64,000 nucleotides of DNA from the IMG/VR virus record IMGVR_UViG_3300042294_002813, positions 1 through 64,000 of that record. One strand, given 5' to 3'. Made by a program: the position numbers and the translations under genes. This document shows, piece after piece, positions 1 through 64,000 of the stretch. The notes beneath the pieces are model-generated. The model searched no databases and was not told where the DNA came from. It saw only the letters and a list, made by a program, of their open reading frames with translations. Within the stretch, counting starts at the first letter, position 1; every line of letters begins with the position of its first letter. The DNA is from a virus.

Positions 1-239
1 AGATGCTTGTCATAGAAAGACAATTCTGGATCATCCTTGCTGAGTGAAAGAACACTCAGAAAATTTGGAAGATCATAGATACCAAAGTCATTTGGAAACG
101 ATTCCTTGACCGTGGCTTCTACTAGAATGTTTTTCTGAGGCGAAATTGTTGAAATTGTGTCGCCCTTCTTGAAGAAAATCCCCTGATTGATTTGGGAGAA
201 GTTCTTTAGAATGTTGATTGTATCCTGAGAAATTTTCAT
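1..239 (-). CDS. gp45: DNA polymerase sliding clamp (T4 gp45-like), runs off window edge
   Basis: Not in the ORF track. Manual translation from ATG at 239 gives MKISQDTINILKNFSQINQGIFFKKGDTISTISPQKNILVEATVKESFPNDFGIYDLPNFLSVL, a typical gp45 N-terminus; SD AAGGAG upstream. Confidence 0.9.
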   Translation of the reverse strand, partial: MKISQDTINILKNFSQINQGIFFKKGDTISTISPQKNILVEATVKESFPNDFGIYDLPNFLSVLSLSKDDPELSFYDKH

Positions 240-277
240 AATAAACTCCTTCAATGTATGAAGACAATAGTATCACA

Positions 278-886
278 TTAGTTTGGTGGAGTCAAGCACT
301 CCAACATCAATTCAATCTCTTCTTCTAGATTTTCCTTTGTTCCATTGTTACTAATGGTATAATCAGTCTTATATCCCATCCACGCCCATTCTGAATAATG
401 AACATCTGGTTTTATTCCAGAATCACCATTATTATACATTGTTGCATGAATATACCATTCTGGTATTGCGCCTCTTTGTATTTCTACAATCTTGCCGCCC
501 ATCTTGTGAACGGAGTCAATTTCGTTTGGAAATCTTACATCTGTGATTACATAATCACGATTTAGTTTTATTCTTTTTTCCAAACAAGCAACCCAGAAAT
601 CTGTATGAATGCAATCGCGCATACATTCAGTTCCTATTATTTGTAGAATGTATCTTGGTGTTATATCTTTACCAAACCTTTCAGACCACCATGGATCTTT
701 ACTTTCGCGAAACTCCCTAGACTCTTGTGTATCGCCTTCCAATAAATGACGAGGCCAGCCAAATAGACTTGCGGTAATTTCCTTAAGAGGAGCAGCGAAA
801 GATTCGGTGAAGAATCCTCGCTGCGCCAATATTTCACCCGCAGTACCTTTGCCTGAGCCAATGGTACCAACGAATCCTATGATCAT
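278..886 (-). CDS. Deoxynucleoside monophosphate kinase (T4 gp1-like)
   Basis: N-terminal P-loop GTIGSGKGT, SFAAPLK, PRYILQIIGTE, VITDVRFPNE motifs. Confidence 0.88.
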   Translation of the reverse strand: MIIGFVGTIGSGKGTAGEILAQRGFFTESFAAPLKEITASLFGWPRHLLEGDTQESREFRESKDPWWSERFGKDITPRYILQIIGTECMRDCIHTDFWVACLEKRIKLNRDYVITDVRFPNEIDSVHKMGGKIVEIQRGAIPEWYIHATMYNNGDSGIKPDVHYSEWAWMGYKTDYTISNNGTKENLEEEIELMLECLTPPN

Positions 887-1698
887 ATGCGTCCTGTATA
901 CTGAGCAATCTTAGATAGGTCGCCAGTAAACGCAAATGTTCCGACATGTTGTGTCTTCATCCAAGGACACAGCCAAATCTTGATACCGATCTTGCGAGAC
1001 ATCTGACAGAAGAAATAATCTTCCGACAAATATCTCTCCGATGATCCTGGTGCATTTGGACCACGATCAATGATCGTATCAAAATACGCATGAATGTAGC
1101 GAGATCCGTCAAAGTGCTTTTGACCGACATGATCTGGCTTATAACGATATTCTGGAAATGCGTCTTCAAATTTCTTGAAGACTTCACGCTTGATCATCAT
1201 GAAACCTGTACCGATTTCCATGACTTCAAGAGGTTCAGTAATTGAAAACTGCTTTGTTCCGGCTACTGGATTGAAAACGAATTCACCAATCAATCCATCA
1301 AGTTCGCCCGGAGAAATATCAGGCTTGTTCTTAACGGCCTGTGCGACATTACCCCAATTAATCGACTTCTTGGGATATGGTCCACCAATAATTTCTTTAT
1401 CTAGAGCAAGAAGAGTTACAACATCTTGTGGATTGAAATGAATGTCAGAATCCAAAAACAAGAGATGCGTAAATCCTTCATTACGAAGAAATTCATCAGT
1501 AAGATAATTTCTTGCGCGAGTAATAAGTGATTCGTTAAATAGAAATGAAAACTTGGCTTCAACGCCATATTGATTTAGAATAGCTTGTAGATCCAAGCAG
1601 GACTTCATGTAAAGTCCATTTGCCATACCACCGTACATTGGTGTGGCGATAAACAATTTTCTTTTTCTTAGTTCCTCAACAGAGATAGAAATTTCCAT
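883..1698 (-). CDS. GT-A fold (family 2-like) glycosyltransferase
   Basis: IATPMYGG, ESLITRARN, LFLDSDI (DxD), GTGFMMIKR, LSEDYFFC, HVG motifs; start moved to 1698 because of SD GGAG. Confidence 0.75.
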   Translation of the reverse strand: MEISISVEELRKRKLFIATPMYGGMANGLYMKSCLDLQAILNQYGVEAKFSFLFNESLITRARNYLTDEFLRNEGFTHLLFLDSDIHFNPQDVVTLLALDKEIIGGPYPKKSINWGNVAQAVKNKPDISPGELDGLIGEFVFNPVAGTKQFSITEPLEVMEIGTGFMMIKREVFKKFEDAFPEYRYKPDHVGQKHFDGSRYIHAYFDTIIDRGPNAPGSSERYLSEDYFFCQMSRKIGIKIWLCPWMKTQHVGTFAFTGDLSKIAQYTGRI

Positions 1699-1738
1699 AG
1701 TATACTCCACTCAAAAAATGATTACTAAACCATACTCC

Positions 1739-1746
1739 TATTTAGT
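1739..1746 (-). promoter_or_regulatory. Late-promoter-like element ACTAAATA upstream of the glycosyltransferase
   Basis: Variant of the T4 late TATAAATA box; nnTAAATA recurs upstream of many structural genes in this window. Confidence 0.45.
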
Positions 1747-1750
1747 TAGC

Positions 1751-1785
1751 AAATAGAAAGAAGGGGAAGATTTCCCTTCCCCTTC
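1751..1785 (-). terminator. Rho-independent terminator after the HTH gene
   Basis: Perfect 10-bp stem GAAGGGGAAG/CTTCCCCTTC (1760-1785) followed by TTTCTATTT on the minus strand. Confidence 0.8.
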
Positions 1786-1808
1786 AATAGGCTCAACCTA
1801 TACTAAAC

Positions 1809-2078
1809 TCAGGCAGAACGACGAGTCTTGGTCTTGCGAGCAGCAGCCTTCATGGCCTTGGTAGGAGTACCAAGACGATAAACGCGAACAGTGCTGCCAT
1901 CGCCACGACGCTTCAGGTTCGTGTAGATTGCGTGACCGTCCTGACGCAGCTCATGAATGCGCTGCGCAACGTTCTTGATACCAAAACGATTGCGACCCTG
2001 TGCAACCGAAAAAGTATTGTACGATGAGTTGCCCTTCAGAACCGAAAGCATACGAGCCTTAGCAGAAATCTTAGCCAT
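1809..2078 (-). CDS. Small basic winged-HTH nucleic-acid-binding protein
   Basis: 89 aa; FGIKNVAQRIHELRQDGHAI helix-turn-helix/wing pattern, VYRLG, Lys/Arg-rich tail; SD GGAG. Confidence 0.65.
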   Translation of the reverse strand: MAKISAKARMLSVLKGNSSYNTFSVAQGRNRFGIKNVAQRIHELRQDGHAIYTNLKRRGDGSTVRVYRLGTPTKAMKAAARKTKTRRSA

Positions 2079-2099
2079 TTATTACACTCCATAACAAAA

Positions 2100-2147
2100 G
2101 GTTGCATCGAAAAAAACGGAGCGGCGAGCAACCAAATACGCCGCTCC
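2100..2147 (-). promoter_or_regulatory. Structured leader: 9-bp GC hairpin plus U7 tract, with potential H-type pseudoknot
   Basis: Stem GGAGCGGCG/CGCCGCUCC (2118-2147); loop GGUUGC is complementary to downstream GCAACC near 2100-2105. Confidence 0.6.
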
Positions 2148-2157
2148 ATTATTCAGT

Positions 2158-2186
2158 ATTATATCAATACCGAATTGGTTTGTCAA
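2158..2186 (-). promoter_or_regulatory. Consensus sigma70 (early) promoter
   Basis: TTGACA-17 nt-TATAAT, perfect consensus. Confidence 0.9.
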
Positions 2187-2189
2187 GCA

Positions 2190-3383
2190 TTAAAACACAA
2201 TCTCGTTAGCCTGCTTGATCTTTTCTTCAAGAGATGCATCCGTCGTTGCTGTAGACGTTTCCGTATTAGCAACAACAGGAGCATTAGCCTCTGCATCAAT
2301 CTTTGTATACAGATCCATGAACGAAGTCTTGGTGTCAAGATCAAAACGATTCAGACACAGACGAATTGCCTTCATGCGATCACGACTGAAGATCTTGTAT
2401 GCGTCGCAAATATGCACAAGACGACGAGTGGAAATAATCTCGGTCGTGCCGCCATCGTAATAGGTACGACGAATTGCATCTGCCCACTTGATAAGCAGCT
2501 CAACAAAGGTCTTGTCATCCTCCGTACGATCCAGAAGATTATGTAGAATCTTCTTCTCGGTTACGGCAGGCGGATACTCCTGCTCCATCGTGATAGAGAA
2601 ACGTTCCAGAAACGCCTCGTTCATGACGTTAGTGCCAATGAAGCGGCCATCGTCAGAACCACGACCCTTGGTATTTGCAGTAGCGATTACAGTAAATCCA
2701 CGAGCCGGCTGAACCAGCTTGTTGATCTTCTTGATGAAGACAGACTTGCCTTCAAGCACGGGCTGAAGACACATAAGCTTGATGGTACCAAGGTCAACCT
2801 CGTCCAGAAGAAGAACCGCACCACGCTCCATCGCCATCACAACGGGACCATTATGCCACACAGTCTGACCATCGACAAGACGGAAACCACCAATCAGGTC
2901 GTCCTCGTCAGTCTCAGCCGTGATGTTCACGCGAACCATCTCGCGGCGAGCCTTGGCACAAGCCTGCTCGACCATCATGGTCTTGCCGTTGCCAGACAGA
3001 CCAGTGATATAGACTGGATAGAACATCTTGGATGAGATGATCGACTCAACATCCGAGAAGTTACCAAAGGGAACGTAATTCTTATTGGGAGTCGGAATCA
3101 AAGACTCCGAGATGTTTGTACCAATAGTCTGAAGATTCATCGTAGTTGCCTGTGGCATAGGAGTTTCCGAAACAGAAGGTATAGGAGTTTCTACAGCACC
3201 AATGCTGGGAAGTTTATAGACACCGCGAGAGTGACGATACTGATCGTCAATCGCGATCCACCTAGGCCACTTGAAGTTATGAGCGCGGCAAAGTTCCTTG
3301 GCATCCTTGCGAGAAATGGTAGTCATATACCCGTTCTGGTTAGCCAGTCGAATGAAAGCAATCTGCTTTTCCGTAAGCGACAT
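2190..3383 (-). CDS. MoxR/CobS-like AAA+ ATPase
   Basis: Walker A GLSGNGKT, Walker B LLLDEVD, ATANTKG, NEAFLERF, ISTRRL; start at 3383 (SD GAGGA). Confidence 0.9.
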   Translation of the reverse strand: MSLTEKQIAFIRLANQNGYMTTISRKDAKELCRAHNFKWPRWIAIDDQYRHSRGVYKLPSIGAVETPIPSVSETPMPQATTMNLQTIGTNISESLIPTPNKNYVPFGNFSDVESIISSKMFYPVYITGLSGNGKTMMVEQACAKARREMVRVNITAETDEDDLIGGFRLVDGQTVWHNGPVVMAMERGAVLLLDEVDLGTIKLMCLQPVLEGKSVFIKKINKLVQPARGFTVIATANTKGRGSDDGRFIGTNVMNEAFLERFSITMEQEYPPAVTEKKILHNLLDRTEDDKTFVELLIKWADAIRRTYYDGGTTEIISTRRLVHICDAYKIFSRDRMKAIRLCLNRFDLDTKTSFMDLYTKIDAEANAPVVANTETSTATTDASLEEKIKQANEIVF

Positions 3384-3408
3384 ATTTTCCTCTATCAAGT
3401 TATAATTT

Positions 3409-3437
3409 AGTATACGATATATGATTGGTATAATCAA
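3409..3437 (-). promoter_or_regulatory. sigma70-type promoter for the MoxR gene
   Basis: TTGATT-17 nt-TATACT. Confidence 0.7.
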
Positions 3438-5764
3438 GCACTAATTTTCTCAATGAACCGGGAAAGAACAATACGATTGTCCAACTTGTTCTTGGAATAC
3501 TTGGCAAAGACCTTCGCAATGCTCTTTGCTGTAGTTGCCTTACCAAGATTAAGTTCGGTGGTCTGAATGTTCATCTCCTCAGCCTTGAGAATGTAGTACA
3601 CCGAATAACCAAGATTGGTAACTTCAATGTACTTGTTCTTTACATAGTCCTTATACAGCTTCTCGACCTGATTTGGATCTGCTGAATACTGTGAGAAAGA
3701 CATGGAATTCACTCGACCGGAATTTATATAGTATCCAATCACATTCGTTCCAGTTCTTTCGCGCAGACGATTCAAGAAGATTGCCGTTGTGGCAGATTTA
3801 TCCCACAGATTATCGACAACAGCTTCACTCTTGGTAACGGTATCACGAAGAACCACATCTTGAGTATATGGATTATAGCCCTTGTTCCTAACCTCAATAC
3901 TGTCTGTATCCTCGCCATCGGTAAGAATGACGGTGTTGACGATCTGAAGCTTATGCTTCGCACGAAAAGCATTGACAATGCTTGTCGCACAAACAATAGT
4001 CGCATCCAAAGGAGTAGAACCGAAAGTAAACGGCCTGATATCTACAGCAGCATTCATTTTCCTAAAGAACTTGCATAGCATCAGAAGATTACCAATAGCC
4101 TGATTGAACTCGCCTTCCTTCATCCTTGAAGACAGCAACTGAAGCAGAGACAAGCTTGAATTGATAAGCAAATCACCATCCTTGTATGAATGCTGACGTG
4201 CTTCGATAGCACTGATCTCTTCGGCGGACATATTCTTATGTCCATATACATTTGAAAATGCATAAACGTCAAACGGAATCTGAACACGCTTGCAGAACAT
4301 GACCATATTTACAAGCTGCTCAATCAATCCAGAAATTGAAGTTGTCATCGATCCAGACCAATCAATGAACATGACAAGTCCATGATTCTTTCCGGTAGGC
4401 ACATTGGTGATGCGCTTGAACAGGTCATCATTATACTTGTAGGTATGCAGCTTGTTGGTATTGATCACACCAGTCTTGGAAATTGACGAGCGAGAATAGG
4501 TATCAGCCGCCTTTCGCATCTCAAATTCCTTGACCATGTATGAAATTACCGCAGCGTTCTCCGAACGGAACTTGATGCACTCTGCAAGAACCTGCTCCTT
4601 GGTATGACCAGGAATAAATCCATATATGTCGCCGCGACGAGCCACCTCAGAAAGACCGACGAAGCCATTGCCACCATCATGAACCTGCTTGTAAGGCACA
4701 ATCCAATTATGACCGTTGACCTCGGGAATGTTTACATAAACATAGCCCTTGGTCCCTTCCCTAACGAGTTCATCCTTCTTGGATTCCCAAGACTCCTGAG
4801 TCTCGGAAGTCGGATTCTGTCTAAATCCCTCATCAAGAGGAGACTTGGTCTCCTGATCGGAAATTTCATCTTCGTCGGAAGAACTGGTCTCCGAATCATC
4901 ATCTTCGGAATCAGAAGAACCCTCCTCTTCATCGTCCTTGCCGGATTCACCAGCAGAACCTTCATCCGAAGTCTTGCCGTCAGACTTGTCGGATTCATCT
5001 GAGTCATCGGAATTTTCCGAAGAAGAATCGTCAACCTCATCAGATTCTTCACCAGACTCCTCGCCAGACTCGTCTTCATACGGCATGGAAAACTCACCAC
5101 TCTCATCGGGATAGAACTCCGAATCGTCGTAATAGTTTTCCTCGTCATTCTCAGGCTGATCTTCCTTATGTTCCTTACAATAAGTATAGATTGCCTGAGC
5201 AGCCTTGACAACGTCGTCAAAGCTTTCGCAATTCTCAGCCATTTCAACCAGCTTCTTTTCAGCCGGAGTGAAGTCGATGATGATTGCAGAACCAAGCTTC
5301 AAATGAAGATTGATGCGGTCAATCAGACCGTAAGACTTGATGCTACGTCCAGCGGTGCCAAAGAAATTGCGATCCAGCAAATCCTTATAGCCAAGGGAGA
5401 AGGAACGACGCATACCAGGATAACGACGACGCACAAGCTTCTCAATGCGACCGTCTTCGATCACATTCAAAAACATCTTGGAACCGCGAGGGTTCTTGGC
5501 ATCAATCGATTCGATGGCATTCTTTAGAATATCCGCTGACGGCGGAGTGTCAAGAGCGTGACCGACCTCGTGTCCGACGAGCGTATCATAGATGTTGCCA
5601 GTCATGTTCTTCCAAATTGGAAGGACAAGAAGACGCTTCTCAACATCAAAATACGCCGTGCGAACCGCACGATGCTCGACGGTCAGGTTTTCGTTTGCCA
5701 TGAGACGCGCAAGCTGACTCTTGGCTTCCCTATGAATTTGGGAGTTGCTGTTTTCTGTCATCAT
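3434..5764 (-). CDS. CobT-like protein: N-terminal HExxH domain, acidic linker, C-terminal vWA domain
   Basis: HEVGH, EDGRIE, long D/E/S-rich linker, MIDAS DWSGSM, TPL, LTDGE; adjacent to MoxR ATPase; start moved to 5764. Confidence 0.85.
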   Translation of the reverse strand: MMTENSNSQIHREAKSQLARLMANENLTVEHRAVRTAYFDVEKRLLVLPIWKNMTGNIYDTLVGHEVGHALDTPPSADILKNAIESIDAKNPRGSKMFLNVIEDGRIEKLVRRRYPGMRRSFSLGYKDLLDRNFFGTAGRSIKSYGLIDRINLHLKLGSAIIIDFTPAEKKLVEMAENCESFDDVVKAAQAIYTYCKEHKEDQPENDEENYYDDSEFYPDESGEFSMPYEDESGEESGEESDEVDDSSSENSDDSDESDKSDGKTSDEGSAGESGKDDEEEGSSDSEDDDSETSSSDEDEISDQETKSPLDEGFRQNPTSETQESWESKKDELVREGTKGYVYVNIPEVNGHNWIVPYKQVHDGGNGFVGLSEVARRGDIYGFIPGHTKEQVLAECIKFRSENAAVISYMVKEFEMRKAADTYSRSSISKTGVINTNKLHTYKYNDDLFKRITNVPTGKNHGLVMFIDWSGSMTTSISGLIEQLVNMVMFCKRVQIPFDVYAFSNVYGHKNMSAEEISAIEARQHSYKDGDLLINSSLSLLQLLSSRMKEGEFNQAIGNLLMLCKFFRKMNAAVDIRPFTFGSTPLDATIVCATSIVNAFRAKHKLQIVNTVILTDGEDTDSIEVRNKGYNPYTQDVVLRDTVTKSEAVVDNLWDKSATTAIFLNRLRERTGTNVIGYYINSGRVNSMSFSQYSADPNQVEKLYKDYVKNKYIEVTNLGYSVYYILKAEEMNIQTTELNLGKATTAKSIAKVFAKYSKNKLDNRIVLSRFIEKISA

Positions 5765-5770
5765 GTGGTT

Positions 5771-5799
5771 AGTATACTCTGCTGTTTTGGTAAAGACAA
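5771..5799 (-). promoter_or_regulatory. sigma70-type promoter, probably giving a leaderless mRNA
   Basis: TTGTCT-17 nt-TATACT, with the ATG starting 7 nt downstream of the -10 box and no SD. Confidence 0.65.
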
Positions 5800-5841
5800 G
5801 GACTTTTTTAGTCCACCACATATCTATATTGGAATTGCGAA

Positions 5842-6540
5842 TTAGTCCTTGATGGCAATGAATCCAGTAAATGCATAGTTTTGCCAGAATGTATCAATTG
5901 AATTCTTGTTGAATCCTGCCTCAATGCACATATTGATCAATTCATCTCTGGTATTTGCCTTCAACATGGAACGAAGCTTCTTTTCCTTGGTCATGATATC
6001 ATCATACTCAAAACTCTGACGTTTGAAGTCATAGTATGTGAAGGTTCTCATCTCCTGAATTAGGGAATGATTCGACAAAGTCTTTTCAGCAAAGATGAAT
6101 GCTCCACCAGGAATTAGACTGTCATAAATTTGGTTTATGACATTTTGACGATCTTGCCTTGGCATGAATTGCAAGGTAAAGATTGATGTCACCAATGAAG
6201 TCTTGGCTGAAAATTCGACCTCGCGAACATCACCGCAGAAAAAACCAAGATTTGATGGAATGTTATTGTTTTCAGATTCTTGAAAATGGGGATAGAAATC
6301 TTCTTCGATTTCAATGCCAATATATTGGGCTTTCTGAGCAATAGTCTTGTTCTGTTCAATCATTGCCTTGAGCATCTTGCCCGTCGAACAACCAATATCG
6401 TACACAATGGTATCGTTTTCAACAAAGTACTGCGAAAGATTGATGACATCACCAATTAGATCATTGTACCCACGAATTGACTGACTAATGTGATTATCAA
6501 AGCCCTCTTCGCGCTGGGCAAAGGTAAATTTCTGTGTCAT
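5842..6540 (-). CDS. cmoA: CmoA-like carboxy-S-adenosylmethionine synthase
   Basis: Colinear CmoA motifs: FTF, SIRGY, VYDIGCSTG, GDVRE, FTLQF, IYDSLIPGGAFIFAEK, YDFKR, AGF..WQ. Confidence 0.82.
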   Translation of the reverse strand: MTQKFTFAQREEGFDNHISQSIRGYNDLIGDVINLSQYFVENDTIVYDIGCSTGKMLKAMIEQNKTIAQKAQYIGIEIEEDFYPHFQESENNNIPSNLGFFCGDVREVEFSAKTSLVTSIFTLQFMPRQDRQNVINQIYDSLIPGGAFIFAEKTLSNHSLIQEMRTFTYYDFKRQSFEYDDIMTKEKKLRSMLKANTRDELINMCIEAGFNKNSIDTFWQNYAFTGFIAIKD

Positions 6541-7328
6541 CTATTGCTCCAATCCTTGCAAATGTCCATGATACGTTTTCTTTTACGATAGTTGATCATT
6601 ATATCAGGTATCAGAACAGAGTCAAACAATTTATCTATTCCAGATCCCAGTTGCAGATTGATATGCTTCTTGACACCACCAAACTGTGCAAACTCGACAA
6701 ATGCTTCTACTACATGATGCTTTTGGTATGGTTGATTGAGTTCGTACCAATCTTTGCTCCAAAAGAATTCTTTTACTGCATCCGTGAGATATGGAGTTAT
6801 GAATGTCTTGTTGTGTCTATCGGCAATTTTCTTGTGCCAAAGATGTCCTGCACGATGATCAATCTTGAAATAGTCTTCTCTAAACTCGTTGAATTTTTCC
6901 ATCGTATGCTTATAGTGTATGTTTGCTTTCTTCGATACGCCATAGTAACCATCAGCTGCCCATCCACTCAAAACTTCGGTCTCTTCTATTTGTGGATACA
7001 CATATAGAAATGGAAAACAACATTCATAGTGTGTCTTCTTTACACATTCAATTTCACGACGAAGACGCATGAAATCATTTGATACGTTGTCAGTTGGAAC
7101 TTCTATTGTCTTGCATGACCAACCCATGATGTTGCATATTTCATTTGCTTTTTGTGCATCATATGTTGGTTGATCTTTTAGATGAAAAGTATACGCTGTG
7201 ATCTTCTTACCCAGCCTATGAGCGGCAAGAGCCACAGAAATGCTATCAACGCCGCCGGATAAGAGTACAGCGACGTTGACATCCTTTGAAGATTTTTCTA
7301 GTTCATCGCATAGTATTTTGTCTATCAT
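6537..7328 (-). CDS. Asparagine-synthetase-like (PP-loop) ATP-dependent amide ligase lacking the glutaminase domain
   Basis: LLSGGVDS PP-loop, YTF, VLSGWAADGYYG (cf. SGEGADE), TPYL, QK. Confidence 0.75.
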   Translation of the reverse strand: MIDKILCDELEKSSKDVNVAVLLSGGVDSISVALAAHRLGKKITAYTFHLKDQPTYDAQKANEICNIMGWSCKTIEVPTDNVSNDFMRLRREIECVKKTHYECCFPFLYVYPQIEETEVLSGWAADGYYGVSKKANIHYKHTMEKFNEFREDYFKIDHRAGHLWHKKIADRHNKTFITPYLTDAVKEFFWSKDWYELNQPYQKHHVVEAFVEFAQFGGVKKHINLQLGSGIDKLFDSVLIPDIMINYRKRKRIMDICKDWSNR

Positions 7329-8541
7329 TATATGGTTTCAAAACATTCTCATAAATGCTGCTTGCCAATGCAGCCATCATCTTGGGCGCGACCATTCGAC
7401 CGATACGTTCGGCTTGTTGATCAAAATTACCAGTAAGAACAAAGTCCTCAGGAAGACTCATGATACGCTTCAATTCCTTGATCGTGAACTTTCTATTTTC
7501 GGCATAGTGAAATACACCTGAGACAGATTTCTGTTGTCCACGTTGTGTCAACGTAGGACATGGAAGATCTGGACATGGACGAATCATGTTGAAACATGAT
7601 GCCTTTGGATTCCAATCGCGGTATTCCTTGTCGGAAGGCTTTGTGTGTCTTGTAGGATTGAATGGAAGTTTCGTGATCCAATCTTTTTGAAATCCTCCCA
7701 TGACATAGTCCTTGAGTTCTTGAATCTCATTTGGATCGTTTTCTACATCTTCGATAGCTTGGCGAAGCGTCACATGCTTTGTATGTGTTGGATTAGGAAA
7801 CACGATTGAATGCATATTCAGAAAGTTCAAATCTAGAGCATCACAAACATCTTCACGAATGCATACGAAAAGAGTGCGCTCTCTACCTTGCGGAACTCCA
7901 AAGTCTGCGGCATTCAAGACTTGATATGTTACTTGATAGCCAATCTTTTCAAACGAGTTGATGAACTCATACAGCTTTTCTTTAGCTTCACCAAAAGTGA
8001 TACCCTTGACGTTCTCGGCAACAATTACCTTTGGCTTGATTTCTTCGGCGATGCGAATGAATTCAAGAAACAGGTTTTCAATACTCTCGACAGTCTTTCC
8101 GTCCGAGTACTTCTTAACACCTTCTTGAACTTCAATATCACCTTCTTCAATGACATTGCCTTCGTCGTCAAAATATGAATTGCGTGTATCTTTGACATAT
8201 CCAGCCCAACCCTTTTCTCTCTTGCCAGCAACAGAAAATGCAGAGCATGGAGGTGAGCCATCAAGTAAATCAAGTTCACCTGGCTTTAGACCAGCCGTCT
8301 CTAGAAAGTCCTTACCTGTCAATTTCTTGATGTCGCCGGGAATGATCTTTGTATCTGGAAAATTTGTCGAGTATGTCTTGATTGCTTCTTCAACGAATTC
8401 ATTGATTGCAATGATATTTCCACCCGCAAGACGATAGCCGGTGGAAGATCCACCGCCACCTGCAAATGTGGAAATGACGTTGAACAGTCTTCTCGCTGAA
8501 GACTCTTTTACATCGGCAACAGTATATTTCTGGTACATCAT
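7303..8541 (-). CDS. C5 DNA cytosine methyltransferase-like enzyme (possible carboxymethyltransferase)
   Basis: Motif I FAGGGG, IV GSPPCSAFS, VI ENVKG, VIII QGRERT, TRD PTLT, IX RKFTIKELKRIMSLP, X IGRMV (atypical). Confidence 0.9.
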   Translation of the reverse strand: MMYQKYTVADVKESSARRLFNVISTFAGGGGSSTGYRLAGGNIIAINEFVEEAIKTYSTNFPDTKIIPGDIKKLTGKDFLETAGLKPGELDLLDGSPPCSAFSVAGKREKGWAGYVKDTRNSYFDDEGNVIEEGDIEVQEGVKKYSDGKTVESIENLFLEFIRIAEEIKPKVIVAENVKGITFGEAKEKLYEFINSFEKIGYQVTYQVLNAADFGVPQGRERTLFVCIREDVCDALDLNFLNMHSIVFPNPTHTKHVTLRQAIEDVENDPNEIQELKDYVMGGFQKDWITKLPFNPTRHTKPSDKEYRDWNPKASCFNMIRPCPDLPCPTLTQRGQQKSVSGVFHYAENRKFTIKELKRIMSLPEDFVLTGNFDQQAERIGRMVAPKMMAALASSIYENVLKPYNDRQNTMR

Positions 8542-8560
8542 ATCATCCCATAAAAAACGT

Positions 8561-8566
8561 ATTATA
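8561..8566 (-). promoter_or_regulatory. Possible -10 box for the modification operon
   Basis: TATAAT about 20 nt upstream of the MTase start; -35 region is weak (TAGAGA). Confidence 0.4.
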
Positions 8567-8573
8567 CATCAAA

Positions 8574-8783
8574 TCAATCGGTTTCTCTATACTTATTTTT
8601 CGTTATTTCGTTCCAATATGAATCATCATCTTCCAATTTCCTTGCAATCTTATATAGTCTAATCATATGATCACTCATGTTGTCTTCGCCGTGAACATTG
8701 ATTAGTCTATCGCGAAGCCAATGCAAAAAATCACTATCACTCATCATGAGATTATCCCAATACATGAATTCACTTTGAATCAT
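8574..8783 (-). CDS. Hypothetical protein
   Basis: Fills the gap between coupled genes; FLHWLRDRLINVHGE is a plausible small phage protein. Confidence 0.5.
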   Translation of the reverse strand: MIQSEFMYWDNLMMSDSDFLHWLRDRLINVHGEDNMSDHMIRLYKIARKLEDDDSYWNEITKNKYRETD

Positions 8784-9345
8784 TTCTAGTCATCTTAATA
8801 CGCATCTTGCGTTCTTTTTCTCTTGCCATCATCAGAGTAGTTTTACCAACTCTCTCGGTAAAGCAAATGCCATCAAGATGATCATATTCGTGCTGAATGC
8901 AACGAGCGGTAAGACCAGTAAACTTGTCTTCTTTCCATTCACCACTAACGTGTTGATACTTGACCTTGATTTCTTGTGGACGAGAAACTTTGAAGAATAG
9001 ACGTTTGAACGTCAAGCAACCTTCAAGATGATCATCTTCTCTTTGAGATCTTTCAATGATTTCTGGATTGAAGAATACCTGCTTGTTCGTATTGTCATAT
9101 CCAACGACAAATACACGATAAGGTATGCCAACTTGCGGCGCAGCCAAACCAAGACCACTATGCTTGAACATCGTCTCGAAAAGAGATGACGCAAGATGAA
9201 TTGGATCAATTGGCGGATTTGCAAAATCAAATGGCTTGCAAACTTGCTTCAATACTGGATCCGTAGATTTGACTAGATCATATATTTCATACGGTCTTAT
9301 TGTTTGCGCCGCCGTATTGATCTTTAGCATTCCGTTTTCTATCAT
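8770..9345 (-). CDS. def: Peptide deformylase
   Basis: GLGLAAPQVG, EGCLT, QHEYDHLDG; start at 9345 (SD GAGG). Confidence 0.93.
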   Translation of the reverse strand: MIENGMLKINTAAQTIRPYEIYDLVKSTDPVLKQVCKPFDFANPPIDPIHLASSLFETMFKHSGLGLAAPQVGIPYRVFVVGYDNTNKQVFFNPEIIERSQREDDHLEGCLTFKRLFFKVSRPQEIKVKYQHVSGEWKEDKFTGLTARCIQHEYDHLDGICFTERVGKTTLMMAREKERKMRIKMTRNDSK

Positions 9346-9352
9346 CTTATCC

Positions 9353-9649
9353 TCACTTGATATTTGCAATCAAAGCCACATCTTCTTTATCAGCCAAATA
9401 ACATCTGGCACGATAGATCATATCAAATTTATCCGAATGAGATTCTTTTGTAAATAGTACAAGATTTTCCTTCAACAATGTTCTAGCCATTTCGTTGGCT
9501 AGTTTTTCTTTTATGAGATCTTCGAAGATCTGCTTCTTGTCTATCGACATATTTTCTAACCAAAATTCTGTCACAGTATGTTGTACCGTCACAATCTTGG
9601 TTTTTACTGCATGCGTTTGAACATTGGAAGAATCATCATTATACATCAT
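9353..9649 (-). CDS. Hypothetical protein
   Basis: 98-aa ORF with ATGA overlap with gp46. Confidence 0.55.
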   Translation of the reverse strand: MMYNDDSSNVQTHAVKTKIVTVQHTVTEFWLENMSIDKKQIFEDLIKEKLANEMARTLLKENLVLFTKESHSDKFDMIYRARCYLADKEDVALIANIK

Positions 9650-11361
9650 TTCACAATCCTTGAAAAATTATTGATCTTTTCAAACTTGATTATTGATCTA
9701 AACTTGTCAAACAAAATATCGCCCTTGTGACTAATAACAAAAACATTGGTATCACTACTTATGGAGTTCAAAATCTTCAGTAGTTCTTCCGTTCCATTTG
9801 AGTCTAATGAACTATCAAAGATTTCATCCAGTATCAGCAAATTGGTATTCACGCTATTCTTCATCTTGGCAATTGCTCTCCAAGTGAATAGTAGTGCCAG
9901 ATCGATCTTTTGCTTTTCGCCTTCGGAGAAATTCTCGTAGGCAAATTCATCACGATGGCGAGACTTGATGACCTCCTCAAAGCTTTCATTGATATTGAAA
10001 TTGACATAGAACTCCATGCTACTCAAATACTTGTTGATTAGCTTGTTCATGACTGGAAGATATTGCTTTATGATCTTGGTTTTGATACCAGTATCTTTCA
10101 GTAGAATAGAAACTTGTTCATGATGATGCTTATCATTGACCAATCTCTTCTCGTCTTCAACAAGATCATTCAGTTGCTTTTCAAGTGCTTTTAGATCATC
10201 AGTATGCGTTGTGTCTATTGTCTTGTTCTGCTCAATGGTATCAATTTCTTTTTGTAGCTTCTGGATATAACCATTGACTGCAGTAATAGTTGCATTTTTT
10301 TCCTGAGACTTGAATGTCTTGTCCTTTATCTTTTTCAACGTCTTTTGGATCTGAGCAATTTGCGTATTGATCTTCTCCAATTCATTATCTATTTCCTTAA
10401 GACCATTGCCGTATTCTGCAATCTTGTCTTGAAATGTCTGAATCTGGGTTTTCTTGAAATCTTCGCTAATTGATTGACGACATGTCGGGCAATCATCATT
10501 GGTTTCATAGAAATTAATTTCGCTCTGTGCCTTCTCGGCATTGTCTTGTATCTTGACGATGAGACTGTTTAGCTTGTTGGACTTGCCAACCAGCTTCTTC
10601 TCACCAACGACTTCAGATTGAAGCTTAACGATCTCTTGATCAAGAGACGCCTTTTCTTTTTCCAAAGTAACTATTTGAGATTTGCTATTTGCAATGTCTC
10701 TTTGTGTCTTTTCAATATGAAGAGTTTTTGTATTGGTAATCTCATTGATCAACTTTTTCGTTGATTCGATCTTGACCTTTACAACTTCCCTACGATGAGA
10801 AACGTCACTCATCTCATCCTTGATTGCTTGAAGCTTTTGCTTCAATACAACATTCATGGACGAAAAGATTTGTATATCCAAAAGATCTTCTATGATTGCA
10901 CGACGATCTGCAGCAGACAACTGCATGAACGGAACAAAGGTAGATGAACCAAGAACTACGATCTGGGTAAACGACTTGTAGTTCATCTTGAGAATGAACT
11001 TTTCAAGATACTCTTGGTAATCTCGCGAAGACGCATCTTGATTGACTAGTTCATTGTCACAATAGATTTCAAACTTGCCCGGCTTGATTCCGCGAAGGAT
11101 CTTGTAGGATTTCTTACCTATTATAAACTCTATCTCGACAACGCAGTCTTTTTCATTGACGCTATTCAATAGCCCTGGCTTATTGATACCGCGAAATGGT
11201 TTACCAAATAGAGCGAAAGTCAACGCATCCAAGAGTGTTGACTTTCCGCTTCCATTGTTTCCTACGATTAGTGTTGTAGGAGATTTGTTTAGTGTAATCT
11301 CCGTGAAGTCATTTCCTGTAGAAAGAAAGTTTCTCCAACGAACTTTTTCAAAGAGTATCAT
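9646..11361 (-). CDS. gp46: Recombination ATPase subunit (Rad50/SbcC-like)
   Basis: GNNGSGKST, CPTC zinc hook, FSEGEK signature, LDEIFD, ISHK. Confidence 0.95.
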   Translation of the reverse strand: MILFEKVRWRNFLSTGNDFTEITLNKSPTTLIVGNNGSGKSTLLDALTFALFGKPFRGINKPGLLNSVNEKDCVVEIEFIIGKKSYKILRGIKPGKFEIYCDNELVNQDASSRDYQEYLEKFILKMNYKSFTQIVVLGSSTFVPFMQLSAADRRAIIEDLLDIQIFSSMNVVLKQKLQAIKDEMSDVSHRREVVKVKIESTKKLINEITNTKTLHIEKTQRDIANSKSQIVTLEKEKASLDQEIVKLQSEVVGEKKLVGKSNKLNSLIVKIQDNAEKAQSEINFYETNDDCPTCRQSISEDFKKTQIQTFQDKIAEYGNGLKEIDNELEKINTQIAQIQKTLKKIKDKTFKSQEKNATITAVNGYIQKLQKEIDTIEQNKTIDTTHTDDLKALEKQLNDLVEDEKRLVNDKHHHEQVSILLKDTGIKTKIIKQYLPVMNKLINKYLSSMEFYVNFNINESFEEVIKSRHRDEFAYENFSEGEKQKIDLALLFTWRAIAKMKNSVNTNLLILDEIFDSSLDSNGTEELLKILNSISSDTNVFVISHKGDILFDKFRSIIKFEKINNFSRIVK

Positions 11362-12425
11362 ACTTTTTCCAAATTTATTGCTTCCAGATAAAGTTCTCTG
11401 AGAATTGATTTGAGTTTATCAGCAGAATCCATTTGAAGACCATCGACATACTTATCAAGTATGGTCATGGTATCTTCACCTTCATCTATGATATCACTAT
11501 CGTCCTTATTTGTCAAATCGGAAAAGTCTTCCACGATGCTTATGTCCAAAGGAGCAGCATCGATCAACTTTTGCATGAATCGCTCAAACAAGAATGGATT
11601 GGTCTTGTGCAAAACCAAAATCTTCACATATGTTCCTGTGTACTCGCTGAAATCAAGCTTTTTCAACTTATCGAAGTCCAAATCGTTCTTGTCATCATAT
11701 GTAATCTTGAAGAACATTTGATATGGATTTTCAACGAATGCCAGTTCCCTTGTATCTGTATCAAACACGTGGAATCCACGCTTATCATCATAGTCTGCCC
11801 ATGTCATTTGATATTGATTGCCTAGATAAACAATATGACCATCTGTAGACTTGTGGTGAAAATGACCAGAAAGAACCATTTCAAACTTGTCAAATACCGA
11901 ACGATTCATTCCATCGCGACAAACATTACCGCGATCCATTTCAAATCCAGCTATCTCAAGATGACCAAATGCTACCTGTGCTCTGCTTGCCTTGATGTGG
12001 TCAAGAGTTCTTTGCTGATTTTCGACGTTAATCCAAGGTAACAGGCAAATGTCAAAATTATCAATAGAGATGTCGCAAGGTTCCTTATAAACTCGAATGG
12101 TATCACTCTGTTCAAAAAGTTCTTCAATCGCATTGATATCGTTTGTATTCTTGTATGGAACATCATGGTTTCCTACCAATACATGCAGCTTTACATTCAT
12201 CTCCTTTAGACGACCAAAGAACTTGTTTCTCCAACGATTGAGGATGACATAGTTGATGAACTTGCGACGATCAACGATATCGCCAAGATGAATGACTGTG
12301 TCTATGTTGTTTTCCTTGAGATATGGAAAAAAGACATTGTCCCAAAAACGAAAAAAATAATCATCAAACGCAAGAGAATCATTTCTTGCGCCAGCATGAG
12401 TATCGTTAATGAGAGCAATCTTCAC
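11358..12425 (-). CDS. gp47: Recombination nuclease subunit (Mre11/SbcD-like)
   Basis: DTHAG, HLGDIVD, GNHD, GHLE, SGHFH phosphoesterase motifs. Confidence 0.95.
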   Translation of the reverse strand: MKIALINDTHAGARNDSLAFDDYFFRFWDNVFFPYLKENNIDTVIHLGDIVDRRKFINYVILNRWRNKFFGRLKEMNVKLHVLVGNHDVPYKNTNDINAIEELFEQSDTIRVYKEPCDISIDNFDICLLPWINVENQQRTLDHIKASRAQVAFGHLEIAGFEMDRGNVCRDGMNRSVFDKFEMVLSGHFHHKSTDGHIVYLGNQYQMTWADYDDKRGFHVFDTDTRELAFVENPYQMFFKITYDDKNDLDFDKLKKLDFSEYTGTYVKILVLHKTNPFLFERFMQKLIDAAPLDISIVEDFSDLTNKDDSDIIDEGEDTMTILDKYVDGLQMDSADKLKSILRELYLEAINLEKV

Positions 12426-12628
12426 TTGGACGCTCTCTTGAAAGGAGTTACATTGCGATTGGCTTTGGCATACTCTGCATCATACTTTGCTATCTTGTCA
12501 TTCATAAGATCGCGCATACGCACAAGACGTTGACGAAAGTTTTGTCTCTTCCAAACATCTTGCGATTGATCCAGCATGTTTTTCATCAAGTATTCAATCT
12601 GACTTGGTAATGACTCTTGTTCAGCCAT
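12422..12628 (-). CDS. Hypothetical protein
   Basis: 68-aa ORF overlapping gp55 and gp47 termini; SD GGAG. Confidence 0.6.
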   Translation of the reverse strand: MAEQESLPSQIEYLMKNMLDQSQDVWKRQNFRQRLVRMRDLMNDKIAKYDAEYAKANRNVTPFKRASK

Positions 12629-13196
12629 TTGTATCTCCTTCGTAAAACTTTTCTATTCCTGTTTTTTTGGTAGACTTTTCTTTCTTTACCTTTCGACTCT
12701 GTTCAAAATTTTCAATGAACTCGGCCATGTTGTCGTATATTTCCTGACCTTTAACAACGCTAGATTTAATCTCTGTACCCAAAAGTTCAAGATCTTCACC
12801 AGTAATGTCATCAAATATTCTTGAATTTTCCAGAGACTTGTATTTGACGTATTGTTGTTTCTTTTCTTTAGAGATTCTACGAATGAAAGCATAATACACT
12901 ATTTGAGTGAAATATGCAAACGGATTCTTCGATTTCTTTGGATCAAAATTCTCGAAATACATGAGACAATTCTCGATTGCATCGGCAATCATTTCGTCTC
13001 GGTATGAGTAGTTTGCAAAGTTTGGTCTATACGATAGATGCTCGGCAATCTTCATGAAGCATTCCCCTATGTAATTTGGTATGGGGGGCTTCTCTTCCTT
13101 GTTTCGTTTTGCTTTCCTAACCGCCTTTTGATATTTGATGAGGACGGATAGGAATTCTTCGTTATTGACATAATGATTAGATGGGGTTTTTTTCAT
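12621..13196 (-). CDS. gp55: Late-transcription sigma factor
   Basis: HYVNN, YIGECFMKIAEHLS, NFDPKKSKNPFAYFTQI; synteny with gp47/46. Confidence 0.95.
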   Translation of the reverse strand: MKKTPSNHYVNNEEFLSVLIKYQKAVRKAKRNKEEKPPIPNYIGECFMKIAEHLSYRPNFANYSYRDEMIADAIENCLMYFENFDPKKSKNPFAYFTQIVYYAFIRRISKEKKQQYVKYKSLENSRIFDDITGEDLELLGTEIKSSVVKGQEIYDNMAEFIENFEQSRKVKKEKSTKKTGIEKFYEGDTNG

Positions 13197-13207
13197 GACG
13201 ATTTTCC

Positions 13208-13236
13208 TTGACTTTCACTTGACAAAGCGATACACT
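13208..13236 (+). promoter_or_regulatory. Antisense sigma70-like promoter upstream of gp55
   Basis: TTGACT-17 nt-TACACT on the plus strand, with a second TTGACA inside the spacer. Confidence 0.5.
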
Positions 13237-13249
13237 TCTAGTGTTCAGC

Positions 13250-13627
13250 TCAATGCAATAATCTCTTTTGATTGTTTAGTAGCTTGATGAGACTTGAATA
13301 TGCATCTGATGCTTCTTCGTCTTCCTCATCATCGTGATCTGAATCCATATCACTCGCTTCATTCTTTTGAAGACACTCTTTATAGAATTCCTTAGTGCGA
13401 AGAGATGTACTTGAAATCACGATAGTCTCTTCCTTGCTAATGACAAAGGAACTAGTCTCGACAAAGTCTGATGGTACCCACTCCTGAAACGACAATAGAA
13501 TACGACCAGTAGGATCTGCATACTGTCTAATTGCCATTGGATTCTCTAGAGTGACATCATTACCTTCAATCGAAGTATTGGAGATGATGTCAGTTCCATT
13601 CTTTAACTTTATGTAGAGTATTTCCAT
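13250..13627 (-). CDS. Conserved T4-like hypothetical protein (Sm-like fold possible)
   Basis: IKLKNGTDII..LENPM..W pattern; usual position between uvsW and gp55. Confidence 0.65.
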   Translation of the reverse strand: MEILYIKLKNGTDIISNTSIEGNDVTLENPMAIRQYADPTGRILLSFQEWVPSDFVETSSFVISKEETIVISSTSLRTKEFYKECLQKNEASDMDSDHDDEEDEEASDAYSSLIKLLNNQKRLLH

Positions 13628-13629
13628 TT

Positions 13630-15117
13630 TTATACCTTGATTTCTATATTATATAGTTTGAACTCAAAACGTTCTTCGGAGTATATTCTAACACGTTCTT
13701 GGAAATGTTTCAAGGTAAAATTCTCATGTTTCTTATATCTTAGATCATCCGCAATATCAAAAAGCACAGCTTTTTTCTTGTTGTCTCCTAGTCGAAGACC
13801 TCTACCAATTGATTGCAGATTTCGAATTCGACTCTTTGATGGAGAGGCAAATATGATATTGTGTAGATTGCGAACGTTGATACCTGTAGAGAATGTTCCA
13901 TAAGATGCAACAATGATTGCATTGTTTTCTTTCTCGACAATCGCACGAATATCTTCTCTGGTCTCAGTTTCCGTTCCACCATGAACGAAAAAGACTTTTC
14001 TTCCATCAGCTTTTTCTTCAATCAACTTGTGCAATCCCTTTCCATGATTATCTACATATTGGAAAAGAATCAATGTGTTCCCCTCTAGCGAGAGAACCAA
14101 ATTACGAATAAACTTGTTTCGAGCATCGCTGGTAACAAGATATTTCATCTCATCGATATATTTGGCATCTTTTAGAAGACGACAAATCTCTTCCGGATAT
14201 TTTAGCACAAGACACTTGATCTCAAAGTCCGAGAGCTGTTTCTTATCGATTAGTTCTTTTGTGGTCACGGTCTTTCGCACTGGTCCAAAAAGACCTTCAA
14301 GAACAAGCTTGTGCGTCTTTGTTCCGTCGAGTGTACCTGTCATGCCAATTCGTAGAGATGCTTTGTCCAAGTTTGTCATGATCGTTGTCAATGACTTGGC
14401 TTTGAAATTGTGTGCTTCGTCTCCAATCACCCACTCGTAGTTGAAGTAGTGCTTGGGTAGTGTATACAAAGATTGCCATGTTGAGATTGTGACAAGTTTG
14501 TCGGAAAACTTTTCACGACCAGAATAAATTCTGTGGATATTTTCTTCTACACTCCAGCCATTCTTTGTAGAGTAATCTTGGAAATCTGAATATAGCTGCT
14601 CGACAAGAGATGTCGTTGGTACGATAATTAGACCTTTTTTGTCTTGATCGGTCATGTATCTTGTGATAAGATATGCTATTAATGATTTACCTGATGCTGT
14701 TGGAGATATAAGCATTTGTCTACGATTACGTATGGAATACGCGAACGCTTCAATCTGATAGTCGCGAGCGTCAATATCTTTGTTACGACTTTGTATATGC
14801 AGGGAGTCGGCATATTCCTTTGCTTCGTGAAGGGAGAAGGATGTCGTTTGAAGAACCTCATCATCATAGACAAGGGTGTATTTTCTTTCCTTAGCGAATG
14901 ACTCAAGATGTGTTATGAGTCCGTAGTACAGTGTGGATGTTCTAGTATCATACAAACGTATCTTGCCATCCCACACTCTACTTTTGAATGCTGGAGTAAA
15001 TTGATATCCAGGAACATAGAATGTAAAATATTCTGATATTTCGCGAGCGACGCCGCGCTCGCAAGAGATCATTATGTATGCTTCATCTTTTTTTGCTACG
15101 ATTATTTTTTCAGACAC
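13630..15117 (-). CDS. uvsW: SF2 DNA/RNA helicase UvsW
   Basis: RDYQ, SPTASGKS, GDEAH, TGT, QSIGRGLR. Confidence 0.95.
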   Translation of the reverse strand: MSEKIIVAKKDEAYIMISCERGVAREISEYFTFYVPGYQFTPAFKSRVWDGKIRLYDTRTSTLYYGLITHLESFAKERKYTLVYDDEVLQTTSFSLHEAKEYADSLHIQSRNKDIDARDYQIEAFAYSIRNRRQMLISPTASGKSLIAYLITRYMTDQDKKGLIIVPTTSLVEQLYSDFQDYSTKNGWSVEENIHRIYSGREKFSDKLVTISTWQSLYTLPKHYFNYEWVIGDEAHNFKAKSLTTIMTNLDKASLRIGMTGTLDGTKTHKLVLEGLFGPVRKTVTTKELIDKKQLSDFEIKCLVLKYPEEICRLLKDAKYIDEMKYLVTSDARNKFIRNLVLSLEGNTLILFQYVDNHGKGLHKLIEEKADGRKVFFVHGGTETETREDIRAIVEKENNAIIVASYGTFSTGINVRNLHNIIFASPSKSRIRNLQSIGRGLRLGDNKKKAVLFDIADDLRYKKHENFTLKHFQERVRIYSEERFEFKLYNIEIKV

Positions 15118-15553
15118 CTTGTGTAAACTTCTGCCATTCTATAGCGTTCTTCAAGTTGAAGCTTCGCTGATGGATTTCCTTGATGATCTTTTCGCAACAA
15201 TCTACGAAAAGTTCCGTATAGTTTAATTTAGTCTGGATTTCTAGCACATCATCATCGCCAGATATCATTGTGCTTATGTCTGCGCGAAGATACTTTTCAC
15301 GCATTGGCTCCCAACCAAGTTCAGTCAGTTCATCTGTTCCGTTCAGCTTACCGTCGTAATATCTCCACTTCAATTTGGTAAGTTTATTGAGATCAAATTG
15401 AAGTTTTTGACAACGCATCTTTTGCGTCTTGTACACTTCTATGTACTTTGAATGCAGGGACGATAGGCGAATGGATTCTGTACCAAGTTCCGTACTATCG
15501 ATCTGTGAGTCTTTTTTCCACGACTCCATTAGGTCATCTATGTTCTTGATCAT
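15110..15553 (-). CDS. uvsY: Recombination mediator UvsY
   Basis: WKKDSQID, LHSKY, KWRYYDGK, LKNAIEWQKF; start at 15553. Confidence 0.88.
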   Translation of the reverse strand: MIKNIDDLMESWKKDSQIDSTELGTESIRLSSLHSKYIEVYKTQKMRCQKLQFDLNKLTKLKWRYYDGKLNGTDELTELGWEPMREKYLRADISTMISGDDDVLEIQTKLNYTELFVDCCEKIIKEIHQRSFNLKNAIEWQKFTQGV

Positions 15554-15580
15554 AATATAAATTCCTTGGAATATTAGTGC

Positions 15581-15609
15581 AATATACACTAAAACTCAAA
15601 GAATGTCAA
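15581..15609 (-). promoter_or_regulatory. sigma70-type promoter for uvsY-uvsW
   Basis: TTGACA-17 nt-TATATT overlapping the gp3 stop. Confidence 0.75.
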
Positions 15610-16114
15610 CATCAAAATAGGTATATCTGAATGATGCACGCGCAGATAGTATTGTGTTTGCATCGGCGGTATAATTGAACCCTATAGATGATACTGATGT
15701 GGGATAGCAGTTTCTAAACGTGACACGAATATTTGGTGTATTTTTATTTGACATGATTGTCATTGTTGCATCGCTGGTTGTTCCGCCAAAATCTTTATTT
15801 TCTTTTATCAAGCGACGATGTTGTTCAAAGTTTTTAGGGAATGTAAGACCAATAATCCAATTATGAATTTCAAGCCATGAGCGTAGGTCTTCATCTATCA
15901 AGAATGAGACATCGAATGGTTCATATCTTACTTTATCACCTGGCAAGTAATAGTCAACAAATGGGGTGCTTCTAGTCACTTCGGACATTGATAATCCTGG
16001 TAGACTAAAGTTTTGACAAAAATATATTAGATTAGGAAGTCTTGTAAACGACAACTGAAATTTTGTCGCCTGAAGAAAACTTGTATTTGTTGGTTGTTGA
16101 TTTAATTTTGCCAT
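15596..16114 (-). CDS. gp3: Tail completion / tube terminator protein
   Basis: FCQNFSLPG, PGDKVRY, FLIDEDL, SDATM; synteny between gp23 and uvsY; CATAAATA late box at 16130-16137. Confidence 0.85.
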   Translation of the reverse strand: MAKLNQQPTNTSFLQATKFQLSFTRLPNLIYFCQNFSLPGLSMSEVTRSTPFVDYYLPGDKVRYEPFDVSFLIDEDLRSWLEIHNWIIGLTFPKNFEQHRRLIKENKDFGGTTSDATMTIMSNKNTPNIRVTFRNCYPTSVSSIGFNYTADANTILSARASFRYTYFDVDIL

Positions 16115-16140
16115 AACTTACCTCTGTAGTATTTATGAAC

Positions 16141-16169
16141 AAAAAGAGGGGGAACCGAAGTTCCCCCTC
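16141..16169 (-). terminator. Rho-independent terminator after the major capsid gene, cUUCGg tetraloop
   Basis: GAGGGGGAAC-TTCG-GTTCCCCCTC-TTTTT on the minus strand. Confidence 0.92.
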
Positions 16170-16203
16170 AAGTTGTAGTAACGCTTTCTTATTGTTCTTC
16201 AGA

Positions 16204-17538
16204 TCACAGAAGGTTTGAAACCTTGAAGATACGATAGTAGACGTTTGAACGATTTGATAGGCGTCCAAGACCTGCTGTTACACCTTCAGCAAATGGATTT
16301 GCGACCATTCCGTAACGTGTCTTGAATCCGATACGTGGCTGGAATGTGTCTTGTCCGATTGCACGAACCATCTGTAGAGGAACATATGGGCAGTAGAACA
16401 GACCAGCGTCATAAGGTGATGTACCCTTATAACCAACTGTTACTAGTTCAGATGTGTTTGTTCCTGCTGTTGTTGAACCGTAGTAAGGATCGATGTAGAC
16501 CTTGATACGGTTGTGTAGAAGACCGGCAAATGTGTTGCCTGTGTCGTCTACCTGTAGATCAGCCTGAAGTGCTGGGGTATACTGTAGTACGCCTGCCATT
16601 GCCATTGCAGAAGCAACGTCAGATGAGCAGATTACTAGGTTACCCTTACCACGACGGGTTGCACGAGCGATTACGTTTGCTTCGCGTTCGATCTGGAAGA
16701 TCAGACCCTTGAACTTTTCAACTGACCAACGACCATTTGAGTCGGTGTCTAGGTCGAATGTTCCTGCTGTTGTTGTACCAGCTGAGCAACCAAGTACAGC
16801 TGTAGAATACACTGTACGGATTACTTCACGGTTGATTTCTGCAAGAATTTCGGTTGACAGAATGTTTGCCAACTCAGTTTCTGCATCAAGACCATGAATT
16901 GCCTTCAAGTCCTGAGCAAGTTCTAGAGTGTATTCTGCCTTCAATGCACGCTCACGAGCAGTTACTGTAACTTTTTCGATTGAGAATGCCATTTCAGCAA
17001 ATAGGTTTGTACCAGAGTCGCCAAGAGCTTCACCCTGAGCTGTTGTCATACCGTTACCAGTGTTGGAAAGAGTATAGTCTTCAATTCCTGGTGTAGAAGT
17101 CTGATGATTCTGTGATGCACCGTTTGCACCAAGCTTGTTTGCAGCTGAGAACTTTGTGTTAGCTTCGTTGAAGAGAGCTTCTGTTCCAGTCTGTGAGTCA
17201 AACTTTGAACGCATTGCGAAGATCAAGCCTGTTGGACCTGTCATTGGCTGAACGCCGCAGATGTCGTATGCGATCAAGTTTGGAAGGGCACGACGAACCA
17301 GCGAGATCAAGATCGGATCGTAGTTGCTGATTGAAGAGCCAGTTGCGTTTGTTGGAGCTGATTCAGATAGGAATGAACGATCACCGCCCATGAATGCTGC
17401 TTGCTGAGAAGAAGCAATCTGCTGGTTTTCAAGAACCATAGCTGTAACAGCTCTCTTGTAAGGATCCGCGATCTTTGGAAGTTCTGGATGATCCAGAACA
17501 GGACCCCACTTGTTGACTAGTTGTTCAGTAAGTTGCAT
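16204..17538 (-). CDS. gp23: Major capsid protein
   Basis: GVQPMTGPTGLIFAMR, RALKAEYTLELAQDLKAIHGLDAE, FQPRIGFKTRYG; LSE maturation site. Confidence 0.98.
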   Translation of the reverse strand: MQLTEQLVNKWGPVLDHPELPKIADPYKRAVTAMVLENQQIASSQQAAFMGGDRSFLSESAPTNATGSSISNYDPILISLVRRALPNLIAYDICGVQPMTGPTGLIFAMRSKFDSQTGTEALFNEANTKFSAANKLGANGASQNHQTSTPGIEDYTLSNTGNGMTTAQGEALGDSGTNLFAEMAFSIEKVTVTARERALKAEYTLELAQDLKAIHGLDAETELANILSTEILAEINREVIRTVYSTAVLGCSAGTTTAGTFDLDTDSNGRWSVEKFKGLIFQIEREANVIARATRRGKGNLVICSSDVASAMAMAGVLQYTPALQADLQVDDTGNTFAGLLHNRIKVYIDPYYGSTTAGTNTSELVTVGYKGTSPYDAGLFYCPYVPLQMVRAIGQDTFQPRIGFKTRYGMVANPFAEGVTAGLGRLSNRSNVYYRIFKVSNLL

Positions 17539-17562
17539 TTTTAGTAAACTCCTTTTGAATTA

Positions 17563-18726
17563 TTATTTTAAAACTGTGCGACTAATTGACTTGACATATG
17601 CGTCCATGATTGGATCTGCACCTGTCTTGTTTTCTTTTTGTTTTTGTTCTGCAAGACTCTGGGCTTGTTCCACAACATCTGTTTCTTCATCAAGTCTTAC
17701 GTTATTTGACTTTGATGATACTGCTGCAGGGAAATAGTTTTCGCGTAGTGTCTTGAGACCGTCTACGAAGTCTTCAATGCTTGTAAACTCAATGCCTTCC
17801 GACAATGACTTTAGCTTCTCAATTTGAGTTGCAGTTAGACCTTCGCAAATATCGTAAATTGCTTCCATTTTTTTGTATTCATTTAGATTTTTATTGATTT
17901 CAATTGTGGCAGCAATTTGTTCGTTTAGCTTGTTTTCCAGTTCAACGACATGAGCTGTCATTTCCTCAACAACGCTCACCTTTTCTTCTGGAATATCAAT
18001 GTAGTGTTCTACGAACAGATTACGAAGACCTGCAATGAAGTCTTCGGTTAGTTCGGAACGAAGACCAGATTCAATTGCCAACTCGTTTTCCTTGACCCAT
18101 TCTTCAACGACGTAATTTAGATAGTCGTCTACTTTTTCGGTCATTTCTTCCTTGAGTTGTTCAGAAACCTGCTCTAGGATTTCTGCATACTGTTCTTGAA
18201 TTTGTTCTTCAATTTCTTTTGCTTTTGCATTTACAGCTGCTTCAAAGATTACTGCAGCCTTGTTCATGAAGTCTTCAGAAAGATTTTCACCATGGAAAAG
18301 AGCGTCAAGATCTTCCTTCATGGAATATTCTTCATAATCTTCATCGTCTTCTTTCTTGCTCTTCTTGGTGTGCTTTTCTTCTTCTTCGTCTTCCTCTTCC
18401 TTCATCATTTTCTTGTCTTCTTCTTCCTCTTCTTCTTCCATTTGAGGAGAAGCGCCTTTCATAGACTCCTTAGAAGCAGGTGCTGGCTGTGCTCCTGGTG
18501 GCTTTGCTCCGCCAACTGCAGCAATAGCCCTTGTGATGCCAGCCTCATCAGCAGAAGCAATAGCAGGCTGAACTAGTGCTGGATGACCTTCTTGACCAGG
18601 TGTGCCAACTGAAGGATTTGGACCTGTTGAACCAAAAGGTTCAGATACTCTTGACATTGGTGCCAAAGAAGCCATGTTGCCTGAAAGAATGGCTGCAGCT
18701 GCTTCAGCTAGATTTTTCTTTGCCAT
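17563..18726 (-). CDS. gp22: Prohead core scaffold protein
   Basis: Acidic coiled coil; KAAVIFEAAV, DDYLNYVVEEW, LFVEHYIDIP. Confidence 0.9.
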   Translation of the reverse strand: MAKKNLAEAAAAILSGNMASLAPMSRVSEPFGSTGPNPSVGTPGQEGHPALVQPAIASADEAGITRAIAAVGGAKPPGAQPAPASKESMKGASPQMEEEEEEEDKKMMKEEEDEEEEKHTKKSKKEDDEDYEEYSMKEDLDALFHGENLSEDFMNKAAVIFEAAVNAKAKEIEEQIQEQYAEILEQVSEQLKEEMTEKVDDYLNYVVEEWVKENELAIESGLRSELTEDFIAGLRNLFVEHYIDIPEEKVSVVEEMTAHVVELENKLNEQIAATIEINKNLNEYKKMEAIYDICEGLTATQIEKLKSLSEGIEFTSIEDFVDGLKTLRENYFPAAVSSKSNNVRLDEETDVVEQAQSLAEQKQKENKTGADPIMDAYVKSISRTVLK

Positions 18727-18753
18727 GTTTACTATTACTCCTTTATATTTGAC

Positions 18754-18761
18754 TATTTATA
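18754..18761 (-). promoter_or_regulatory. T4-type late promoter
   Basis: TATAAATA upstream of gp22. Confidence 0.8.
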
Positions 18762-18765
18762 ATAA

Positions 18766-19413
18766 TTAAAGTTTTGAAAGAAAGTTTTTGAATTGGCGTA
18801 GTGCGACATCTTCAAAATCTCGTCTACTTGCCTCATTCAAAGCTTTTTTTGCATGATCATAGTCAACTTCTTTCCATTGACCATTATCAATTACCCATTC
18901 CTTGCCTTCCATGATGCCTCTTACAAATGCATCTGGAGCTGATGGATCTGCAACAATGTCTGCTGCTGTAGCCAGATAAAAATCATCTTGTACCATATTC
19001 ACGCCGTTTCTGGCCTTTAGTGAACCTAATCCTCTAGAAGATACACCCAACTTGGCGCCTTCATCAATCAAATTCTTCACAATTTTTCCATAAGGAGTGT
19101 CTAGTATCTTAGCTTTACCCACATAATTCGTGCCTTCTTGTCTCAAATCCTTGATCATGTGTGATACGCGATCCAAATTGATCGTTGGAGTATCTGGATG
19201 ACCAAGTTCACCAAATGCACGATTTTGCATGATGTAATTAGAAGTATATCTTTGTACTTCTCTTTGTAGAATATCCATTGGATATACTCTACCATTTCTA
19301 TTTTGACGTTCAGCTTGTAGGAATACGCCCTCAATAAAATGTTCTTTTTGACCTGTTGTATTTTCTTCGGTCAGATAGCGTACTTCTTCTACAACTTCTT
19401 TTATAAGCTTCAT
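18766..19413 (-). CDS. gp21: Prohead protease
   Basis: NRNGRVYP, GELGHP, GVSSRGLGS, DIVADPSAPDA. Confidence 0.96.
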   Translation of the reverse strand: MKLIKEVVEEVRYLTEENTTGQKEHFIEGVFLQAERQNRNGRVYPMDILQREVQRYTSNYIMQNRAFGELGHPDTPTINLDRVSHMIKDLRQEGTNYVGKAKILDTPYGKIVKNLIDEGAKLGVSSRGLGSLKARNGVNMVQDDFYLATAADIVADPSAPDAFVRGIMEGKEWVIDNGQWKEVDYDHAKKALNEASRRDFEDVALRQFKNFLSKL

Positions 19414-19850
19414 CTTATACCTAAAGCCTTTCTTTTCATCATTGAACGTTTGCGCTTCTGTAGTGCGCGAAATAGTTTAGCACGACGCTTGACTTTTGCA
19501 CGACGAGCACCCATCTTTCTTGCTCTTTTTTCGGCTTGTGTCATACGAATAAGCTTTCCGCCGCGTATTGTCATGCCAGGAACAGCAGATCTTTTTACAC
19601 GACGTTGAACTTTTCCAGCACGAATTCGTGCCTTGATAATCTTGAAGCGACCATTGTTAATGACATTACCTTCGTTCATATTCTCAATTTGTTCTGCAAG
19701 TTCTGCAATATCATACTTTGCGGCAACAATCTTTTTTGCTTCTACCAATTTTTGCTTCAAAATTTCTACAAAAGATTCGGAAAGATTTTCGGAAGCTTCA
19801 TTTAGATTATCTGAAATTATTGAATCGACTAAATTTCTTGTTGATGACAT
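19410..19850 (-). CDS. Prohead core protein (gp67/gp68-like) with Arg/Lys-rich C-terminus
   Basis: Immediately upstream of gp21; helical acidic N-domain, MNEG site, then highly basic tail. Confidence 0.65.
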   Translation of the reverse strand: MSSTRNLVDSIISDNLNEASENLSESFVEILKQKLVEAKKIVAAKYDIAELAEQIENMNEGNVINNGRFKIIKARIRAGKVQRRVKRSAVPGMTIRGGKLIRMTQAEKRARKMGARRAKVKRRAKLFRALQKRKRSMMKRKALGIR

Positions 19851-19853
19851 TAA

Positions 19854-20324
19854 TTAGCTCCCAAATGATCCGTAGTCGCTTGAATATTTTCTAAAATCTG
19901 CGATGATCGTATATGAACAACCTGTAGAAGCAAAATTTATCGTTTGTAGACCAACATTCCCATTTGCTCCGGCACCAGTTGCATTGTTTGTAATAACAAT
20001 ACCATCGCCACCTTCTGCAAAGTCCATTTGTCCTCGACCTGACAATGTCAACATTGTTTGATTTGGTGTGCCAGTCCAATACAACTCAACATAACCATTT
20101 CCTGACGCTTGACCTGGAGCAACGTCATAAATCACTTTCTTTAGAGCTAAACGATAAATTGATTTGCGATCAGTTCCTGATCCAAGAAGCTGATTATTCG
20201 CATTTAATGAAAAATTCAATGCACCTGCATCAATTTTTACAACAGCTGCTTCAGCAGTATTGCCCGTCCATTTATAAACGACTCTTCTTTCAGAATCAAT
20301 TAGTTTTTGTGATGTATTTGCCAT
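19854..20324 (-). CDS. Putative virion structural protein
   Basis: 156 aa, Gly/Asn/Thr-rich beta-type protein inside the head gene block. Confidence 0.55.
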   Translation of the reverse strand: MANTSQKLIDSERRVVYKWTGNTAEAAVVKIDAGALNFSLNANNQLLGSGTDRKSIYRLALKKVIYDVAPGQASGNGYVELYWTGTPNQTMLTLSGRGQMDFAEGGDGIVITNNATGAGANGNVGLQTINFASTGCSYTIIADFRKYSSDYGSFGS

Positions 20325-20327
20325 TTC

Positions 20328-20819
20328 TTATAATCCTGTATGTGCGCCATGAGCAAAGGCGGCAACTTTTGCAAAACTATTTTTGTCTTTGTTTACCATT
20401 CTTTCAATTTTATATTTATTGGTCGTATTTACATTATTATAAAGATTAACGATTGCTTGTGCAGTCATAGCATCTACTTTCATTGACAAATTATCTTCAA
20501 AAGAGACATCTAAAGGTTCACCATTTTCTACTATTTGCATTAATACACCAATGTTACCTCTTGGTACCCATTCTTCATTGAATTGATTGAATTGGACGAT
20601 GTCTTTTTTACCAAAATTTGGTCCATGATATGGAATGCTTACATATTGATCAATCTTATCTGCATAGTATAGAGCAACTCTTTTCCCATCTGGAAAAACG
20701 CGAATAGCTTTGCGTTTTAAGATAATGATATTTGGAGGATCAATATAATGATCCTCTTTGATCAATGTCTTGTCTTCTTTAGTTATTGATTCGGAAAAAA
20801 AGCTTTTGATTGTCTTCAT
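20328..20819 (-). CDS. Putative internal head protein
   Basis: Starts MKTIKSFFSE, resembling the T4 capsid-targeting sequence MKTYQEFIAE; head block location. Confidence 0.55.
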   Translation of the reverse strand: MKTIKSFFSESITKEDKTLIKEDHYIDPPNIIILKRKAIRVFPDGKRVALYYADKIDQYVSIPYHGPNFGKKDIVQFNQFNEEWVPRGNIGVLMQIVENGEPLDVSFEDNLSMKVDAMTAQAIVNLYNNVNTTNKYKIERMVNKDKNSFAKVAAFAHGAHTGL

Positions 20820-20827
20820 TTTTATAT

Positions 20828-20986
20828 TTATTTTGCCTGAAAAAACTTTTTAGCTACATCAGATTTCATATTTTCTAGTGTAGATACTGCTTTTTTTGAA
20901 ATAATCCCAGATATATCTTCTTTTAAAGAAGCATATTTCTGATTATAGATGTCTTCAACAATTTCTTTTTTTACTTGATTGCTCAT
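20828..20986 (-). CDS. Small gp67-like prohead core protein (52 aa, below ORF-track cutoff)
   Basis: MSNQVKKEIVEDIYNQKYASLKEDISGIISKKAVSTLENMKSDVAKKFFQAK; paralogous to the N-termini of the two upstream genes. Confidence 0.75.
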   Translation of the reverse strand: MSNQVKKEIVEDIYNQKYASLKEDISGIISKKAVSTLENMKSDVAKKFFQAK

Positions 20987-20999
20987 TTGATTATCTCTC

Positions 21000-22103
21000 T
21001 TAGCTTGTAGGTGGTCTTGTAATTCTTCCCTTAGATTCTATAGGGGGTTGTGGTCCAGCACCACCTGAAAATGGATTTCCTAATGGCGCACTACCCACTC
21101 TTGATCTCCATTGACCTGTTGCTGCGTCACGATTAACAGTAGGTTGTGCGGGATTATAAGCAGGGTTGCTTGGACTTACATATCGACCAGTTGCTGGGTC
21201 TTTATACCATGAACGTTCTCTACGTTGAGTTCCTGTTTCACTTCTTGATGATTGTGAAGATGGTGCTTCTTGACTTCTTGGTGCAGGTAAAGCACGAGGT
21301 GGTGCAGGTAAAGCGAGAGGGGCTTTAGGTTTTGGTAGTGCAGCAAGTTCAGGTGGCGTTGATGTTTTGGATTTTGACATCAAACGCTTTAATAAAGAGG
21401 CACCTGCTGCCGAAGCCGCAGCTGTCAAGGCATCTGCTGCAGATGCTCCACTGGGTTGATTTTCACGCTCTTTTTGTTTAGCTCTATCAGCTTGTCTCCA
21501 CTGATTTACTCCAGAACCACCTTGTGGCTGAGAGGTGTCAGCTGCTCCAGGCACTGGTCTTGATGCCGATGCCGGCGCAGGTGCAGGTGCAGCTGGCGCA
21601 GGTGCAGGTGCAGGTGCTTGTCTAGGTGCTGGTCTAGAAGGAGCCGCAGGTCTTGGTGCAGGTGCTGGTGCAGGGGCTACTGGTGGTGTATATCCAGGCT
21701 CACTTGGGCCAGCAGAAGTAGAAGGTGCAGAAGGCATTATTAAAGCAGGAGCTTCTATTTGACTTGGTTGAGTTGGTTTTTTTTGTGAGGCAACATCTCG
21801 TGAAGGTGCTTTACCACTAAATTGATCTTTCGCATCTTTTAACCAATCACTAACAGAAGAATACTCTTGTCCTGTATGAGTTGATACAGTAGGTGCTGAT
21901 CTTCCTAGTCTTGCATAATCTAATGTTCGATCCCAAGACTTATCTTCAGAATCACCTTCGTTCAATGAGAAAAACTTTTTACCAGCATAAACCTTTTTAT
22001 GCTCTAAAATTGAAATTACTTTTTCAGAAATAACTTTAGATATATCTTCTTTAAGAGAAGCATAATTTTGATTATAGATGTTTTCTATTATTTCTTTTTT
22101 CAT
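21000..22103 (-). CDS. gp67-like N-domain fused to a Pro/Ala/Arg-rich disordered region
   Basis: N-terminus KKEIIENIYNQNYASLKEDIS..FFSLNEG; (AP)n repeats; two (R/K)DxATG motifs. Confidence 0.7.
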   Translation of the reverse strand: MKKEIIENIYNQNYASLKEDISKVISEKVISILEHKKVYAGKKFFSLNEGDSEDKSWDRTLDYARLGRSAPTVSTHTGQEYSSVSDWLKDAKDQFSGKAPSRDVASQKKPTQPSQIEAPALIMPSAPSTSAGPSEPGYTPPVAPAPAPAPRPAAPSRPAPRQAPAPAPAPAAPAPAPASASRPVPGAADTSQPQGGSGVNQWRQADRAKQKERENQPSGASAADALTAAASAAGASLLKRLMSKSKTSTPPELAALPKPKAPLALPAPPRALPAPRSQEAPSSQSSRSETGTQRRERSWYKDPATGRYVSPSNPAYNPAQPTVNRDAATGQWRSRVGSAPLGNPFSGGAGPQPPIESKGRITRPPTS

Positions 22104-22114
22104 TTCTAATAACC

Positions 22115-22750
22115 TTAAACATTTCTTCTTGATTGTAAGAATGAATCGACTGCACCCCTTTCAGCAGCAACACCAACATATGATCTGGTAATTGGTTCTC
22201 TGTCTGCTCTATCTGAAGAGCCATGCGATCCAGATGATCTTGAAACTGGCTGTGATGCATCTGCCGCATCTGGATGTGCTGATGGCATAGGAATTTGAGG
22301 CTGACTTGCTGCTGGAGCAGGTGTTGGTGTTTGTGATGCTGCTGGATTTGGTGATTGTCCGCCTGATGGTTGTTGTGCTGCAGCTGGTGCAGGTCTCTGT
22401 TGTCTACCAGTGCTATATGTTCTTTCTACATTGTCAGCAGCTCTCCATGGAAATGTTGTATCACCACGATCTACTGCGTCCGCGAAAGCAGAACGAAAAC
22501 TTTGTGCTGGATCAGATGGTCTTCTATAAACAGGATAATTTCCACCTCTTGTTTGCACAGAACCCACTGGATCATTAGGTCCTTCATTGACCATCTTTTT
22601 ATTGAATAAAGCTTTTGCAGCTTCAATCTTCATATTTTCCAATAAAGATGTAGCTTTTTGTGAGATTATTGTGGAAAAATCTTCTTTCAAAGAAACAAAT
22701 CGATTGCCGTAAATGTCCTCGACAATTTTTTTTGTAATTTCTTTGCTCAT
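22115..22750 (-). CDS. gp67-like N-domain fused to a Pro/Gln/Ala-rich region
   Basis: KKIVEDIYGNRFVSLKEDFS..KMVNEG; directly downstream of the portal gene, the gp67 position. Confidence 0.7.
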   Translation of the reverse strand: MSKEITKKIVEDIYGNRFVSLKEDFSTIISQKATSLLENMKIEAAKALFNKKMVNEGPNDPVGSVQTRGGNYPVYRRPSDPAQSFRSAFADAVDRGDTTFPWRAADNVERTYSTGRQQRPAPAAAQQPSGGQSPNPAASQTPTPAPAASQPQIPMPSAHPDAADASQPVSRSSGSHGSSDRADREPITRSYVGVAAERGAVDSFLQSRRNV

Positions 22751-24468
22751 AAAACTTCTCTTCGATTTTTTATTACTCTTAGTATATTATTTAGATTGGA
22801 TTTATCCTCAACTTTTAGCTGAGTTTTGACAGCATTATCCAATGCCGACTCTCCAGGATTGGTTGTATTTTGAAATGCAGTATTGACATCAACTTGTGGT
22901 GTAGTCCCATCTGGTTGAGGTGCCAACGGACTCGTTGGCTGCATTTGTTGATCCATTGCTTGTTGTTGTTCCATGGCCGCTTGTTGTTCAACAGCAATTT
23001 GTTGATCAATTTCTTGTATATCATCATCTGTTTGATTCAGAATGTTCTTACGAACCCATAAAGTAGAGAAATACTTACCAATATAAGGATCTGCAAATTG
23101 AAGTACCGTTATACGATTTTGAATCAATTCTGCTTTCTTTAGCTCTTCAAAATTATTGTCCGTTATAAAATCGTAATAGATATTTTCTTTGAAATAATCC
23201 CACTCTTCGACTGTGCAAATTCCCTTCAATGATAGTTGCACACGCAAAGCTTCATCAAACAAAGTTGAAAACTTGTTGCGAAGTCTAAACACGAACTTTG
23301 AGAACTTCAATTCGTCTCTTGTAATTTCAGACGCTCTACCAATAGAGAAACCTTGTTGCATTTCCAAACGAGAAATTGGAATGCCAAGAGACTTGTATAG
23401 CTTGCGTTCAAAGTACTTGACATCTTCCATTTCGCCAAGATTTTGACCACCTGGAAGAGTTTGAATTTCTGTACCTTTACCACCTTCACGGCGAGGTAGC
23501 CAAAAGTCTTCAAGCATTGATAGATGCTTGCGATCATCTCTGATTTCGCCTGTACTTGAGTCATACACAAGCTTGTTACGATACTTGACCATGATGTCGC
23601 GAAGATATTGTTCAGCCTTGACCTTAGGCAAGTTGCCTACGTCGATGTAGAACACGCGACGTTCTGGTGCGCGAGATAAACGATAAATGACAGTTGCGTC
23701 TTCGACCATACGTAACTGGTTTAGTGGCTTGATGGCCTTGTGCAAATATGATAGAACCATTGCACGACGAGAATCCATCAAACCAGAATTTACGTTGACG
23801 ATTGCATCTGGTGCAATTCTCATACCAAGATTTGAATGTGCGCCAATAATACCACGTTCATTATAGAGATAGTATTCGCGAGCCGTCTTGATGATATCGC
23901 CGCCTGTTGCAGGATCTTTCATTTTTTGAATTTCACGAACTTTACGAATACGTCTTGGATCAATGTATCTTAGTTCCTTGATACCATCTCTTGGTCTAGT
24001 TTCATCAATGACGACATGGTAGAACATTCTTCCGTCAATGTACCAACGACGAAATAGTTCTGAACCCATATTACCAAAGTTCAACATTCTAAGAATATTT
24101 TCAAATTCTTCGCGAATTCTCTTTTTTATAGTATCGGATACTTTTAGATCATCAATATTGATTGTTAGAGGTTCTTCGTGACCCTGCATGACGATTGCTT
24201 CATTGACGATGTCATCAATTGCAGTTTCAAGTTCTGGCTGCATTGCCATTTCACGATAGCGTGTGATGAGTTCGATTTCGTTACGAACAACACCTTCCAA
24301 ATCGACATAGGTGCCAAAATACGCCCCTGTCTGAAGCGTAACGGCACCGTCGTCATTTTGAGGAAGAGCAAAAGACTTTTCTGTTATGTTAGAAATGTCT
24401 TTTGGCTCTTCCTGTTTCTTGGTCTTTTCGTTTGTTATTTGAAACCCAAATAACTTCCAATTAGCCAT
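22747..24468 (-). CDS. gp20: Portal protein
   Basis: YRLSRAPERRVFYIDVGNLPK, MLEDFWLPRREGGKGTEI. Confidence 0.97.
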   Translation of the reverse strand: MANWKLFGFQITNEKTKKQEEPKDISNITEKSFALPQNDDGAVTLQTGAYFGTYVDLEGVVRNEIELITRYREMAMQPELETAIDDIVNEAIVMQGHEEPLTINIDDLKVSDTIKKRIREEFENILRMLNFGNMGSELFRRWYIDGRMFYHVVIDETRPRDGIKELRYIDPRRIRKVREIQKMKDPATGGDIIKTAREYYLYNERGIIGAHSNLGMRIAPDAIVNVNSGLMDSRRAMVLSYLHKAIKPLNQLRMVEDATVIYRLSRAPERRVFYIDVGNLPKVKAEQYLRDIMVKYRNKLVYDSSTGEIRDDRKHLSMLEDFWLPRREGGKGTEIQTLPGGQNLGEMEDVKYFERKLYKSLGIPISRLEMQQGFSIGRASEITRDELKFSKFVFRLRNKFSTLFDEALRVQLSLKGICTVEEWDYFKENIYYDFITDNNFEELKKAELIQNRITVLQFADPYIGKYFSTLWVRKNILNQTDDDIQEIDQQIAVEQQAAMEQQQAMDQQMQPTSPLAPQPDGTTPQVDVNTAFQNTTNPGESALDNAVKTQLKVEDKSNLNNILRVIKNRREVL

Positions 24469-24512
24469 TTACTTTTCCCTTCAAAAATATCATGATATAA
24501 GATGCAAAAAAA

Positions 24513-25064
24513 TTATGCTCTACCGTCAGTAGTATCTGACAACCAGTACTGATATTGGAATGTTACTGCGAATTCTTCAATTGTATCGTTTGCACCCCAA
24601 TCAAGATCGATTGGTGAAACGTCAATTGGGAACATTCCTACAAACTTGTATGTTTTGATAGGAAATCCAGTTTTTCCAAATTGTCTAACAGTTGCTTGTA
24701 CTGAATAGTTTCTTGAATTCACAAAAGTTGGTGATCTTCTATTTGATTCGTGCTGATTGATAGCACTTAGCCATCTTTCAAATGAGTTCTTGACTAGAAA
24801 ATCTTCATCATTGATTACCGTAACTGCCCAATCAGGAAACACTCTATTTCCTGCAAACTTTACTTCACGACCAAAGTATGGTACAACTACTGAACCAATT
24901 GATGATCCAGGTAGCTGCGCAGTTCTGCACATGAACGTGAATTCACGACTAAAACCAGCAGCTCCAAGAATACCAGCAGGAAGGGTCAAGCTTACATCGA
25001 ACAGATTTGGTCTTGCCCCATCATAATTCATTGCTGTGCGAAATTCTTGAATATTAAAAGGCAT
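24513..25064 (-). CDS. gp19: Tail tube protein
   Basis: GARPNLF, AQLPGS, GNRVFPDWAVTVINDEDF, IEEFAVTFQYQYW. Confidence 0.95.
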   Translation of the reverse strand: MPFNIQEFRTAMNYDGARPNLFDVSLTLPAGILGAAGFSREFTFMCRTAQLPGSSIGSVVVPYFGREVKFAGNRVFPDWAVTVINDEDFLVKNSFERWLSAINQHESNRRSPTFVNSRNYSVQATVRQFGKTGFPIKTYKFVGMFPIDVSPIDLDWGANDTIEEFAVTFQYQYWLSDTTDGRA

Positions 25065-25094
25065 CTAAAATACTCCCGTTTTATTTTCTATTTA

Positions 25095-26846
25095 TTAGAA
25101 TCTTCCAACTATTTCTTCAAATGCTACGCCAGTTCTAACAGCAACGAAGTTCAATTGAATGAAGTTGATTGATCGTGCAGGCTTGATGTAAATGTCACCA
25201 ATAAATTCATTACGATCAATAACTTCTGGAGTATTGTTTGTTTCGTCGCAAACAACTCTAAAATCATAAATTCCACGAAGACCTTGTACGTCTCTCAAGA
25301 ATGGTTCAACTAGAGAGACAAATTGTGAACGTGTAAATTCATCGTTGAATTCAAATAGAGAATACTTTGCTGCTGTAGCAATTGCTTTCTCAAGAACAAT
25401 GAATAGACGACGAACGTTAATGCGTTCAAATGCTGAAGGCTTAGTCAACATTGTCTTGTCACCAAACAATACCGTTCCTTCACCAGGGAACGCAACAACA
25501 GGATTTACGCCAATCTTATACAAATCATCACGATTTGTCTTGTTTGGATTCCAAGAAAGCTTTACGACATTTTTGATCTGACCGCGGTTTAATCCTGCTG
25601 GAGAGAACCAAGGATCATTTGTGGTGTCAGTACGAGCGCATAGTCCTGCAATATCTGCATTTAGAGGGATCCAACGATACACGTTGTTGTACTTGTCGAA
25701 CATGTACTTCCAACCGGAATCAAATACTGCATAAGAAGATGAACGAAAGATGTTTGTGTTCTTTTGTGTGGTAATTGCAGTTACTTCGCTACCCGGATTA
25801 TTGACCACATTAGCTGAAGATGGAGACAAGAATGCAACGCAGTCTTTTCTATATTCAGCGACATTGTCGATGATATATTGTGCTACGGTTCCGCTTGCAT
25901 CACCAGTAATCAACAATGAAACATCAACTGAATCGCCGTCTTTTAGTTTATCCCAAGAAACTTGCTTATTTGCATCAGTTGCTGAAGCATATACGCCACC
26001 AGATAGCGTTGTTCCATTTGCTACTCCAGATGACAATCCACCAACACCAACATATGTTACGCCGCTTGTTGCGACTGTTCCCCAATTTGTTGTGTTAGCA
26101 GGATGTGATAGCCAACGAATCCAGTTTGATTGAGAAGCCAGAACATCACCGTAGAAGTTTGGTGAACCGTCCCAGTTTTTAGCGTCAGATGCGACTGATA
26201 GATTTTTCCAAGTTTCTAGAACTGCACCAGCAGCATTTGTACCCGCTGGGGTTCCGCCCGTTGCGATTTGACCTGTTGCGTCAATGACAACAACGTGAAT
26301 TTCGTCGTTTGCTGCTCCTTTTGAAGCAGCATATTGTGATGTGCCGGGTGCAGCATCAAAGAATGAGTTATATGCCCAAGATGAGAATAGAGATGCATTT
26401 CCTGCTGGGCAGTATGCTACTTTGATTGAGTTTCCTAGGGCACCCGGATGTGTTGCGGCAACGCCAATGAAATTGGTATTACCCCAGCCACTATTTGCTG
26501 TAGTTGTTGCTCTGTATGTATTGAACCACTGATCGTTGTTTTCGATCAATACACCAGTTCCGTTTGCTGTAGCATTTTTTGAGCTAGAATTGATTGCGCG
26601 AACAACTTTCAAGTTGTTGCCATATGCCAAGAAGCTTGCAGCAGAAAAGAATGAAATAGCTGAATTATTTGTTGGCTTGCCAAAAATGTTGACAAGGGTG
26701 TTTTCACTATCAAGGGTTATGATCGTATTGGCAGGACCCCATTCGAAATCACCCACAAAACCGCCGTTTGTAGTAGAGACGGCAGGAATTATAGTAGTTA
26801 GGTCAATTTCAGTAGTAACTACGCCCGGACTCAATTGAAATGCCAT
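25095..26846 (-). CDS. gp18: Contractile tail sheath protein
   Basis: LSPGVVTTEIDLT, PWFSPAGLNRG, FERINVRRLF, YIKPARSINFI. Confidence 0.97.
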   Translation of the reverse strand: MAFQLSPGVVTTEIDLTTIIPAVSTTNGGFVGDFEWGPANTIITLDSENTLVNIFGKPTNNSAISFFSAASFLAYGNNLKVVRAINSSSKNATANGTGVLIENNDQWFNTYRATTTANSGWGNTNFIGVAATHPGALGNSIKVAYCPAGNASLFSSWAYNSFFDAAPGTSQYAASKGAANDEIHVVVIDATGQIATGGTPAGTNAAGAVLETWKNLSVASDAKNWDGSPNFYGDVLASQSNWIRWLSHPANTTNWGTVATSGVTYVGVGGLSSGVANGTTLSGGVYASATDANKQVSWDKLKDGDSVDVSLLITGDASGTVAQYIIDNVAEYRKDCVAFLSPSSANVVNNPGSEVTAITTQKNTNIFRSSSYAVFDSGWKYMFDKYNNVYRWIPLNADIAGLCARTDTTNDPWFSPAGLNRGQIKNVVKLSWNPNKTNRDDLYKIGVNPVVAFPGEGTVLFGDKTMLTKPSAFERINVRRLFIVLEKAIATAAKYSLFEFNDEFTRSQFVSLVEPFLRDVQGLRGIYDFRVVCDETNNTPEVIDRNEFIGDIYIKPARSINFIQLNFVAVRTGVAFEEIVGRF

Positions 26847-26891
26847 TGTTTACTCCTTTCAGAAGTAGAGATCTTTGATGCTTGTATCAAA

Positions 26892-26899
26892 TATTTATA
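26892..26899 (-). promoter_or_regulatory. T4-type late promoter
   Basis: TATAAATA upstream of gp18. Confidence 0.8.
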
Positions 26900-26912
26900 G
26901 AAATTGCAGTTT

Positions 26913-28586
26913 TCACCAGCGACCTCTCCAATCATAGTCATAACTATCTAATGGCGCTTTTAATCGTCTGTCCTCAACCCATAATCTTTCTTGTCTGTCA
27001 ATATTATCCATCAAATCTATGCGATCTAAACCATCATCTACCACACCAAAGGGGACAATGTCCTCTTGTGATATATTTAGTTGTTCTTTTTGAAGCACTG
27101 TGCGAATGTCTCCGCTTAAAGACTCTCTAAAGTTTCTTTGAGCTATAAACCAAGCAAAAAGCACTAGAGTCATAGCTAAATCGTCATGACTACCTTCTTC
27201 CGCAGCAAAAGATTCGCGAGTTGCAACAAAAGTCATCAATTCCATGATGGTATCTGAATCCATGATTAGCAACTTATCACTTTCAATCAATGTTTTCAAG
27301 TTTGAGCAACCAATTCTCTTTGTAGCCACAGATGTCTTGACACCAAACTGTATCTTTTTTGTGTGACCAAATGACATTTGTTGACCTTGTCGAGGCTTGA
27401 TTTGTATCTTGACAAGATTATCATATTCAAGTTCATGATGTATGATATCAGCTATTTGCTGACCAATATCATTGATTTCTACAAGCACATAGGCATTGTT
27501 ATAAGCAGTTCCGGCATTGAAAACTAAAGTTGGAAATAGTAGAGGAGATATCTCTTTATCCCTAAACTTTGCTACTTGTTTATAGGGAACAGTTGTAACA
27601 TCTATGACCGAAAAGGCAGAATAATCCAGACCTTGACCTCTAGCCACATCGACGGTAACGACATATGTATGATCTTTTTGCGGTTCTTCAATAATATCCA
27701 ATTTGCCATCTTGACGAACAGGATTGTTGAACACAAGCGTCTTGAGCTTTGCTCCAGATATCAATGTATGAGAAGAGCCGACAAATTCAGTTTCAAACTC
27801 GACCCTAAACTGATCAACTGATGTGTTTCTTATCGTTTCTTCTTTCCATCTTTCATCACGACCTGGAACTTCGGACCAATGAACTTCAATCGGCACATAA
27901 TTGCTTCTCTTATTTGTAGCATCTGACCACATACGATAGAAGTGATTCAATCCGTTAGGTGTAGAAACTACAAGAACCTGAGATGTTTTACCAGAAGAAA
28001 TCGTAGGATACACAGAATTGAAGAATTGATCGGCTTGATTGTTTGGAACGAATGCGTATTCGTCAAGGAATAGAATGTTATATGATCCACCACGAACTGC
28101 GCTTGATGATGTTGCAGCAGCTAGAACTTTTGATCCGTTTTCTAGTTCAATGTTACCCTTGTTCCAGGTAACAATTCCTTGTTGCAACCAAATCGGCAGA
28201 TTTTCATATGCAAGCTGTAGACGACTCAATAGTTCGCGAGCAGTTGATCCTTTATTTGCAAGCATTGCAACACTTGTGTTATCACGAAATAGAATCTGAT
28301 GTAAAAGATATGCGATAATCGTTGTAGATTTACCAACCTGACGTGGCATTTTACAAACGACGAAACGATTTTTGTGAAATGTTTCAAGCATGTGTTTTTG
28401 GAATTTCCACATCTTGAAAGGAACAAGACCTTCATCGACGTTGACAATCTTGATATAGTTCAATGCAAAGTAAACAGGATCTTCGGAACATCTCACATAT
28501 TCCTTGACTTGATCTTCAGTCCACTCAATCTTGACGCCTGCGCGCTTAAGATTCGGATTGGACATATATGCAATAGTATCAGCCAT
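26913..28586 (-). CDS. gp17: Terminase large subunit
   Basis: PRQVGKST, FLDEYAF, STPNG, VDVARG.G.DYS, HDDLAM. Confidence 0.97.
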   Translation of the reverse strand: MADTIAYMSNPNLKRAGVKIEWTEDQVKEYVRCSEDPVYFALNYIKIVNVDEGLVPFKMWKFQKHMLETFHKNRFVVCKMPRQVGKSTTIIAYLLHQILFRDNTSVAMLANKGSTARELLSRLQLAYENLPIWLQQGIVTWNKGNIELENGSKVLAAATSSSAVRGGSYNILFLDEYAFVPNNQADQFFNSVYPTISSGKTSQVLVVSTPNGLNHFYRMWSDATNKRSNYVPIEVHWSEVPGRDERWKEETIRNTSVDQFRVEFETEFVGSSHTLISGAKLKTLVFNNPVRQDGKLDIIEEPQKDHTYVVTVDVARGQGLDYSAFSVIDVTTVPYKQVAKFRDKEISPLLFPTLVFNAGTAYNNAYVLVEINDIGQQIADIIHHELEYDNLVKIQIKPRQGQQMSFGHTKKIQFGVKTSVATKRIGCSNLKTLIESDKLLIMDSDTIMELMTFVATRESFAAEEGSHDDLAMTLVLFAWFIAQRNFRESLSGDIRTVLQKEQLNISQEDIVPFGVVDDGLDRIDLMDNIDRQERLWVEDRRLKAPLDSYDYDWRGRW

Positions 28587-28992
28587 CGGTCTGTTGTTCT
28601 TTGTTTTGTCTTAATAGTTTTTGAAGTTCTGCTGTTGATCCAACAAATACTGCATTTTGTACATTTACGCCGCTAGAAGACTTTGGTGTATCTTCATTCA
28701 ATTCTTTCATTTTCTTTTGTAGATCAATCAATTCTTTTGTTACTTCTGATATGTTCTTTATCATACCAGCAACAACTTCATATGCTCTTGGACTTTCGCT
28801 TTGTTTAGCGACAAAGAGCAATTCATCAAGTGCTTCTTCACCTTTTCGAACAAGATTACGAATTGTTTGACGACTTAAATCGTAATCTGTCTGCGTATCA
28901 TTTTGAGGTTCTGCTTGAACAGGAACTATTTCCTGTTTCTTTACTGGTTCGATATTCAATATCTCACTCAAGTTATCATCAATCTTGCTCAT
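28579..28992 (-). CDS. gp16: Terminase small subunit
   Basis: SESPRAYEV, AVFVGSTAELQKLL. Confidence 0.92.
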   Translation of the reverse strand: MSKIDDNLSEILNIEPVKKQEIVPVQAEPQNDTQTDYDLSRQTIRNLVRKGEEALDELLFVAKQSESPRAYEVVAGMIKNISEVTKELIDLQKKMKELNEDTPKSSSGVNVQNAVFVGSTAELQKLLRQNKEQQTDG

Positions 28993-30053
28993 TATAATCC
29001 TAGTGTATTGGGAAATTCTATTATCGTTTCCGTAAATCCAAAGTCGCTATTCACATTTGCAGTTGTTGGATCTGGAACAACTGTTGCAATTACCAGTTTG
29101 ATATTTGAAACATACGAACTCGATACATTCCAATTAGCTCCAGATGACGCGCCAGTTATTTCTACATTACTTACAAAAGCACCAAACGAATTTTTCGATC
29201 CATACACATTTTTTATGTATAGCTTTCTATTTGATGTATCATGTTCAATGACTTCAGCTTTTGCATCAGCAAATTCATATGAAGTGCCTTGCCAAATTGT
29301 TTCTCCGGTCTTGAACGAACTAAATCCCCCCGATTGAAGATCTAGAACATATATCGAAGAACCACCAGATGTTCCGCTTGAGAATGTACCATACATATTC
29401 GTATTTGCTTTTTTAATGATCTTGGAATCTGAAATAGGACCAAATAGCATTGCTTTGACCGTAAATGTCAAATCAAATATGACAACACGAGTTGCATCTT
29501 GATCGTGTGGTCCTTCAGAATCAACAGTATATCTAACAGACTTCAATATGATCGGAACATCTTTCTTGATACCCATTGTGCTAACAAGATCTAGAGTCAT
29601 GGTATAGTCGGGATTGAAAATCGGCAAGATTTGTTCTACAATCTGCCAACCATCTTCAATATTACGAACATATATTGAAAGACTAAAATCATAATTATAT
29701 GGAACGCCCATGTACTGTGTTTTTTGAGTTGTATTTGTAGCAGTAGCAAGATTTGTGTTTCGTATCATGCTACTTTGTTTTCTAGAAGGATCATAATCAA
29801 CGCCTGAGATTTCAAAAGACATTCTAGGTAGTGTTACCTGAATGCTTTTTAGCAAATTTGGATCACCTTTTATGCGATTATAGAATTTTTCTTTCTGTGC
29901 ATATACTATGGGAACAAGAACACGCTCAAGTTCCGTTGTTCCTGCCTTATTGTATCGCACAAGTTGAATTTCATTGAATAGTGATCCAAATGCAACAACA
30001 ATCTTTCTGGTTATGCGATGATAGAAATGATTGCCAAATATTCCAGACATCAA
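28992..30053 (-). CDS. gp15: Tail sheath stabiliser / terminator
   Basis: HFYH..RKIVVAFGSLFN, LPRMSFE, QIVEQILPIF; has a C-terminal inserted beta-module. Confidence 0.92.
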   Translation of the reverse strand: MMSGIFGNHFYHRITRKIVVAFGSLFNEIQLVRYNKAGTTELERVLVPIVYAQKEKFYNRIKGDPNLLKSIQVTLPRMSFEISGVDYDPSRKQSSMIRNTNLATATNTTQKTQYMGVPYNYDFSLSIYVRNIEDGWQIVEQILPIFNPDYTMTLDLVSTMGIKKDVPIILKSVRYTVDSEGPHDQDATRVVIFDLTFTVKAMLFGPISDSKIIKKANTNMYGTFSSGTSGGSSIYVLDLQSGGFSSFKTGETIWQGTSYEFADAKAEVIEHDTSNRKLYIKNVYGSKNSFGAFVSNVEITGASSGANWNVSSSYVSNIKLVIATVVPDPTTANVNSDFGFTETIIEFPNTLGL

Positions 30054-30934
30054 GGTTCTCCGAATGGATTAGTTTCGGTAAAATCAATGATGCCATTTGC
30101 ATCAGTTTGTATCTCAAGATTGTTTGTCAATTCGTCAGATACTCCGTCGAAATCTTGTCTATTGAATGTAGTCAATGTAAAGTTTGAATTTGATGTTGAT
30201 CCAATGACATTAGCTCCTGTAGAAAAAGTACCCTTGATATTGATCAATTGTAGCATATTGTTTGATGGGAACCAATTTTTGACTATCGCAGTCGATGTTG
30301 CTGATGCTAGGCTTGAACCCTGATACACGATCTCTTCTCTCTTGTATGCGCCGCTTCCTCCAGCGACCATTGCCATGTTTTGGGTATACGAATATGCGCG
30401 ACCAACATCATCAATTTCCTTGACGCCCGTCGCAAATCTTTCATTTGAAAATTTGTACAATTCCATACTCAATTCATAGTAATAAAATAGTGGAGGACGA
30501 CGACCAAGAGTATAGAAGTTTCTTTCTTCTTCCACATACTTGATTTCATATAAATTGGCTAAAGCTGCAATATAAACAAGATCTCCTTCACGAGGTCTTG
30601 GATATGCTGCAACAGGAACATATTTTTCATATGTGCGACGAGCAACAACTACCCTAATGGAGTCGCGAATTTCTAGACCAAACTTGCTAAAGAATTCACC
30701 AGGACCTTCAAATCCAGCAACTGATTGAATGTACATTTCCATTGAATATGCAGCATTATAAAGCTTTACTGTATCTTCTCCATAAATCAAATCTTCATCG
30801 CTTAAAGATTTTCTTGGTACGTAATATACATCAGCACCATATTGTCTTATGGATTCGATGATAAGATCTTCGGCAAGAAGTTGTTCTTGCGTAACTACAC
30901 CTGGAAAATTATTGAAGTAGTGATTTACTGCCAT
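30050..30934 (-). CDS. gp14: Neck protein
   Basis: ESIRQYGADVYYVPR, FSKFGLEIRD, RPREGDLVY, FTETNPFGEP. Confidence 0.92.
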   Translation of the reverse strand: MAVNHYFNNFPGVVTQEQLLAEDLIIESIRQYGADVYYVPRKSLSDEDLIYGEDTVKLYNAAYSMEMYIQSVAGFEGPGEFFSKFGLEIRDSIRVVVARRTYEKYVPVAAYPRPREGDLVYIAALANLYEIKYVEEERNFYTLGRRPPLFYYYELSMELYKFSNERFATGVKEIDDVGRAYSYTQNMAMVAGGSGAYKREEIVYQGSSLASATSTAIVKNWFPSNNMLQLINIKGTFSTGANVIGSTSNSNFTLTTFNRQDFDGVSDELTNNLEIQTDANGIIDFTETNPFGEP

Positions 30935-30937
30935 CTG

Positions 30938-31717
30938 TTATACTTTTTTCTTTATTTTACCTTTAACCCATTGAGTTCCTGGACAAATAGAACTTCTTTT
31001 ATTTATTATGCCATTATTCCACCAAAAAGAATTCTTGAACATATCAATATTTTTGGGAATACGTCCCTTTAAAGAGGAACTTATTTTTTTACTTATTTGT
31101 TCTTGTAATTCTTTAGAATGTTTCTTACCAAAAAATGGATTATTTTCACCACTCAATCTATCACTCAGTTTTTGCTTTGTTTCTTCTGAAAGCTTTCTAC
31201 CCTTTAAACTCATACTATTAGCTTGACCAATTTTTCTTTTTGTTTCTTCAGTTCTTTTCTTACCCCTATTAGAATTAGCTCTCTTCGTCTTCTCTTCCTC
31301 ACTTTGTACTCTATCTTTATTCTTCTCCCAAATAGCTTCCATTTTTTCGCGAACATCATCGCGAGACATAGCAGCTTTTGTATTTTTTGAAATCTTTTCG
31401 TTTATAGTCAATCGTTTTTCATCATCTAGATTTGTCCAGTGATTAAATTTAGTATTAATTAAATTGTAATATTTGACTCCAAGTTCTTCATCTTTTATAA
31501 GTTGAAGCCACTTATATTCAGTTTCTAGAAGATTATTTTTATCTATATTTCTTTGAATTATACGACGTTTAAAATCTTGTGGTCTTCTTCTATACGCATC
31601 TCTCATTCTATTTGATGAACATATATAACCATCGTTCGGCATACCAAAATGACAACCAAGATAATACATTTTTCTTTTTACATCATACCACAAATATATA
31701 AATCCATTTTTTTCCAT
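30938..31717 (-). mobile_element. Free-standing GIY-YIG (Seg-like) homing endonuclease with NUMOD3 repeats
   Basis: GFIYLW..MYYLG, YICSS, YYNL; repeats of GKKRTEETKRKI, GRKLSEETKQKL and NPFFGKKHS; AT-rich, inserted between gp13 and gp14. Confidence 0.88.
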
Positions 31718-31752
31718 CGCGATCTCCTTAAAAATATCACGATGTATTTATA
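31715..31752 (-). promoter_or_regulatory. Late promoter plus start-codon-sequestering hairpin of the homing endonuclease
   Basis: TATAAATA (31745-31752) followed directly by CATCGTGAT...ATCGCGATG inverted repeat enclosing AAGGAG and ending in the ATG. Confidence 0.75.
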
Positions 31753-31765
31753 CAAACCGAGTGTC

Positions 31766-32725
31766 TCAGCCCAAAATAAATTCCGGTGGAACTTCGTACT
31801 TGCTTTGCATTTCTTGTTCAAGAGCAGATATTTCACTTTCTGCTTCTTCAAAAATTTGTTGTCCATTTAGCTGAACACCACCAGGAAGCTGAATACCACT
31901 AAACTTCTTTAGATTTAGTCCCCATTGACGCTTGATGAGCGCAGTAGCATATCTCTTCAACCAACGATCATTATATACGTCCGTATATGAATTTGGATCA
32001 ATAATCTTATATCCCTCAACGATCAAATACTCACCGGCTTGAATATCTGTGCCCCACTGCAAATCAACATATAATCTATTTTGATGTCTATTGAATCTAA
32101 TTGGTTGTTCACCAGAGAACAACATGTCCAATGTGCGTAGATGTTGCTGTGTCAACACGAAATTGACATATGATGTTGAAGTAAAGTCATATAGTTCATG
32201 CAGTCGCAACTGATAGCGAAGATCAAACATATTTACTGTAGCATTTGTTGATGATAGGGGGAATATTCTTGTAACACCAGTAATTGAATCTGCTGCACCT
32301 ACAACATTTATTGGAACTGTATTTGCACTTGAAGAATATGTCGAATTCATAACCATTGAACCCTTGTCATTAATTGACAAGACGGTTTTTGTTTCTCCAT
32401 TTATAGTCAACTGGGTAACTCCAGCTGCAAATTCGGCAGCAAAATTAGTTCCTGATCCAGTAACCGTAGCATTTCCAGAAACAACTGTAGCCGCTCCAGA
32501 AGCTTGAGTCATATCAATATATTGACGATCAACATCGGTTTGTGTTACTAAATGCTTTAGATAAATCTTTTGAATTGCATCATAATGATAATCTTGATAA
32601 AACTGAAGAGCATCATCAATGCGATCTTCTACTTGATCGTCGTCAACATTTATGTCAATTACTGGAAAACCAAGACGACGCTTGCAATAGTCTATTAGAT
32701 TTTCTCTAGAACTTGGTACAGCCAT
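31766..32725 (-). CDS. gp13: Neck protein
   Basis: YCKRRLGFPVIDINVDDDQVEDRIDDAL, WLKRYATALIKRQWG.NL.KF, LPGGVQLNG; about 70-aa insertion. Confidence 0.93.
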   Translation of the reverse strand: MAVPSSRENLIDYCKRRLGFPVIDINVDDDQVEDRIDDALQFYQDYHYDAIQKIYLKHLVTQTDVDRQYIDMTQASGAATVVSGNATVTGSGTNFAAEFAAGVTQLTINGETKTVLSINDKGSMVMNSTYSSSANTVPINVVGAADSITGVTRIFPLSSTNATVNMFDLRYQLRLHELYDFTSTSYVNFVLTQQHLRTLDMLFSGEQPIRFNRHQNRLYVDLQWGTDIQAGEYLIVEGYKIIDPNSYTDVYNDRWLKRYATALIKRQWGLNLKKFSGIQLPGGVQLNGQQIFEEAESEISALEQEMQSKYEVPPEFILG

Positions 32726-32738
32726 TTTATTTTCCCAA

Positions 32739-32894
32739 TTATTGTTGTTTTATTTGTTGTTCTGCAGTTTTTACTAAAGTATTAATTAAGTTTACAGAAA
32801 CTTCATACGGCATTTTACCCAAAGAAGTTAAAATTAAATTTAATTGATCAATTGTCAATTCAAGAGAAATAATTTTTTGATTGTTTTCCATCAT
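32739..32894 (-). CDS. Small conserved phage protein (51 aa, below ORF-track cutoff)
   Basis: MMENNQKIISLELTIDQLNLILTSLGKMPYEVSVNLINTLVKTAEQQIKQQ; strong SD GGAGG and GATAAATA late-like box upstream. Confidence 0.7.
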   Translation of the reverse strand: MMENNQKIISLELTIDQLNLILTSLGKMPYEVSVNLINTLVKTAEQQIKQQ

Positions 32895-33000
32895 AAACCT
32901 CCATTGTTATACTAATATTTATCATGATACTGGACCATTTCTAGTACCTAAGGCAATATATGTAATATTCGAATTACCGGAAACGGAGTTTCCCTCTCCA

Positions 33001-36000
33001 TTAGGATCTGACATCAGGTATCATTGCACCATACATGTTTGTGCCGTCCGAAACGAATGAGAATATGTCTACTGCATTTGTAGTTGCTGTTAGTGTTGGA
33101 GCAACGTTTGCTGTAAATTTATACTGTCTACCCCATGTTAATGTACTTCCGCCGGATGATGTATTTTGTTGTACACGAAGAATATACGTTCCAACACGAA
33201 TATTTGTTGCATTTGATATTGATCTAGCGCCGCCAAGAGTTACTGTAGCAATTCTTCCTAATGACGCATCCCATGAAATTATTGCACCATCAGTTAATGT
33301 TTGAGAAAGAACATTTGCTTTTGCATCAGTTACAGATCCAACAATATCTAATGTCGCAGCTGGTGATGATGTACCGATGCCAACTTTGCCGCTGCTATCG
33401 ATGTTCAATCTTGGCTGCCAAGTGAGAGCGGCTCCCGCACCACCCGAATTTACGGGTGCGGCTGCAATAGATACTCCATTTGTAGGGCCGCCAAAATTAT
33501 TTCCAATACCCCATGCCATCCCATTTTCGTTATATTTCCATGCACCGTCATAATATGCATTTACCATATATACCATATAGTCAGATTGTAGTGTAGATGA
33601 GCCCGCTACATGAAGACTTGCTTTCGGTGTTGTTGTTCCAATGCCGACGTTCCCGCTGCTGTCGATCCGCATGCGCTCGGAGCCGCCCGCGTTTAACGTC
33701 ATTGAGGCGGGAGACGCACCATCTGTCTGGATGCTGACACCACTTGTGCCAGCGCCATTAAAGATCTGAAGCTGGCTGTTCCCAGACACACGGATATTGC
33801 CGCTTACATCCAGCTTTGTGCCGGGCGACGACGTCCCGATGCCCATGTTCCCGCTGCTGTCGATCCGCATGCGCTCAATGTTGTTAGTACCAAAAACAAG
33901 CGGATATGGATCATATACAAAAACTTCCAAATTGCCGTTTTGCGACTCAATTCGTGATGTGGACGCAATTCTTCGGGCGTACATATGAATGCGTTCACTA
34001 CCTGTAGTATTTGTTAGTCGAAAGGTTTCACCTGTGGTATGTGATATTTCTAATGGAACACTAGGTGCTGATGTTCCAATTCCAACTTGTCCTGCAGAAC
34101 CAATACGCATACGTTCAGTAAGTGATGTTCCAAATACAAGTGTATTTGCTGCAGGCGAATGTATAAACGATAATCCAGTGCCACCCCAATATATTCCAGC
34201 ATTAGCACTGGTTGCAAATGCTATATTAGCGCCAGACATGACAAGATTGCCAGTCATTGTGTTACCAGTTTTTAATACCCCAGCATTAGCTCTAGCAAAA
34301 GCTGCATCTGCAGTTATGTTAGCTGTATTAGCTCTAGCAAATGCTTCAGATGCAATAACATTTGCGGTATTAGCTTTATCATATGCACCAGATGCAATTG
34401 TGTTCGCATCATTGGCTCTAGCAAAGGCAGAATCTGCAGTTATATTAGCTGTGTTAGCTTTATCAAAAGCTGCAACCGCAAACACGTTAGCTATGTTAGC
34501 TTTATCAAACGCTGATGATGCAACTATATTTGCACTATTAGCTTTGTCAAATGCAGCATTAGAAATGGCAGATGTTGCATTGGCCTGTGCAAATGCACCA
34601 TTTGCATGTGTACGTGCTGTGTTAGCTTGATCATAAGCAGCATTGGCTAAGCCAGATGTTATGTTTTGAGCAGCAAATGCTGATGTTGCAAACACATTAG
34701 CTATGTTAGCTTTATCAAATGCTATAGAAAGTGTTGGAACTATATTTACACCTGCTACTGTCGAAGAAATTGCAATTACAACAGTATTGGCAATTAAATT
34801 ACCTTTATAATAATTTGCGTTCACATTTGATAATGCAAATGAAGGATGTGCAATATTAATTATGTCATTTGCTACGATTTCTGGAGTATATCCATTGAAT
34901 ATAAGATATTCTTTACTGGTTGCATCTCTAATAAATCCAGTATGTGCATTTACTCCATCATTATAATGTCCAACAAAACCAATATCTACTAAATCAGAAA
35001 AATAGTTGCTATTTGCCAAAAATATTAAAGAATCATTAATAACTAGTGAAGAAACATTGAAAACTGTAGAATTTCCTATTACAATTAGATTTCCTGAAAT
35101 AGAAACATCGCCTGAAATAGTTCCGCCTGTTGATGGAAATGCTGCGTTAGCTTTATCAAACGCTGATGATGCAACTATATTTGCACTATTAGCTTTATCA
35201 TATGCATTAGAAGCAATTACATTAGCACTATTGGCTTGATCAAACGCTGATGATGCAATTACGTTTGCAATGTTAGCTTTATCGTATGCTGCTGATGCAA
35301 CTATATTTGCACTATTAGCTTTATCATATGCACCTGATGCAATTACGTTTGCTGTGTTAGCTTTATCAAATGCTGCTGATGCAATTACGTTTGCTGTATT
35401 AGCTTGATCGAATGCAAGATTGGCAATAAGATTAGCTGCATTAGCTCTAGCAAAGGCAGAGTCTGCAGTTGTGTTAGCTGTGTTAGCTTTATCAAAAGCT
35501 GCAACCGCAAACACGTTTGCTGTGTTAGCTTTGTCATATGCAAGATTAGCAATTAAGTTGGCAGCATTGGCTTGGGCAAAAGCAGCATCTGCAGTTATAT
35601 TTGCACTATTAGCTTTATCATATGCACCTGATGCAATTACGTTTGCAATGTTAGCTTTATCGTATGCTGCTGATGCAATAACGTTAGAAACATTGGCTTT
35701 ATCAAATGCAACGTTGGCTATAACTAATGTAACATTTTGTGCATCATACGCACTGATAGCTATTACATTGGCAATATTGGCTTTGTCATAAGCATCAGAT
35801 GCAATTACATTAGCAACATTAGCTTTATCATATGCTCCAGATGCTATAACGTTTGCACCATTAGCTTTATCAAATGCACCAGAAGCAATTATATTAGCAC
35901 TATTAGCTTTATCAAATGAAGAATTAGCTATGACTAATGTGACATTTTGTGCATCATATGCACTTGAAGCAATACCATTAGCAGCATTGGCTTTATCATA

Positions 36001-37248
36001 TGCACCAGAAGCAATTATATTAGCACTATTAGCTTTATCATATGCAAGATTGGCAATAAGATTAGCTGCATTAGCTCTAGCAAAGGCAGAGTCTGCAGTT
36101 GTGTTAGCTGTGTTAGCTTTATCATATGCTAGATTGGCAATTAAATTAGCAACATTGGCTCTAGCAAAGGCAGAGTCTGCAGTTGTGTTAGCTGTGTTAG
36201 CTTTATCGTATGCTAGGTTAGCTATGAGATTAATTACGTTAGCTAGAGCGAAAGCATCGTCTGCGGTTATGTTAGCCGTGTTGGCTTTATCATATGCACC
36301 AGATGCAATTGTGTTTGCTATGTTTGCTTTATCAAATGCAGAAGATGCAACAATTGTTGCAAATGCAGCATTGTCAGTTGCAATATTAGCTTGATTATAA
36401 GCTGAAGATGCAATTATTTCAACAGAGTTTCCTTTATCAAACGCAGCAGATGCGACGACGTTAGAACTATTAGCTTGAGCAAAAGCTGCAACTGCAAATA
36501 CGTTTGCTGTATTTGCTTTATCAAACGCAGCAATTGCAAGTTCACCTGATGCAAGATTGGCTTTATCAAATGCTGCAGACGCAATGATGTTAGCAACATT
36601 AGCAAAATTAAATGCTGCAGATGCAACAATGTTAGAACTATTGGCCTTATCAAACGCAGCAGATGCGACGATGTTAGAACTATTAGCTTGAGCAAAAGCT
36701 GCAACTGCAAATACGTTTGCTGTATTTGCTTTATCAAATGCAAGATTTGCAATCAAATTAGCTGCATTAGCTTTAGCAAATGCTGCAACAGCAAATACGT
36801 TTGCCGTATTAGCTCTATCAAATGCAAGATTAGCAATCAGATTTGCCGCATTAGCTTGAGCAAAAGCTGCAACTGCAAATACGTTTGCTGTATTTGCTTT
36901 ATCAAATGCAAGATTTGCAATCAAATTAGCTGCATTAGCTTTAGCAAATGCTGCAACTGAAGTTGTATTAGCGGTATTAGCTTGATTGAATGCAGCTACA
37001 GCAGTTGTGTTAGCTACGTTGGCTTGAGCGAAAGCAAGATTAGCTTGGTCAAATGCAGCAGAACCATTTCCAGTTCCACCACCGCCTCCACTTCCACTTA
37101 TACTAAGAACTGTACCATTTGCTGCTTTATAGAACAGTAGTCCATCGGCATAGTTTAATGCTAATTCTCCAAATTCTAAATTTGCAGCAGTTGGAGTATT
37201 TCCAGTAGTTCCTGAATTTTTTAAAATAATAGTTGTAGTATTTGCCAT
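33001..37248 (-). CDS. Long fibre protein with extended 14-residue coiled-coil repeats
   Basis: N-terminal ILKNSG..GELALNYADG motif; dozens of A(F/Y)DKAN.AN repeats; ERMRIDSSGN.GIGT fibre repeats; C-terminal beta domain. Confidence 0.85.
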   Translation of the reverse strand: MANTTTIILKNSGTTGNTPTAANLEFGELALNYADGLLFYKAANGTVLSISGSGGGGGTGNGSAAFDQANLAFAQANVANTTAVAAFNQANTANTTSVAAFAKANAANLIANLAFDKANTANVFAVAAFAQANAANLIANLAFDRANTANVFAVAAFAKANAANLIANLAFDKANTANVFAVAAFAQANSSNIVASAAFDKANSSNIVASAAFNFANVANIIASAAFDKANLASGELAIAAFDKANTANVFAVAAFAQANSSNVVASAAFDKGNSVEIIASSAYNQANIATDNAAFATIVASSAFDKANIANTIASGAYDKANTANITADDAFALANVINLIANLAYDKANTANTTADSAFARANVANLIANLAYDKANTANTTADSAFARANAANLIANLAYDKANSANIIASGAYDKANAANGIASSAYDAQNVTLVIANSSFDKANSANIIASGAFDKANGANVIASGAYDKANVANVIASDAYDKANIANVIAISAYDAQNVTLVIANVAFDKANVSNVIASAAYDKANIANVIASGAYDKANSANITADAAFAQANAANLIANLAYDKANTANVFAVAAFDKANTANTTADSAFARANAANLIANLAFDQANTANVIASAAFDKANTANVIASGAYDKANSANIVASAAYDKANIANVIASSAFDQANSANVIASNAYDKANSANIVASSAFDKANAAFPSTGGTISGDVSISGNLIVIGNSTVFNVSSLVINDSLIFLANSNYFSDLVDIGFVGHYNDGVNAHTGFIRDATSKEYLIFNGYTPEIVANDIINIAHPSFALSNVNANYYKGNLIANTVVIAISSTVAGVNIVPTLSIAFDKANIANVFATSAFAAQNITSGLANAAYDQANTARTHANGAFAQANATSAISNAAFDKANSANIVASSAFDKANIANVFAVAAFDKANTANITADSAFARANDANTIASGAYDKANTANVIASEAFARANTANITADAAFARANAGVLKTGNTMTGNLVMSGANIAFATSANAGIYWGGTGLSFIHSPAANTLVFGTSLTERMRIGSAGQVGIGTSAPSVPLEISHTTGETFRLTNTTGSERIHMYARRIASTSRIESQNGNLEVFVYDPYPLVFGTNNIERMRIDSSGNMGIGTSSPGTKLDVSGNIRVSGNSQLQIFNGAGTSGVSIQTDGASPASMTLNAGGSERMRIDSSGNVGIGTTTPKASLHVAGSSTLQSDYMVYMVNAYYDGAWKYNENGMAWGIGNNFGGPTNGVSIAAAPVNSGGAGAALTWQPRLNIDSSGKVGIGTSSPAATLDIVGSVTDAKANVLSQTLTDGAIISWDASLGRIATVTLGGARSISNATNIRVGTYILRVQQNTSSGGSTLTWGRQYKFTANVAPTLTATTNAVDIFSFVSDGTNMYGAMIPDVRS
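34285..37060 (-). repeat. Degenerate 42-bp (14-aa) coding tandem repeats
   Basis: Recurrent TTAGCTTTATC(A/G) at 42-bp spacing; near-exact copy of about 107 bp at 36683-36789 and 36851-36957; interrupted by a non-repeat domain at about 34730-35140. Confidence 0.9.
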
Positions 37249-37481
37249 TAGAAAGTACCACCAAATATTACGGGAAGTGCTTTTATTTCATATTTTAAAG
37301 TTTCCGAATTGTAAACAAGAGTACTATTATTGCTTGAATCTATAATCGAAACATCTGTTAGTCCTGCTAGCGTTGTAGTTGCAACGGCACTTGGAGTCAA
37401 GCTTCTTACTTTTTGCTGGTTTTGTGAATTTATGCTAACCGCAGTTGAACTAGGACCTGCAATTCTAACAGCTATTGTCAT
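37248..37481 (-). CDS. Hypothetical virion-associated protein
   Basis: LAGLTDV..LVYNS..IFGGTF pattern common in T4-like fibre accessory proteins; TAATG overlap with the fibre gene. Confidence 0.55.
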   Translation of the reverse strand: MTIAVRIAGPSSTAVSINSQNQQKVRSLTPSAVATTTLAGLTDVSIIDSSNNSTLVYNSETLKYEIKALPVIFGGTF

Positions 37482-37482
37482 T

Positions 37483-37818
37483 TTAAGATACCTTAGGCGT
37501 TACCGTAAGAATACCCTCAATAACTCTAGTTACCACGCTTCCCGGACTAGTAGTTTTTACATCATAAACATATCTTCCGGCCTTGATGTTTGTTGAGACA
37601 CCAGATGACAATGCAATCGTTACATTTCCGTTTGCGGCATCATTTATTGTTGATGTAAAAACGGCAGTATTGTTTACTGAATAATAAGATTTCTTGATAT
37701 TCGCATTGATAGAATATCCGGAAACATTAATAGGCAAGTTTGTTGTGTCGTCTGTTAGGGTTAGAATTGTGCTAAAAGTAGAACCCTGGTCTACTATGAG
37801 TTCTGCATATGATGCCAT
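37483..37818 (-). CDS. Small structural protein (BppU/Ig-like fibre anchor)
   Basis: IVDQGSTF, GRYVYDV, RVIEGILTVTP. Confidence 0.65.
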   Translation of the reverse strand: MASYAELIVDQGSTFSTILTLTDDTTNLPINVSGYSINANIKKSYYSVNNTAVFTSTINDAANGNVTIALSSGVSTNIKAGRYVYDVKTTSPGSVVTRVIEGILTVTPKVS

Positions 37819-37869
37819 TGTCTTACCTTTTTAGCTATTTAGTATAAGTGGCAAATCGCTTTTTTGAAA

Positions 37870-39072
37870 TCAAGTACTATGAAATTTTCTTAAAACGCCT
37901 ATTTTATAATTGTGATAATAACTAATTAGTCCATCATATACTTGCCCATGCGAATAAACAAAAGGTCTTGCTCGCTTGACAACCTGTTTTAAACCCTCTC
38001 TCCATATAAGATTTGCCCTATTATCAACATATCCATCAATAAACCAAGTGTCAAAATCCGTGTGCCAATCAAAAATACCTTTATCAGCTTGAAACCAAGT
38101 CTTATTCCATGTAGTGTACAATATTGGTCGAAGAAGCCTTTCGCTCACAAGTCTAAGAAATCCAGGTACCATATTTCTTGGTGTTTGAAGACTAAAAAAG
38201 TTTCTTAGACCAGGATCAATTTCAATACATTTTTTTATTAAATGGGCTTGCTTGCATAACATATCACATGCATCAGGACTCCAATAAAAATATTCAACCG
38301 TCGTATTTGTATAGTCTTTCATATATTCTCCAACAGGAGATATATTTGTTAATCTATCTGAAAACCTTAAGTAAACAAAGTCATTAGTATCATCAATAAC
38401 AACTTTTGGTTTATCAATCCCCATTACAACTGCAATCTTTTTATCTTTGTCAACTCTTTTTCTAAAGTCTGAAAAATGAATATAATTGTATCTCGTAACA
38501 TCAACAGGATTAAGTTCCTCACGCATTTTCAAAAACCAATTTTCTTCAGAATTGGCAAATGAATCAAACAAATGATCCGTCATATCATAGACACTAATCT
38601 TTGTCTGTGGAGCAATTGCTTGTATTTCTTTTATTCTTGGAATTGCCTGCAGCTTATGTTCCGATGCATGTGCATATTTTGCATCAGTAACATTAGGATC
38701 AATTACAGCAAATTTTTCATTTCCTTTGTCCAAACAATTTACAATAATTTCATCTATATGAAGGTTTTGACGAAGAAAAGACATTACAACATTATGACTA
38801 TCTGCTCCGCCACTATAACTAATTATGATATAGTCATATTTTTCACGAAGTTCTCTTGCTCGTTTATTGTAAAGTTGATCCAATGTCGCTTCGGGTTCTT
38901 GAAGCCAGTTATAATTGGAAAAAATATCTTCGTTGAAATACCATTTGACAAGACTAAGAGGATCTACATTTTCCTTGACATTGTTGGCAATATGCGTTGC
39001 AAAGATACACGCATGAATTTTTGATTCCAACTCTTTTTTACCAACAGTATAATAACCAAGTTTTTTATTCAT
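37870..39072 (-). CDS. PP-loop adenine-nucleotide alpha-hydrolase family protein
   Basis: RARELREKYDYIIISYSGGADSHN, GIDKP, EYFYW, KQAH. Confidence 0.65.
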   Translation of the reverse strand: MNKKLGYYTVGKKELESKIHACIFATHIANNVKENVDPLSLVKWYFNEDIFSNYNWLQEPEATLDQLYNKRARELREKYDYIIISYSGGADSHNVVMSFLRQNLHIDEIIVNCLDKGNEKFAVIDPNVTDAKYAHASEHKLQAIPRIKEIQAIAPQTKISVYDMTDHLFDSFANSEENWFLKMREELNPVDVTRYNYIHFSDFRKRVDKDKKIAVVMGIDKPKVVIDDTNDFVYLRFSDRLTNISPVGEYMKDYTNTTVEYFYWSPDACDMLCKQAHLIKKCIEIDPGLRNFFSLQTPRNMVPGFLRLVSERLLRPILYTTWNKTWFQADKGIFDWHTDFDTWFIDGYVDNRANLIWREGLKQVVKRARPFVYSHGQVYDGLISYYHNYKIGVLRKFHST

Positions 39073-39542
39073 TGTGTGTTTGAAGTATTTGCACTTGAAT
39101 TGTTTAGAAGTTCGTTAATTAGATTTTCAATATGATCTTCACTCAATGTACTTTCTGTATTTGCATTCGTATCAATAGTATCAATAGAAAATACTGGTTT
39201 GATGGCATCAAATTCTGTATTTAATAGATTGGAAACAACATTTAAGGAAGTATCTATTTGAGGATCGAGAATATCGTGTCTTAGCTTAAACCAATCATAA
39301 GGCGCTCCGTCGTTTGCAATTTTCTTAATTTGCTCTTCCGTAATAGGAGGATCAGTTTGCCATATATTGAAGTTATAATCTGTTTGACATCTTTGTGGTG
39401 ATCCATCGCTTCTTCTAGCTATAGTCCCATCTGGATTGTATGATGTTGCTAGACTATCTTCAGTTAGCAAATTAGTATAGTATCTCACGATCATTGAGTG
39501 CTGTGAAGAATCAACATCAATTATTTTAAACTTGACTTCCAT
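39069..39542 (-). CDS. Hypothetical protein
   Basis: 157-aa ORF coupled (ATGA) to the PP-loop gene; late promoter upstream. Confidence 0.6.
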   Translation of the reverse strand: MEVKFKIIDVDSSQHSMIVRYYTNLLTEDSLATSYNPDGTIARRSDGSPQRCQTDYNFNIWQTDPPITEEQIKKIANDGAPYDWFKLRHDILDPQIDTSLNVVSNLLNTEFDAIKPVFSIDTIDTNANTESTLSEDHIENLINELLNNSSANTSNTQ

Positions 39543-39573
39543 TTCCCTACTCCGATATATAACTATGTATCTT

Positions 39574-39581
39574 TATTTATA
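39574..39581 (-). promoter_or_regulatory. T4-type late promoter
   Basis: TATAAATA upstream of 39542. Confidence 0.7.
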
Positions 39582-39603
39582 ATGACCCAACTTGAGGAAA
39601 ATA

Positions 39604-40221
39604 ATGTACAAAGACATTACAAATAATCCAGAGGAAAGAATGTGTACAACATATAGTTGGGCATATTGGGATAATGCATTTTCTGAAGAAGAATTAACAA
39701 ATTTAGAAAGATACTGTCAAATAGAACAAACAGAAAAAGCAACTGTTGTTGGTACCAATGACATTAACGAAACAGAAAAGATAAGAAAATCAAGAATTAA
39801 ATTCTATAGTAAAAATGAAAATAATGCATGGTTTTTTAATAGAGTAAATGAAATAAGCAAAATTATAAATGAAAGCTACTACAATTATGAATTAAACGGA
39901 TATGCTGATTTCCAATACACAGAATATCATGGTAATGAAAGTGGTGAATATAACTGGCACATGGATATGCTTCATGGTCAAAATAAATTTAATATAACAA
40001 GAAAATTGTCTCTTGTAATGTGTTTGTCCGATCCGGAAAAAGACTTTGTTGGAGGAGAATTTGAAATCAATGTGGGAAATCAAGAAGAACCCGAAACCAT
40101 ATTAATGAAAAAAGGTAGAATGATATTCTTTCCTTCATACATTATTCATAGGGTAAAACCAGTGACCAAGGGCATTCGTAAAACAATAGTAATTTGGATT
40201 ACTGGTCCTAAATTTGTATGA
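39604..40221 (+). CDS. 2OG-Fe(II) oxygenase (prolyl-hydroxylase-like)
   Basis: QYTEY, WHMD (HxD), RKLSL, GGEF, FPSYIIHRVKPV, RKTIVIW; SD GAGGA. Confidence 0.9.
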   Translation: MYKDITNNPEERMCTTYSWAYWDNAFSEEELTNLERYCQIEQTEKATVVGTNDINETEKIRKSRIKFYSKNENNAWFFNRVNEISKIINESYYNYELNGYADFQYTEYHGNESGEYNWHMDMLHGQNKFNITRKLSLVMCLSDPEKDFVGGEFEINVGNQEEPETILMKKGRMIFFPSYIIHRVKPVTKGIRKTIVIWITGPKFV

Positions 40222-41763
40222 TTAGTTTGAAGTATTTCCAACTACAGTACCAAAAGCAACAAATCTAATCAAATTATTGCCAGAAATACCAAATCCCGTA
40301 TTACCAACATTTCCTGTTGCTCCGGCAGCACCTCCGGCTCTTGCGCCATATGTTGTATTGAATGCATATCCAGCGTTATTTCCGCCAGGAGAACCGGCAA
40401 CGCCAAGATTTCCACCAGAACCGCCCGGTCCAGCAGTATATGTAGAACCGCCGCCGCCAGCACCACCAGCGCCGCCAAGTGTAGCCGTTCCATTTGCTCC
40501 AGCTGATCCATTAACATTACTAGGTCCTCCTGCGCCGCCAAGACCAATAGGAGAACCGGCACCGCCGCCGCCACCGCCGCCGCCGTGATATTGACCAACA
40601 CCTTTACTTGGTGTAAATCCTAGAGCACCACCGCCACCACCGCCACCACCGCCACCACCGCCAGGACCGCCGGTACCGCCTATGATAGAACCTTGATTAT
40701 TCATTACTATGACAAATGACGTTGCATTTGTTCCAGGAAATGTATATGGATATTGATGTAATTTTAGATAATCTAAACGTAAAAAGTTTCCTTCAGAAGT
40801 AGAATTTACAACAAATCTCATATTTCCTGCTGCACTTTCAGGATGAGTTTTTAATAGAACACCATCACGATATACTTTTAATACACCATCAATTTCACGA
40901 ACAAGAGAAAAAACATTTGCAGCAGAAACATTTGACGTTAGTGAGTGTACATTTGCACCCTTTTCTTGTACGACATCCGCACTTGCAGCAGAATGGACTA
41001 TGGCAAGACCAACGGTCGGAGCAGGATCAACTCCACCAACCCAATGAGTTGATGTAGCGGAAAACATACCGGCGGCATAAAAGTTTCCGGAAGTGCTTCC
41101 AATATTTCCTTGATCTTGTGTTCTATAAATTCCAACCGTTCCTGCGGCATTAGCTGAACTAGCACTTACTAGTTTATACTCCAAAGTAAAAGGAACATTT
41201 GCATTTATATCAAAATTATAGTATATTGTTGTTCTTATGTTTGTGCCTAGAGAACCGCCACCTTCTAAATTATCTCCGCTAACACCCCAAGTCCAACTAG
41301 AATTTGTACCAATCCAATTTGTGTTGGCATTACTAACAAAAGTATTTGAGTTTGAACTGTAATTTATAATGCCAACATTACTTGTGTTTGCTTCAGCTTG
41401 AAAGCCTGGACTACCATTAGCACCAACACCACCAGTTCCACCAGCAGAACCTGGTGCAACTGGATTTGTGGGATATCCTGCTCCGGGACCGCCTGCACCA
41501 CCAGAACCAGAAATACCAGTAACTCCTATATTCCCAACAATATTAGCTGAGTTTCTTATCACAATATATGTAGAATTTGCCCAGCCAAATCCAGTTCTAA
41601 GTGCTGAAATATTTGCAGAATTACTCGTAATGTTTGCATTGATCAAGCAAAAAACATTTAAAGGATATGATGGCGAATTTGCCCTTGCTCGCAAATTGAC
41701 ATTGTTTGCAACAGAGTTTATGTTTATTAGTATATTTGGTCTAGTGACAAGTGGTAGAAACAT
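40222..41763 (-). CDS. Glycine-rich adhesin, T2 gp38-like, with an inserted beta domain
   Basis: IRNSANIVG, NNQGSIIGG followed by poly-Gly tracts, C-terminal GISGN..FGTVVG; follows a fibre gene. Confidence 0.6.
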   Translation of the reverse strand: MFLPLVTRPNILININSVANNVNLRARANSPSYPLNVFCLINANITSNSANISALRTGFGWANSTYIVIRNSANIVGNIGVTGISGSGGAGGPGAGYPTNPVAPGSAGGTGGVGANGSPGFQAEANTSNVGIINYSSNSNTFVSNANTNWIGTNSSWTWGVSGDNLEGGGSLGTNIRTTIYYNFDINANVPFTLEYKLVSASSANAAGTVGIYRTQDQGNIGSTSGNFYAAGMFSATSTHWVGGVDPAPTVGLAIVHSAASADVVQEKGANVHSLTSNVSAANVFSLVREIDGVLKVYRDGVLLKTHPESAAGNMRFVVNSTSEGNFLRLDYLKLHQYPYTFPGTNATSFVIVMNNQGSIIGGTGGPGGGGGGGGGGGGALGFTPSKGVGQYHGGGGGGGGAGSPIGLGGAGGPSNVNGSAGANGTATLGGAGGAGGGGSTYTAGPGGSGGNLGVAGSPGGNNAGYAFNTTYGARAGGAAGATGNVGNTGFGISGNNLIRFVAFGTVVGNTSN

Positions 41764-41764
41764 T

Positions 41765-42496
41765 TTATCCTACGTCAGGAATGAATGAGCCGTATAATTT
41801 TGATCCATCAGAAATGAAAGTAAACACATCACGAGAATTCGCTGTTGTAGTTAATGGCGGAGCAATATTCCCTGTAAAACGATATCCTTGTTCAAAAGTA
41901 AGTGAGCTACCACCAGACGTATTTTGCACTACATGAAGAACATATGTACCAACACGAATATTTGTTATGTTTGATAGAACACGATTTCCATTCAATGTAA
42001 CCGTAGCAATTTGTCCATTTGATGCATCCCATGTTATAGTTGCAGCATCAGTCAATGTTTGCGAAAGAATATTGGCTTTTGCGGTATCGACAAGACCGCC
42101 GGTCATGCAAATATTTGACGATACGTTGATATTTGGAACAACTAAGGTTCCAGTCATCGTGTCGCCCGTGCGAAGAACCGTATTACTTGCATTGTTGTTT
42201 GCAACATTAGCTTTGTCAAAAGCGGCAGCTGCAATTACATTTGCTGTATTTGCTTTATCAAATGCTAGATTTGCAATCAAATTTGCAGCATTAGCGCGAG
42301 CAAAAGTTGAGGCAAGCAAAGATACTACATTCAAAGTTCCAAAAAACAACGTATTTGCTGTAACAACATTTGCAGTCACACTACGATAAGTCGTAAGACC
42401 ATCGCCAAGCAAGTCATTTGTGACAACAATCAGCTGATTAGTCGTCACTCTCCATTCATCAAATGTGTTCGTGAGTGCTACATTACTGATTGCCAT
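41765..42496 (-). CDS. Short fibre protein
   Basis: MAISNVALTNTFDEWR baseplate-anchor N-terminus, AFDKAN repeats, LRTGDTMTG, C-terminal domain shared with the 1415-aa fibre. Confidence 0.75.
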   Translation of the reverse strand: MAISNVALTNTFDEWRVTTNQLIVVTNDLLGDGLTTYRSVTANVVTANTLFFGTLNVVSLLASTFARANAANLIANLAFDKANTANVIAAAAFDKANVANNNASNTVLRTGDTMTGTLVVPNINVSSNICMTGGLVDTAKANILSQTLTDAATITWDASNGQIATVTLNGNRVLSNITNIRVGTYVLHVVQNTSGGSSLTFEQGYRFTGNIAPPLTTTANSRDVFTFISDGSKLYGSFIPDVG

Positions 42497-42510
42497 TTAA
42501 GGTAACTCCG

Positions 42511-42918
42511 TTATTTTTTCGCATTCTCATAAGCTTCTAATGCTTGTGATCTATAACTCCAACCTTGTTTTGGATCAAATTTTTCCAAGTCGCTAGTTGA
42601 CTTGCAATCATTCCATTTCTTGTAATTTGTAGCAAATTCTTCATCTCTTGTTTTAAGAACATTCATATATGCTGCAGCAAACAAGTTTTCTAGTTGTTTT
42701 CTGTTTAAGCTTCGTACAGTTCCATCGTGTGTTCTTACAGAAAAAGTTTGTACCCCGCCTATATATCCAATCAACAAATGTGAAAATTCGTGTGAGTTAA
42801 AACAATATATCACATCATCACAAAGAAAATCTTTATGAGTTAGTCCAAAAGTAAATTCGCTAACAAGTAAAGCAAATTTTTTATGTCTTTCTGCTTCAAA
42901 TTTGATATTTTCGTTCAT
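42511..42918 (-). CDS. Putative tail-fibre assembly protein (DUF4376-like)
   Basis: Directly downstream of the collar-domain fibre; RTHDG..SLNRKQL..STSDLEKF..W pattern. Confidence 0.45.
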   Translation of the reverse strand: MNENIKFEAERHKKFALLVSEFTFGLTHKDFLCDDVIYCFNSHEFSHLLIGYIGGVQTFSVRTHDGTVRSLNRKQLENLFAAAYMNVLKTRDEEFATNYKKWNDCKSTSDLEKFDPKQGWSYRSQALEAYENAKK

Positions 42919-42928
42919 ATGATTCCCG

Positions 42929-43813
42929 TTATGTCTTGATTATGTAATTTAGTATCATGGTTGGCTGCATATTTTGGTGAGGATAGTTTTCACCAACTGT
43001 AGTGTTTATATCATCTGCCACAGGTAGAGGTGTGTTGTCACCAAATGCTGGATTGGTTGTTGATGTTGTGCTTCTAATATTAAATGTTGGCAATTGAGCT
43101 GTAGTTAGAATATGTGTTTGCGTACCACCATTTGCGCCCAATGTAGTTCCAGCAATACCGCTATTTGCATTTGATCCAGATGCAGTTACTCGTAGTGCAG
43201 CAGTTCCGCCCATATCGTCACGGCCAGCAACAACTCTACCACGAAGATCAGGAAGATTAAACGTATTTACTCCGTCTCCTGATCCGTATGTAGTACCAAT
43301 TGCAGAATAAAGAGATGAATATGTTGTTCTAGAAATAGCATTGCCTGAACACAATAGCCATCCAGTAGGCTCTGAAGAACCTGCATATGGCATGATGACG
43401 CCCGAAGGAACACCCGTGTTTGCAGCATTAAATGCTGAAACTGCTACGACGTTTGCGGTATTTGCTTGGTCAAAAGCTGCGGATCCAGTTGATTGTGCTG
43501 CATCAGCTTTTGTGCAAGCAGTATTTGCTTTGTCAAATGCGCCAGAAGCTATAACATTTGCTGTATTAGCTTTATCAAACGCTAGATTCGCAATTAAATT
43601 TGCTGCATTAGCACGAGCAAATGCAGCAGTTGGAAGTGTAATTACATCAACGCCGTTCGCGTATATTGTATTTCCACTAATTACATTTGCTTTAACATTT
43701 CGATATGTTTGAAGACCGTCATCAAGAACGTCGTTAAGAGCAACTACGGTTTGATTTGTAACTAATCTCCATTGATCAAATGTGTTAGTTAAAGCAACGT
43801 TACTAATTGCCAT
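42929..43813 (-). CDS. Short tail fibre with phage tail-collar domain (gp12-like)
   Basis: PSGVIMPYAG..PTGWLLCSG..SRTTYSSLY.AIGTTYG.GDG..TFNLPDLRGR, HQNMQP..LNYIIKT. Confidence 0.88.
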   Translation of the reverse strand: MAISNVALTNTFDQWRLVTNQTVVALNDVLDDGLQTYRNVKANVISGNTIYANGVDVITLPTAAFARANAANLIANLAFDKANTANVIASGAFDKANTACTKADAAQSTGSAAFDQANTANVVAVSAFNAANTGVPSGVIMPYAGSSEPTGWLLCSGNAISRTTYSSLYSAIGTTYGSGDGVNTFNLPDLRGRVVAGRDDMGGTAALRVTASGSNANSGIAGTTLGANGGTQTHILTTAQLPTFNIRSTTSTTNPAFGDNTPLPVADDINTTVGENYPHQNMQPTMILNYIIKT

Positions 43814-44019
43814 TATTTGTTCTCCGATAACAGAGCAAGAATCTTATTCATTGTGTCCTTAATTTCAGCTACTTCTTCTTTCAAAGTATTTATTTCATTA
43901 ACTTTAGACATCATGTTTTTTTTCACTTTATATTCGTCCAACTGTGCTCTATTTGTGTTTAGAATTGCTTTTGAATTTATATCACGAACATATTGCGTAT
44001 CGGTAATCTTGACTTTCAT
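43813..44019 (-). CDS. Small conserved coiled-coil protein
   Basis: YVRDINSKAILNTN..EINTLKEEVAEIK; usual position after the DUF4815-like gene. Confidence 0.7.
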   Translation of the reverse strand: MKVKITDTQYVRDINSKAILNTNRAQLDEYKVKKNMMSKVNEINTLKEEVAEIKDTMNKILALLSENK

Positions 44020-44023
44020 TTTA

Positions 44024-45517
44024 TCATCCTGCCGGCAACGCAATTACACGCATATCTCTAACTTTAGGAACAAGAGTAGTATCTGGACTACTTAGTACAA
44101 TCTTGACTGCAAAGAACTTGAATGTTTCATATGTTGTTCCACCACTTGAATATATAACCAAATCGGTGTTTAGAGATGGTCTATATTCATATTCAATGTA
44201 ATCATTGTAGTTTGTTGATGTCACTCCCGATGGCGTCTTTTGCTCCATCTTGAAATATGATTTTACATCAAAATCATCGGGATCATCAGCGTTCAAAATC
44301 TTGTAGTATACTTCAATTCCCGTCGTAGGTGGCTTATATGCAGTCAAGAACACGCGAAGATCCGAAGAGTCAAAGCCATCGTTTAGCTGTACGCGACGAC
44401 TAATATAACGAGCAAGATAATTACCACCAGACGATCTTGTTTCACCAAGAACAATTGCCGAAGCGTTTCTTGTCGCCCCGCCTTCAGAGATTGTAATAGT
44501 TGGCGTGCTTGTATACCCAGAACCACCAGCTGTAACAACGATGTTTCTAACTACGTTTGCTACAACGTTTGCTGTTGCCGTTGCACCTGAACCACCACCA
44601 CCAGAAATTGTAACTGTTGGATTTGTGTGTCCTGCGCCGCCGTCAGTTACCACAATTGTCGAATTTGAAAGATTTGCATTATTGATGATATTTTCAATTG
44701 AAAACAAACCAAGTCTTTGTACGTCAATCATTGGAGACACATCTGGATTTAGTGTCGCGAAATCTGCCTTCAATATAAAGTGATTTGAATTATCAATCTT
44801 TCTACGACCTAAACCATCATTAAATTCATAGTCTTTGTTTGTCAAAAATCCTGTATACGAAGAATCGACTATCCCCGTTGACTTCAATGTGGCTTTATAT
44901 GAATAATCTAGTGTAGATGTAGCAAATTTCATCTGATCTGATCGAACGTACATTAAGTCCATCTCGACATTTGAAGACGGAGAACGAACGTTGAAGACTC
45001 CTGATCCTGAACTTGCCGTAGAAAATACGCACTTATTCACGACAAACATCAGATCTTCGTCTGCAAAAGGTATCCATTCTGATGCATTTTGTGGCTTATA
45101 CAAAACGCCGGTATTCGGTTGCTTAGATACAGACCTATCACTACCAACTAGTGTTTGACCAACTTTGGCTGAAAATAGAACATATTCAGGACTATCTGAA
45201 TACACGACAAGAGCATATTCACCGCCAGGTTCAAGATATACTGGAGCTGGAAAAGTAAAAGACGTTTTTGTATCAGAATCATTTGAATCTGGTTGGTCTG
45301 ATGTTTTTACATTTATCGCATCAACAGAGACTTTTGATAAGGGTATGGCATAATTTGATAGGGGAAATCCATTTCTTGTTGGACGCAACTGTACTTCGAC
45401 GGAAAGTATTCCTGATGAATCTTTATTTGCGAAAAATAGATCAACGCTAGAGACAAATACGCCCTCTCTGTAAAGAGTTCCATCTACGAAAAATGTTTGT
45501 GCTAGAATTGCTGGCAT
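44024..45517 (-). CDS. Virion structural protein, C-terminal part of a DUF4815/VrlC-like baseplate protein
   Basis: [56 protein letters not shown]. Confidence 0.8.
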
Positions 45518-45550
45518 TTACTATTTCTTTCCTATATCTTTCATTTTATA

Positions 45551-48500
45551 TTAAAAATTTGGTCCTGATTGTTGTGCGCCCATCGGGTCGGGATCGTTAT
45601 AATTATTTTCATAAACCGGATTATATGTTGGCTCTGGTAATCTGGTTGCAGTTACGCCCACAGAAACGCCAATCAATCCTTGTGCATAGAATTTACTTTC
45701 ACCAACAGTCGTTGCACCATTAGCTGAACCATTAGCAAGATTACTTATTCTAAACATTCTCTCGCCGGTTCTAAACTTCAACGTACTATTGCTTGGTACA
45801 ACAAATGTGCCGGCAAGTTGACCAAATTCATTTGTCTTTGAATCGCCAATCGAATATCTTGTATTTGATCCTGGTGTTACAGAGAAGCCTGCAGTGTTTC
45901 TTGCAGATCTCGTTGAGCCAATATACGCATCAATTGTATAAGAAGATCCAACACCTAAACCATCAACAAAGTAGATTGTATTTCCTACATACCAACTATC
46001 CGTGTTTGCTGCATCAAATGCAAGATTGATCGTAGTTGAATTTGCACTTCTTGCAGTACCTGAATAGTGTCTATATTCTACAACAATACCTGTATTTGAA
46101 GACCTTGCACCTGTCCAAGTTTGTCCAGCTATCACATTCCCGCTAACGTCTGCAACATATGCAACATTAGATGATGACAATGTCTTTGACAAGATAACAT
46201 TTGCAGTATTACCCGATCCCGAAGTAATTCTTTCACCATCGGCTTTATCAAAGAAATTATTTCCAGAAAATACTAATTCGTTAGCTCTCTGCACATAATT
46301 GGTTACGTTCACATCATCAAAGTAATAATATACAACTTTTCTTGGTCTCAGAGATGTTGCAACAAAATCAATATCGATTTGACGCATGATCGGAGTAACA
46401 CCAAGGTTTACGACACGATCATTTACAGTTTGAGAAATTTGATCAAATGAAGAGCGACGCAGGAATCCGTTCTGATAGCCGCCAAATGTCGTTGTTCTAT
46501 TTACACCATTTTCCCAAATTTGTAGTCCATTTCTTCCCTGCTCATTCACATCATTTGTAACAATTTCTGCACCAGTAGAGCGCGTTTCCCAATGACCGAA
46601 TTCTGCATCAAATGCAGATGTTGTGCCACTTAGTGCTGATTGCAGAGATGAATACCCGTCGTTTTCGCCAGTATAATTGACGACAACGTCTGGCAAATCA
46701 TATTTGTTGAAATAGAAATCTGATTGTGGAATTAATTGAACTGATCCGATAAATCGTGCAAATAGATATGGCTGCACTTCAACTGTTTGCGAAGAAACGT
46801 TTTGAACAATCATTTCTTCTGTCGTATACGGAAGCAATACAAGACCCGATTTATATGTTAATCCTGTACTTGCGCTAAAATCATAGTCCAAGTAGTGTGA
46901 ATTTGTATTAGTTGACGGACGAAGTTCTTCTGTTCTAGTGTCGATTGAACACTTGTAATCAATGTTTCTTACGTCACCGACAGAATGTCCCTTGAACGAA
47001 TCGACAAGTATACCATTCTTTGTGCGATCAAGGCCGTTAACATCCTTGATTGACATGATTTCAGTATCTTTTTCGACCAAATTCAACGCCGTGTAATACT
47101 CTAAATTTTCAATTCTCTTTTCTAGAGAACCGATATCACGCATCGTGTAGCGTTTGTTTTCAACGTACTTTACTATTACATTTGCTGGAGATGCCGTGTA
47201 AGGAGCAATGGTCAAATTATACAGAACCATTGATCCTTCAGGTTCTCTAGGAGGAACTGGATTTAGAGAAGAGACGCCCTTAACAACGCTAAACAATCTG
47301 TCTTTTGTCAATACGATCTTGTCTTTTCTTGCCAAATAATATTGATAATCGGCAGAAAATTCTTCATTAGGAAGACCGACTCTAAAGGTTTGTAGAGTAT
47401 ATCCGGGCGAAGTGTTTGAGTTGTCTTGTCTTCTTGGTCTAAAATCTATGCAGTCTCTTAGATCATATGTTTCGCCTGATGATGCACTTGTATATTGTGG
47501 AATATTGTTATAATATGGATAGGAATCGACAGAGAAATATCCTAGACCGTCACTACCACCAGTTTCGTGTTTGAAATAACTAAAGCAAACTACAACATTT
47601 CCTGTTGGTGGCGAATTTCCTGGAAGAAAGACAATTCCGCCATGATCATAATGATCATCTCTTTGTCCATTGTCAAGAGAGTATCTTGATGTAATGTCAT
47701 TATATGAAGATAAAACAGTTCCGCTTGTGAAAGCAGCAGACCCGATATCATATATCTTGTTTATTTCATAAACGTCAGATGTGTACAAGCTATCTTTTTG
47801 ACCTGGTGTCTTGTTTGGCGCGGAAAGATGAACTTGACCAGCTGCAGAATAGATAGAAACATTTGCAAATGTTGCATTTGCTGTTCCACCTTGCGTTTGA
47901 ATATGTGTGGAATTTGAAGTAACTAGAGTCTTCAACTTCTCATTTATTTTTGATCCAGAAGTTATCGAAACTTTTGCCAAAATGTCAGCTATGAATGTAT
48001 TTGCTTGAGGCGCCGTGAAAGTTGCTGTTGGCGTTCCTCCATTATTAACGACAATGCTTGCACTACCTGTTGTCATAGGTAGAATTGCACCGTTTGCTCC
48101 AATCGTTGAACCTAGATTGTCGCGAATAACAACAATGAAGTTTTCCAATGCTTGAGTAGTTGACTGTGTACCATTTGCAAGAAATACTTCTCCAACACCA
48201 GCACTAATTGACCCAGTTGTTCCGCTTGTAAAGGATACTGCAGTACCCAACACCTTGAAGTAGTCGTATGTTTGATCAGTTATACCCTGCTTGACATAGT
48301 TTTGTGGTAGCTCAAATAGCAACTTGTTGTATCTAGGATCGGTAATTACTGTATTGCTACCATATTTGCTTGATGCATCAACGTCCATAGAGCCGCCAAT
48401 AGAAACTGGAGTTCCAGTTACGATATTTGCCATGCTCTTGATATCTCTAGATGAGAAATCTATTGACCAACGATCAGCGTTTGCTTGAGCTGTTGATATG

Positions 48501-50047
48501 GCAATATTTGAGTCAAGAGTTGCTGTTCTCGTAGTTTCATCATAGCTTACGATTGTTCTGGTCACTCCCGACAATGCACCATTTGCAATTCTTATGACCG
48601 AACCTAGATATGCGTTTGCAACGTTTGCTACAGTTTGTGCCGATGTTTCATTTGACACATTTGCTAGTACAATTTTATCATTTGATGTATTTGCAAATAT
48701 TGTTCCGGTTACATTTGAGAATGAAAAATCATTCAAATAAACTCTATATTTGTATGAATATGAATTTGCTGTATTTCCAGCACTATCATAGTCAACATTT
48801 ATTATTCTTGCTGTTCCAACTTTAGTCGCTGCGTATGAGGTTGGATTTACTGTATTAATTTGACCGCGAACAACCGAATGCAAATCAACAAGTTGCGGAC
48901 CAATTCCAGAATCATCTATTTTGAAAAATCCGGTTGATGTTGCGCCGCCAGTAGAATTTGCATTTGTCGCAACAACATAATTTCCATAATTCAATGATAG
49001 TGGATAATTATTTACATTCGAAGATTGTCTTGATCTTTCAACATCTAGATTGAATGAACTATATGTTTCATATTCAAATCCTTGAACATAAGCTTTTCCA
49101 GGACTTAATGTTGCAGTAAATAGCTCCGCATTTGGAGTTGTGTTTGCATGATCTCTCAATCGAATTGTGAATGGTCTGACTGTGTAGCTACCCGACTCGT
49201 CATTTGTTCTTCTTGCTAGTGTTTTTTCCAACTCGGAATAAATTGGATACTTGACAATATTCTTGATGTATCCGTCTTCAACACGAAGAAGTTCAATGAA
49301 CTGGCTATCATCGGTACTATCAAGTGTGCGCTTGGCAAGAGTTAGAGTTATCTTGTAGCGAGAAGCGCCTGGAGCCTGATAATTTGATGCTTCTAATGCA
49401 GGATCAAGAAGAGATGTATCTGATGTTGGAAGAACAATGCTTTTGTCTAGTTCTAATCCAACACGATATGATGGAGATGTTGAATACTTGTCGAGAATGA
49501 TCGTTTGTGCTTCAACTCTTGAAAAATATCCATCGACAAACATTACACCTTCAGAAATACTTGCAACTGTTCCTAGACCTTCTGGTCCAGAAATTACTGC
49601 AAAGTTTGATGTGTTTGATGCCTTGATCGTATCATTTGCGAAAGTGTCTCCAGAAATATAATTGACCATCAATACTGGAGATGAACCGGTTTCATATGTC
49701 AACACAAACGCTGTTGCTTGAGTTGTTGCTGTGTTTGTTGTATTATTGACATACTTGCGATCAAAATTTGCAACCGTGATATCTGAACCAATATATTGGG
49801 ATGATAGATTTAGAGCCGTCGCCTTTGACGTTGAAATTTGTGCTCCAGTTACAATACTTCCATTCTTGAAAACGTGATCTCCAAAACGTTGAACCTGTTT
49901 TTGAAGAATTGTTTGTAGCTGGGTTAATTCGCGAGCCTGAACAGCATAACCTGGACGAAACAGGATATTATAGAAATCCTTTGTCTCATCGTAGTCATTA
50001 TAGTATGGAGAATCTACTGCTTCTGTGGGTACAATCTTATCTACCAT
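45551..50047 (-). CDS. Virion structural protein, N-terminal part of a DUF4815/VrlC-like baseplate protein
   Basis: PYYNDYD..ILFRPGYAVQARELTQLQ, APGASRY, LARRTNDESGSY, NKRYTMRDIG.LEKRIENLEYYT. Confidence 0.85.
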   Translation of the reverse strand: MVDKIVPTEAVDSPYYNDYDETKDFYNILFRPGYAVQARELTQLQTILQKQVQRFGDHVFKNGSIVTGAQISTSKATALNLSSQYIGSDITVANFDRKYVNNTTNTATTQATAFVLTYETGSSPVLMVNYISGDTFANDTIKASNTSNFAVISGPEGLGTVASISEGVMFVDGYFSRVEAQTIILDKYSTSPSYRVGLELDKSIVLPTSDTSLLDPALEASNYQAPGASRYKITLTLAKRTLDSTDDSQFIELLRVEDGYIKNIVKYPIYSELEKTLARRTNDESGSYTVRPFTIRLRDHANTTPNAELFTATLSPGKAYVQGFEYETYSSFNLDVERSRQSSNVNNYPLSLNYGNYVVATNANSTGGATSTGFFKIDDSGIGPQLVDLHSVVRGQINTVNPTSYAATKVGTARIINVDYDSAGNTANSYSYKYRVYLNDFSFSNVTGTIFANTSNDKIVLANVSNETSAQTVANVANAYLGSVIRIANGALSGVTRTIVSYDETTRTATLDSNIAISTAQANADRWSIDFSSRDIKSMANIVTGTPVSIGGSMDVDASSKYGSNTVITDPRYNKLLFELPQNYVKQGITDQTYDYFKVLGTAVSFTSGTTGSISAGVGEVFLANGTQSTTQALENFIVVIRDNLGSTIGANGAILPMTTGSASIVVNNGGTPTATFTAPQANTFIADILAKVSITSGSKINEKLKTLVTSNSTHIQTQGGTANATFANVSIYSAAGQVHLSAPNKTPGQKDSLYTSDVYEINKIYDIGSAAFTSGTVLSSYNDITSRYSLDNGQRDDHYDHGGIVFLPGNSPPTGNVVVCFSYFKHETGGSDGLGYFSVDSYPYYNNIPQYTSASSGETYDLRDCIDFRPRRQDNSNTSPGYTLQTFRVGLPNEEFSADYQYYLARKDKIVLTKDRLFSVVKGVSSLNPVPPREPEGSMVLYNLTIAPYTASPANVIVKYVENKRYTMRDIGSLEKRIENLEYYTALNLVEKDTEIMSIKDVNGLDRTKNGILVDSFKGHSVGDVRNIDYKCSIDTRTEELRPSTNTNSHYLDYDFSASTGLTYKSGLVLLPYTTEEMIVQNVSSQTVEVQPYLFARFIGSVQLIPQSDFYFNKYDLPDVVVNYTGENDGYSSLQSALSGTTSAFDAEFGHWETRSTGAEIVTNDVNEQGRNGLQIWENGVNRTTTFGGYQNGFLRRSSFDQISQTVNDRVVNLGVTPIMRQIDIDFVATSLRPRKVVYYYFDDVNVTNYVQRANELVFSGNNFFDKADGERITSGSGNTANVILSKTLSSSNVAYVADVSGNVIAGQTWTGARSSNTGIVVEYRHYSGTARSANSTTINLAFDAANTDSWYVGNTIYFVDGLGVGSSYTIDAYIGSTRSARNTAGFSVTPGSNTRYSIGDSKTNEFGQLAGTFVVPSNSTLKFRTGERMFRISNLANGSANGATTVGESKFYAQGLIGVSVGVTATRLPEPTYNPVYENNYNDPDPMGAQQSGPNF

Positions 50048-50056
50048 CTTTTATCC

Positions 50057-51379
50057 TTAGTACTTTATGACTATTTTCATTAATTCTGCCTGATCATCCG
50101 TTCTGGATATAGGTGTTATATTGTCTATGTATATGACATGCCCAGAGCGATTTTTTAATTCGGGATTTATTATCGATGCAATAAATCGATTTGCTCCGGA
50201 TGTTTGTCCATTTAAAGTTGTGGCTGTTGGTGTTCCAGTATATTCACTGACTTTCATTATATTCGTTGATGTATTCCACGATAAAACACGAGCACTAAAA
50301 GTTGCTAAATCTAAAGATGATCCTTGATACACATATTCGTCAGAAACATAATCAGGCCCTGCTCCTGCAATTGCTAATGTTAGCGTTTGAGAAAATACAG
50401 TATTTGTAAAAGCGTTTGAAGAACCGTATATCAAAGGATCTTTTATAATACTCACTTGTCTATAATCATTATTTGCAATCAAAACACCATCTTCATCACC
50501 ATCTACCCTTACACTCATTATAATATTTGAGCCGCCAAGTTCATAAACTGGATTTTTTCCATGACCGCCAGGAGGACCAATTATTGCGCGAGCAACTGCA
50601 CCAGAACCCCCACCACCTGAAATTGTAACATTTGCCGTAGTGTAGTTCGTTCCTCTTGTCGTTACAATCACATTTGCTATTGTGTTGCTTGTGGTATTAA
50701 CGTAAGCGACTGCTGTGGCGTCTAAACCATCTCCCGAAATAGAAACAGTAATGTTTGATGTATTTGTATAATTTGAACCGCCGTTTGAAACTAAAATGAT
50801 ATCAATGGCACCATCAACTGCTGCCGTTTGCACTGCGTACTGTTGTGAGGCATCGTCTAGTGTTAGTGTTTTGACTGGCATCCATTCATCAGTTAAAAAC
50901 TTCTGTCTTTCTTTCGTATTTAACGTGTACATATATTTCCAAACATAACCATCAGCTTCTGTACTAGCAAAATTTGAAATAACGTATGTTGGCTTCGCCG
51001 TTGAATTTGCAGAATTGTTATTATAAAGACATTTATAGACATTATATTCATCAGTTATGACGTAAAAATTTGTATTTGCATCAAACAAAGTGCTAGATGT
51101 ATCATCATAGTTTTGATACACCGTGTTTGTTGTCCAATTTTTTCTAGGAATGGCTAACGATATATCATTTCCAGTTATTTTTTTTCCACCAATCAAATTT
51201 CTCCAAACATCATCTCGATCACTTACAGAATCTACTGCTGTATTAGGTAAAGAGTCGTTTGCCCATGGAGTATTTTTACCATATCCTATGTACAGTACAG
51301 TTGCAGCAGGCTCTGAAACTGATTCCAGAAGCTGTTCTGCGGAATTAATTCTAAGATTTTTTGTAGTTATAGCTGTCAT
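50057..51379 (-). CDS. gp8: Baseplate wedge subunit
   Basis: IPRKNW, VYKCLYN, DGYVWKYMYT, PPGGHG, NDYRQVSII, YIDNI.PI.R. Confidence 0.9.
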   Translation of the reverse strand: MTAITTKNLRINSAEQLLESVSEPAATVLYIGYGKNTPWANDSLPNTAVDSVSDRDDVWRNLIGGKKITGNDISLAIPRKNWTTNTVYQNYDDTSSTLFDANTNFYVITDEYNVYKCLYNNNSANSTAKPTYVISNFASTEADGYVWKYMYTLNTKERQKFLTDEWMPVKTLTLDDASQQYAVQTAAVDGAIDIILVSNGGSNYTNTSNITVSISGDGLDATAVAYVNTTSNTIANVIVTTRGTNYTTANVTISGGGGSGAVARAIIGPPGGHGKNPVYELGGSNIIMSVRVDGDEDGVLIANNDYRQVSIIKDPLIYGSSNAFTNTVFSQTLTLAIAGAGPDYVSDEYVYQGSSLDLATFSARVLSWNTSTNIMKVSEYTGTPTATTLNGQTSGANRFIASIINPELKNRSGHVIYIDNITPISRTDDQAELMKIVIKY

Positions 51380-51406
51380 ATAGAAAAACTCTATTGTAAT
51401 TTGTAT

Positions 51407-54400
51407 TTATGCAGGTTCACTTGAAGTATTTGAACAATTAGTTATGTTGTTTGCAAATGTGAAGTTGTTGGCTATGCCACTATTTGTGTTTGCAAACAGG
51501 CCATTGCTCTTTAGATAAATTGAAGGTGTTATATTCAAATTAACTCTTCCCATATAACCATTTGAGGCTTGCATGTTGCTTGGTAATAGAACTCCATTAG
51601 CACCAATAAAGAAAGTTCTGATTGTTGTATTTGCAATATCTGCATAATTATTTGAAAACCAAAATTCAGATAAGCAACCACGATATGAACGTGTAAGATT
51701 TGGTTCAGATCCTATAGAAACATTGCTTCCAGTATAGTCTATCTGGCCAAAATTTATTAAATCTAGTCTAGTTGAATTGATATCATTTAGATAGACTTTA
51801 CATGCTGAATTTGAAGATAAATCCCATGTTGCAACAAAATGATTCCATGTATTTTTAAATATCAAAGTTGACGTATTTGTCGTTAGTTCTAGAAGAGGAA
51901 GATTTGCTGCATTTCTCGCGGTAATTCTTATTATATCACCGTCTGTATTTTGTGTAATTGGATATGCAAGAGGGGCAAGAACATCGCCATCGCCCAACAA
52001 AGCTTCTACTGTTATATTAGCATCTACCCCAGCACCCTCTATTGATAAAATTGGAAATGCATTCGCATCATAACCAAATCCACCAACAATATGACCGGAA
52101 TCTGTTGTATATGGAGTTAGTTCTGTTCTGATAATAGAACCAGAAGCATTCACAATTGCTTTTGCATTTGCACCAAAGCCATATCCACCAACAACGTTTG
52201 TGAATATTATTTTTGCATTATTTGAATAACCGGATCCCGCAGAATTAATTTTCAATCGACCGATTATACCAAGAGCCTTTATCATTGAATTGCCAGAAGC
52301 TTCTGCTGTTGTCGATAGAATATTGTATCCAGCTCCAGGATCATTCAATGCAACTAGATAAATTGGACCTGTATTCGCATATTCGAAATAGGTCAAAGTT
52401 GTTAACAACGATGTATTTGCATTTCCACCAGAAGAATTGCTATAAGCACCAATTGCAGTCAAATTATAAGTGTTTATAACATCAGAATTTATATTGTAAG
52501 TATTTGGATGAACACTTCCATCATCTAGAACTTGCACAATTGTTGCATTTGCAGAAGTTCCTGTTCCAGATATGACTATCGTATCATTTGGAAATTTTCT
52601 AAATCCGGCACCACCAGAGATAACAACAAGATCGGCAATTTTTCCTAATAATGTATTTGCTCTTTTTGTCAACGATACAGAGAATCGTTGTGATGTCTGT
52701 GAATTGGAGTTATTTGAAATAGAAAATATTGTTTGGTCATTTGCAAAACTAGTTGGTCTAAACCAAAAGCTTATTGTTCCGGTTGAACCATTTGATGTAT
52801 TTCCCAATGCTTCAGTTTTATACAAAATGGAATTTGAACCATTAAAATCAATTGAATTTGTGACGTAAGGAATATAACTGCTTGTGTTAGATAAGCCAAC
52901 ATTTATTGTATCATCAACTACTGGTTCTGAAATATAAAGATATTCACCAAATAGCTTCAATCCTGCAGGATGAATATAATTCAACGCATATTGCTTATAT
53001 TCATTCAACGCTCTTTTTACTTTTATAACATAACTAAAATTCTGATAATAATCTCTATTTTCAAGATAGTTTGAACTACTCAACAATCCCGTATCGTCTT
53101 TAAATCTTCCCGGATAAGTATATGTTCCTACCGTTAGTGTAACATTTGCTGTTGCAAGACCATCACCGCTATTTGTAAAATCAAGAGTTGGCGGAGTAAC
53201 ATAACCCACCCCTCTATTTGTAATTGTTAATTCTTCAATTACTCCGATAGATCCTGTATTAGAAGTAAGTTCATCGCCAAATCCAAGAAGTGCAGAAACA
53301 ACTATATTAGCACCCGAGCCAGATCCGCTAATTGATACATTTGGAAGATGTGTCATGCTATATCCAGCACCACCTATCAAATGACCAGGACCTAAAAGAG
53401 TCAAATTTGTACCGATAATTGTTCCTGTAGCATTTGTTACTACATTTCCATTTGCACCATATCCAAACCCACCAGGAATATTCGTAAATATTAATGTTGC
53501 CCCATTCGAATAGCCGGTTCCGCCGTCATTGATCTTTAATCTACCAATAATACCTAGATTTTTTATTCTTGTATTTGCTTCTATGGATGCTGTCGGTAAT
53601 GACGTATAATTATTTCCTCCACTAGAAACTCTAATAGCCACTACAGGACCGGTATTTGAATAAGCAAAAAAAGTCAACGTATTAACTAGAGCAGTATTTG
53701 CATTTCCACCAGAAGAATTGCTATAAGCACCAATTGTAGTCAAATTATAAGTGTTTATAACATCAGAATTTATATTGTAAGTATTTGGATGAACACTATT
53801 ATCAGTAAGAACTTGAATTACATTTGCATTTGCTCCTGCGCCACCGCCGCCCGAAAACAAAATAAAATCTGAGACTCTAAATCCTGCACCACCAGATATA
53901 ACCGAAACATTTGAAATATTTCCTGAAGAAACATCAGATATAATTACGGAACCACCAGAACCACCACCACCCACAACTGGTATTGAAGTTCCTATTGTAT
54001 AGCCTGAACCACCATTTGTTAGTGCTACACTTGAAATAAATCCACTTAGAATATCTGCCGATAGCGTTTCATTATTAGCATTTTTTATGAAAACTTGTTC
54101 TCCTGAAATAAAATCGCCATTTTTATTAGAAATGAAAAATTCATTTATTTTCGTTCCGCTTTCATATGAAACAAAAATTCTTTCAACAAAAGCTGATGCT
54201 TGTGATGTGTTTCCAACTACTTTCGTGCTTTCAAACTTTTTTAAATTAATAATAGAATCGTCTACAATTTCATTTATTTCAATATTAGACAAACGAATGG
54301 ATTGCTCAACAAGCCATTTTCCAGAAGATGCTATTAGAATATCATTTTTTGGATAATATAATTCTGGATCTTCGTTGAATAATAATCTAAAGAAAAAATT

Positions 54401-54739
54401 ATATGATTTTTCAGTACCTTTAGCTCTATAAAAATCTTTTATATTTTTTAGTAATTTTGATTTATCAGAAGATACTTCTTTTGGTATTAGAGTTAAAAAT
54501 TCATTGTATAAATGATCATTAAATTCAGTTAATCCAGTATCTGTAATTTTATCTGTATCAAAATATTTTGTAAGATTTTTTGCTCTTTCAACTGTTTTTC
54601 CATACGATAAAACAGTATTTGACTGTTCAAGATATTCATAATATGCTTTCACAAATGCTATGAAAGTGGGATGATCTGAACGAACAAATTCGGGTAATTG
54701 ACTACTTACAACAGTAGAAATCTTGTTGTTTGTTGTCAT
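51407..54739 (-). CDS. Baseplate wedge subunit (gp7-like) with internal duplication and LamG-like C-terminal domain
   Basis: QLPEFVR, FVKAYYEYLE, IKDFYRAKGT, YYQNFSYVIK, IHPAGLK; TISFWFRP..WNHFVATW..GCLSEF. Confidence 0.8.
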   Translation of the reverse strand: MTTNNKISTVVSSQLPEFVRSDHPTFIAFVKAYYEYLEQSNTVLSYGKTVERAKNLTKYFDTDKITDTGLTEFNDHLYNEFLTLIPKEVSSDKSKLLKNIKDFYRAKGTEKSYNFFFRLLFNEDPELYYPKNDILIASSGKWLVEQSIRLSNIEINEIVDDSIINLKKFESTKVVGNTSQASAFVERIFVSYESGTKINEFFISNKNGDFISGEQVFIKNANNETLSADILSGFISSVALTNGGSGYTIGTSIPVVGGGGSGGSVIISDVSSGNISNVSVISGGAGFRVSDFILFSGGGGAGANANVIQVLTDNSVHPNTYNINSDVINTYNLTTIGAYSNSSGGNANTALVNTLTFFAYSNTGPVVAIRVSSGGNNYTSLPTASIEANTRIKNLGIIGRLKINDGGTGYSNGATLIFTNIPGGFGYGANGNVVTNATGTIIGTNLTLLGPGHLIGGAGYSMTHLPNVSISGSGSGANIVVSALLGFGDELTSNTGSIGVIEELTITNRGVGYVTPPTLDFTNSGDGLATANVTLTVGTYTYPGRFKDDTGLLSSSNYLENRDYYQNFSYVIKVKRALNEYKQYALNYIHPAGLKLFGEYLYISEPVVDDTINVGLSNTSSYIPYVTNSIDFNGSNSILYKTEALGNTSNGSTGTISFWFRPTSFANDQTIFSISNNSNSQTSQRFSVSLTKRANTLLGKIADLVVISGGAGFRKFPNDTIVISGTGTSANATIVQVLDDGSVHPNTYNINSDVINTYNLTAIGAYSNSSGGNANTSLLTTLTYFEYANTGPIYLVALNDPGAGYNILSTTAEASGNSMIKALGIIGRLKINSAGSGYSNNAKIIFTNVVGGYGFGANAKAIVNASGSIIRTELTPYTTDSGHIVGGFGYDANAFPILSIEGAGVDANITVEALLGDGDVLAPLAYPITQNTDGDIIRITARNAANLPLLELTTNTSTLIFKNTWNHFVATWDLSSNSACKVYLNDINSTRLDLINFGQIDYTGSNVSIGSEPNLTRSYRGCLSEFWFSNNYADIANTTIRTFFIGANGVLLPSNMQASNGYMGRVNLNITPSIYLKSNGLFANTNSGIANNFTFANNITNCSNTSSEPA
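52413..53797. repeat. 104-bp near-identical direct repeat (52413-52516 and 53694-53797)
   Basis: Copies differ at a single position; each encodes SVHPNTYNINSDVINTYNLT(T/A)IGAYSNSSGGNANT. Confidence 0.92.
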
Positions 54740-56817
54740 TCGATTTCATTCTCCATGACAATCTGGATTGCTGTTGAATCTTCAGAATCAATTGAAAGTA
54801 GTCTATTTCTCAACGGTTGCAATGTTTTTTGAAGAGGATAGGCATTTAAAGTTAAAATGCCCAAATCATAATTAGGATTAGTTGCAATTGAAATTGGTTT
54901 AAAATTGTATATGTTTATTCTACCTGTTCTGTAATTTATATCGCCAAAATTACTATTCAATATCACTTTTTCTCCAGTTGTTGAAGCAATGTAGTAGGCT
55001 CTAAGAGTTCCTACTTCCTCTGAAAGAATAGGTATTGCTACGGCCCCAGAACCTGTAGAATCAGTAATCGCGATTGTTGCTCCAGAATAATCGGATCCTT
55101 TATTAATAATTTCTACTGAAATTATTTTACCGTTTACAACGACTGCTTTTCCTGTAGCCCCCGCACCATCGCCAGTTATTGTGACTGTGGGACTGTCTGA
55201 ATATCCAGATCCAGAATTTGTTACTGAAACACTGTCGACGCCTGTAAAAGATAGGGGTGTCTCTTCTATAAGAGCATCTCTTTCGACACCAAATCCATCA
55301 TAAATCTTAAAGGTTGGATAAGAATAAAGTTTTTCACTATAAAGTCCGCGACTCAAAGGAACGTTGAAATTTATTTCATAGTTTTTTTGTTGAGTAGTGG
55401 ATGGCTGGAATCTTTTTTGAACAATAGTTGAAACGTCAGTTCCTAAAAATGAATTTTCTGAAAGAGTTATCAAGTTTTGTAATTTTGACGAACGATATGT
55501 AGAATTAAATTTTTCTAAATCAGTATCATTATAAGTCGTTATCGTATTTGTCACAATATTTTTTAATTGATTTTCATCATTTGTTGTCTGATTTGAATCA
55601 TAGTTTACTTTTATTTCTAATTTTAGATAAAGATATTCTGGATCAACAATTTCTGCAGTAACTGTCAATACATTTCTATTTGCAACTAATTCGTTAATAA
55701 TTCTATCTTTTTCAATATTTGTAATCACATAACCAGACTTTGGCTTCATTGAAATGAATATTTTTCCATAAACTACAGGATCATTTTCTTCTCCACCCCA
55801 CACAGAAATTGTTTCTATGTTTGGATAATCTTTAAGAAGCAATGTTCCATAGTCATCTTTTGTGACTGCTCTGTTTTGCGCGGTATAGAATTTAGGAGCC
55901 AAAAACTTTATTCTATCAATAGTATCTCTTTGTGCTCCGCCAGCAGCTGCAGAAATTGAATTGACCACAACGTTTGAGAAATTCAAAATCGATGTCGTAA
56001 GAGTGAATGAATTTGCCTTGTTTGATACATCCCCGCTTGTTGACAAATACCTTAGCTGAACAATATTTCCGTCATCCAAATTTTTGCCGATATAACCATC
56101 ACCAAAATAAAGAGTATATCTATTAGCATCTGATTCTTCCAAGAAATATACTTTTGAATTTGAATCTAGAGTTGTTACATCATCGGCCAATAGATAAGTT
56201 GATTTTGTACTATCTGTATCTGAATTCTGTACAGTTACAAGCAATGTTGATGTATCAATGTTTGCTTCCGGAATTAGAAAGCGTCTTCTGGTGTTTGTTA
56301 CATCTACACCAACGTTGTATGAGATATTTTCACCCTGTGTTATCCGTACATTGCTAAAGGTGTATGTGTTTGACGTAACATTCTTGGATGCGGAATAAGC
56401 TTCCAAATTTACAAACGTATAGTTGGTTCCATCTATCTGTTCTGATTCAAATTGTGAGTATGCAGGTAGAGTTATCGTTGAATAGCCGCTGGTCGGAGTA
56501 GTATCTTCAACAACGATATTTACTTCTGCGCGCGAGCCTACCATAGAAGTTGGAACATAATTCAAATGCTTGGCGTGCGACACGACAGAATTTCTTAATA
56601 GCGCACTATCAAGAAACATTTCGTTTCCTACCATGTTTAGATAATATGCCATATAGTGAGTGTTGTATGCCAGAACATCAAGAAGAATATTTAATCCAGA
56701 ACCTTCAAAGTCATAATCTGTAAATTGATTTTGACTACGCAGATAATCTCTTAGATTGCCTTTGATCGTATCAAAGTCGAGTTCCGCAATTCTAAAAACA
56801 GTATTAGATGCTGCCAT
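54736..56817 (-). CDS. gp6: Baseplate wedge subunit
   Basis: LDFDTIK, FTDYDFEGSGL..LLDVLAYNTHY, QNRAVTKDDY, VWGGEEN. Confidence 0.95.
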   Translation of the reverse strand: MAASNTVFRIAELDFDTIKGNLRDYLRSQNQFTDYDFEGSGLNILLDVLAYNTHYMAYYLNMVGNEMFLDSALLRNSVVSHAKHLNYVPTSMVGSRAEVNIVVEDTTPTSGYSTITLPAYSQFESEQIDGTNYTFVNLEAYSASKNVTSNTYTFSNVRITQGENISYNVGVDVTNTRRRFLIPEANIDTSTLLVTVQNSDTDSTKSTYLLADDVTTLDSNSKVYFLEESDANRYTLYFGDGYIGKNLDDGNIVQLRYLSTSGDVSNKANSFTLTTSILNFSNVVVNSISAAAGGAQRDTIDRIKFLAPKFYTAQNRAVTKDDYGTLLLKDYPNIETISVWGGEENDPVVYGKIFISMKPKSGYVITNIEKDRIINELVANRNVLTVTAEIVDPEYLYLKLEIKVNYDSNQTTNDENQLKNIVTNTITTYNDTDLEKFNSTYRSSKLQNLITLSENSFLGTDVSTIVQKRFQPSTTQQKNYEINFNVPLSRGLYSEKLYSYPTFKIYDGFGVERDALIEETPLSFTGVDSVSVTNSGSGYSDSPTVTITGDGAGATGKAVVVNGKIISVEIINKGSDYSGATIAITDSTGSGAVAIPILSEEVGTLRAYYIASTTGEKVILNSNFGDINYRTGRINIYNFKPISIATNPNYDLGILTLNAYPLQKTLQPLRNRLLSIDSEDSTAIQIVMENEIE

Positions 56818-56818
56818 A

Positions 56819-57214
56819 TTATCTTACTCTTTCCAAAAATACGTTTATTGTTGTTGGAGTTGCTTGATTGACTATGTAAAATGATATAGAAACATCATAT
56901 CTATTCATATCTTCTTGGGCTTGTACAACCACATCGATAAGAGAAACTCGAGGATCAAAGTTGTTTATTACATCTTTGACGGCAGTTTTAATATTTTGAG
57001 CCGTCATAGCATTAACATTTTCAAACAATAATTGACGAATTACACCACCAACTTCAGGATGAAATGGTTTATCATAGTTGGCCATATTGACAAGATTTCG
57101 CAATGATCTAATTATTGCTTGATCACCAATGCGTGTCGCGACATCATTTGTTGCAGGATGTCGCGTGAAATTTAAGTCTAAATCTCTAAATGTTCTTGTG
57201 GATAAAGCTACCAT
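56819..57214 (-). CDS. gp25: Baseplate wedge subunit
   Basis: DLDLNF..HP, AIIRSLRNL, KPFHPEVG, FDPRV. Confidence 0.92.
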   Translation of the reverse strand: MVALSTRTFRDLDLNFTRHPATNDVATRIGDQAIIRSLRNLVNMANYDKPFHPEVGGVIRQLLFENVNAMTAQNIKTAVKDVINNFDPRVSLIDVVVQAQEDMNRYDVSISFYIVNQATPTTINVFLERVR

Positions 57215-57222
57215 GATTATAT

Positions 57223-57978
57223 TTATCGTGATAATTTAGATAGCAAACTAGTTTGCCCTATTTGATTTTCCAATATAAATCTGCCACACGGATCGTTATA
57301 CATATAGTCTAAAAGTGAAGATAGCGCAGCTTGTCTTAATGTTTCTAGTGCCTGATTAAAAAAGTTTTGATCGGCAGCTATTATTGCGGCAAGTGCCGCT
57401 TTGATAGAATTGACTTGATCCAATATTTCAGTCAAGTCGGCCAAGCAACCATTGATTTGCTCAATAAACGATGCTAACTGACTAGCATAACCATTAAGTT
57501 GCTCTCCGGAAAATAGTCCTGTCATATTACCTAGAACGCCCAAACAACCCGAAGCTTGATCGACAGTATTAACTAAATCTTTTATTGATCGTCCGACAGA
57601 CAATATTCTTTCAAGTCCTGGTGTTGCATTTCCAGCACTACCTGCTATTACTCCTGATAATGTATTGACATGTGTTGTAAAGGCGGTAACTTGCTCGGAC
57701 AATCCGCCAGTTCCAGTTAATGCGGTTGTCAGATTTGTTTTAGCTTCGGATGTATAATTTAAACATGTAGAATTTGATATTGCACTAACTATGCCGTTTA
57801 TCCCGCTAGATACTTGATTGATATTTTGTATGACCGGATTTCTAAAAAGTGATGCTTGACCGCTAGTAGCTATTTCTTCAAAAATATTTCTAACAGTTGG
57901 GTTTATTGGCAAATTACCAATCGCTGTTGCTACCTCTGGAATAGGCACAATGCTTGGAATTGGAAAACCTATTGTCAT
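57223..57978 (-). CDS. Hypothetical helical protein between PAAR and gp25
   Basis: 251-aa Ala/Gly/Ser-rich amphipathic ORF. Confidence 0.6.
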   Translation of the reverse strand: MTIGFPIPSIVPIPEVATAIGNLPINPTVRNIFEEIATSGQASLFRNPVIQNINQVSSGINGIVSAISNSTCLNYTSEAKTNLTTALTGTGGLSEQVTAFTTHVNTLSGVIAGSAGNATPGLERILSVGRSIKDLVNTVDQASGCLGVLGNMTGLFSGEQLNGYASQLASFIEQINGCLADLTEILDQVNSIKAALAAIIAADQNFFNQALETLRQAALSSLLDYMYNDPCGRFILENQIGQTSLLSKLSR

Positions 57979-57999
57979 ATTATTTTTTCTCCTATCATA

Positions 58000-58287
58000 T
58001 TATCCTGCAAAGCAAGTTCCGGCACCAGTTAAAATTGTAGAACCGCAATCTATAGGATCGCCAACTCTACTACATTGAAATCCATTAATGTATACGGTTC
58101 CCGATCCTGATGCCAAAATTCCATCGTGACATCCTTGATTTGGACAACAATGTGAAACCCAATGATCACCCTGTCTATGAACACCTAGACCCTCAACATA
58201 AACGTCACCACTTGCCGTATCATTCGGCCTTTGGGGCCAACACCCATGACCCGTACATATATCACCCAATCTAGAAATTGCAGGCAT
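58000..58287 (-). CDS. PAAR spike-tip protein (gp5.4-like)
   Basis: MPAISRLGD..GH, HRQGD, SRVGDPIDCG; Cys/His-rich. Confidence 0.92.
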   Translation of the reverse strand: MPAISRLGDICTGHGCWPQRPNDTASGDVYVEGLGVHRQGDHWVSHCCPNQGCHDGILASGSGTVYINGFQCSRVGDPIDCGSTILTGAGTCFAG

Positions 58288-58300
58288 TTTTCATTCCATC

Positions 58301-59260
58301 TTAGTTTAGATCTATTCTTGGTGCTCTAAAACTCATGTAGCTCGATGATGTAACACTATACGTTCCTGCAACTTGTGTTGTCATATCGCCATCAACTTTT
58401 ACATCTGCACTACCCTTGACAAATATTTTACCTTGACCATTGATCGTAATATTGCAATCTCCCATGATCAATACATTATTATCTGACATTACTATTTCGT
58501 ACTTGTCTTTTACTACTTTTGTAACTTTTGTTCCATCTGGATATATTTCTTCAAAAGTTCCCGAACGATGAGTAGTTTGAATTCTTTCCGCACCTGGAGT
58601 ATCATCGACTTCTAGAACATGACCGGATTCTGATTCATATACATGATTGTATGGATATTTTGCGTTATATTGTGTTTCGGGCTCAGACCATGTTGAACCT
58701 TTAGTAGATGTTTCTACATTCTGTATACGATTATTTTTTCTCTCTTCTACAATTGTATCAGTAATATTTTCATTTCTTGCCAATTTACTTACAGTCGATT
58801 CATTCACAGTTTCCGGATACCGTGTTGCTTGACCTTCAACTATGAATACACCTTCTCCATCTTGAGTATAATCTTTCGATTTCGGCTTTCTTGGAGAATC
58901 GCTCAACTGAGTTGGTGTTCTTTGATCAGAAAATCCTTTATCTATTCTTGGCACAGATTCAGGAATGCCCGGAACAATTCCTAGCATAACAGGAAACTGT
59001 GCATCATCCGAATCAAGGAAGAAACCAAATACCATATCCCCTTCCTTTGCAGCGATTCCTGTTCCTGTATTCGTATTCAAAGGCATTACAGGATGTGCCC
59101 AGGGAAGATCGGATGTTGGTATCAAATTCTTGTTTTCGGTGTGCCATCCATAAATTCTGACTTGACAACGACCTATCAATAAAGGATCCTTGCGATTTTC
59201 AATGACACCAAACCACCAGACAAATCCATCTAGTCCCATAAAATTATTGCGATTTATCAT
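58301..59260 (-). CDS. gp5: Baseplate hub spike, without lysozyme domain
   Basis: DPLLIGRCQVRIYGWH, DLPWA, YPYNHVYESESGH..EVDDTPGAERI; short beta-helix. Confidence 0.9.
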   Translation of the reverse strand: MINRNNFMGLDGFVWWFGVIENRKDPLLIGRCQVRIYGWHTENKNLIPTSDLPWAHPVMPLNTNTGTGIAAKEGDMVFGFFLDSDDAQFPVMLGIVPGIPESVPRIDKGFSDQRTPTQLSDSPRKPKSKDYTQDGEGVFIVEGQATRYPETVNESTVSKLARNENITDTIVEERKNNRIQNVETSTKGSTWSEPETQYNAKYPYNHVYESESGHVLEVDDTPGAERIQTTHRSGTFEEIYPDGTKVTKVVKDKYEIVMSDNNVLIMGDCNITINGQGKIFVKGSADVKVDGDMTTQVAGTYSVTSSSYMSFRAPRIDLN

Positions 59261-60636
59261 GATTTCTTTATCTCATTGATTAGTGCTAAACTATTTTCCG
59301 CTTGTGGATATGGCTTTGATAGACAATCTCGTGTTGCTTCAACAATCATTTCATAGTTATCCAAATTTATTTTGTGTCGAATCGCGGTTAGCAAATATCT
59401 TCCGCTGTAGAAAGGATTCTCATTTGATGCGCCTGGATTTTTAGCCCCGACAAGAGGAATTTGAAATTCTATGATGTCGCCAACCGTGATATATGTATCG
59501 CCCGGAATAACTAATTTTAACTTGAAGTAATCCAGCTGATTTATTTGTGTTATGCGTTGCAATAGCCATTTTTCAACCAGATTTTGTTTTATTGATGGTT
59601 GTTTACTTGAAATCACGCTATCAGTATCATGTGATCTATTTGTTGGATACATTCTCATCAATGAATATGAATTTTCATATACTTTTTTCTTGAATCTATC
59701 TTCATATTCGTTTTGAAAAGAAAATGCGCTTCCTTGTTTCTCTATATGTGAAGTAATATTGAATAATTCATCATACCTCATGGCATAGTCTGTAGCTTCT
59801 AATTTGACCAAGTCAATTGTCTTAATTGTGCTTGAAAACATACCCGAGGTTATTCCTGACAAAACGTCGAACATTTTCATGAATTCATATTTCACAACAT
59901 CTCTAATCTCAGATACAGATGTATCAGTTTTTTCGGGAGGTGCGTTTTTGGGTCCGAAACTATATTTTGCTTTAGTGTTTCCTTGAAACAAAGTTTCTAG
60001 AGACTTGAAGTTATAACCTTGAGTATTTTCATAAAACATGAATGTCGCACCACGACTTTTTGCCGAAGATGAAACAGTTCTTGAAGCAAGCCATGATATA
60101 GCGGTTAATGGATTCAAAAATGGAATTATTACGTCATGAACTCCAGATGTGTTTTCTATATTTGTTGCTCTTAGTTTTTCCGGAGTTACTTTTAACTGTT
60201 TTGTCAATATGTCAGTAACAATACTCGACATCGTTTTTCCACGATAAGATTTTGAAATACGACGAGATGCAGAAACTACGTTTTCTTCAGAGCAAAAATT
60301 CAACAAATATGTTTGATTTGATGTGGTTGCTTGTTTTACAGTTCCTGGAGTCATTTTATAGATACGAAAACTTTTTTCAAAAAGAACTTTTCTTTCGGAT
60401 CCGGGTTTTTCAATGACTACTCGTAGAAATTCAAATCCAGATAGAGGTAAGGTTGCAATCAAATCATTTGAATCATTTAAAAGTGCATATCCTGAAATTG
60501 TTGAATTGTAAATATCTTCAAAAATATCCAATTCTAAAAGTAATGCTCTTATATTAATACCAGAACCATTGGTATTAACTATGAATAACTCTTTTATTAC
60601 GTAATTTTTTTCGTTAGTATATAAAAAATCAGACAT
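59257..60636 (-). CDS. Baseplate hub protein (gp27-like)
   Basis: IFEDIY, ISKSY, FMFYEN..GYNFKSLE, YSGRYLLTAIRH; located between gp53 and gp5. Confidence 0.7.
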   Translation of the reverse strand: MSDFLYTNEKNYVIKELFIVNTNGSGINIRALLLELDIFEDIYNSTISGYALLNDSNDLIATLPLSGFEFLRVVIEKPGSERKVLFEKSFRIYKMTPGTVKQATTSNQTYLLNFCSEENVVSASRRISKSYRGKTMSSIVTDILTKQLKVTPEKLRATNIENTSGVHDVIIPFLNPLTAISWLASRTVSSSAKSRGATFMFYENTQGYNFKSLETLFQGNTKAKYSFGPKNAPPEKTDTSVSEIRDVVKYEFMKMFDVLSGITSGMFSSTIKTIDLVKLEATDYAMRYDELFNITSHIEKQGSAFSFQNEYEDRFKKKVYENSYSLMRMYPTNRSHDTDSVISSKQPSIKQNLVEKWLLQRITQINQLDYFKLKLVIPGDTYITVGDIIEFQIPLVGAKNPGASNENPFYSGRYLLTAIRHKINLDNYEMIVEATRDCLSKPYPQAENSLALINEIKKS

Positions 60637-61249
60637 TTGTCAATATAGAAAATAGTTCTTGTTCTATTTGAAGAGCATATGCAGCGTTTATTATCTTTAT
60701 TTCTCTTTTTGCTTCATTTTGTTCTTCTTCATAGTCGTAATATGATACAGCATTCTTGGTCGTAACTATTTGAACGGTATTACCATCTTTCAAATTGATT
60801 GTTTCCGTACTACTTGATGCCAAATTTGCATATGTGTTGTAGTCAAGTTCATACTTGTTTACTGTTATGGTTCCTGTGACAGAATCCGTTTTTGTCACCA
60901 CTTTTTCGTAGTGATGATATGTTGTTTTTGCAGTTGCAATTGAACCATATTTGTTTTCAACATAAGATGAAAAATTTGTATATGTCAATGGCCAGTCGTA
61001 TGTCGGATCAGTTATGTTATTTGCAAGAAGAATGATCCAATGACGATTTGAATTGCCGTAGTATTTTGAAGCTAGTATTTCTGGAGTATCACCATCAGAA
61101 ATTTGATACTTGTAAAATACTGTAGATTCATTTTCAATACTAGGTAAAAATCTAGTGCGAACAAATAAATTCGATACAAGTTTGAGACTCTTGTTTGATG
61201 AATTTGTTAGATCGTATAAAGCTATGGGAAAATCAGTAAAATATGCCAT
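60629..61249 (-). CDS. gp53: Baseplate wedge subunit
   Basis: MAYFTDFP, DGDTPEILASKYYG..HWIILLANNI.DP..DWP, NEAKREIK. Confidence 0.92.
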   Translation of the reverse strand: MAYFTDFPIALYDLTNSSNKSLKLVSNLFVRTRFLPSIENESTVFYKYQISDGDTPEILASKYYGNSNRHWIILLANNITDPTYDWPLTYTNFSSYVENKYGSIATAKTTYHHYEKVVTKTDSVTGTITVNKYELDYNTYANLASSSTETINLKDGNTVQIVTTKNAVSYYDYEEEQNEAKREIKIINAAYALQIEQELFSILTNV

Positions 61250-62397
61250 TAGTAGCCCTCATCAACCATTTCTCTTGTTATGATATTGGTTTCTATGAAA
61301 GATAGTCTCATTCTTATTTGAACTGGCATTCCATCATCAAATGTTACAAATCCGCCTGTTGGTGTATAGTCGACCATGACATCACTTAAAACACATGTAG
61401 AAAGTCTAGGAAGATTAGTGTTTTCGACAAATCCTCCGCCAGTACCAGCACTACCATTGATTCTTTCATTTGAATTTACGTCAGGATTTGGATTTGGATT
61501 TGATTGTCCTTTTCTCAAAAATGTTATCTCAAACTGGGATGGTGGAATCATAATGTAGTTTACTAGCGATCCTACTCCACTTTGGCTATTATTAAGAAAT
61601 TCAGGAGCTGAATGTCTTCTAAATTCATAAATTATTTTCCAAACATCATCAGCTTCTTTTGCACTTTTTGGAGAAAAAATAAAATCAAAATTAAACGCTC
61701 TAAGAAGAGGACTAACATATAAAACTTCAACAACAGGATTGAGAGCATAACCAAATAAACTAGTAGCTGTTCTTAATGCTGGTGTCAATACACCTCTATC
61801 AAATTTACTAAGACCCATTGTTCCAGAACCTATTCTTGCAGCTAAACTTGGATCCATGCCGCGCTGGCGGGCTACCGCACCTGTCGCGGCTCCCACGGCA
61901 GCGGCTGCGGCGGCTGCTCCGCCTGTTAATCCTATCGCTAAATTACCTGCTTCTCCAAGAGATCCAGTTAATGCTTGTGTTCCTGCAACTAAACTAGTAC
62001 CAATAATACCAAGTTTTTCCAACAAGCTTGGAGTTTCAAAGTTTTGTCTATTATCAACAACTATCGTATCAGGCATATACAATGAAATGGCTCTTTTTAT
62101 TCTTGTAAATTTTCTTGTTAAACTAGGAGTATTTTGAAGATTTCGATCTCTTCTTGACTGAAATCCTGCATTTGGTCCTGTAGCATTTTCGGCGGGTGTT
62201 TCTCGTTTTGACAAATCATTTGAATTATCGTGAACATTGATATTAAATAGCATAGCATGTGATAGATTTTCAATGTCAATAGGATAATTCAAAGAAGAAA
62301 ATTGATAGGGATTGTTTGCAAGCGTAGCTAAGGGTCCAGCCCCCATTCTACCGCCAAAATCATCTTTTCTTGTAGCTTGTCTATAATCTGCTGCCAT
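61249..62397 (-). CDS. gp48: Baseplate tail-tube cap
   Basis: ISLYMP, NPVVEVLY..P.LRAFNFDF.FSPKS..EA, CVLSDVMVDYTP, LSFIET. Confidence 0.85.
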   Translation of the reverse strand: MAADYRQATRKDDFGGRMGAGPLATLANNPYQFSSLNYPIDIENLSHAMLFNINVHDNSNDLSKRETPAENATGPNAGFQSRRDRNLQNTPSLTRKFTRIKRAISLYMPDTIVVDNRQNFETPSLLEKLGIIGTSLVAGTQALTGSLGEAGNLAIGLTGGAAAAAAAVGAATGAVARQRGMDPSLAARIGSGTMGLSKFDRGVLTPALRTATSLFGYALNPVVEVLYVSPLLRAFNFDFIFSPKSAKEADDVWKIIYEFRRHSAPEFLNNSQSGVGSLVNYIMIPPSQFEITFLRKGQSNPNPNPDVNSNERINGSAGTGGGFVENTNLPRLSTCVLSDVMVDYTPTGGFVTFDDGMPVQIRMRLSFIETNIITREMVDEGY

Positions 62398-62430
62398 CTA
62401 AATATTTCCGTAACTTTTACTATATTTATC

Positions 62431-62868
62431 ATGTCATACAAAGGCCGCTTCATACCAACAAATAGTCAAAAATATCGCGGAGATCCCACACGAATCATAT
62501 ATCGTAGTCTTTGGGAGCGTCGTGTCATGGTTTTTCTTGATGAAAACCCGTCAGTCATACAATGGTCTTCTGAAGAAATAGTGATACCTTATCTCTCTCC
62601 CGTTGATCGCAAAGTGCATCGTTACTTTCCCGATTTCTATGTCAAAGTTCGCGATAAAGACAACAAGATACGAGAGATGATATGGGAAATAAAGCCACAA
62701 AAAGAGTCAGTGCCGCCTAAGAAAAGATCAAGAGTAACGCAAAAATACATAACCGAAATAGTCACTTGGGGAGTCAATGATGCCAAGTGGAAAGCAGCTC
62801 AGGAATACTGTCTCGACCGAAATTGGCAATTCAAGGTTCTCACAGAAAATGATCTTGGAATCAAATAA
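62431..62868 (+). CDS. gp4: Head completion nuclease
   Basis: MSYKGRF.P.N..KY.GD, YRSLWE, WSSEE, HRYFPDF, EIKP, KWKAA. Confidence 0.92.
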   Translation: MSYKGRFIPTNSQKYRGDPTRIIYRSLWERRVMVFLDENPSVIQWSSEEIVIPYLSPVDRKVHRYFPDFYVKVRDKDNKIREMIWEIKPQKESVPPKKRSRVTQKYITEIVTWGVNDAKWKAAQEYCLDRNWQFKVLTENDLGIK

Positions 62869-62876
62869 ATATCATT

Positions 62877-63437
62877 ATGCCAATTATAGACAAAAGACAA
62901 AGAAGAATAGAACGAGCGAATTTATCCGCTAGCACACAAAAAGCTAGAGAATGGATTCAAAAAAAAGCGGATGAACTAAAAAGTTCTAGCCGCAGAGATC
63001 TTTTGCGCGACACAAAACGCAAAGAAACGTCATTTCATCTTGGCGCAATGTATTTCTTTGTGTATAATCCAAAAACGAAAGACATATTACCAAGATACGA
63101 CATGTTTCCTCTAGTCATTCCATTTGATAGATTTGGAGATGGATTTATTGGAGTTAATTTACATTATCTTTCGGTAGGAACAAGATTGGGTCTTCTAAAT
63201 CAATTGAGTGTGTTTACAAATGACAACAAATATGACGAAAAGACAAGATTTACATTCACATATGCCGTCTTAAAAAATCTTCCAATTGATGCTAAACCAG
63301 CAGTGAAAAGATATTTGACATCAAACATACGTTCAAGATTCATAAAAATAGATGCAAGTGAATGGGATATTGCGGCGTCATTGCCTGTTGAAAGTTTCAT
63401 ATATCCTGAAAAAAATAAAAATGCTTCGCCAATCTAA
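62877..63437 (+). CDS. gp2: DNA end protector protein
   Basis: MYFFVYNPKTK..LP.YD.FPLV, GVNLHYL, KRYL, LPVESF. Confidence 0.88.
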   Translation: MPIIDKRQRRIERANLSASTQKAREWIQKKADELKSSSRRDLLRDTKRKETSFHLGAMYFFVYNPKTKDILPRYDMFPLVIPFDRFGDGFIGVNLHYLSVGTRLGLLNQLSVFTNDNKYDEKTRFTFTYAVLKNLPIDAKPAVKRYLTSNIRSRFIKIDASEWDIAASLPVESFIYPEKNKNASPI

Positions 63438-63449
63438 AAGGAAATAAAG

Positions 63450-64000
63450 ATGGCAGATATCAATAAATTTCTATCAGCTATAAACAAGTACTCTGATTTT
63501 CAAAGACAAAGTAGATTTCAAGTAAGATTTCCACAAGGAATTCCTGGATCATTATCTTCCGATTCACAACTTGAGTATAAATGTGAATCCGTAGAAATAC
63601 CAGGTAGAAGTCTCAACACATTTGAACATAGAACCTATGGTCCTGTAGTTAAATATCCAGTACAGTCATTTTTTAGTGAAATAACTTGTATGTTTTTTTG
63701 CACAGGAAATATTAGTAAACAACCTTTAACAGGAATGGTAGAAAAAAGAGTTTTTGAAGATTGGATGAATTGGATTAATACTTATCCAGTATCAGCCTCA
63801 CAAAAACCAGAAATCGCGTATCACAATTTCAAATACAAGACTGAGTACGCAAAAGAAATTATAATAGAGTGCTTCGATGTAAATCAGGGTCGTAGCTATT
63901 CAATTTACATTGTAAATGCGTATCCAGTATCTGTTAGTCCTGTGACAATGAGTTGGACAAGTGAAGAAATAACTCGCGTTGCCGTATCGTTTAGTTATGA
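63450..64000 (+). CDS. Tail-tube-like baseplate protein (gp54-like), runs off window edge
   Basis: Not in the ORF track. Manual translation gives MADINKFLSAINK..RQSRFQVRF..CESVEIPGRSL..YGP..FEDWMNWI..NAYPVSV. Confidence 0.75.
   Translation, partial: MADINKFLSAINKYSDFQRQSRFQVRFPQGIPGSLSSDSQLEYKCESVEIPGRSLNTFEHRTYGPVVKYPVQSFFSEITCMFFCTGNISKQPLTGMVEKRVFEDWMNWINTYPVSASQKPEIAYHNFKYKTEYAKEIIIECFDVNQGRSYSIYIVNAYPVSVSPVTMSWTSEEITRVAVSFSY

Follow-up and report, generated by a model that had tools for sequence, protein, structure and literature searches.

Gene content and organisation of the locus

The window analysed here is a stretch of 64,000 nucleotides (positions 1 to 64,000 of IMG/VR record IMGVR_UViG_3300042294_002813). 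Its minus strand carries three overlapping genes, homologues of cmoX, cmoY and cmoA, and two promoter-like sites:

7303..8541, minus strand: cmoX homologue, DNA cytosine C5-carboxymethyltransferase family; 412 aa; matches to PF00145, 8YF3 and S-B43 CmoX
6537..7328, minus strand: cmoY homologue, AMP-forming amide ligase family; 263 aa; matches to PF00733 and S-B43 CmoY
5842..6540, minus strand: cmoA homologue, carboxy-SAM synthase family; 232 aa; matches to TIGR00740 and S-B43 CmoA
6598..6625, minus strand: candidate internal sigma-70-type promoter in the 3' end of cmoY; TTGACT-16 nt-TATAAT, 11/12 positions
8561..8589, minus strand: weak promoter-like site, candidate only; TAGAGA-17 nt-TATAAT, 10/12 positions; about 20 nt upstream of the cmoX ATG

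The open reading frame list and the sequence agree with the first-pass annotation on the position and overlap of the three genes: cmoX and cmoY share 26 bp (7303-7328), and the start codon of cmoA lies over the stop codon of cmoY in a 4-bp ATGA (6537-6540), with GGAG 8 nt upstream of the cmoA ATG. The families that it had named, a C5-methyltransferase fold, an asparagine-synthetase-like ligase lacking a glutaminase domain and a CmoA-like protein, are recovered by matches to PF00145, PF00733 and TIGR00740, respectively. The neighbours of the cassette are peptide deformylase/gp46 and CobT/CobS, and the same trio in the same order and with the same neighbours is found in 13 IMG/VR loci (L005-L017) at 75-100% protein identity, indicating that the arrangement is not due to chance. 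A 69-aa open reading frame immediately upstream (8574-8783) is syntenic within the clade of the window; it was rejected as a part of the cassette, having no similarity to the small open reading frames flanking the S-B43 cassette and no Pfam match.

The genome is that of an uncultured marine phage of the T4-like type. Its capsid comes nearest to those of pelagiphages, Methylophilales phages and Stenotrophomonas phages and not to those of cyanophages. This phage lineage has a permuted tmRNA, the tag of which we take to be of the alphaproteobacterial type. Megablast found no match for the 2.7-kb region among 50,697 phage records, and blastn gave only short stretches of 66-76% identity, in seven records, six of them from Synechococcus phages and one from a Moraxella phage. 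A close cultured relative is not among the records searched. The source record comprises 73,160 bases with a CheckV completeness of only 41%; within it, no second C5-methyltransferase was found and, as the first-pass annotation had reported for the window, no cmoB (TIGR00452, E <= 0.001), the latter absence being weak evidence because the record is so incomplete. A second PP-loop protein in the window (37870-39072) was considered as another CmoY-type ligase and rejected (best E 1.4, no Pfam match); it has only a faint match to WbuX (E 0.0031).

Conserved residues and divergence of CmoX

The product of cmoX belongs to the C-5 DNA methylase family (PF00145, E 1.5e-57) and scores above the cut-off of the generic dcm model TIGR00675 (162.8 against 100.65 bits). 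Its match to PDB entry 8YF3, the CmoX of Synechococcus phage S-B43 (SpCmoX), is far stronger (E 2.5e-109) than the next, to M.HaeIII (4.9e-26), and the two CmoX proteins are 49% identical over their full length (E 2e-128). The SPPC motif (in DGSPPCS), with the nucleophile C99 corresponding to C98 of SpCmoX, is kept in all 80 IMG/VR CmoX relatives. The canonical motif-X Asn of C5-methyltransferases (N304 in M.HhaI) is absent and is replaced by R382 (IGRMV), which aligns with the carboxylate-binding R350 of 8YF3; an Arg is present at this position in 10/10 aligned homologues, as are the CmoX motifs, and in 79/79 IMG/VR loci covering motif X, the 80th being cut short. In SpCmoX, R350 likewise takes the place of M.HhaI N304, and the wild-type enzyme accepts Cx-SAM only while the R350N variant accepts neither cofactor (PMC12783734).

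The cofactor contacts F26, E48, F49 and D70 correspond to F25, E47, F48 and D69 of SpCmoX, with SpCmoX residue numbers counted along the pairwise alignment of the two proteins. These contacts are invariant in the homologue alignment, as are ENV 176-178 and Q218/R220/R222, which include the cytosine-contacting Glu and Arg, and every Cx-SAM-binding and catalytic residue named for SpCmoX (F25, E47, F48, D69, C98 and R350; PMC12783734) is kept in the window protein. Divergence is found elsewhere: motif IV is followed by an insertion of 19 aa (approximately residues 122-140) that S-B43 CmoX lacks, and the target-recognition region (229-350) is 39% identical (43/109), compared with 58-68% for the catalytic core.

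Family and fold of CmoY

CmoY matches Asn_synthase (PF00733, E 5.2e-12) over residues 14-146, which align with profile positions 15-148 of 354; its PP-loop, SGGVDS, occupies residues 24-29. It consists of the synthetase domain of asparagine synthetase only, without the N-terminal glutaminase domain, and is 50% identical to S-B43 CmoY over the full length (266 bits, E 4e-94 in a two-sequence BLAST). Weaker Pfam and NCBIfam matches are to the PP-loop domains of QueC, LarE, MnmA and NAD synthase. Phmmer against PDB sequences gave nothing at E <= 0.01, and only a fold search placed the protein: its AF2 model (pLDDT 71.3, moderate; pTM 0.77) has as its best Foldseek match E. coli AsnB (1CT9, E 1.4e-7, TMq 0.67-0.69), followed by beta-lactam synthetase, carbapenam synthetase and human ASNS, the alignments spanning about 250 columns, with targets of about 500 residues.

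A set of 48 distinct CmoY sequences, which includes the window and S-B43 proteins, has 49 positions with an identity of 95% or more. In the published similarity network (threshold E 1e-56, about 30% identity), members of the SpCmoY cluster keep the residues that bind the glycine carboxylate, and the ligases of other clusters differ in their active-site residues (PMC12783734). Judging from its pairwise score of 266 bits, the window CmoY would share the SpCmoY cluster under that threshold.

Carboxy-SAM synthase homologue CmoA

CmoA matches TIGR00740 (E 7.2e-31) at 107.7 bits, under the curated cut-off of 193.3, and NF011995 at 79.9 bits, under the cut-off of 285. S-B43 CmoA, which has been assayed and makes Cx-SAM with a kcat of 2.33 per s (PMC12783734), also fails both models (115.6 bits for TIGR00740, 102.0 for NF011995), indicating that the curated models do not cover the phage clade. 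The window protein is 49% identical to S-B43 CmoA over the full length (235 columns, E 1e-73) and matches phrog_4752 (E 2.8e-56) and the PDB CmoA/YecO entries 1IM8, 4GEK and 4IWN (E 5e-20 to 3e-19).

In E. coli CmoA, Arg199 forms a salt bridge to the carboxylate (PMC3663124). By MAFFT and phmmer, which are sequence alignments only, this residue aligns with the Glu of a phage KEKxLR motif in which an Arg follows four residues downstream. The active S-B43 CmoA has the same Glu at the Arg199 position and the same Arg four residues later; since it shares both the low model score and this mismatch, the mismatch weakens the test more than it weakens the identification of the window protein as CmoA.

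Linkage and gene order in other genomes

The expectation that the three families would occur together in phage genomes holds in IMG/VR, where 62 of 80 loci with CmoX relatives also encode CmoA, 56 encode CmoY and 50 encode both, always on the strand of CmoX. The trio is found on one strand in at least five orders (A-Y-X, Y-X-A, X-Y-A, X-A-Y and A-X). In eight IMG/VR loci (L018-L025), RNase H has a CmoY homologue (62-66% identity) as its neighbour, and CmoX and CmoA are both missing from the surrounding sequence to a distance of about 5 kb; neither was found in the four of these contigs that were searched whole (L018, L019, L020 and L022; 6-20% complete).

Candidate promoters

The site at 6598..6625, in which a TG precedes the -10 hexamer by one base and which ends 57 nt upstream of the cmoA ATG, is the best promoter-like site within 3000-10000, and its sequence suggests that it may act as a promoter for cmoA. 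Sites with at least 11/12 positions number nine in the window, compared with 3.66 +/- 2.1 in shuffled sequences. Seven relatives (L009-L013, L017 and L026) have instead a 12/12 site, TTGACA-16-TATAAT, 14 nt further upstream, a position at which the window scores 8/12 (counted by hand). The site at 8561..8589 falls in the 32-bp gap after the 69-aa open reading frame and is not distinguishable from chance, since sites of the 10/12 type number 23 in the region and 17.3 +/- 4.5 in shuffles.

Proposed pathway and alternative readings

The locus is very probably a cmoX-cmoY-cmoA cassette with which the phage hypermodifies its own DNA after replication, a reading based on homology, conserved catalytic and cofactor residues, the CmoY fold and gene linkage, with the chemistry taken from the S-B43 orthologues. 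In S-B43, CmoA makes Cx-SAM, CmoX writes 5-carboxymethylcytosine (5cxmC) at GC sites (Yang et al., Nat Commun 2025;17:281, PMC12783734) and CmoY ligates glycine to 5cxmC in DNA, giving 5gcxmC both in vivo and in vitro (PMC12783734). By analogy, CmoA of the window would convert SAM and host prephenate to carboxy-SAM (Cx-SAM). CmoX would flip out a cytosine, attack its C6 with Cys99 and transfer the carboxymethyl group of Cx-SAM to C5, the carboxylate being held by Arg382, to form 5-carboxymethylcytosine. The PP-loop of CmoY would then use ATP to adenylate the 5cxmC carboxylate and couple an amine, most likely glycine, yielding 5-glycylcarboxymethylcytosine, a bulky base that may shield the phage DNA from host restriction enzymes.

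The first-pass annotation had arrived at the same scheme, from Cx-SAM through 5-carboxymethylcytosine to an amide. Each step has been demonstrated for the S-B43 orthologues (PMC12783734), to which the window proteins are 49-50% identical with the Cx-SAM-binding Arg kept, so that the window cassette is predicted to be active in the same way. It had left the amine as ammonia, an amino acid or a polyamine; the amide stands, and in S-B43 the amine is glycine, for a total of dC+115 Da and not the suggested dC+57 (PMC12783734). That the window CmoY also couples glycine is the somewhat favoured assignment, by analogy with SpCmoY.

It is possible, though on balance doubtful, that the same enzymes make another product, with CmoY coupling another amino acid, ammonia or a polyamine, with CmoX acting at a motif other than GC, or both. 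The window CmoY is only 50% identical to SpCmoY, the CmoX recognition region is 39% identical and carries extra insertions, other ligase clusters have active sites of their own, and the sequence specificities of other CmoX proteins are not known (PMC12783734). Site statistics bear on the same question: among 4-mer palindromes the most strongly avoided is GGCC (28 occurrences against an expected 57.2), and the median observed/expected ratio of 6-mer palindromes is 0.58 for those containing GC (n=23) and 0.85 for the others (n=41), all of these being small counts. Such avoidance of GC sites is not what long-standing full protection of them would predict and would fit an incomplete or different protection, but the statistics are not diagnostic. 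On the side of glycine, the score of 266 bits would put the window CmoY in the SpCmoY cluster, with its glycine-carboxylate-binding residues (PMC12783734), and 49 positions are nearly invariant in a set of sequences that includes both proteins. A GC target is not established for the window CmoX, given the recognition-region divergence and the 19-aa insertion, and GC is best taken as a prior for its motif, by analogy with S-B43.

Two further readings depart from this pathway. CmoX might be an ordinary SAM-dependent 5mC methyltransferase, as its score on TIGR00675 would allow, with CmoA serving host tRNA cmo5U synthesis through a host CmoB or depleting host SAM and so blunting SAM-dependent defences; SAM depletion by CmoA was raised as an open question in PMC12783734, and the record is incomplete. 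This is very improbable in view of Arg382 at the motif-X Asn position, since SpCmoX with the same Arg took Cx-SAM only (PMC12783734), of the presence of cmoA beside cmoX in most of the 80 loci, and of a carboxylate-activating ligase lying between cmoX and cmoA in a record where no cmoB is seen. Alternatively, CmoY might be a PP-loop enzyme whose substrate is a small molecule, RNA or peptide and which merely travels with the cassette, as its weaker PP-loop matches and the eight loci with an isolated CmoY homologue might suggest. The four contigs searched whole are so incomplete that CmoX and CmoA may lie elsewhere in those genomes, SpCmoY converts 5cxmC to 5gcxmC in DNA (PMC12783734), and the window cmoY is translationally nested between cmoX and cmoA, all of which makes a ligase acting away from DNA hardly credible.

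Comparison with known systems

The window and S-B43 have in common the three families, with a full-length identity of 49-50% for each, the SPPC Cys, the carboxylate-binding Arg and four named cofactor contacts, a PP-loop ligase without a glutaminase domain, and genes on one strand with overlapping ends. A cmoB is seen in neither (in S-B43 according to PMC12783734; for the window in a record 41% complete). They differ in gene order, which is X-Y-A in the window and A-Y-X in S-B43, and in neighbours, which in S-B43 are a primase-helicase and a MazG-like pyrophosphatase in place of the peptide deformylase/gp46 and CobT/CobS of the window. The window CmoX is further set apart by its insertion and diverged recognition region, and its phage backbone is pelagiphage-like and not that of a cyanophage, with the cassette here known from sequence alone. 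Synechococcus phages S-CRM01 and RN05-S encode CmoX and CmoA 49-50% and 49-53% identical to those of the window, respectively, with the same GRMV motif X; unlike the window, their cmoA-cmoX pairs have no cmoY between or beside them, and their pathways presumably stop at 5cxmC.

The E. coli CmoA/CmoB pathway to tRNA cmo5U likewise begins with the formation of Cx-SAM from SAM and prephenate, and the window CmoA, although only 27% identical to its E. coli counterpart, keeps Y39, D62, G64, S66 and F137. The acceptor in the window would be C5 of DNA cytosine and not tRNA ho5U, no CmoB is found in the record, no Arg of the phage clade aligns with Arg199, and the phage protein lies under the NCBIfam equivalog cut-off. 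Engineered M.MpeI N374K, a DNA carboxymethyltransferase cited in PMC12783734, resembles CmoX in having a basic residue in place of the motif-X Asn and a C5-methyltransferase fold that uses Cx-SAM; this likeness is by description, and the enzyme differs in being engineered, in having Lys instead of Arg and in its CG target. The CmoY model superposes on the ATP-dependent synthetase domains of AsnB and of beta-lactam and carbapenam synthetases (TMq 0.60-0.70), with the PP-loop in common, whereas CmoY lacks their N-terminal glutaminase domain, is 14-17% identical to them and, by analogy with S-B43, would act on a DNA base as its acyl substrate where theirs is a free amino acid.

Significance

From their sequences, the three proteins are clear relatives of the S-B43 enzymes, and the trio appears to be a further copy of an anti-restriction system that is already known. 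The suspicion in the first-pass annotation that related phage chemistry had been reported was justified: the S-B43 system was published in December 2025 together with the CmoX structure (PDB 8YF3) and a survey of databases, IMG/VR among them, covering 5,615 CmoX candidates (PMC12783734). Among the literature searched, the natural system is described only there; a term search of PMC7824862 gave no mention of CmoA, carboxymethyl or DUF1611. The finding therefore has little weight as a discovery, as pathway, crystal structure and survey are published and the contig is itself an IMG/VR record.

A more far-reaching proposal, advanced tentatively and rather unlikely to hold in full, is that the cassette of this lineage may make an undescribed base, through a CmoX motif other than GC or a CmoY amine other than glycine, and that cmoA may be expressed from its own host-type promoter inside cmoY, meeting the demand for Cx-SAM. 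The locus adds a marine T4-like phage, with a capsid nearest those of Pelagibacter, Methylophilales and Stenotrophomonas phages and not those of cyanophages, to the carriers of the cassette with all three enzymes, and its CmoX is a variant with a diverged recognition region, of the kind named in PMC12783734 as needed for establishing which sequences the family targets and which amines it uses.

A CmoX-CmoY-CmoA cassette on the minus strand

Three minus-strand genes lie in a long minus-strand gene run, and their families were named with Pfam, NCBIfam and PHROGs:

7303-8541, minus strand: cmoX, 412 aa, C-5 cytosine DNA methylase (PF00145, E 1.5e-57, Pfam)
6537-7328, minus strand: cmoY, 263 aa, asparagine-synthase-type PP-loop protein (PF00733, E 5.2e-12)
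5842-6540, minus strand: cmoA, 232 aa, CmoA-like protein (TIGR00740, E 7.2e-31; phrog_4752, E 2.8e-56)

In the ORF list and the sequence, cmoX and cmoY overlap by 26 bp and cmoY and cmoA by 4 bp (ATGA), matching the first-pass annotation exactly in coordinates and overlaps; the family matches likewise bear out its C5-methyltransferase (C5-MTase) fold, PP-loop ligase lacking a glutaminase domain and CmoA-like protein. CmoY carries its SGGVDS PP-loop at residues 24-29 and starts at the synthetase domain, and is therefore without a glutaminase domain.

A literature search found one paper that settles the identity of the cassette (Yang et al., Nat Commun 2025;17:281, PMC12783734), the survey in which used IMG/VR. 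In Synechococcus phage S-B43, CmoA converts SAM and prephenate to carboxy-SAM (Cx-SAM), the C5-MTase homologue CmoX puts a carboxymethyl group on DNA cytosine at GC sites, and the asparagine synthetase homologue CmoY joins glycine onto the 5-carboxymethylcytosine with ATP; 5-glycylcarboxymethylcytosine is present in S-B43 phage DNA (PMC12783734). The crystal structure 8YF3 has the carboxylate held by Arg350 of S-B43 CmoX (SpCmoX), of which the wild type takes Cx-SAM only and R350N takes neither cofactor (PMC12783734). The suspicion that related phage chemistry had already been reported was thus well founded, and the pathway deduced from the raw sequence, Cx-SAM-dependent carboxymethylation of cytosine followed by amidation, is correct and specific in that it matches the S-B43 chemistry, which the window copy would share.

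All three window proteins match their S-B43 counterparts over the full length: CmoX with 49% identity (E 2e-128), CmoY with 50% (E 4e-94) and CmoA with 49% (E 1e-73). Against all PDB sequences, the top match of window CmoX is 8YF3 (E 2.5e-109), followed by M.HaeIII (E 4.9e-26). Counted along alignments, SpCmoX residues F25, E47, F48, D69, C98 and R350 correspond to F26, E48, F49, D70, C99 and R382, and the ENV and QxRxR motifs are retained. A Foldseek search (E 1.4e-7 to 6e-6, TMq 0.55-0.70) matches the CmoY model (pLDDT 71.3, pTM 0.77) to E. coli AsnB, beta-lactam synthetase, carbapenam synthetase and human ASNS, in each case to the synthetase domain. Window CmoA scores 107.7 bits on TIGR00740, under the NCBIfam cut-off of 193.3, and phage-clade CmoA has Glu aligned with E. 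coli Arg199 and an Arg four residues on (MAFFT, phmmer); in E. coli, Arg199 binds the carboxylate (Byrne et al. 2013, PMC3663124). The active S-B43 CmoA also falls under the cut-off and has the same Glu and displaced Arg, so the Arg199 comparison speaks neither for nor against function. Judged by sequence comparison, the cassette is a new, uncharacterised copy of the published CmoX-CmoY-CmoA system.

Linkage of the three families

An IMG/VR scan with window CmoY returned 22 loci. Thirteen (L005-L017) share one layout of gp46, deformylase, a 69-aa ORF, X, Y, A, CobT-like and CobS-like genes, one (L026) ends within Y, and eight (L018-L025) have the CmoY homologue only. A second scan, with a CmoX alignment, kept the best 80 of at least 518 relatives (57-100% identity), several on contigs shared with loci of the CmoY scan, and gene arrangement was read within up to 6 kb on each side of CmoX. 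Among these best 80 the arrangements were Y-X-A (34), X-Y-A (14), X-A (12), X alone (12), Y-X (6) and X-A-Y (2), always with all cassette genes on the same strand; some X-alone and Y-X loci stop within about 1 kb of CmoX, and in six of the 12 X-alone loci the sequence runs on for 2.9 kb or more on both sides. CmoA was found in 62 of these 80, CmoY in 56 and both in 50, so the linkage on which the first-pass annotation had staked its reading does extend to other genomes. SPPC is present in 80/80 of the same best relatives, and the motif X Arg in all 79 that reach motif X. Gene order is A-Y-X in S-B43 and A-X, without the ligase, in S-CRM01 and RN05-S, giving at least five orders overall.

In L017, a relative of the window cassette, a 478-aa ORF (3563-4999, plus strand) lies between cmoX and cmoY. 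Its N-terminus weakly matches the GmrSD_N/DUF262 type (E 3.6e-4) and its C-terminus HNH_5 (E 3.3e-3), so that a homing endonuclease and an accessory gene of the ParB/GmrSD kind are both candidate identities. ParBc-domain genes are common next to CmoX (PMC12783734). The CmoY homologues of L018-L025 (62-66% identity; e.g. L019 4777-5559) adjoin a T4-type RNase H, and neither CmoX nor CmoA was found within about 5 kb of them or in four whole contigs searched, which are 6-20% complete.

The jumbo Erwinia phage pEa_SNUABM_17 (L031, MZ443777.1 11706-22557; L035, 118-2271) has a five-gene cluster. It encodes a homologue of CmoA (phrog_4752, E 3.4e-80), a protein of 420 aa faintly similar to glycosyltransferases, a DUF1611 protein, a protein resembling alanine racemase, and a homologue of CmoY that shares 34% identity with window CmoY. 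Its sole C5-MTase, about 15 kb from the cluster, has LGRV as motif X. Its SPP is separated from the following C by about 380 inserted residues, the last two being HN, so an intein seems to sit immediately ahead of the catalytic Cys. Erwinia, inteins and racemases go unmentioned in the main text of PMC12783734.

Amid the tail-fibre genes of the window, 37870-40221 encodes a 400-aa protein, a 157-aa partner ORF and a divergent 2OG-Fe(II) oxygenase (PF13640, E 1e-16). The 400-aa protein has no Pfam match and only a faint WbuX amidotransferase match, and comparison ruled it out as a CmoY relative.

Target motif and amine

The recognition region of window CmoX is 39% identical to that of SpCmoX, against 58-68% in the core, and in the window's clade 19 aa are inserted into CmoX behind motif IV; a GC target is here a prior and not a result. 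The window holds 2,719 GpC dinucleotides, with 22.4% of all cytosines in this context. GGCC is its most avoided 4-mer palindrome (28 seen against 57.2 expected, ratio 0.49, z -3.9), and CATG, TCGA, TTAA and GTAC are likewise depleted, but not GATC. Nine 6-mer palindromes are missing, and depletion of 6-mer palindromes is, if anything, stronger for those with GC in them than for the others. Had GC sites long been fully protected, such avoidance would not be expected, although the counts are small.

Identity reaches 95% or more at 49 positions across 48 CmoY sequences, those of the window and S-B43 among them, and by bit score window CmoY would fall in the S-B43 CmoY network cluster. The amine that it would join is somewhat more probably glycine than another.

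Promoter-like sites

Of the sigma-70-like sites in 3000-10000, the top one falls within the cmoY 3' end, 57 nt ahead of the cmoA start (TTGACT-16-TATAAT preceded by TG; 11/12 positions). Seven relatives are without this site; theirs is a flawless TTGACA-16-TATAAT located 14 nt farther from cmoA, a position at which the window scores 8/12 only. A promoter-like site that shifts position yet persists among relatives suggests that cmoA, which comes last in this cassette, may be driven by a host-type promoter of its own. Sites matching 11/12 or better number nine in the window against 3.66 +/- 2.1 in shuffles, eight of them on the coding strand. The sole 12/12 site (TTGACA-17-TATAAT) starts at 2186 on the minus strand, just downstream of the AAA_5 ATPase gene.

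Phage backbone and host

The source record (73,160 bases, 41% complete by CheckV), whose first 64 kb form the window, belongs to a T4-like myovirus with gp23, scaffold protein, gp20 portal, gp18 sheath, gp17 terminase, UvsW and UvsY. The cassette is flanked upstream by gp47, gp46, peptide deformylase and the 69-aa ORF and downstream by a 795-aa protein and an ATPase with an AAA_5 domain match, which we take to be CobT-like and CobS-like.

The nearest major capsid proteins (64-66%) are those of Stenotrophomonas phage DLP_6, Pelagibacter phages HTVC008M and Mosig and Methylophilales phage Melnitz, and the top Synechococcus phage reaches 63%. ARAGORN found no tRNA or tmRNA genes within the 64-kb window, and a permuted tmRNA in the last 9 kb past it (L116 5227-5615, minus strand; record 69227-69615), with the tag ANDNYASEMALAA, presumably of alphaproteobacterial type. 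Given these capsid relatives and the type of the tmRNA tag, and bearing in mind that permuted tmRNAs are also found in some cyanobacteria, the host of this phage is probably other than a cyanobacterium.

Follow-up and report, generated by a model that had tools for sequence, protein, structure and literature searches.

DNA cytosine C5-methyltransferases usually carry the sequence GN(A/S)V in motif X. A predicted enzyme of this family, encoded in the 64,000-nucleotide stretch of viral DNA analyzed here (hereafter the window), reads ERIGRMVAP in the same motif. The locus raises the question of which cofactor such an enzyme would use and what it would leave on the phage DNA. We consider, with a probability of about 90%, that its gene (cmoX) forms with cmoY and cmoA a DNA hypermodification module of an uncultivated marine T4-like phage, in which CmoX carboxymethylates cytosine at C5. 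The window is part of a linear IMG/VR record of 73,160 bp, which is estimated to be 41% complete.

The cmoX gene (7303..8541, minus strand) encodes a 412-aa homolog of DNA cytosine C5-carboxymethyltransferases, as indicated by matches to PF00145 (C-5 cytosine DNA methylases, Pfam; E = 1.5e-57) and to PDB 8YF3. Its SPPC motif with the catalytic Cys99 (residues 96-99; 8245..8256, minus strand) corresponds to S95-C98 of SpCmoX, the enzyme of Synechococcus phage S-B43. The C-terminal part of the protein contains GNFDQQAERIGRMVAPKMMAALASS and LTGNFDQQAERIGRMVAPKMMAALASS, and the motif X region, FDQQAERIGRMVAPKMMAALAS, spans residues 373-394 (7360..7425, minus strand). Alignments placed Arg382 (codon CGA, 7396..7398, minus strand) at the motif-X position usually held by Asn. 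Indeed, the HMMER alignment of M.HhaI residues 264-321 with CmoX residues 342-399 is gap-free, so that Arg382 corresponds to M.HhaI Asn304, the conserved motif-X Asn, and the substitution read in the first-pass annotation is real. The window enzyme thus has G-R-M-V where the classical motif has Asn, while all six aligned Asn-type phage enzymes have G/A-N-A/S-V/I. Both BLASTP and MAFFT aligned SpCmoX Arg350 with Arg382. The equivalence of Arg382 to N374 of M.MpeI is based on published papers together with the alignment to M.HhaI Asn304; the M.MpeI structure (PDB 4dkj) gave a sequence match confined to residues 154-249 and ranked 45th by fold.

To judge from its conservation, Arg382 is not a chance substitution. 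We aligned 124 sequences, comprising the enzymes of the window and of three named phages together with the top 120 matches from the database (62-99% identity). Arg was found at the motif-X position in 123 of them, the sole exception being the enzyme of phage Melnitz, which has Leu, and the SPPC motif was present in all 124.

Among proteins of solved structure, SpCmoX in complex with carboxy-SAM (Cx-SAM; PDB 8YF3) was the top relative by sequence (E = 2.5e-109), followed by M.HaeIII (E = 4.9e-26). CmoX and SpCmoX are 49% identical over 401 columns, and the six residues named as Cx-SAM-contacting or catalytic in PMC12783734 (F25, E47, F48, D69, C98, and R350) are all identical in the window enzyme (F26, E48, F49, D70, C99, and R382). 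Identity to SpCmoX is 64% over the N-terminal motifs, 53% over motifs V-VIII, and 56% over motifs IX-X; it is 34% over the target-recognition region (TRD, residues 241-345). An AlphaFold2 model of CmoX built from 83 sequences (mean pLDDT 93.5, pTM 0.90) had 8yf3 as its best Foldseek match (E = 5.5e-40; TM 0.94, normalized to the target), with M.HhaI complexes next at about 5e-21. CmoX shares the fold and catalytic motifs of M.HhaI and M.HaeIII but differs from them in having G-R-M-V rather than G-N-(A/S)-V and an insertion past the catalytic loop, which these two enzymes lack.

The S-B43 system has been characterized in detail (Yang et al., Nat Commun 2025, PMC12783734). SpCmoA, the activity of which was assayed, makes Cx-SAM, and SpCmoX uses only Cx-SAM as a cofactor to produce 5-carboxymethylcytosine at GC sites, its activity in E. 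coli being dependent on cmoA. SpCmoX modified DNA in vitro as well as in E. coli, and virion DNA was modified too; SpCmoY ligates glycine to the modified base to give 5gcxmC, both in vitro and in native phage virion DNA (PMC12783734). In the 1.9 Å structure, Arg350 replaces HhaI Asn304 and touches the carboxymethyl group of Cx-SAM, and the authors state that this Arg "mirrors" the engineered M.MpeI N374K (PMC12783734). Two proposals of the first-pass annotation, that Arg382 binds the Cx-SAM carboxylate and that it is a natural counterpart of N374K, are therefore borne out by the published homolog. Its prediction that an R-to-N mutant would revert to methyl transfer does not hold for SpCmoX: no reversion is to be expected, since R350N accepts neither SAM nor Cx-SAM (PMC12783734). 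M.MpeI N374K and M.MedI N377K can likewise use carboxy-SAM owing to a positively charged side chain in place of the motif-X Asn (PMC12015181, PMC12783734). However, these CpG-specific enzymes carry an engineered Lys and still use SAM, whereas the window enzyme has a natural Arg and its homolog SpCmoX is GpC-specific and restricted to Cx-SAM (PMC12783734).

The first-pass annotation had suggested testing whether enzymes with Gly-Arg in motif X co-occur with cmoA, and this is the case. From viral contigs, we collected 80 loci for enzymes sharing 62-100% identity with that of the window; the Arg was readable in 78 of these, one of the others being truncated and one lying outside the pattern used. 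Within the flanks fetched, cmoA was found at 76/78 Arg-type loci (77/80 of all loci). The contigs of the two Arg-type loci without it (L077 and L078) stop about 1.1 kb past the methyltransferase gene, which is where cmoA occurs in the sister loci L079-L084. In addition, cmoY was found at 64/80 loci, some of the misses being due to contig ends; other loci, such as L019, L020, L061, and L074, lack cmoY despite flanks of 6 kb on either side, and cmoY is also absent from S-CRM01. The gene order in the direction of transcription is X-Y-A in the window and its nearest relatives and Y-X-A in most of the other loci, while S-B43 has A-Y-X.

The same association was seen in named phages. All six with an Arg-type enzyme (S-B43, S-CRM01, Mcat8, TurkishDelight, Yoloswag, and PaBG) encode a CmoA-like protein, the match being weak in Mcat8 and TurkishDelight. 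With a search sensitive enough to detect weak matches of the latter kind, no CmoA-like gene was found in any of nine named phages with an enzyme of the Asn type (NatCom, FNU2, Pmp10, Nostoc A1, K14-2, and RB43), Met type (S20A3 and LoVEphage), or Leu type (Melnitz). Arg and a CmoA-like gene thus go together, and the direction of the association is clear, though the samples of named phages are small and their lineages non-independent.

It should be noted that the Arg, which the first-pass annotation regarded as a sequence-level marker for carboxymethyltransferases, is strong as a positive marker without being a requirement. A database search returned 22,834 matching proteins at E ≤ 0.001 and 794 at E ≤ 1e-30. 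We examined the 150 best representatives after clustering at 50%, of which 144 cover position 382: 105 have Arg, 29 Asn, 4 Leu, 2 Lys, 2 Asp, 1 Tyr, and 1 Met. The genes of the two Lys-type proteins (P0161 and P0193) were not recovered from viral, metagenome, or genome contigs, the matches obtained being Arg- or Asn-type relatives, and the closest Asn-type relative (P0132) had a single remote match in viral contigs. The Arg is not necessary because in two Staphylococcus phages cmoA occurs together with a methyltransferase of the Gly type. In the SPbeta-like Staphylococcus phage, the C5-methyltransferase gene directly adjoins cmoA, and in Staphylococcus phage vB-SscS-F1, the order is cmoA, a cmoY-like gene (2.1e-33 against the window CmoY), and the C5-methyltransferase gene. 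Both enzymes have SPC rather than SPPC, and the stretch corresponding to GN(A/S)V is VVGGVIN, so that Gly aligns with Arg382. The complete genome of Alcaligenes phage Afa-NA1 and a scaffold from a fecal phage both encode cmoA and lack any PF00145 gene.

The one exception in our alignment, Methylophilales phage Melnitz, is the nearest cultured relative of the window phage by gp46 (51%; 48-49% for cyanomyoviruses). Its methyltransferase is 40% identical to CmoX over the full length and shares with it the SPPC motif and the RIG-x-MVAP context, with Leu in place of Arg382. No cmoA was found in the complete Melnitz genome, and its methyltransferase gene is followed by one for a dioxygenase of the Tet_JBP type (PF12851, 3.6e-11). 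The substrate of phage TET enzymes is 5-methylcytosine that their partner methyltransferases have placed at GpC (Burke et al., PNAS 2021, PMC8256090), and the Melnitz enzyme appears, from this gene pair, to belong to that family. We compared 80 Melnitz-like loci with the 80 window-like loci. The position was Leu in 80/80 of the former and Arg in 78/78 readable cases of the latter; a TET-like gene was found at 65/80 and 0/80 loci, cmoA at 0/80 and 77/80, and cmoY at 0/80 and 64/80, respectively. Likewise, the Melnitz TET protein had no tblastn match in the window or its 80 relatives. The window type is hence distinguished from the Melnitz type by Arg rather than Leu and by cmoA and cmoY rather than a dioxygenase gene.

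Given this contrast between the loci and the GpC-directed TET partners of PMC8256090, CmoX looks like a sister of the TET-coupled methyltransferases, with a common scaffold and probably the same target dinucleotide. Both routes place a C5 handle on DNA after replication for later decoration. The pocket residue looks to track the handle, Arg going with Cx-SAM and a ligase and Leu with SAM and a dioxygenase. These loci also bear on whether CmoX might instead be an ordinary SAM-dependent enzyme making 5-methylcytosine, with the Arg being incidental. The complete PF00145 domain with all catalytic motifs would fit such an enzyme, as would the Asn- and Leu-type relatives among the 144 representatives. 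We nevertheless regard this as very improbable, as the 49%-identical SpCmoX takes Cx-SAM only (PMC12783734), the Arg is kept in nearly all close homologs, cmoA lies in the same operon here and is present at almost all related loci, and it is the Leu-type sister clade, of the SAM type, that lacks cmoA and has a TET gene instead.

The two other genes of the putative carboxymethylation module are also on the minus strand. The first, cmoY (6537..7328), encodes a 263-aa homolog of ATP-dependent amide ligases, recognized by PF00733 (5.2e-12) and by its identity to SpCmoY (50% over the full length, 264 columns). Its SGGVDS motif occupies residues 24-29 (7242-7259, minus strand), and the PF00733 match corresponds to the Asn-synthase PP-loop domain only; a glutaminase domain is lacking in CmoY as it is in SpCmoY. 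The second, cmoA (5842..6540), is two genes downstream of cmoX and encodes a 232-aa homolog of carboxy-SAM synthases, recognized by its identity to SpCmoA (49% over the full length) and by matches to the structures of E. coli CmoA (4gek, 1.7e-19) and H. influenzae YecO (1im8, 4.8e-20). Its best NCBIfam match was TIGR00740 (CmoA) with 107.7 bits, under the 193.3-bit cut-off of this bacterial equivalog. The start codons of cmoY and cmoA are backed by alignments starting at residue 1. As the last 26 nt of cmoX also contain the start of cmoY, and cmoA overlaps the stop of cmoY by 4 nt, the three genes are considered to form one operon.

The homology of the window CmoA to E. coli CmoA could also suggest that the substrate of CmoA and its neighbors is RNA, in a cmo5U-like modification of tRNA, and not phage DNA. 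Bacterial CmoA does feed tRNA modification via CmoB, and the PHROGs family of cmoA is labeled as tRNA methyltransferase. This role is unsupported here, however, because no CmoB (PF08003) was found in the 73-kb record, which, as noted, is estimated to be 41% complete. Unlike in the bacterial pathway, the acceptor enzyme encoded beside cmoA belongs to the DNA C5-cytosine methyltransferase family, and its homolog modifies DNA (PMC12783734). We consider a role in RNA modification extremely improbable.

The DNA hypermodification module is thus directly supported by homology, by the identity of active-site residues, by the operon layout, by the co-occurrence with cmoA, and by the absence of TET and CmoB genes. 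By analogy with the published homologs, CmoA would convert SAM and host prephenate to Cx-SAM, the carboxylate of which would be bound in CmoX by Arg382 in place of the motif-X Asn. Cys99 of CmoX would then attack C6 of cytosine and C5 would receive the carboxymethyl group, so that replicated phage DNA would contain 5-carboxymethylcytosine. CmoY would adenylate the carboxylate of this base and join it to an amine, most likely glycine, to give 5-glycylcarboxymethylcytosine, and the modified phage DNA would be predicted to resist host restriction enzymes. The least secure parts of this scheme are the target motif, GpC, and the identity of the amine, glycine, both of which are likewise taken from published homologs. 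The GpC specificity of CmoX is not assured, since its TRD is just 34% identical to that of SpCmoX, and the evidence for glycine is the 50% overall identity of CmoY to SpCmoY. About 22% of the cytosines in the window are in GpC and would be the targets if this is the motif; the observed/expected ratio of GpC is 1.18, i.e., there is no depletion.

The window and S-B43 systems share all three genes at 49-50% identity, as well as the SPPC motif, the equivalent of Arg350, and the Cx-SAM contacts, and both phages are T4-like and marine. They differ in the order of the genes, in the TRD, and in the length of the insertion of CmoX. It is possible, though in our opinion unlikely, that this CmoA-CmoX-CmoY system yields an end product unlike that of S-B43, by using a different amine, such as another amino acid or a small amine, or by recognizing a sequence that is not GpC. 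In addition to the diverged TRD and the moderate identity of CmoY to SpCmoY, the insertion peculiar to the clade of the window would agree with such a difference, and PMC12783734 describes clusters of ligases that differ in their active-site residues and leaves the specificities of other CmoX enzymes to future work. On the other hand, the whole SpCmoY cluster, in a network at about 30% identity, keeps the residues that bind the glycine carboxylate (PMC12783734), and CmoY, at 50% identity, would sit well inside this cluster. Moreover, GpC is also the target of the related methyltransferases that are coupled to TET (PMC8256090), an indication that this specificity arose early in the clade.

The insertion itself is a beta-rich segment of CmoX between the catalytic loop and motif V (residues 113-152; 8086..8205, minus strand), as delimited by alignment and the AlphaFold2 model, in which it forms short strands (pLDDT 69-86). 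The acidic insertion after the PC motif reported by the first-pass annotation is present, as the string FDDEGNVIEEGDIEVQE downstream of SPPC (residues 124-140; 8122-8172, minus strand), and residues 113-141 (29 residues) include 9 acidic (Asp/Glu) and 2 basic (Lys/Arg) residues. However, it is part of a clade-wide hairpin of variable acidity. A hairpin-like pattern, DTRxxYFDDxGNIVxEGELxxKEG, was seen in 20/20 sampled rows (every sixth of the 120 best matches), and many relatives have Lys where the window insertion has Glu. The idea of an acidic patch unique to the window gene was consequently rejected. From GKREKGW, at the end of the catalytic loop, to IENLF, there are about 41 residues in the window enzyme, about 22 in SpCmoX, and few in M.HhaI; the insertion is about 19 residues longer than that of SpCmoX and about 36 longer than that of the Melnitz enzyme. 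As just 8/145 of the 50% representatives align over at least 20 of its 28 core residues, the insertion characterizes the very abundant marine clade of ~408-aa enzymes to which CmoX belongs. We also observed that several insertion-bearing CmoX relatives have no cmoY within 6 kb.

The interpretation of Arg382 proposed for this locus is correct yet already known, having been in print since December 2025 with a structure, biochemistry, and a genomic survey. The survey collected 5,615 sequences with SPPC and the R350 equivalent from IMG/VR v4, UniProtKB, and MGnify, with 4,257 CmoA and 2,251 ligase genes on their contigs (PMC12783734). The window CmoX has both of these sequence features and its contig is an IMG/VR record, so the contig is probably in the published set. 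CmoX is hence an uncharacterized member of a known family, and the literature searched yielded no further primary report on DNA carboxymethylation in nature. The first-pass annotation reached the published result from the letters of the sequence, and its core adds no new biology to the finding that 5-carboxymethylcytosine is a natural phage DNA base and that a pocket Arg of a methyltransferase homolog selects carboxy-SAM (PMC12783734).

Three observations go beyond the published work; TET, dioxygenase, Leu, Lys, and the insertion are not mentioned in the text of PMC12783734. First, related T4-like phages from the sea carry sister clades of the enzyme that contrast, one having Arg and cmoA and the other Leu and TET. 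Second, Arg is not the sole solution, as Gly-type enzymes are encoded beside cmoA in Staphylococcus phages. Third, an abundant marine clade has an uncharacterized insertion. A more speculative reading, which we hold to be improbable at present, is that the ~408-aa clade with the insertion of about 40 residues and the diverged TRD writes another motif or adds another amine, that the insertion is a new functional module, and that motif X acts as a cofactor switch, with Arg linked to CmoA and Leu to TET. If this were true, the Lys, Asp, or Tyr seen there in rare natural variants could signal further SAM analogs.

The orthologous methyltransferase of the closest cultured relative, Methylophilales phage Melnitz-3, has Leu in place of Arg382 of the window methyltransferase, and its gene is followed by a Tet_JBP dioxygenase (TET) gene (L002:4001-6185). 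The same Leu was found at all 80 Melnitz-related viral loci (L123-L202), of which 65 carry a TET gene and none (0/80) carries cmoA, the Cx-SAM synthase gene. These Leu-type loci look like a SAM/TET sister of the Cx-SAM/CmoY route.

Other residues also occur at the Arg382 position. Natural variants among the close representatives (50% clustering) have Lys (P0161 and P0193), Asp (P0207 and P0263), or Tyr (P0145); the natural Lys would be the twin of N374K, the engineered Lys that allows M.MpeI to use Cx-SAM. The SPPC-type methyltransferases of Flavobacterium phage FPSV-S20A3 (L092) and Bacteroides LoVEphage (L094) have Met at the motif-X position (IGMSVPP), and no cmoA was found in either genome.

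Arg-type enzymes are encoded by other named phages. One of them, gp43 of Erwinia phage Yoloswag (L089:3001-5109; 702 aa), harbors an intein-like insert of ~340 residues located precisely within the catalytic SPP|C motif (SPPC...HNC), and cmoA lies ~14 kb from it in that genome. Streptomyces phage TurkishDelight (L088:1278-6306) encodes, in order, two ParB-like proteins, an Arg-type methyltransferase, a full Asn synthase that includes a glutaminase domain, and a CmoA-like methyltransferase that is a distant homolog. This cluster fits the second ligase cluster of Yang et al. 2025, for which the predicted substrate is ammonia derived from glutamine (PMC12783734).

In the window itself, the region immediately downstream of cmoA (2190-5821) encodes, on the same strand as cmoA, a CobS-like ATPase that matches phrog_249 (porphyrin biosynthesis), along with a phrog_459 protein of 795 aa that carries a long acidic tract rich in Ser, Asp, and Glu. 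Positions 8770-12425 contain genes typical of marine T4-like myoviruses, encoding a peptide deformylase (PF01327, 3.3e-42) as well as gp46 and gp47, a pair of SbcCD-like recombination nucleases. Across the whole window, GGCC is scarce (28 observed vs 57 expected from trinucleotides, a ratio of 0.49), while the GpC dinucleotide is in excess (1.18).

Homologs of cmoA were also detected in Alcaligenes phage Afa-NA1 (L091) and the fecal phage scaffold MT835562 (L206), with no PF00145 (C-5 cytosine methylase) gene across either whole record; a gene annotated as a DNA adenine methylase lies ~2.5 kb from the cmoA of Afa-NA1.

Finally, a C5-methyltransferase of a separate lineage adjoins cmoA in Staphylococcus phages SPbeta-like (L090:5974-7673) and vB-SscS-F1 (L205:3950-6468), a cmoY-like gene separating the two in the latter. 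In both enzymes, the motif reads SPC rather than SPPC and Gly occupies the motif-X Asn/Arg position; they may represent a second, Arg-less kind of carboxymethyltransferase. If so, this kind would escape any filter based on SPPC and Arg, the sequence criteria of Yang et al. 2025.
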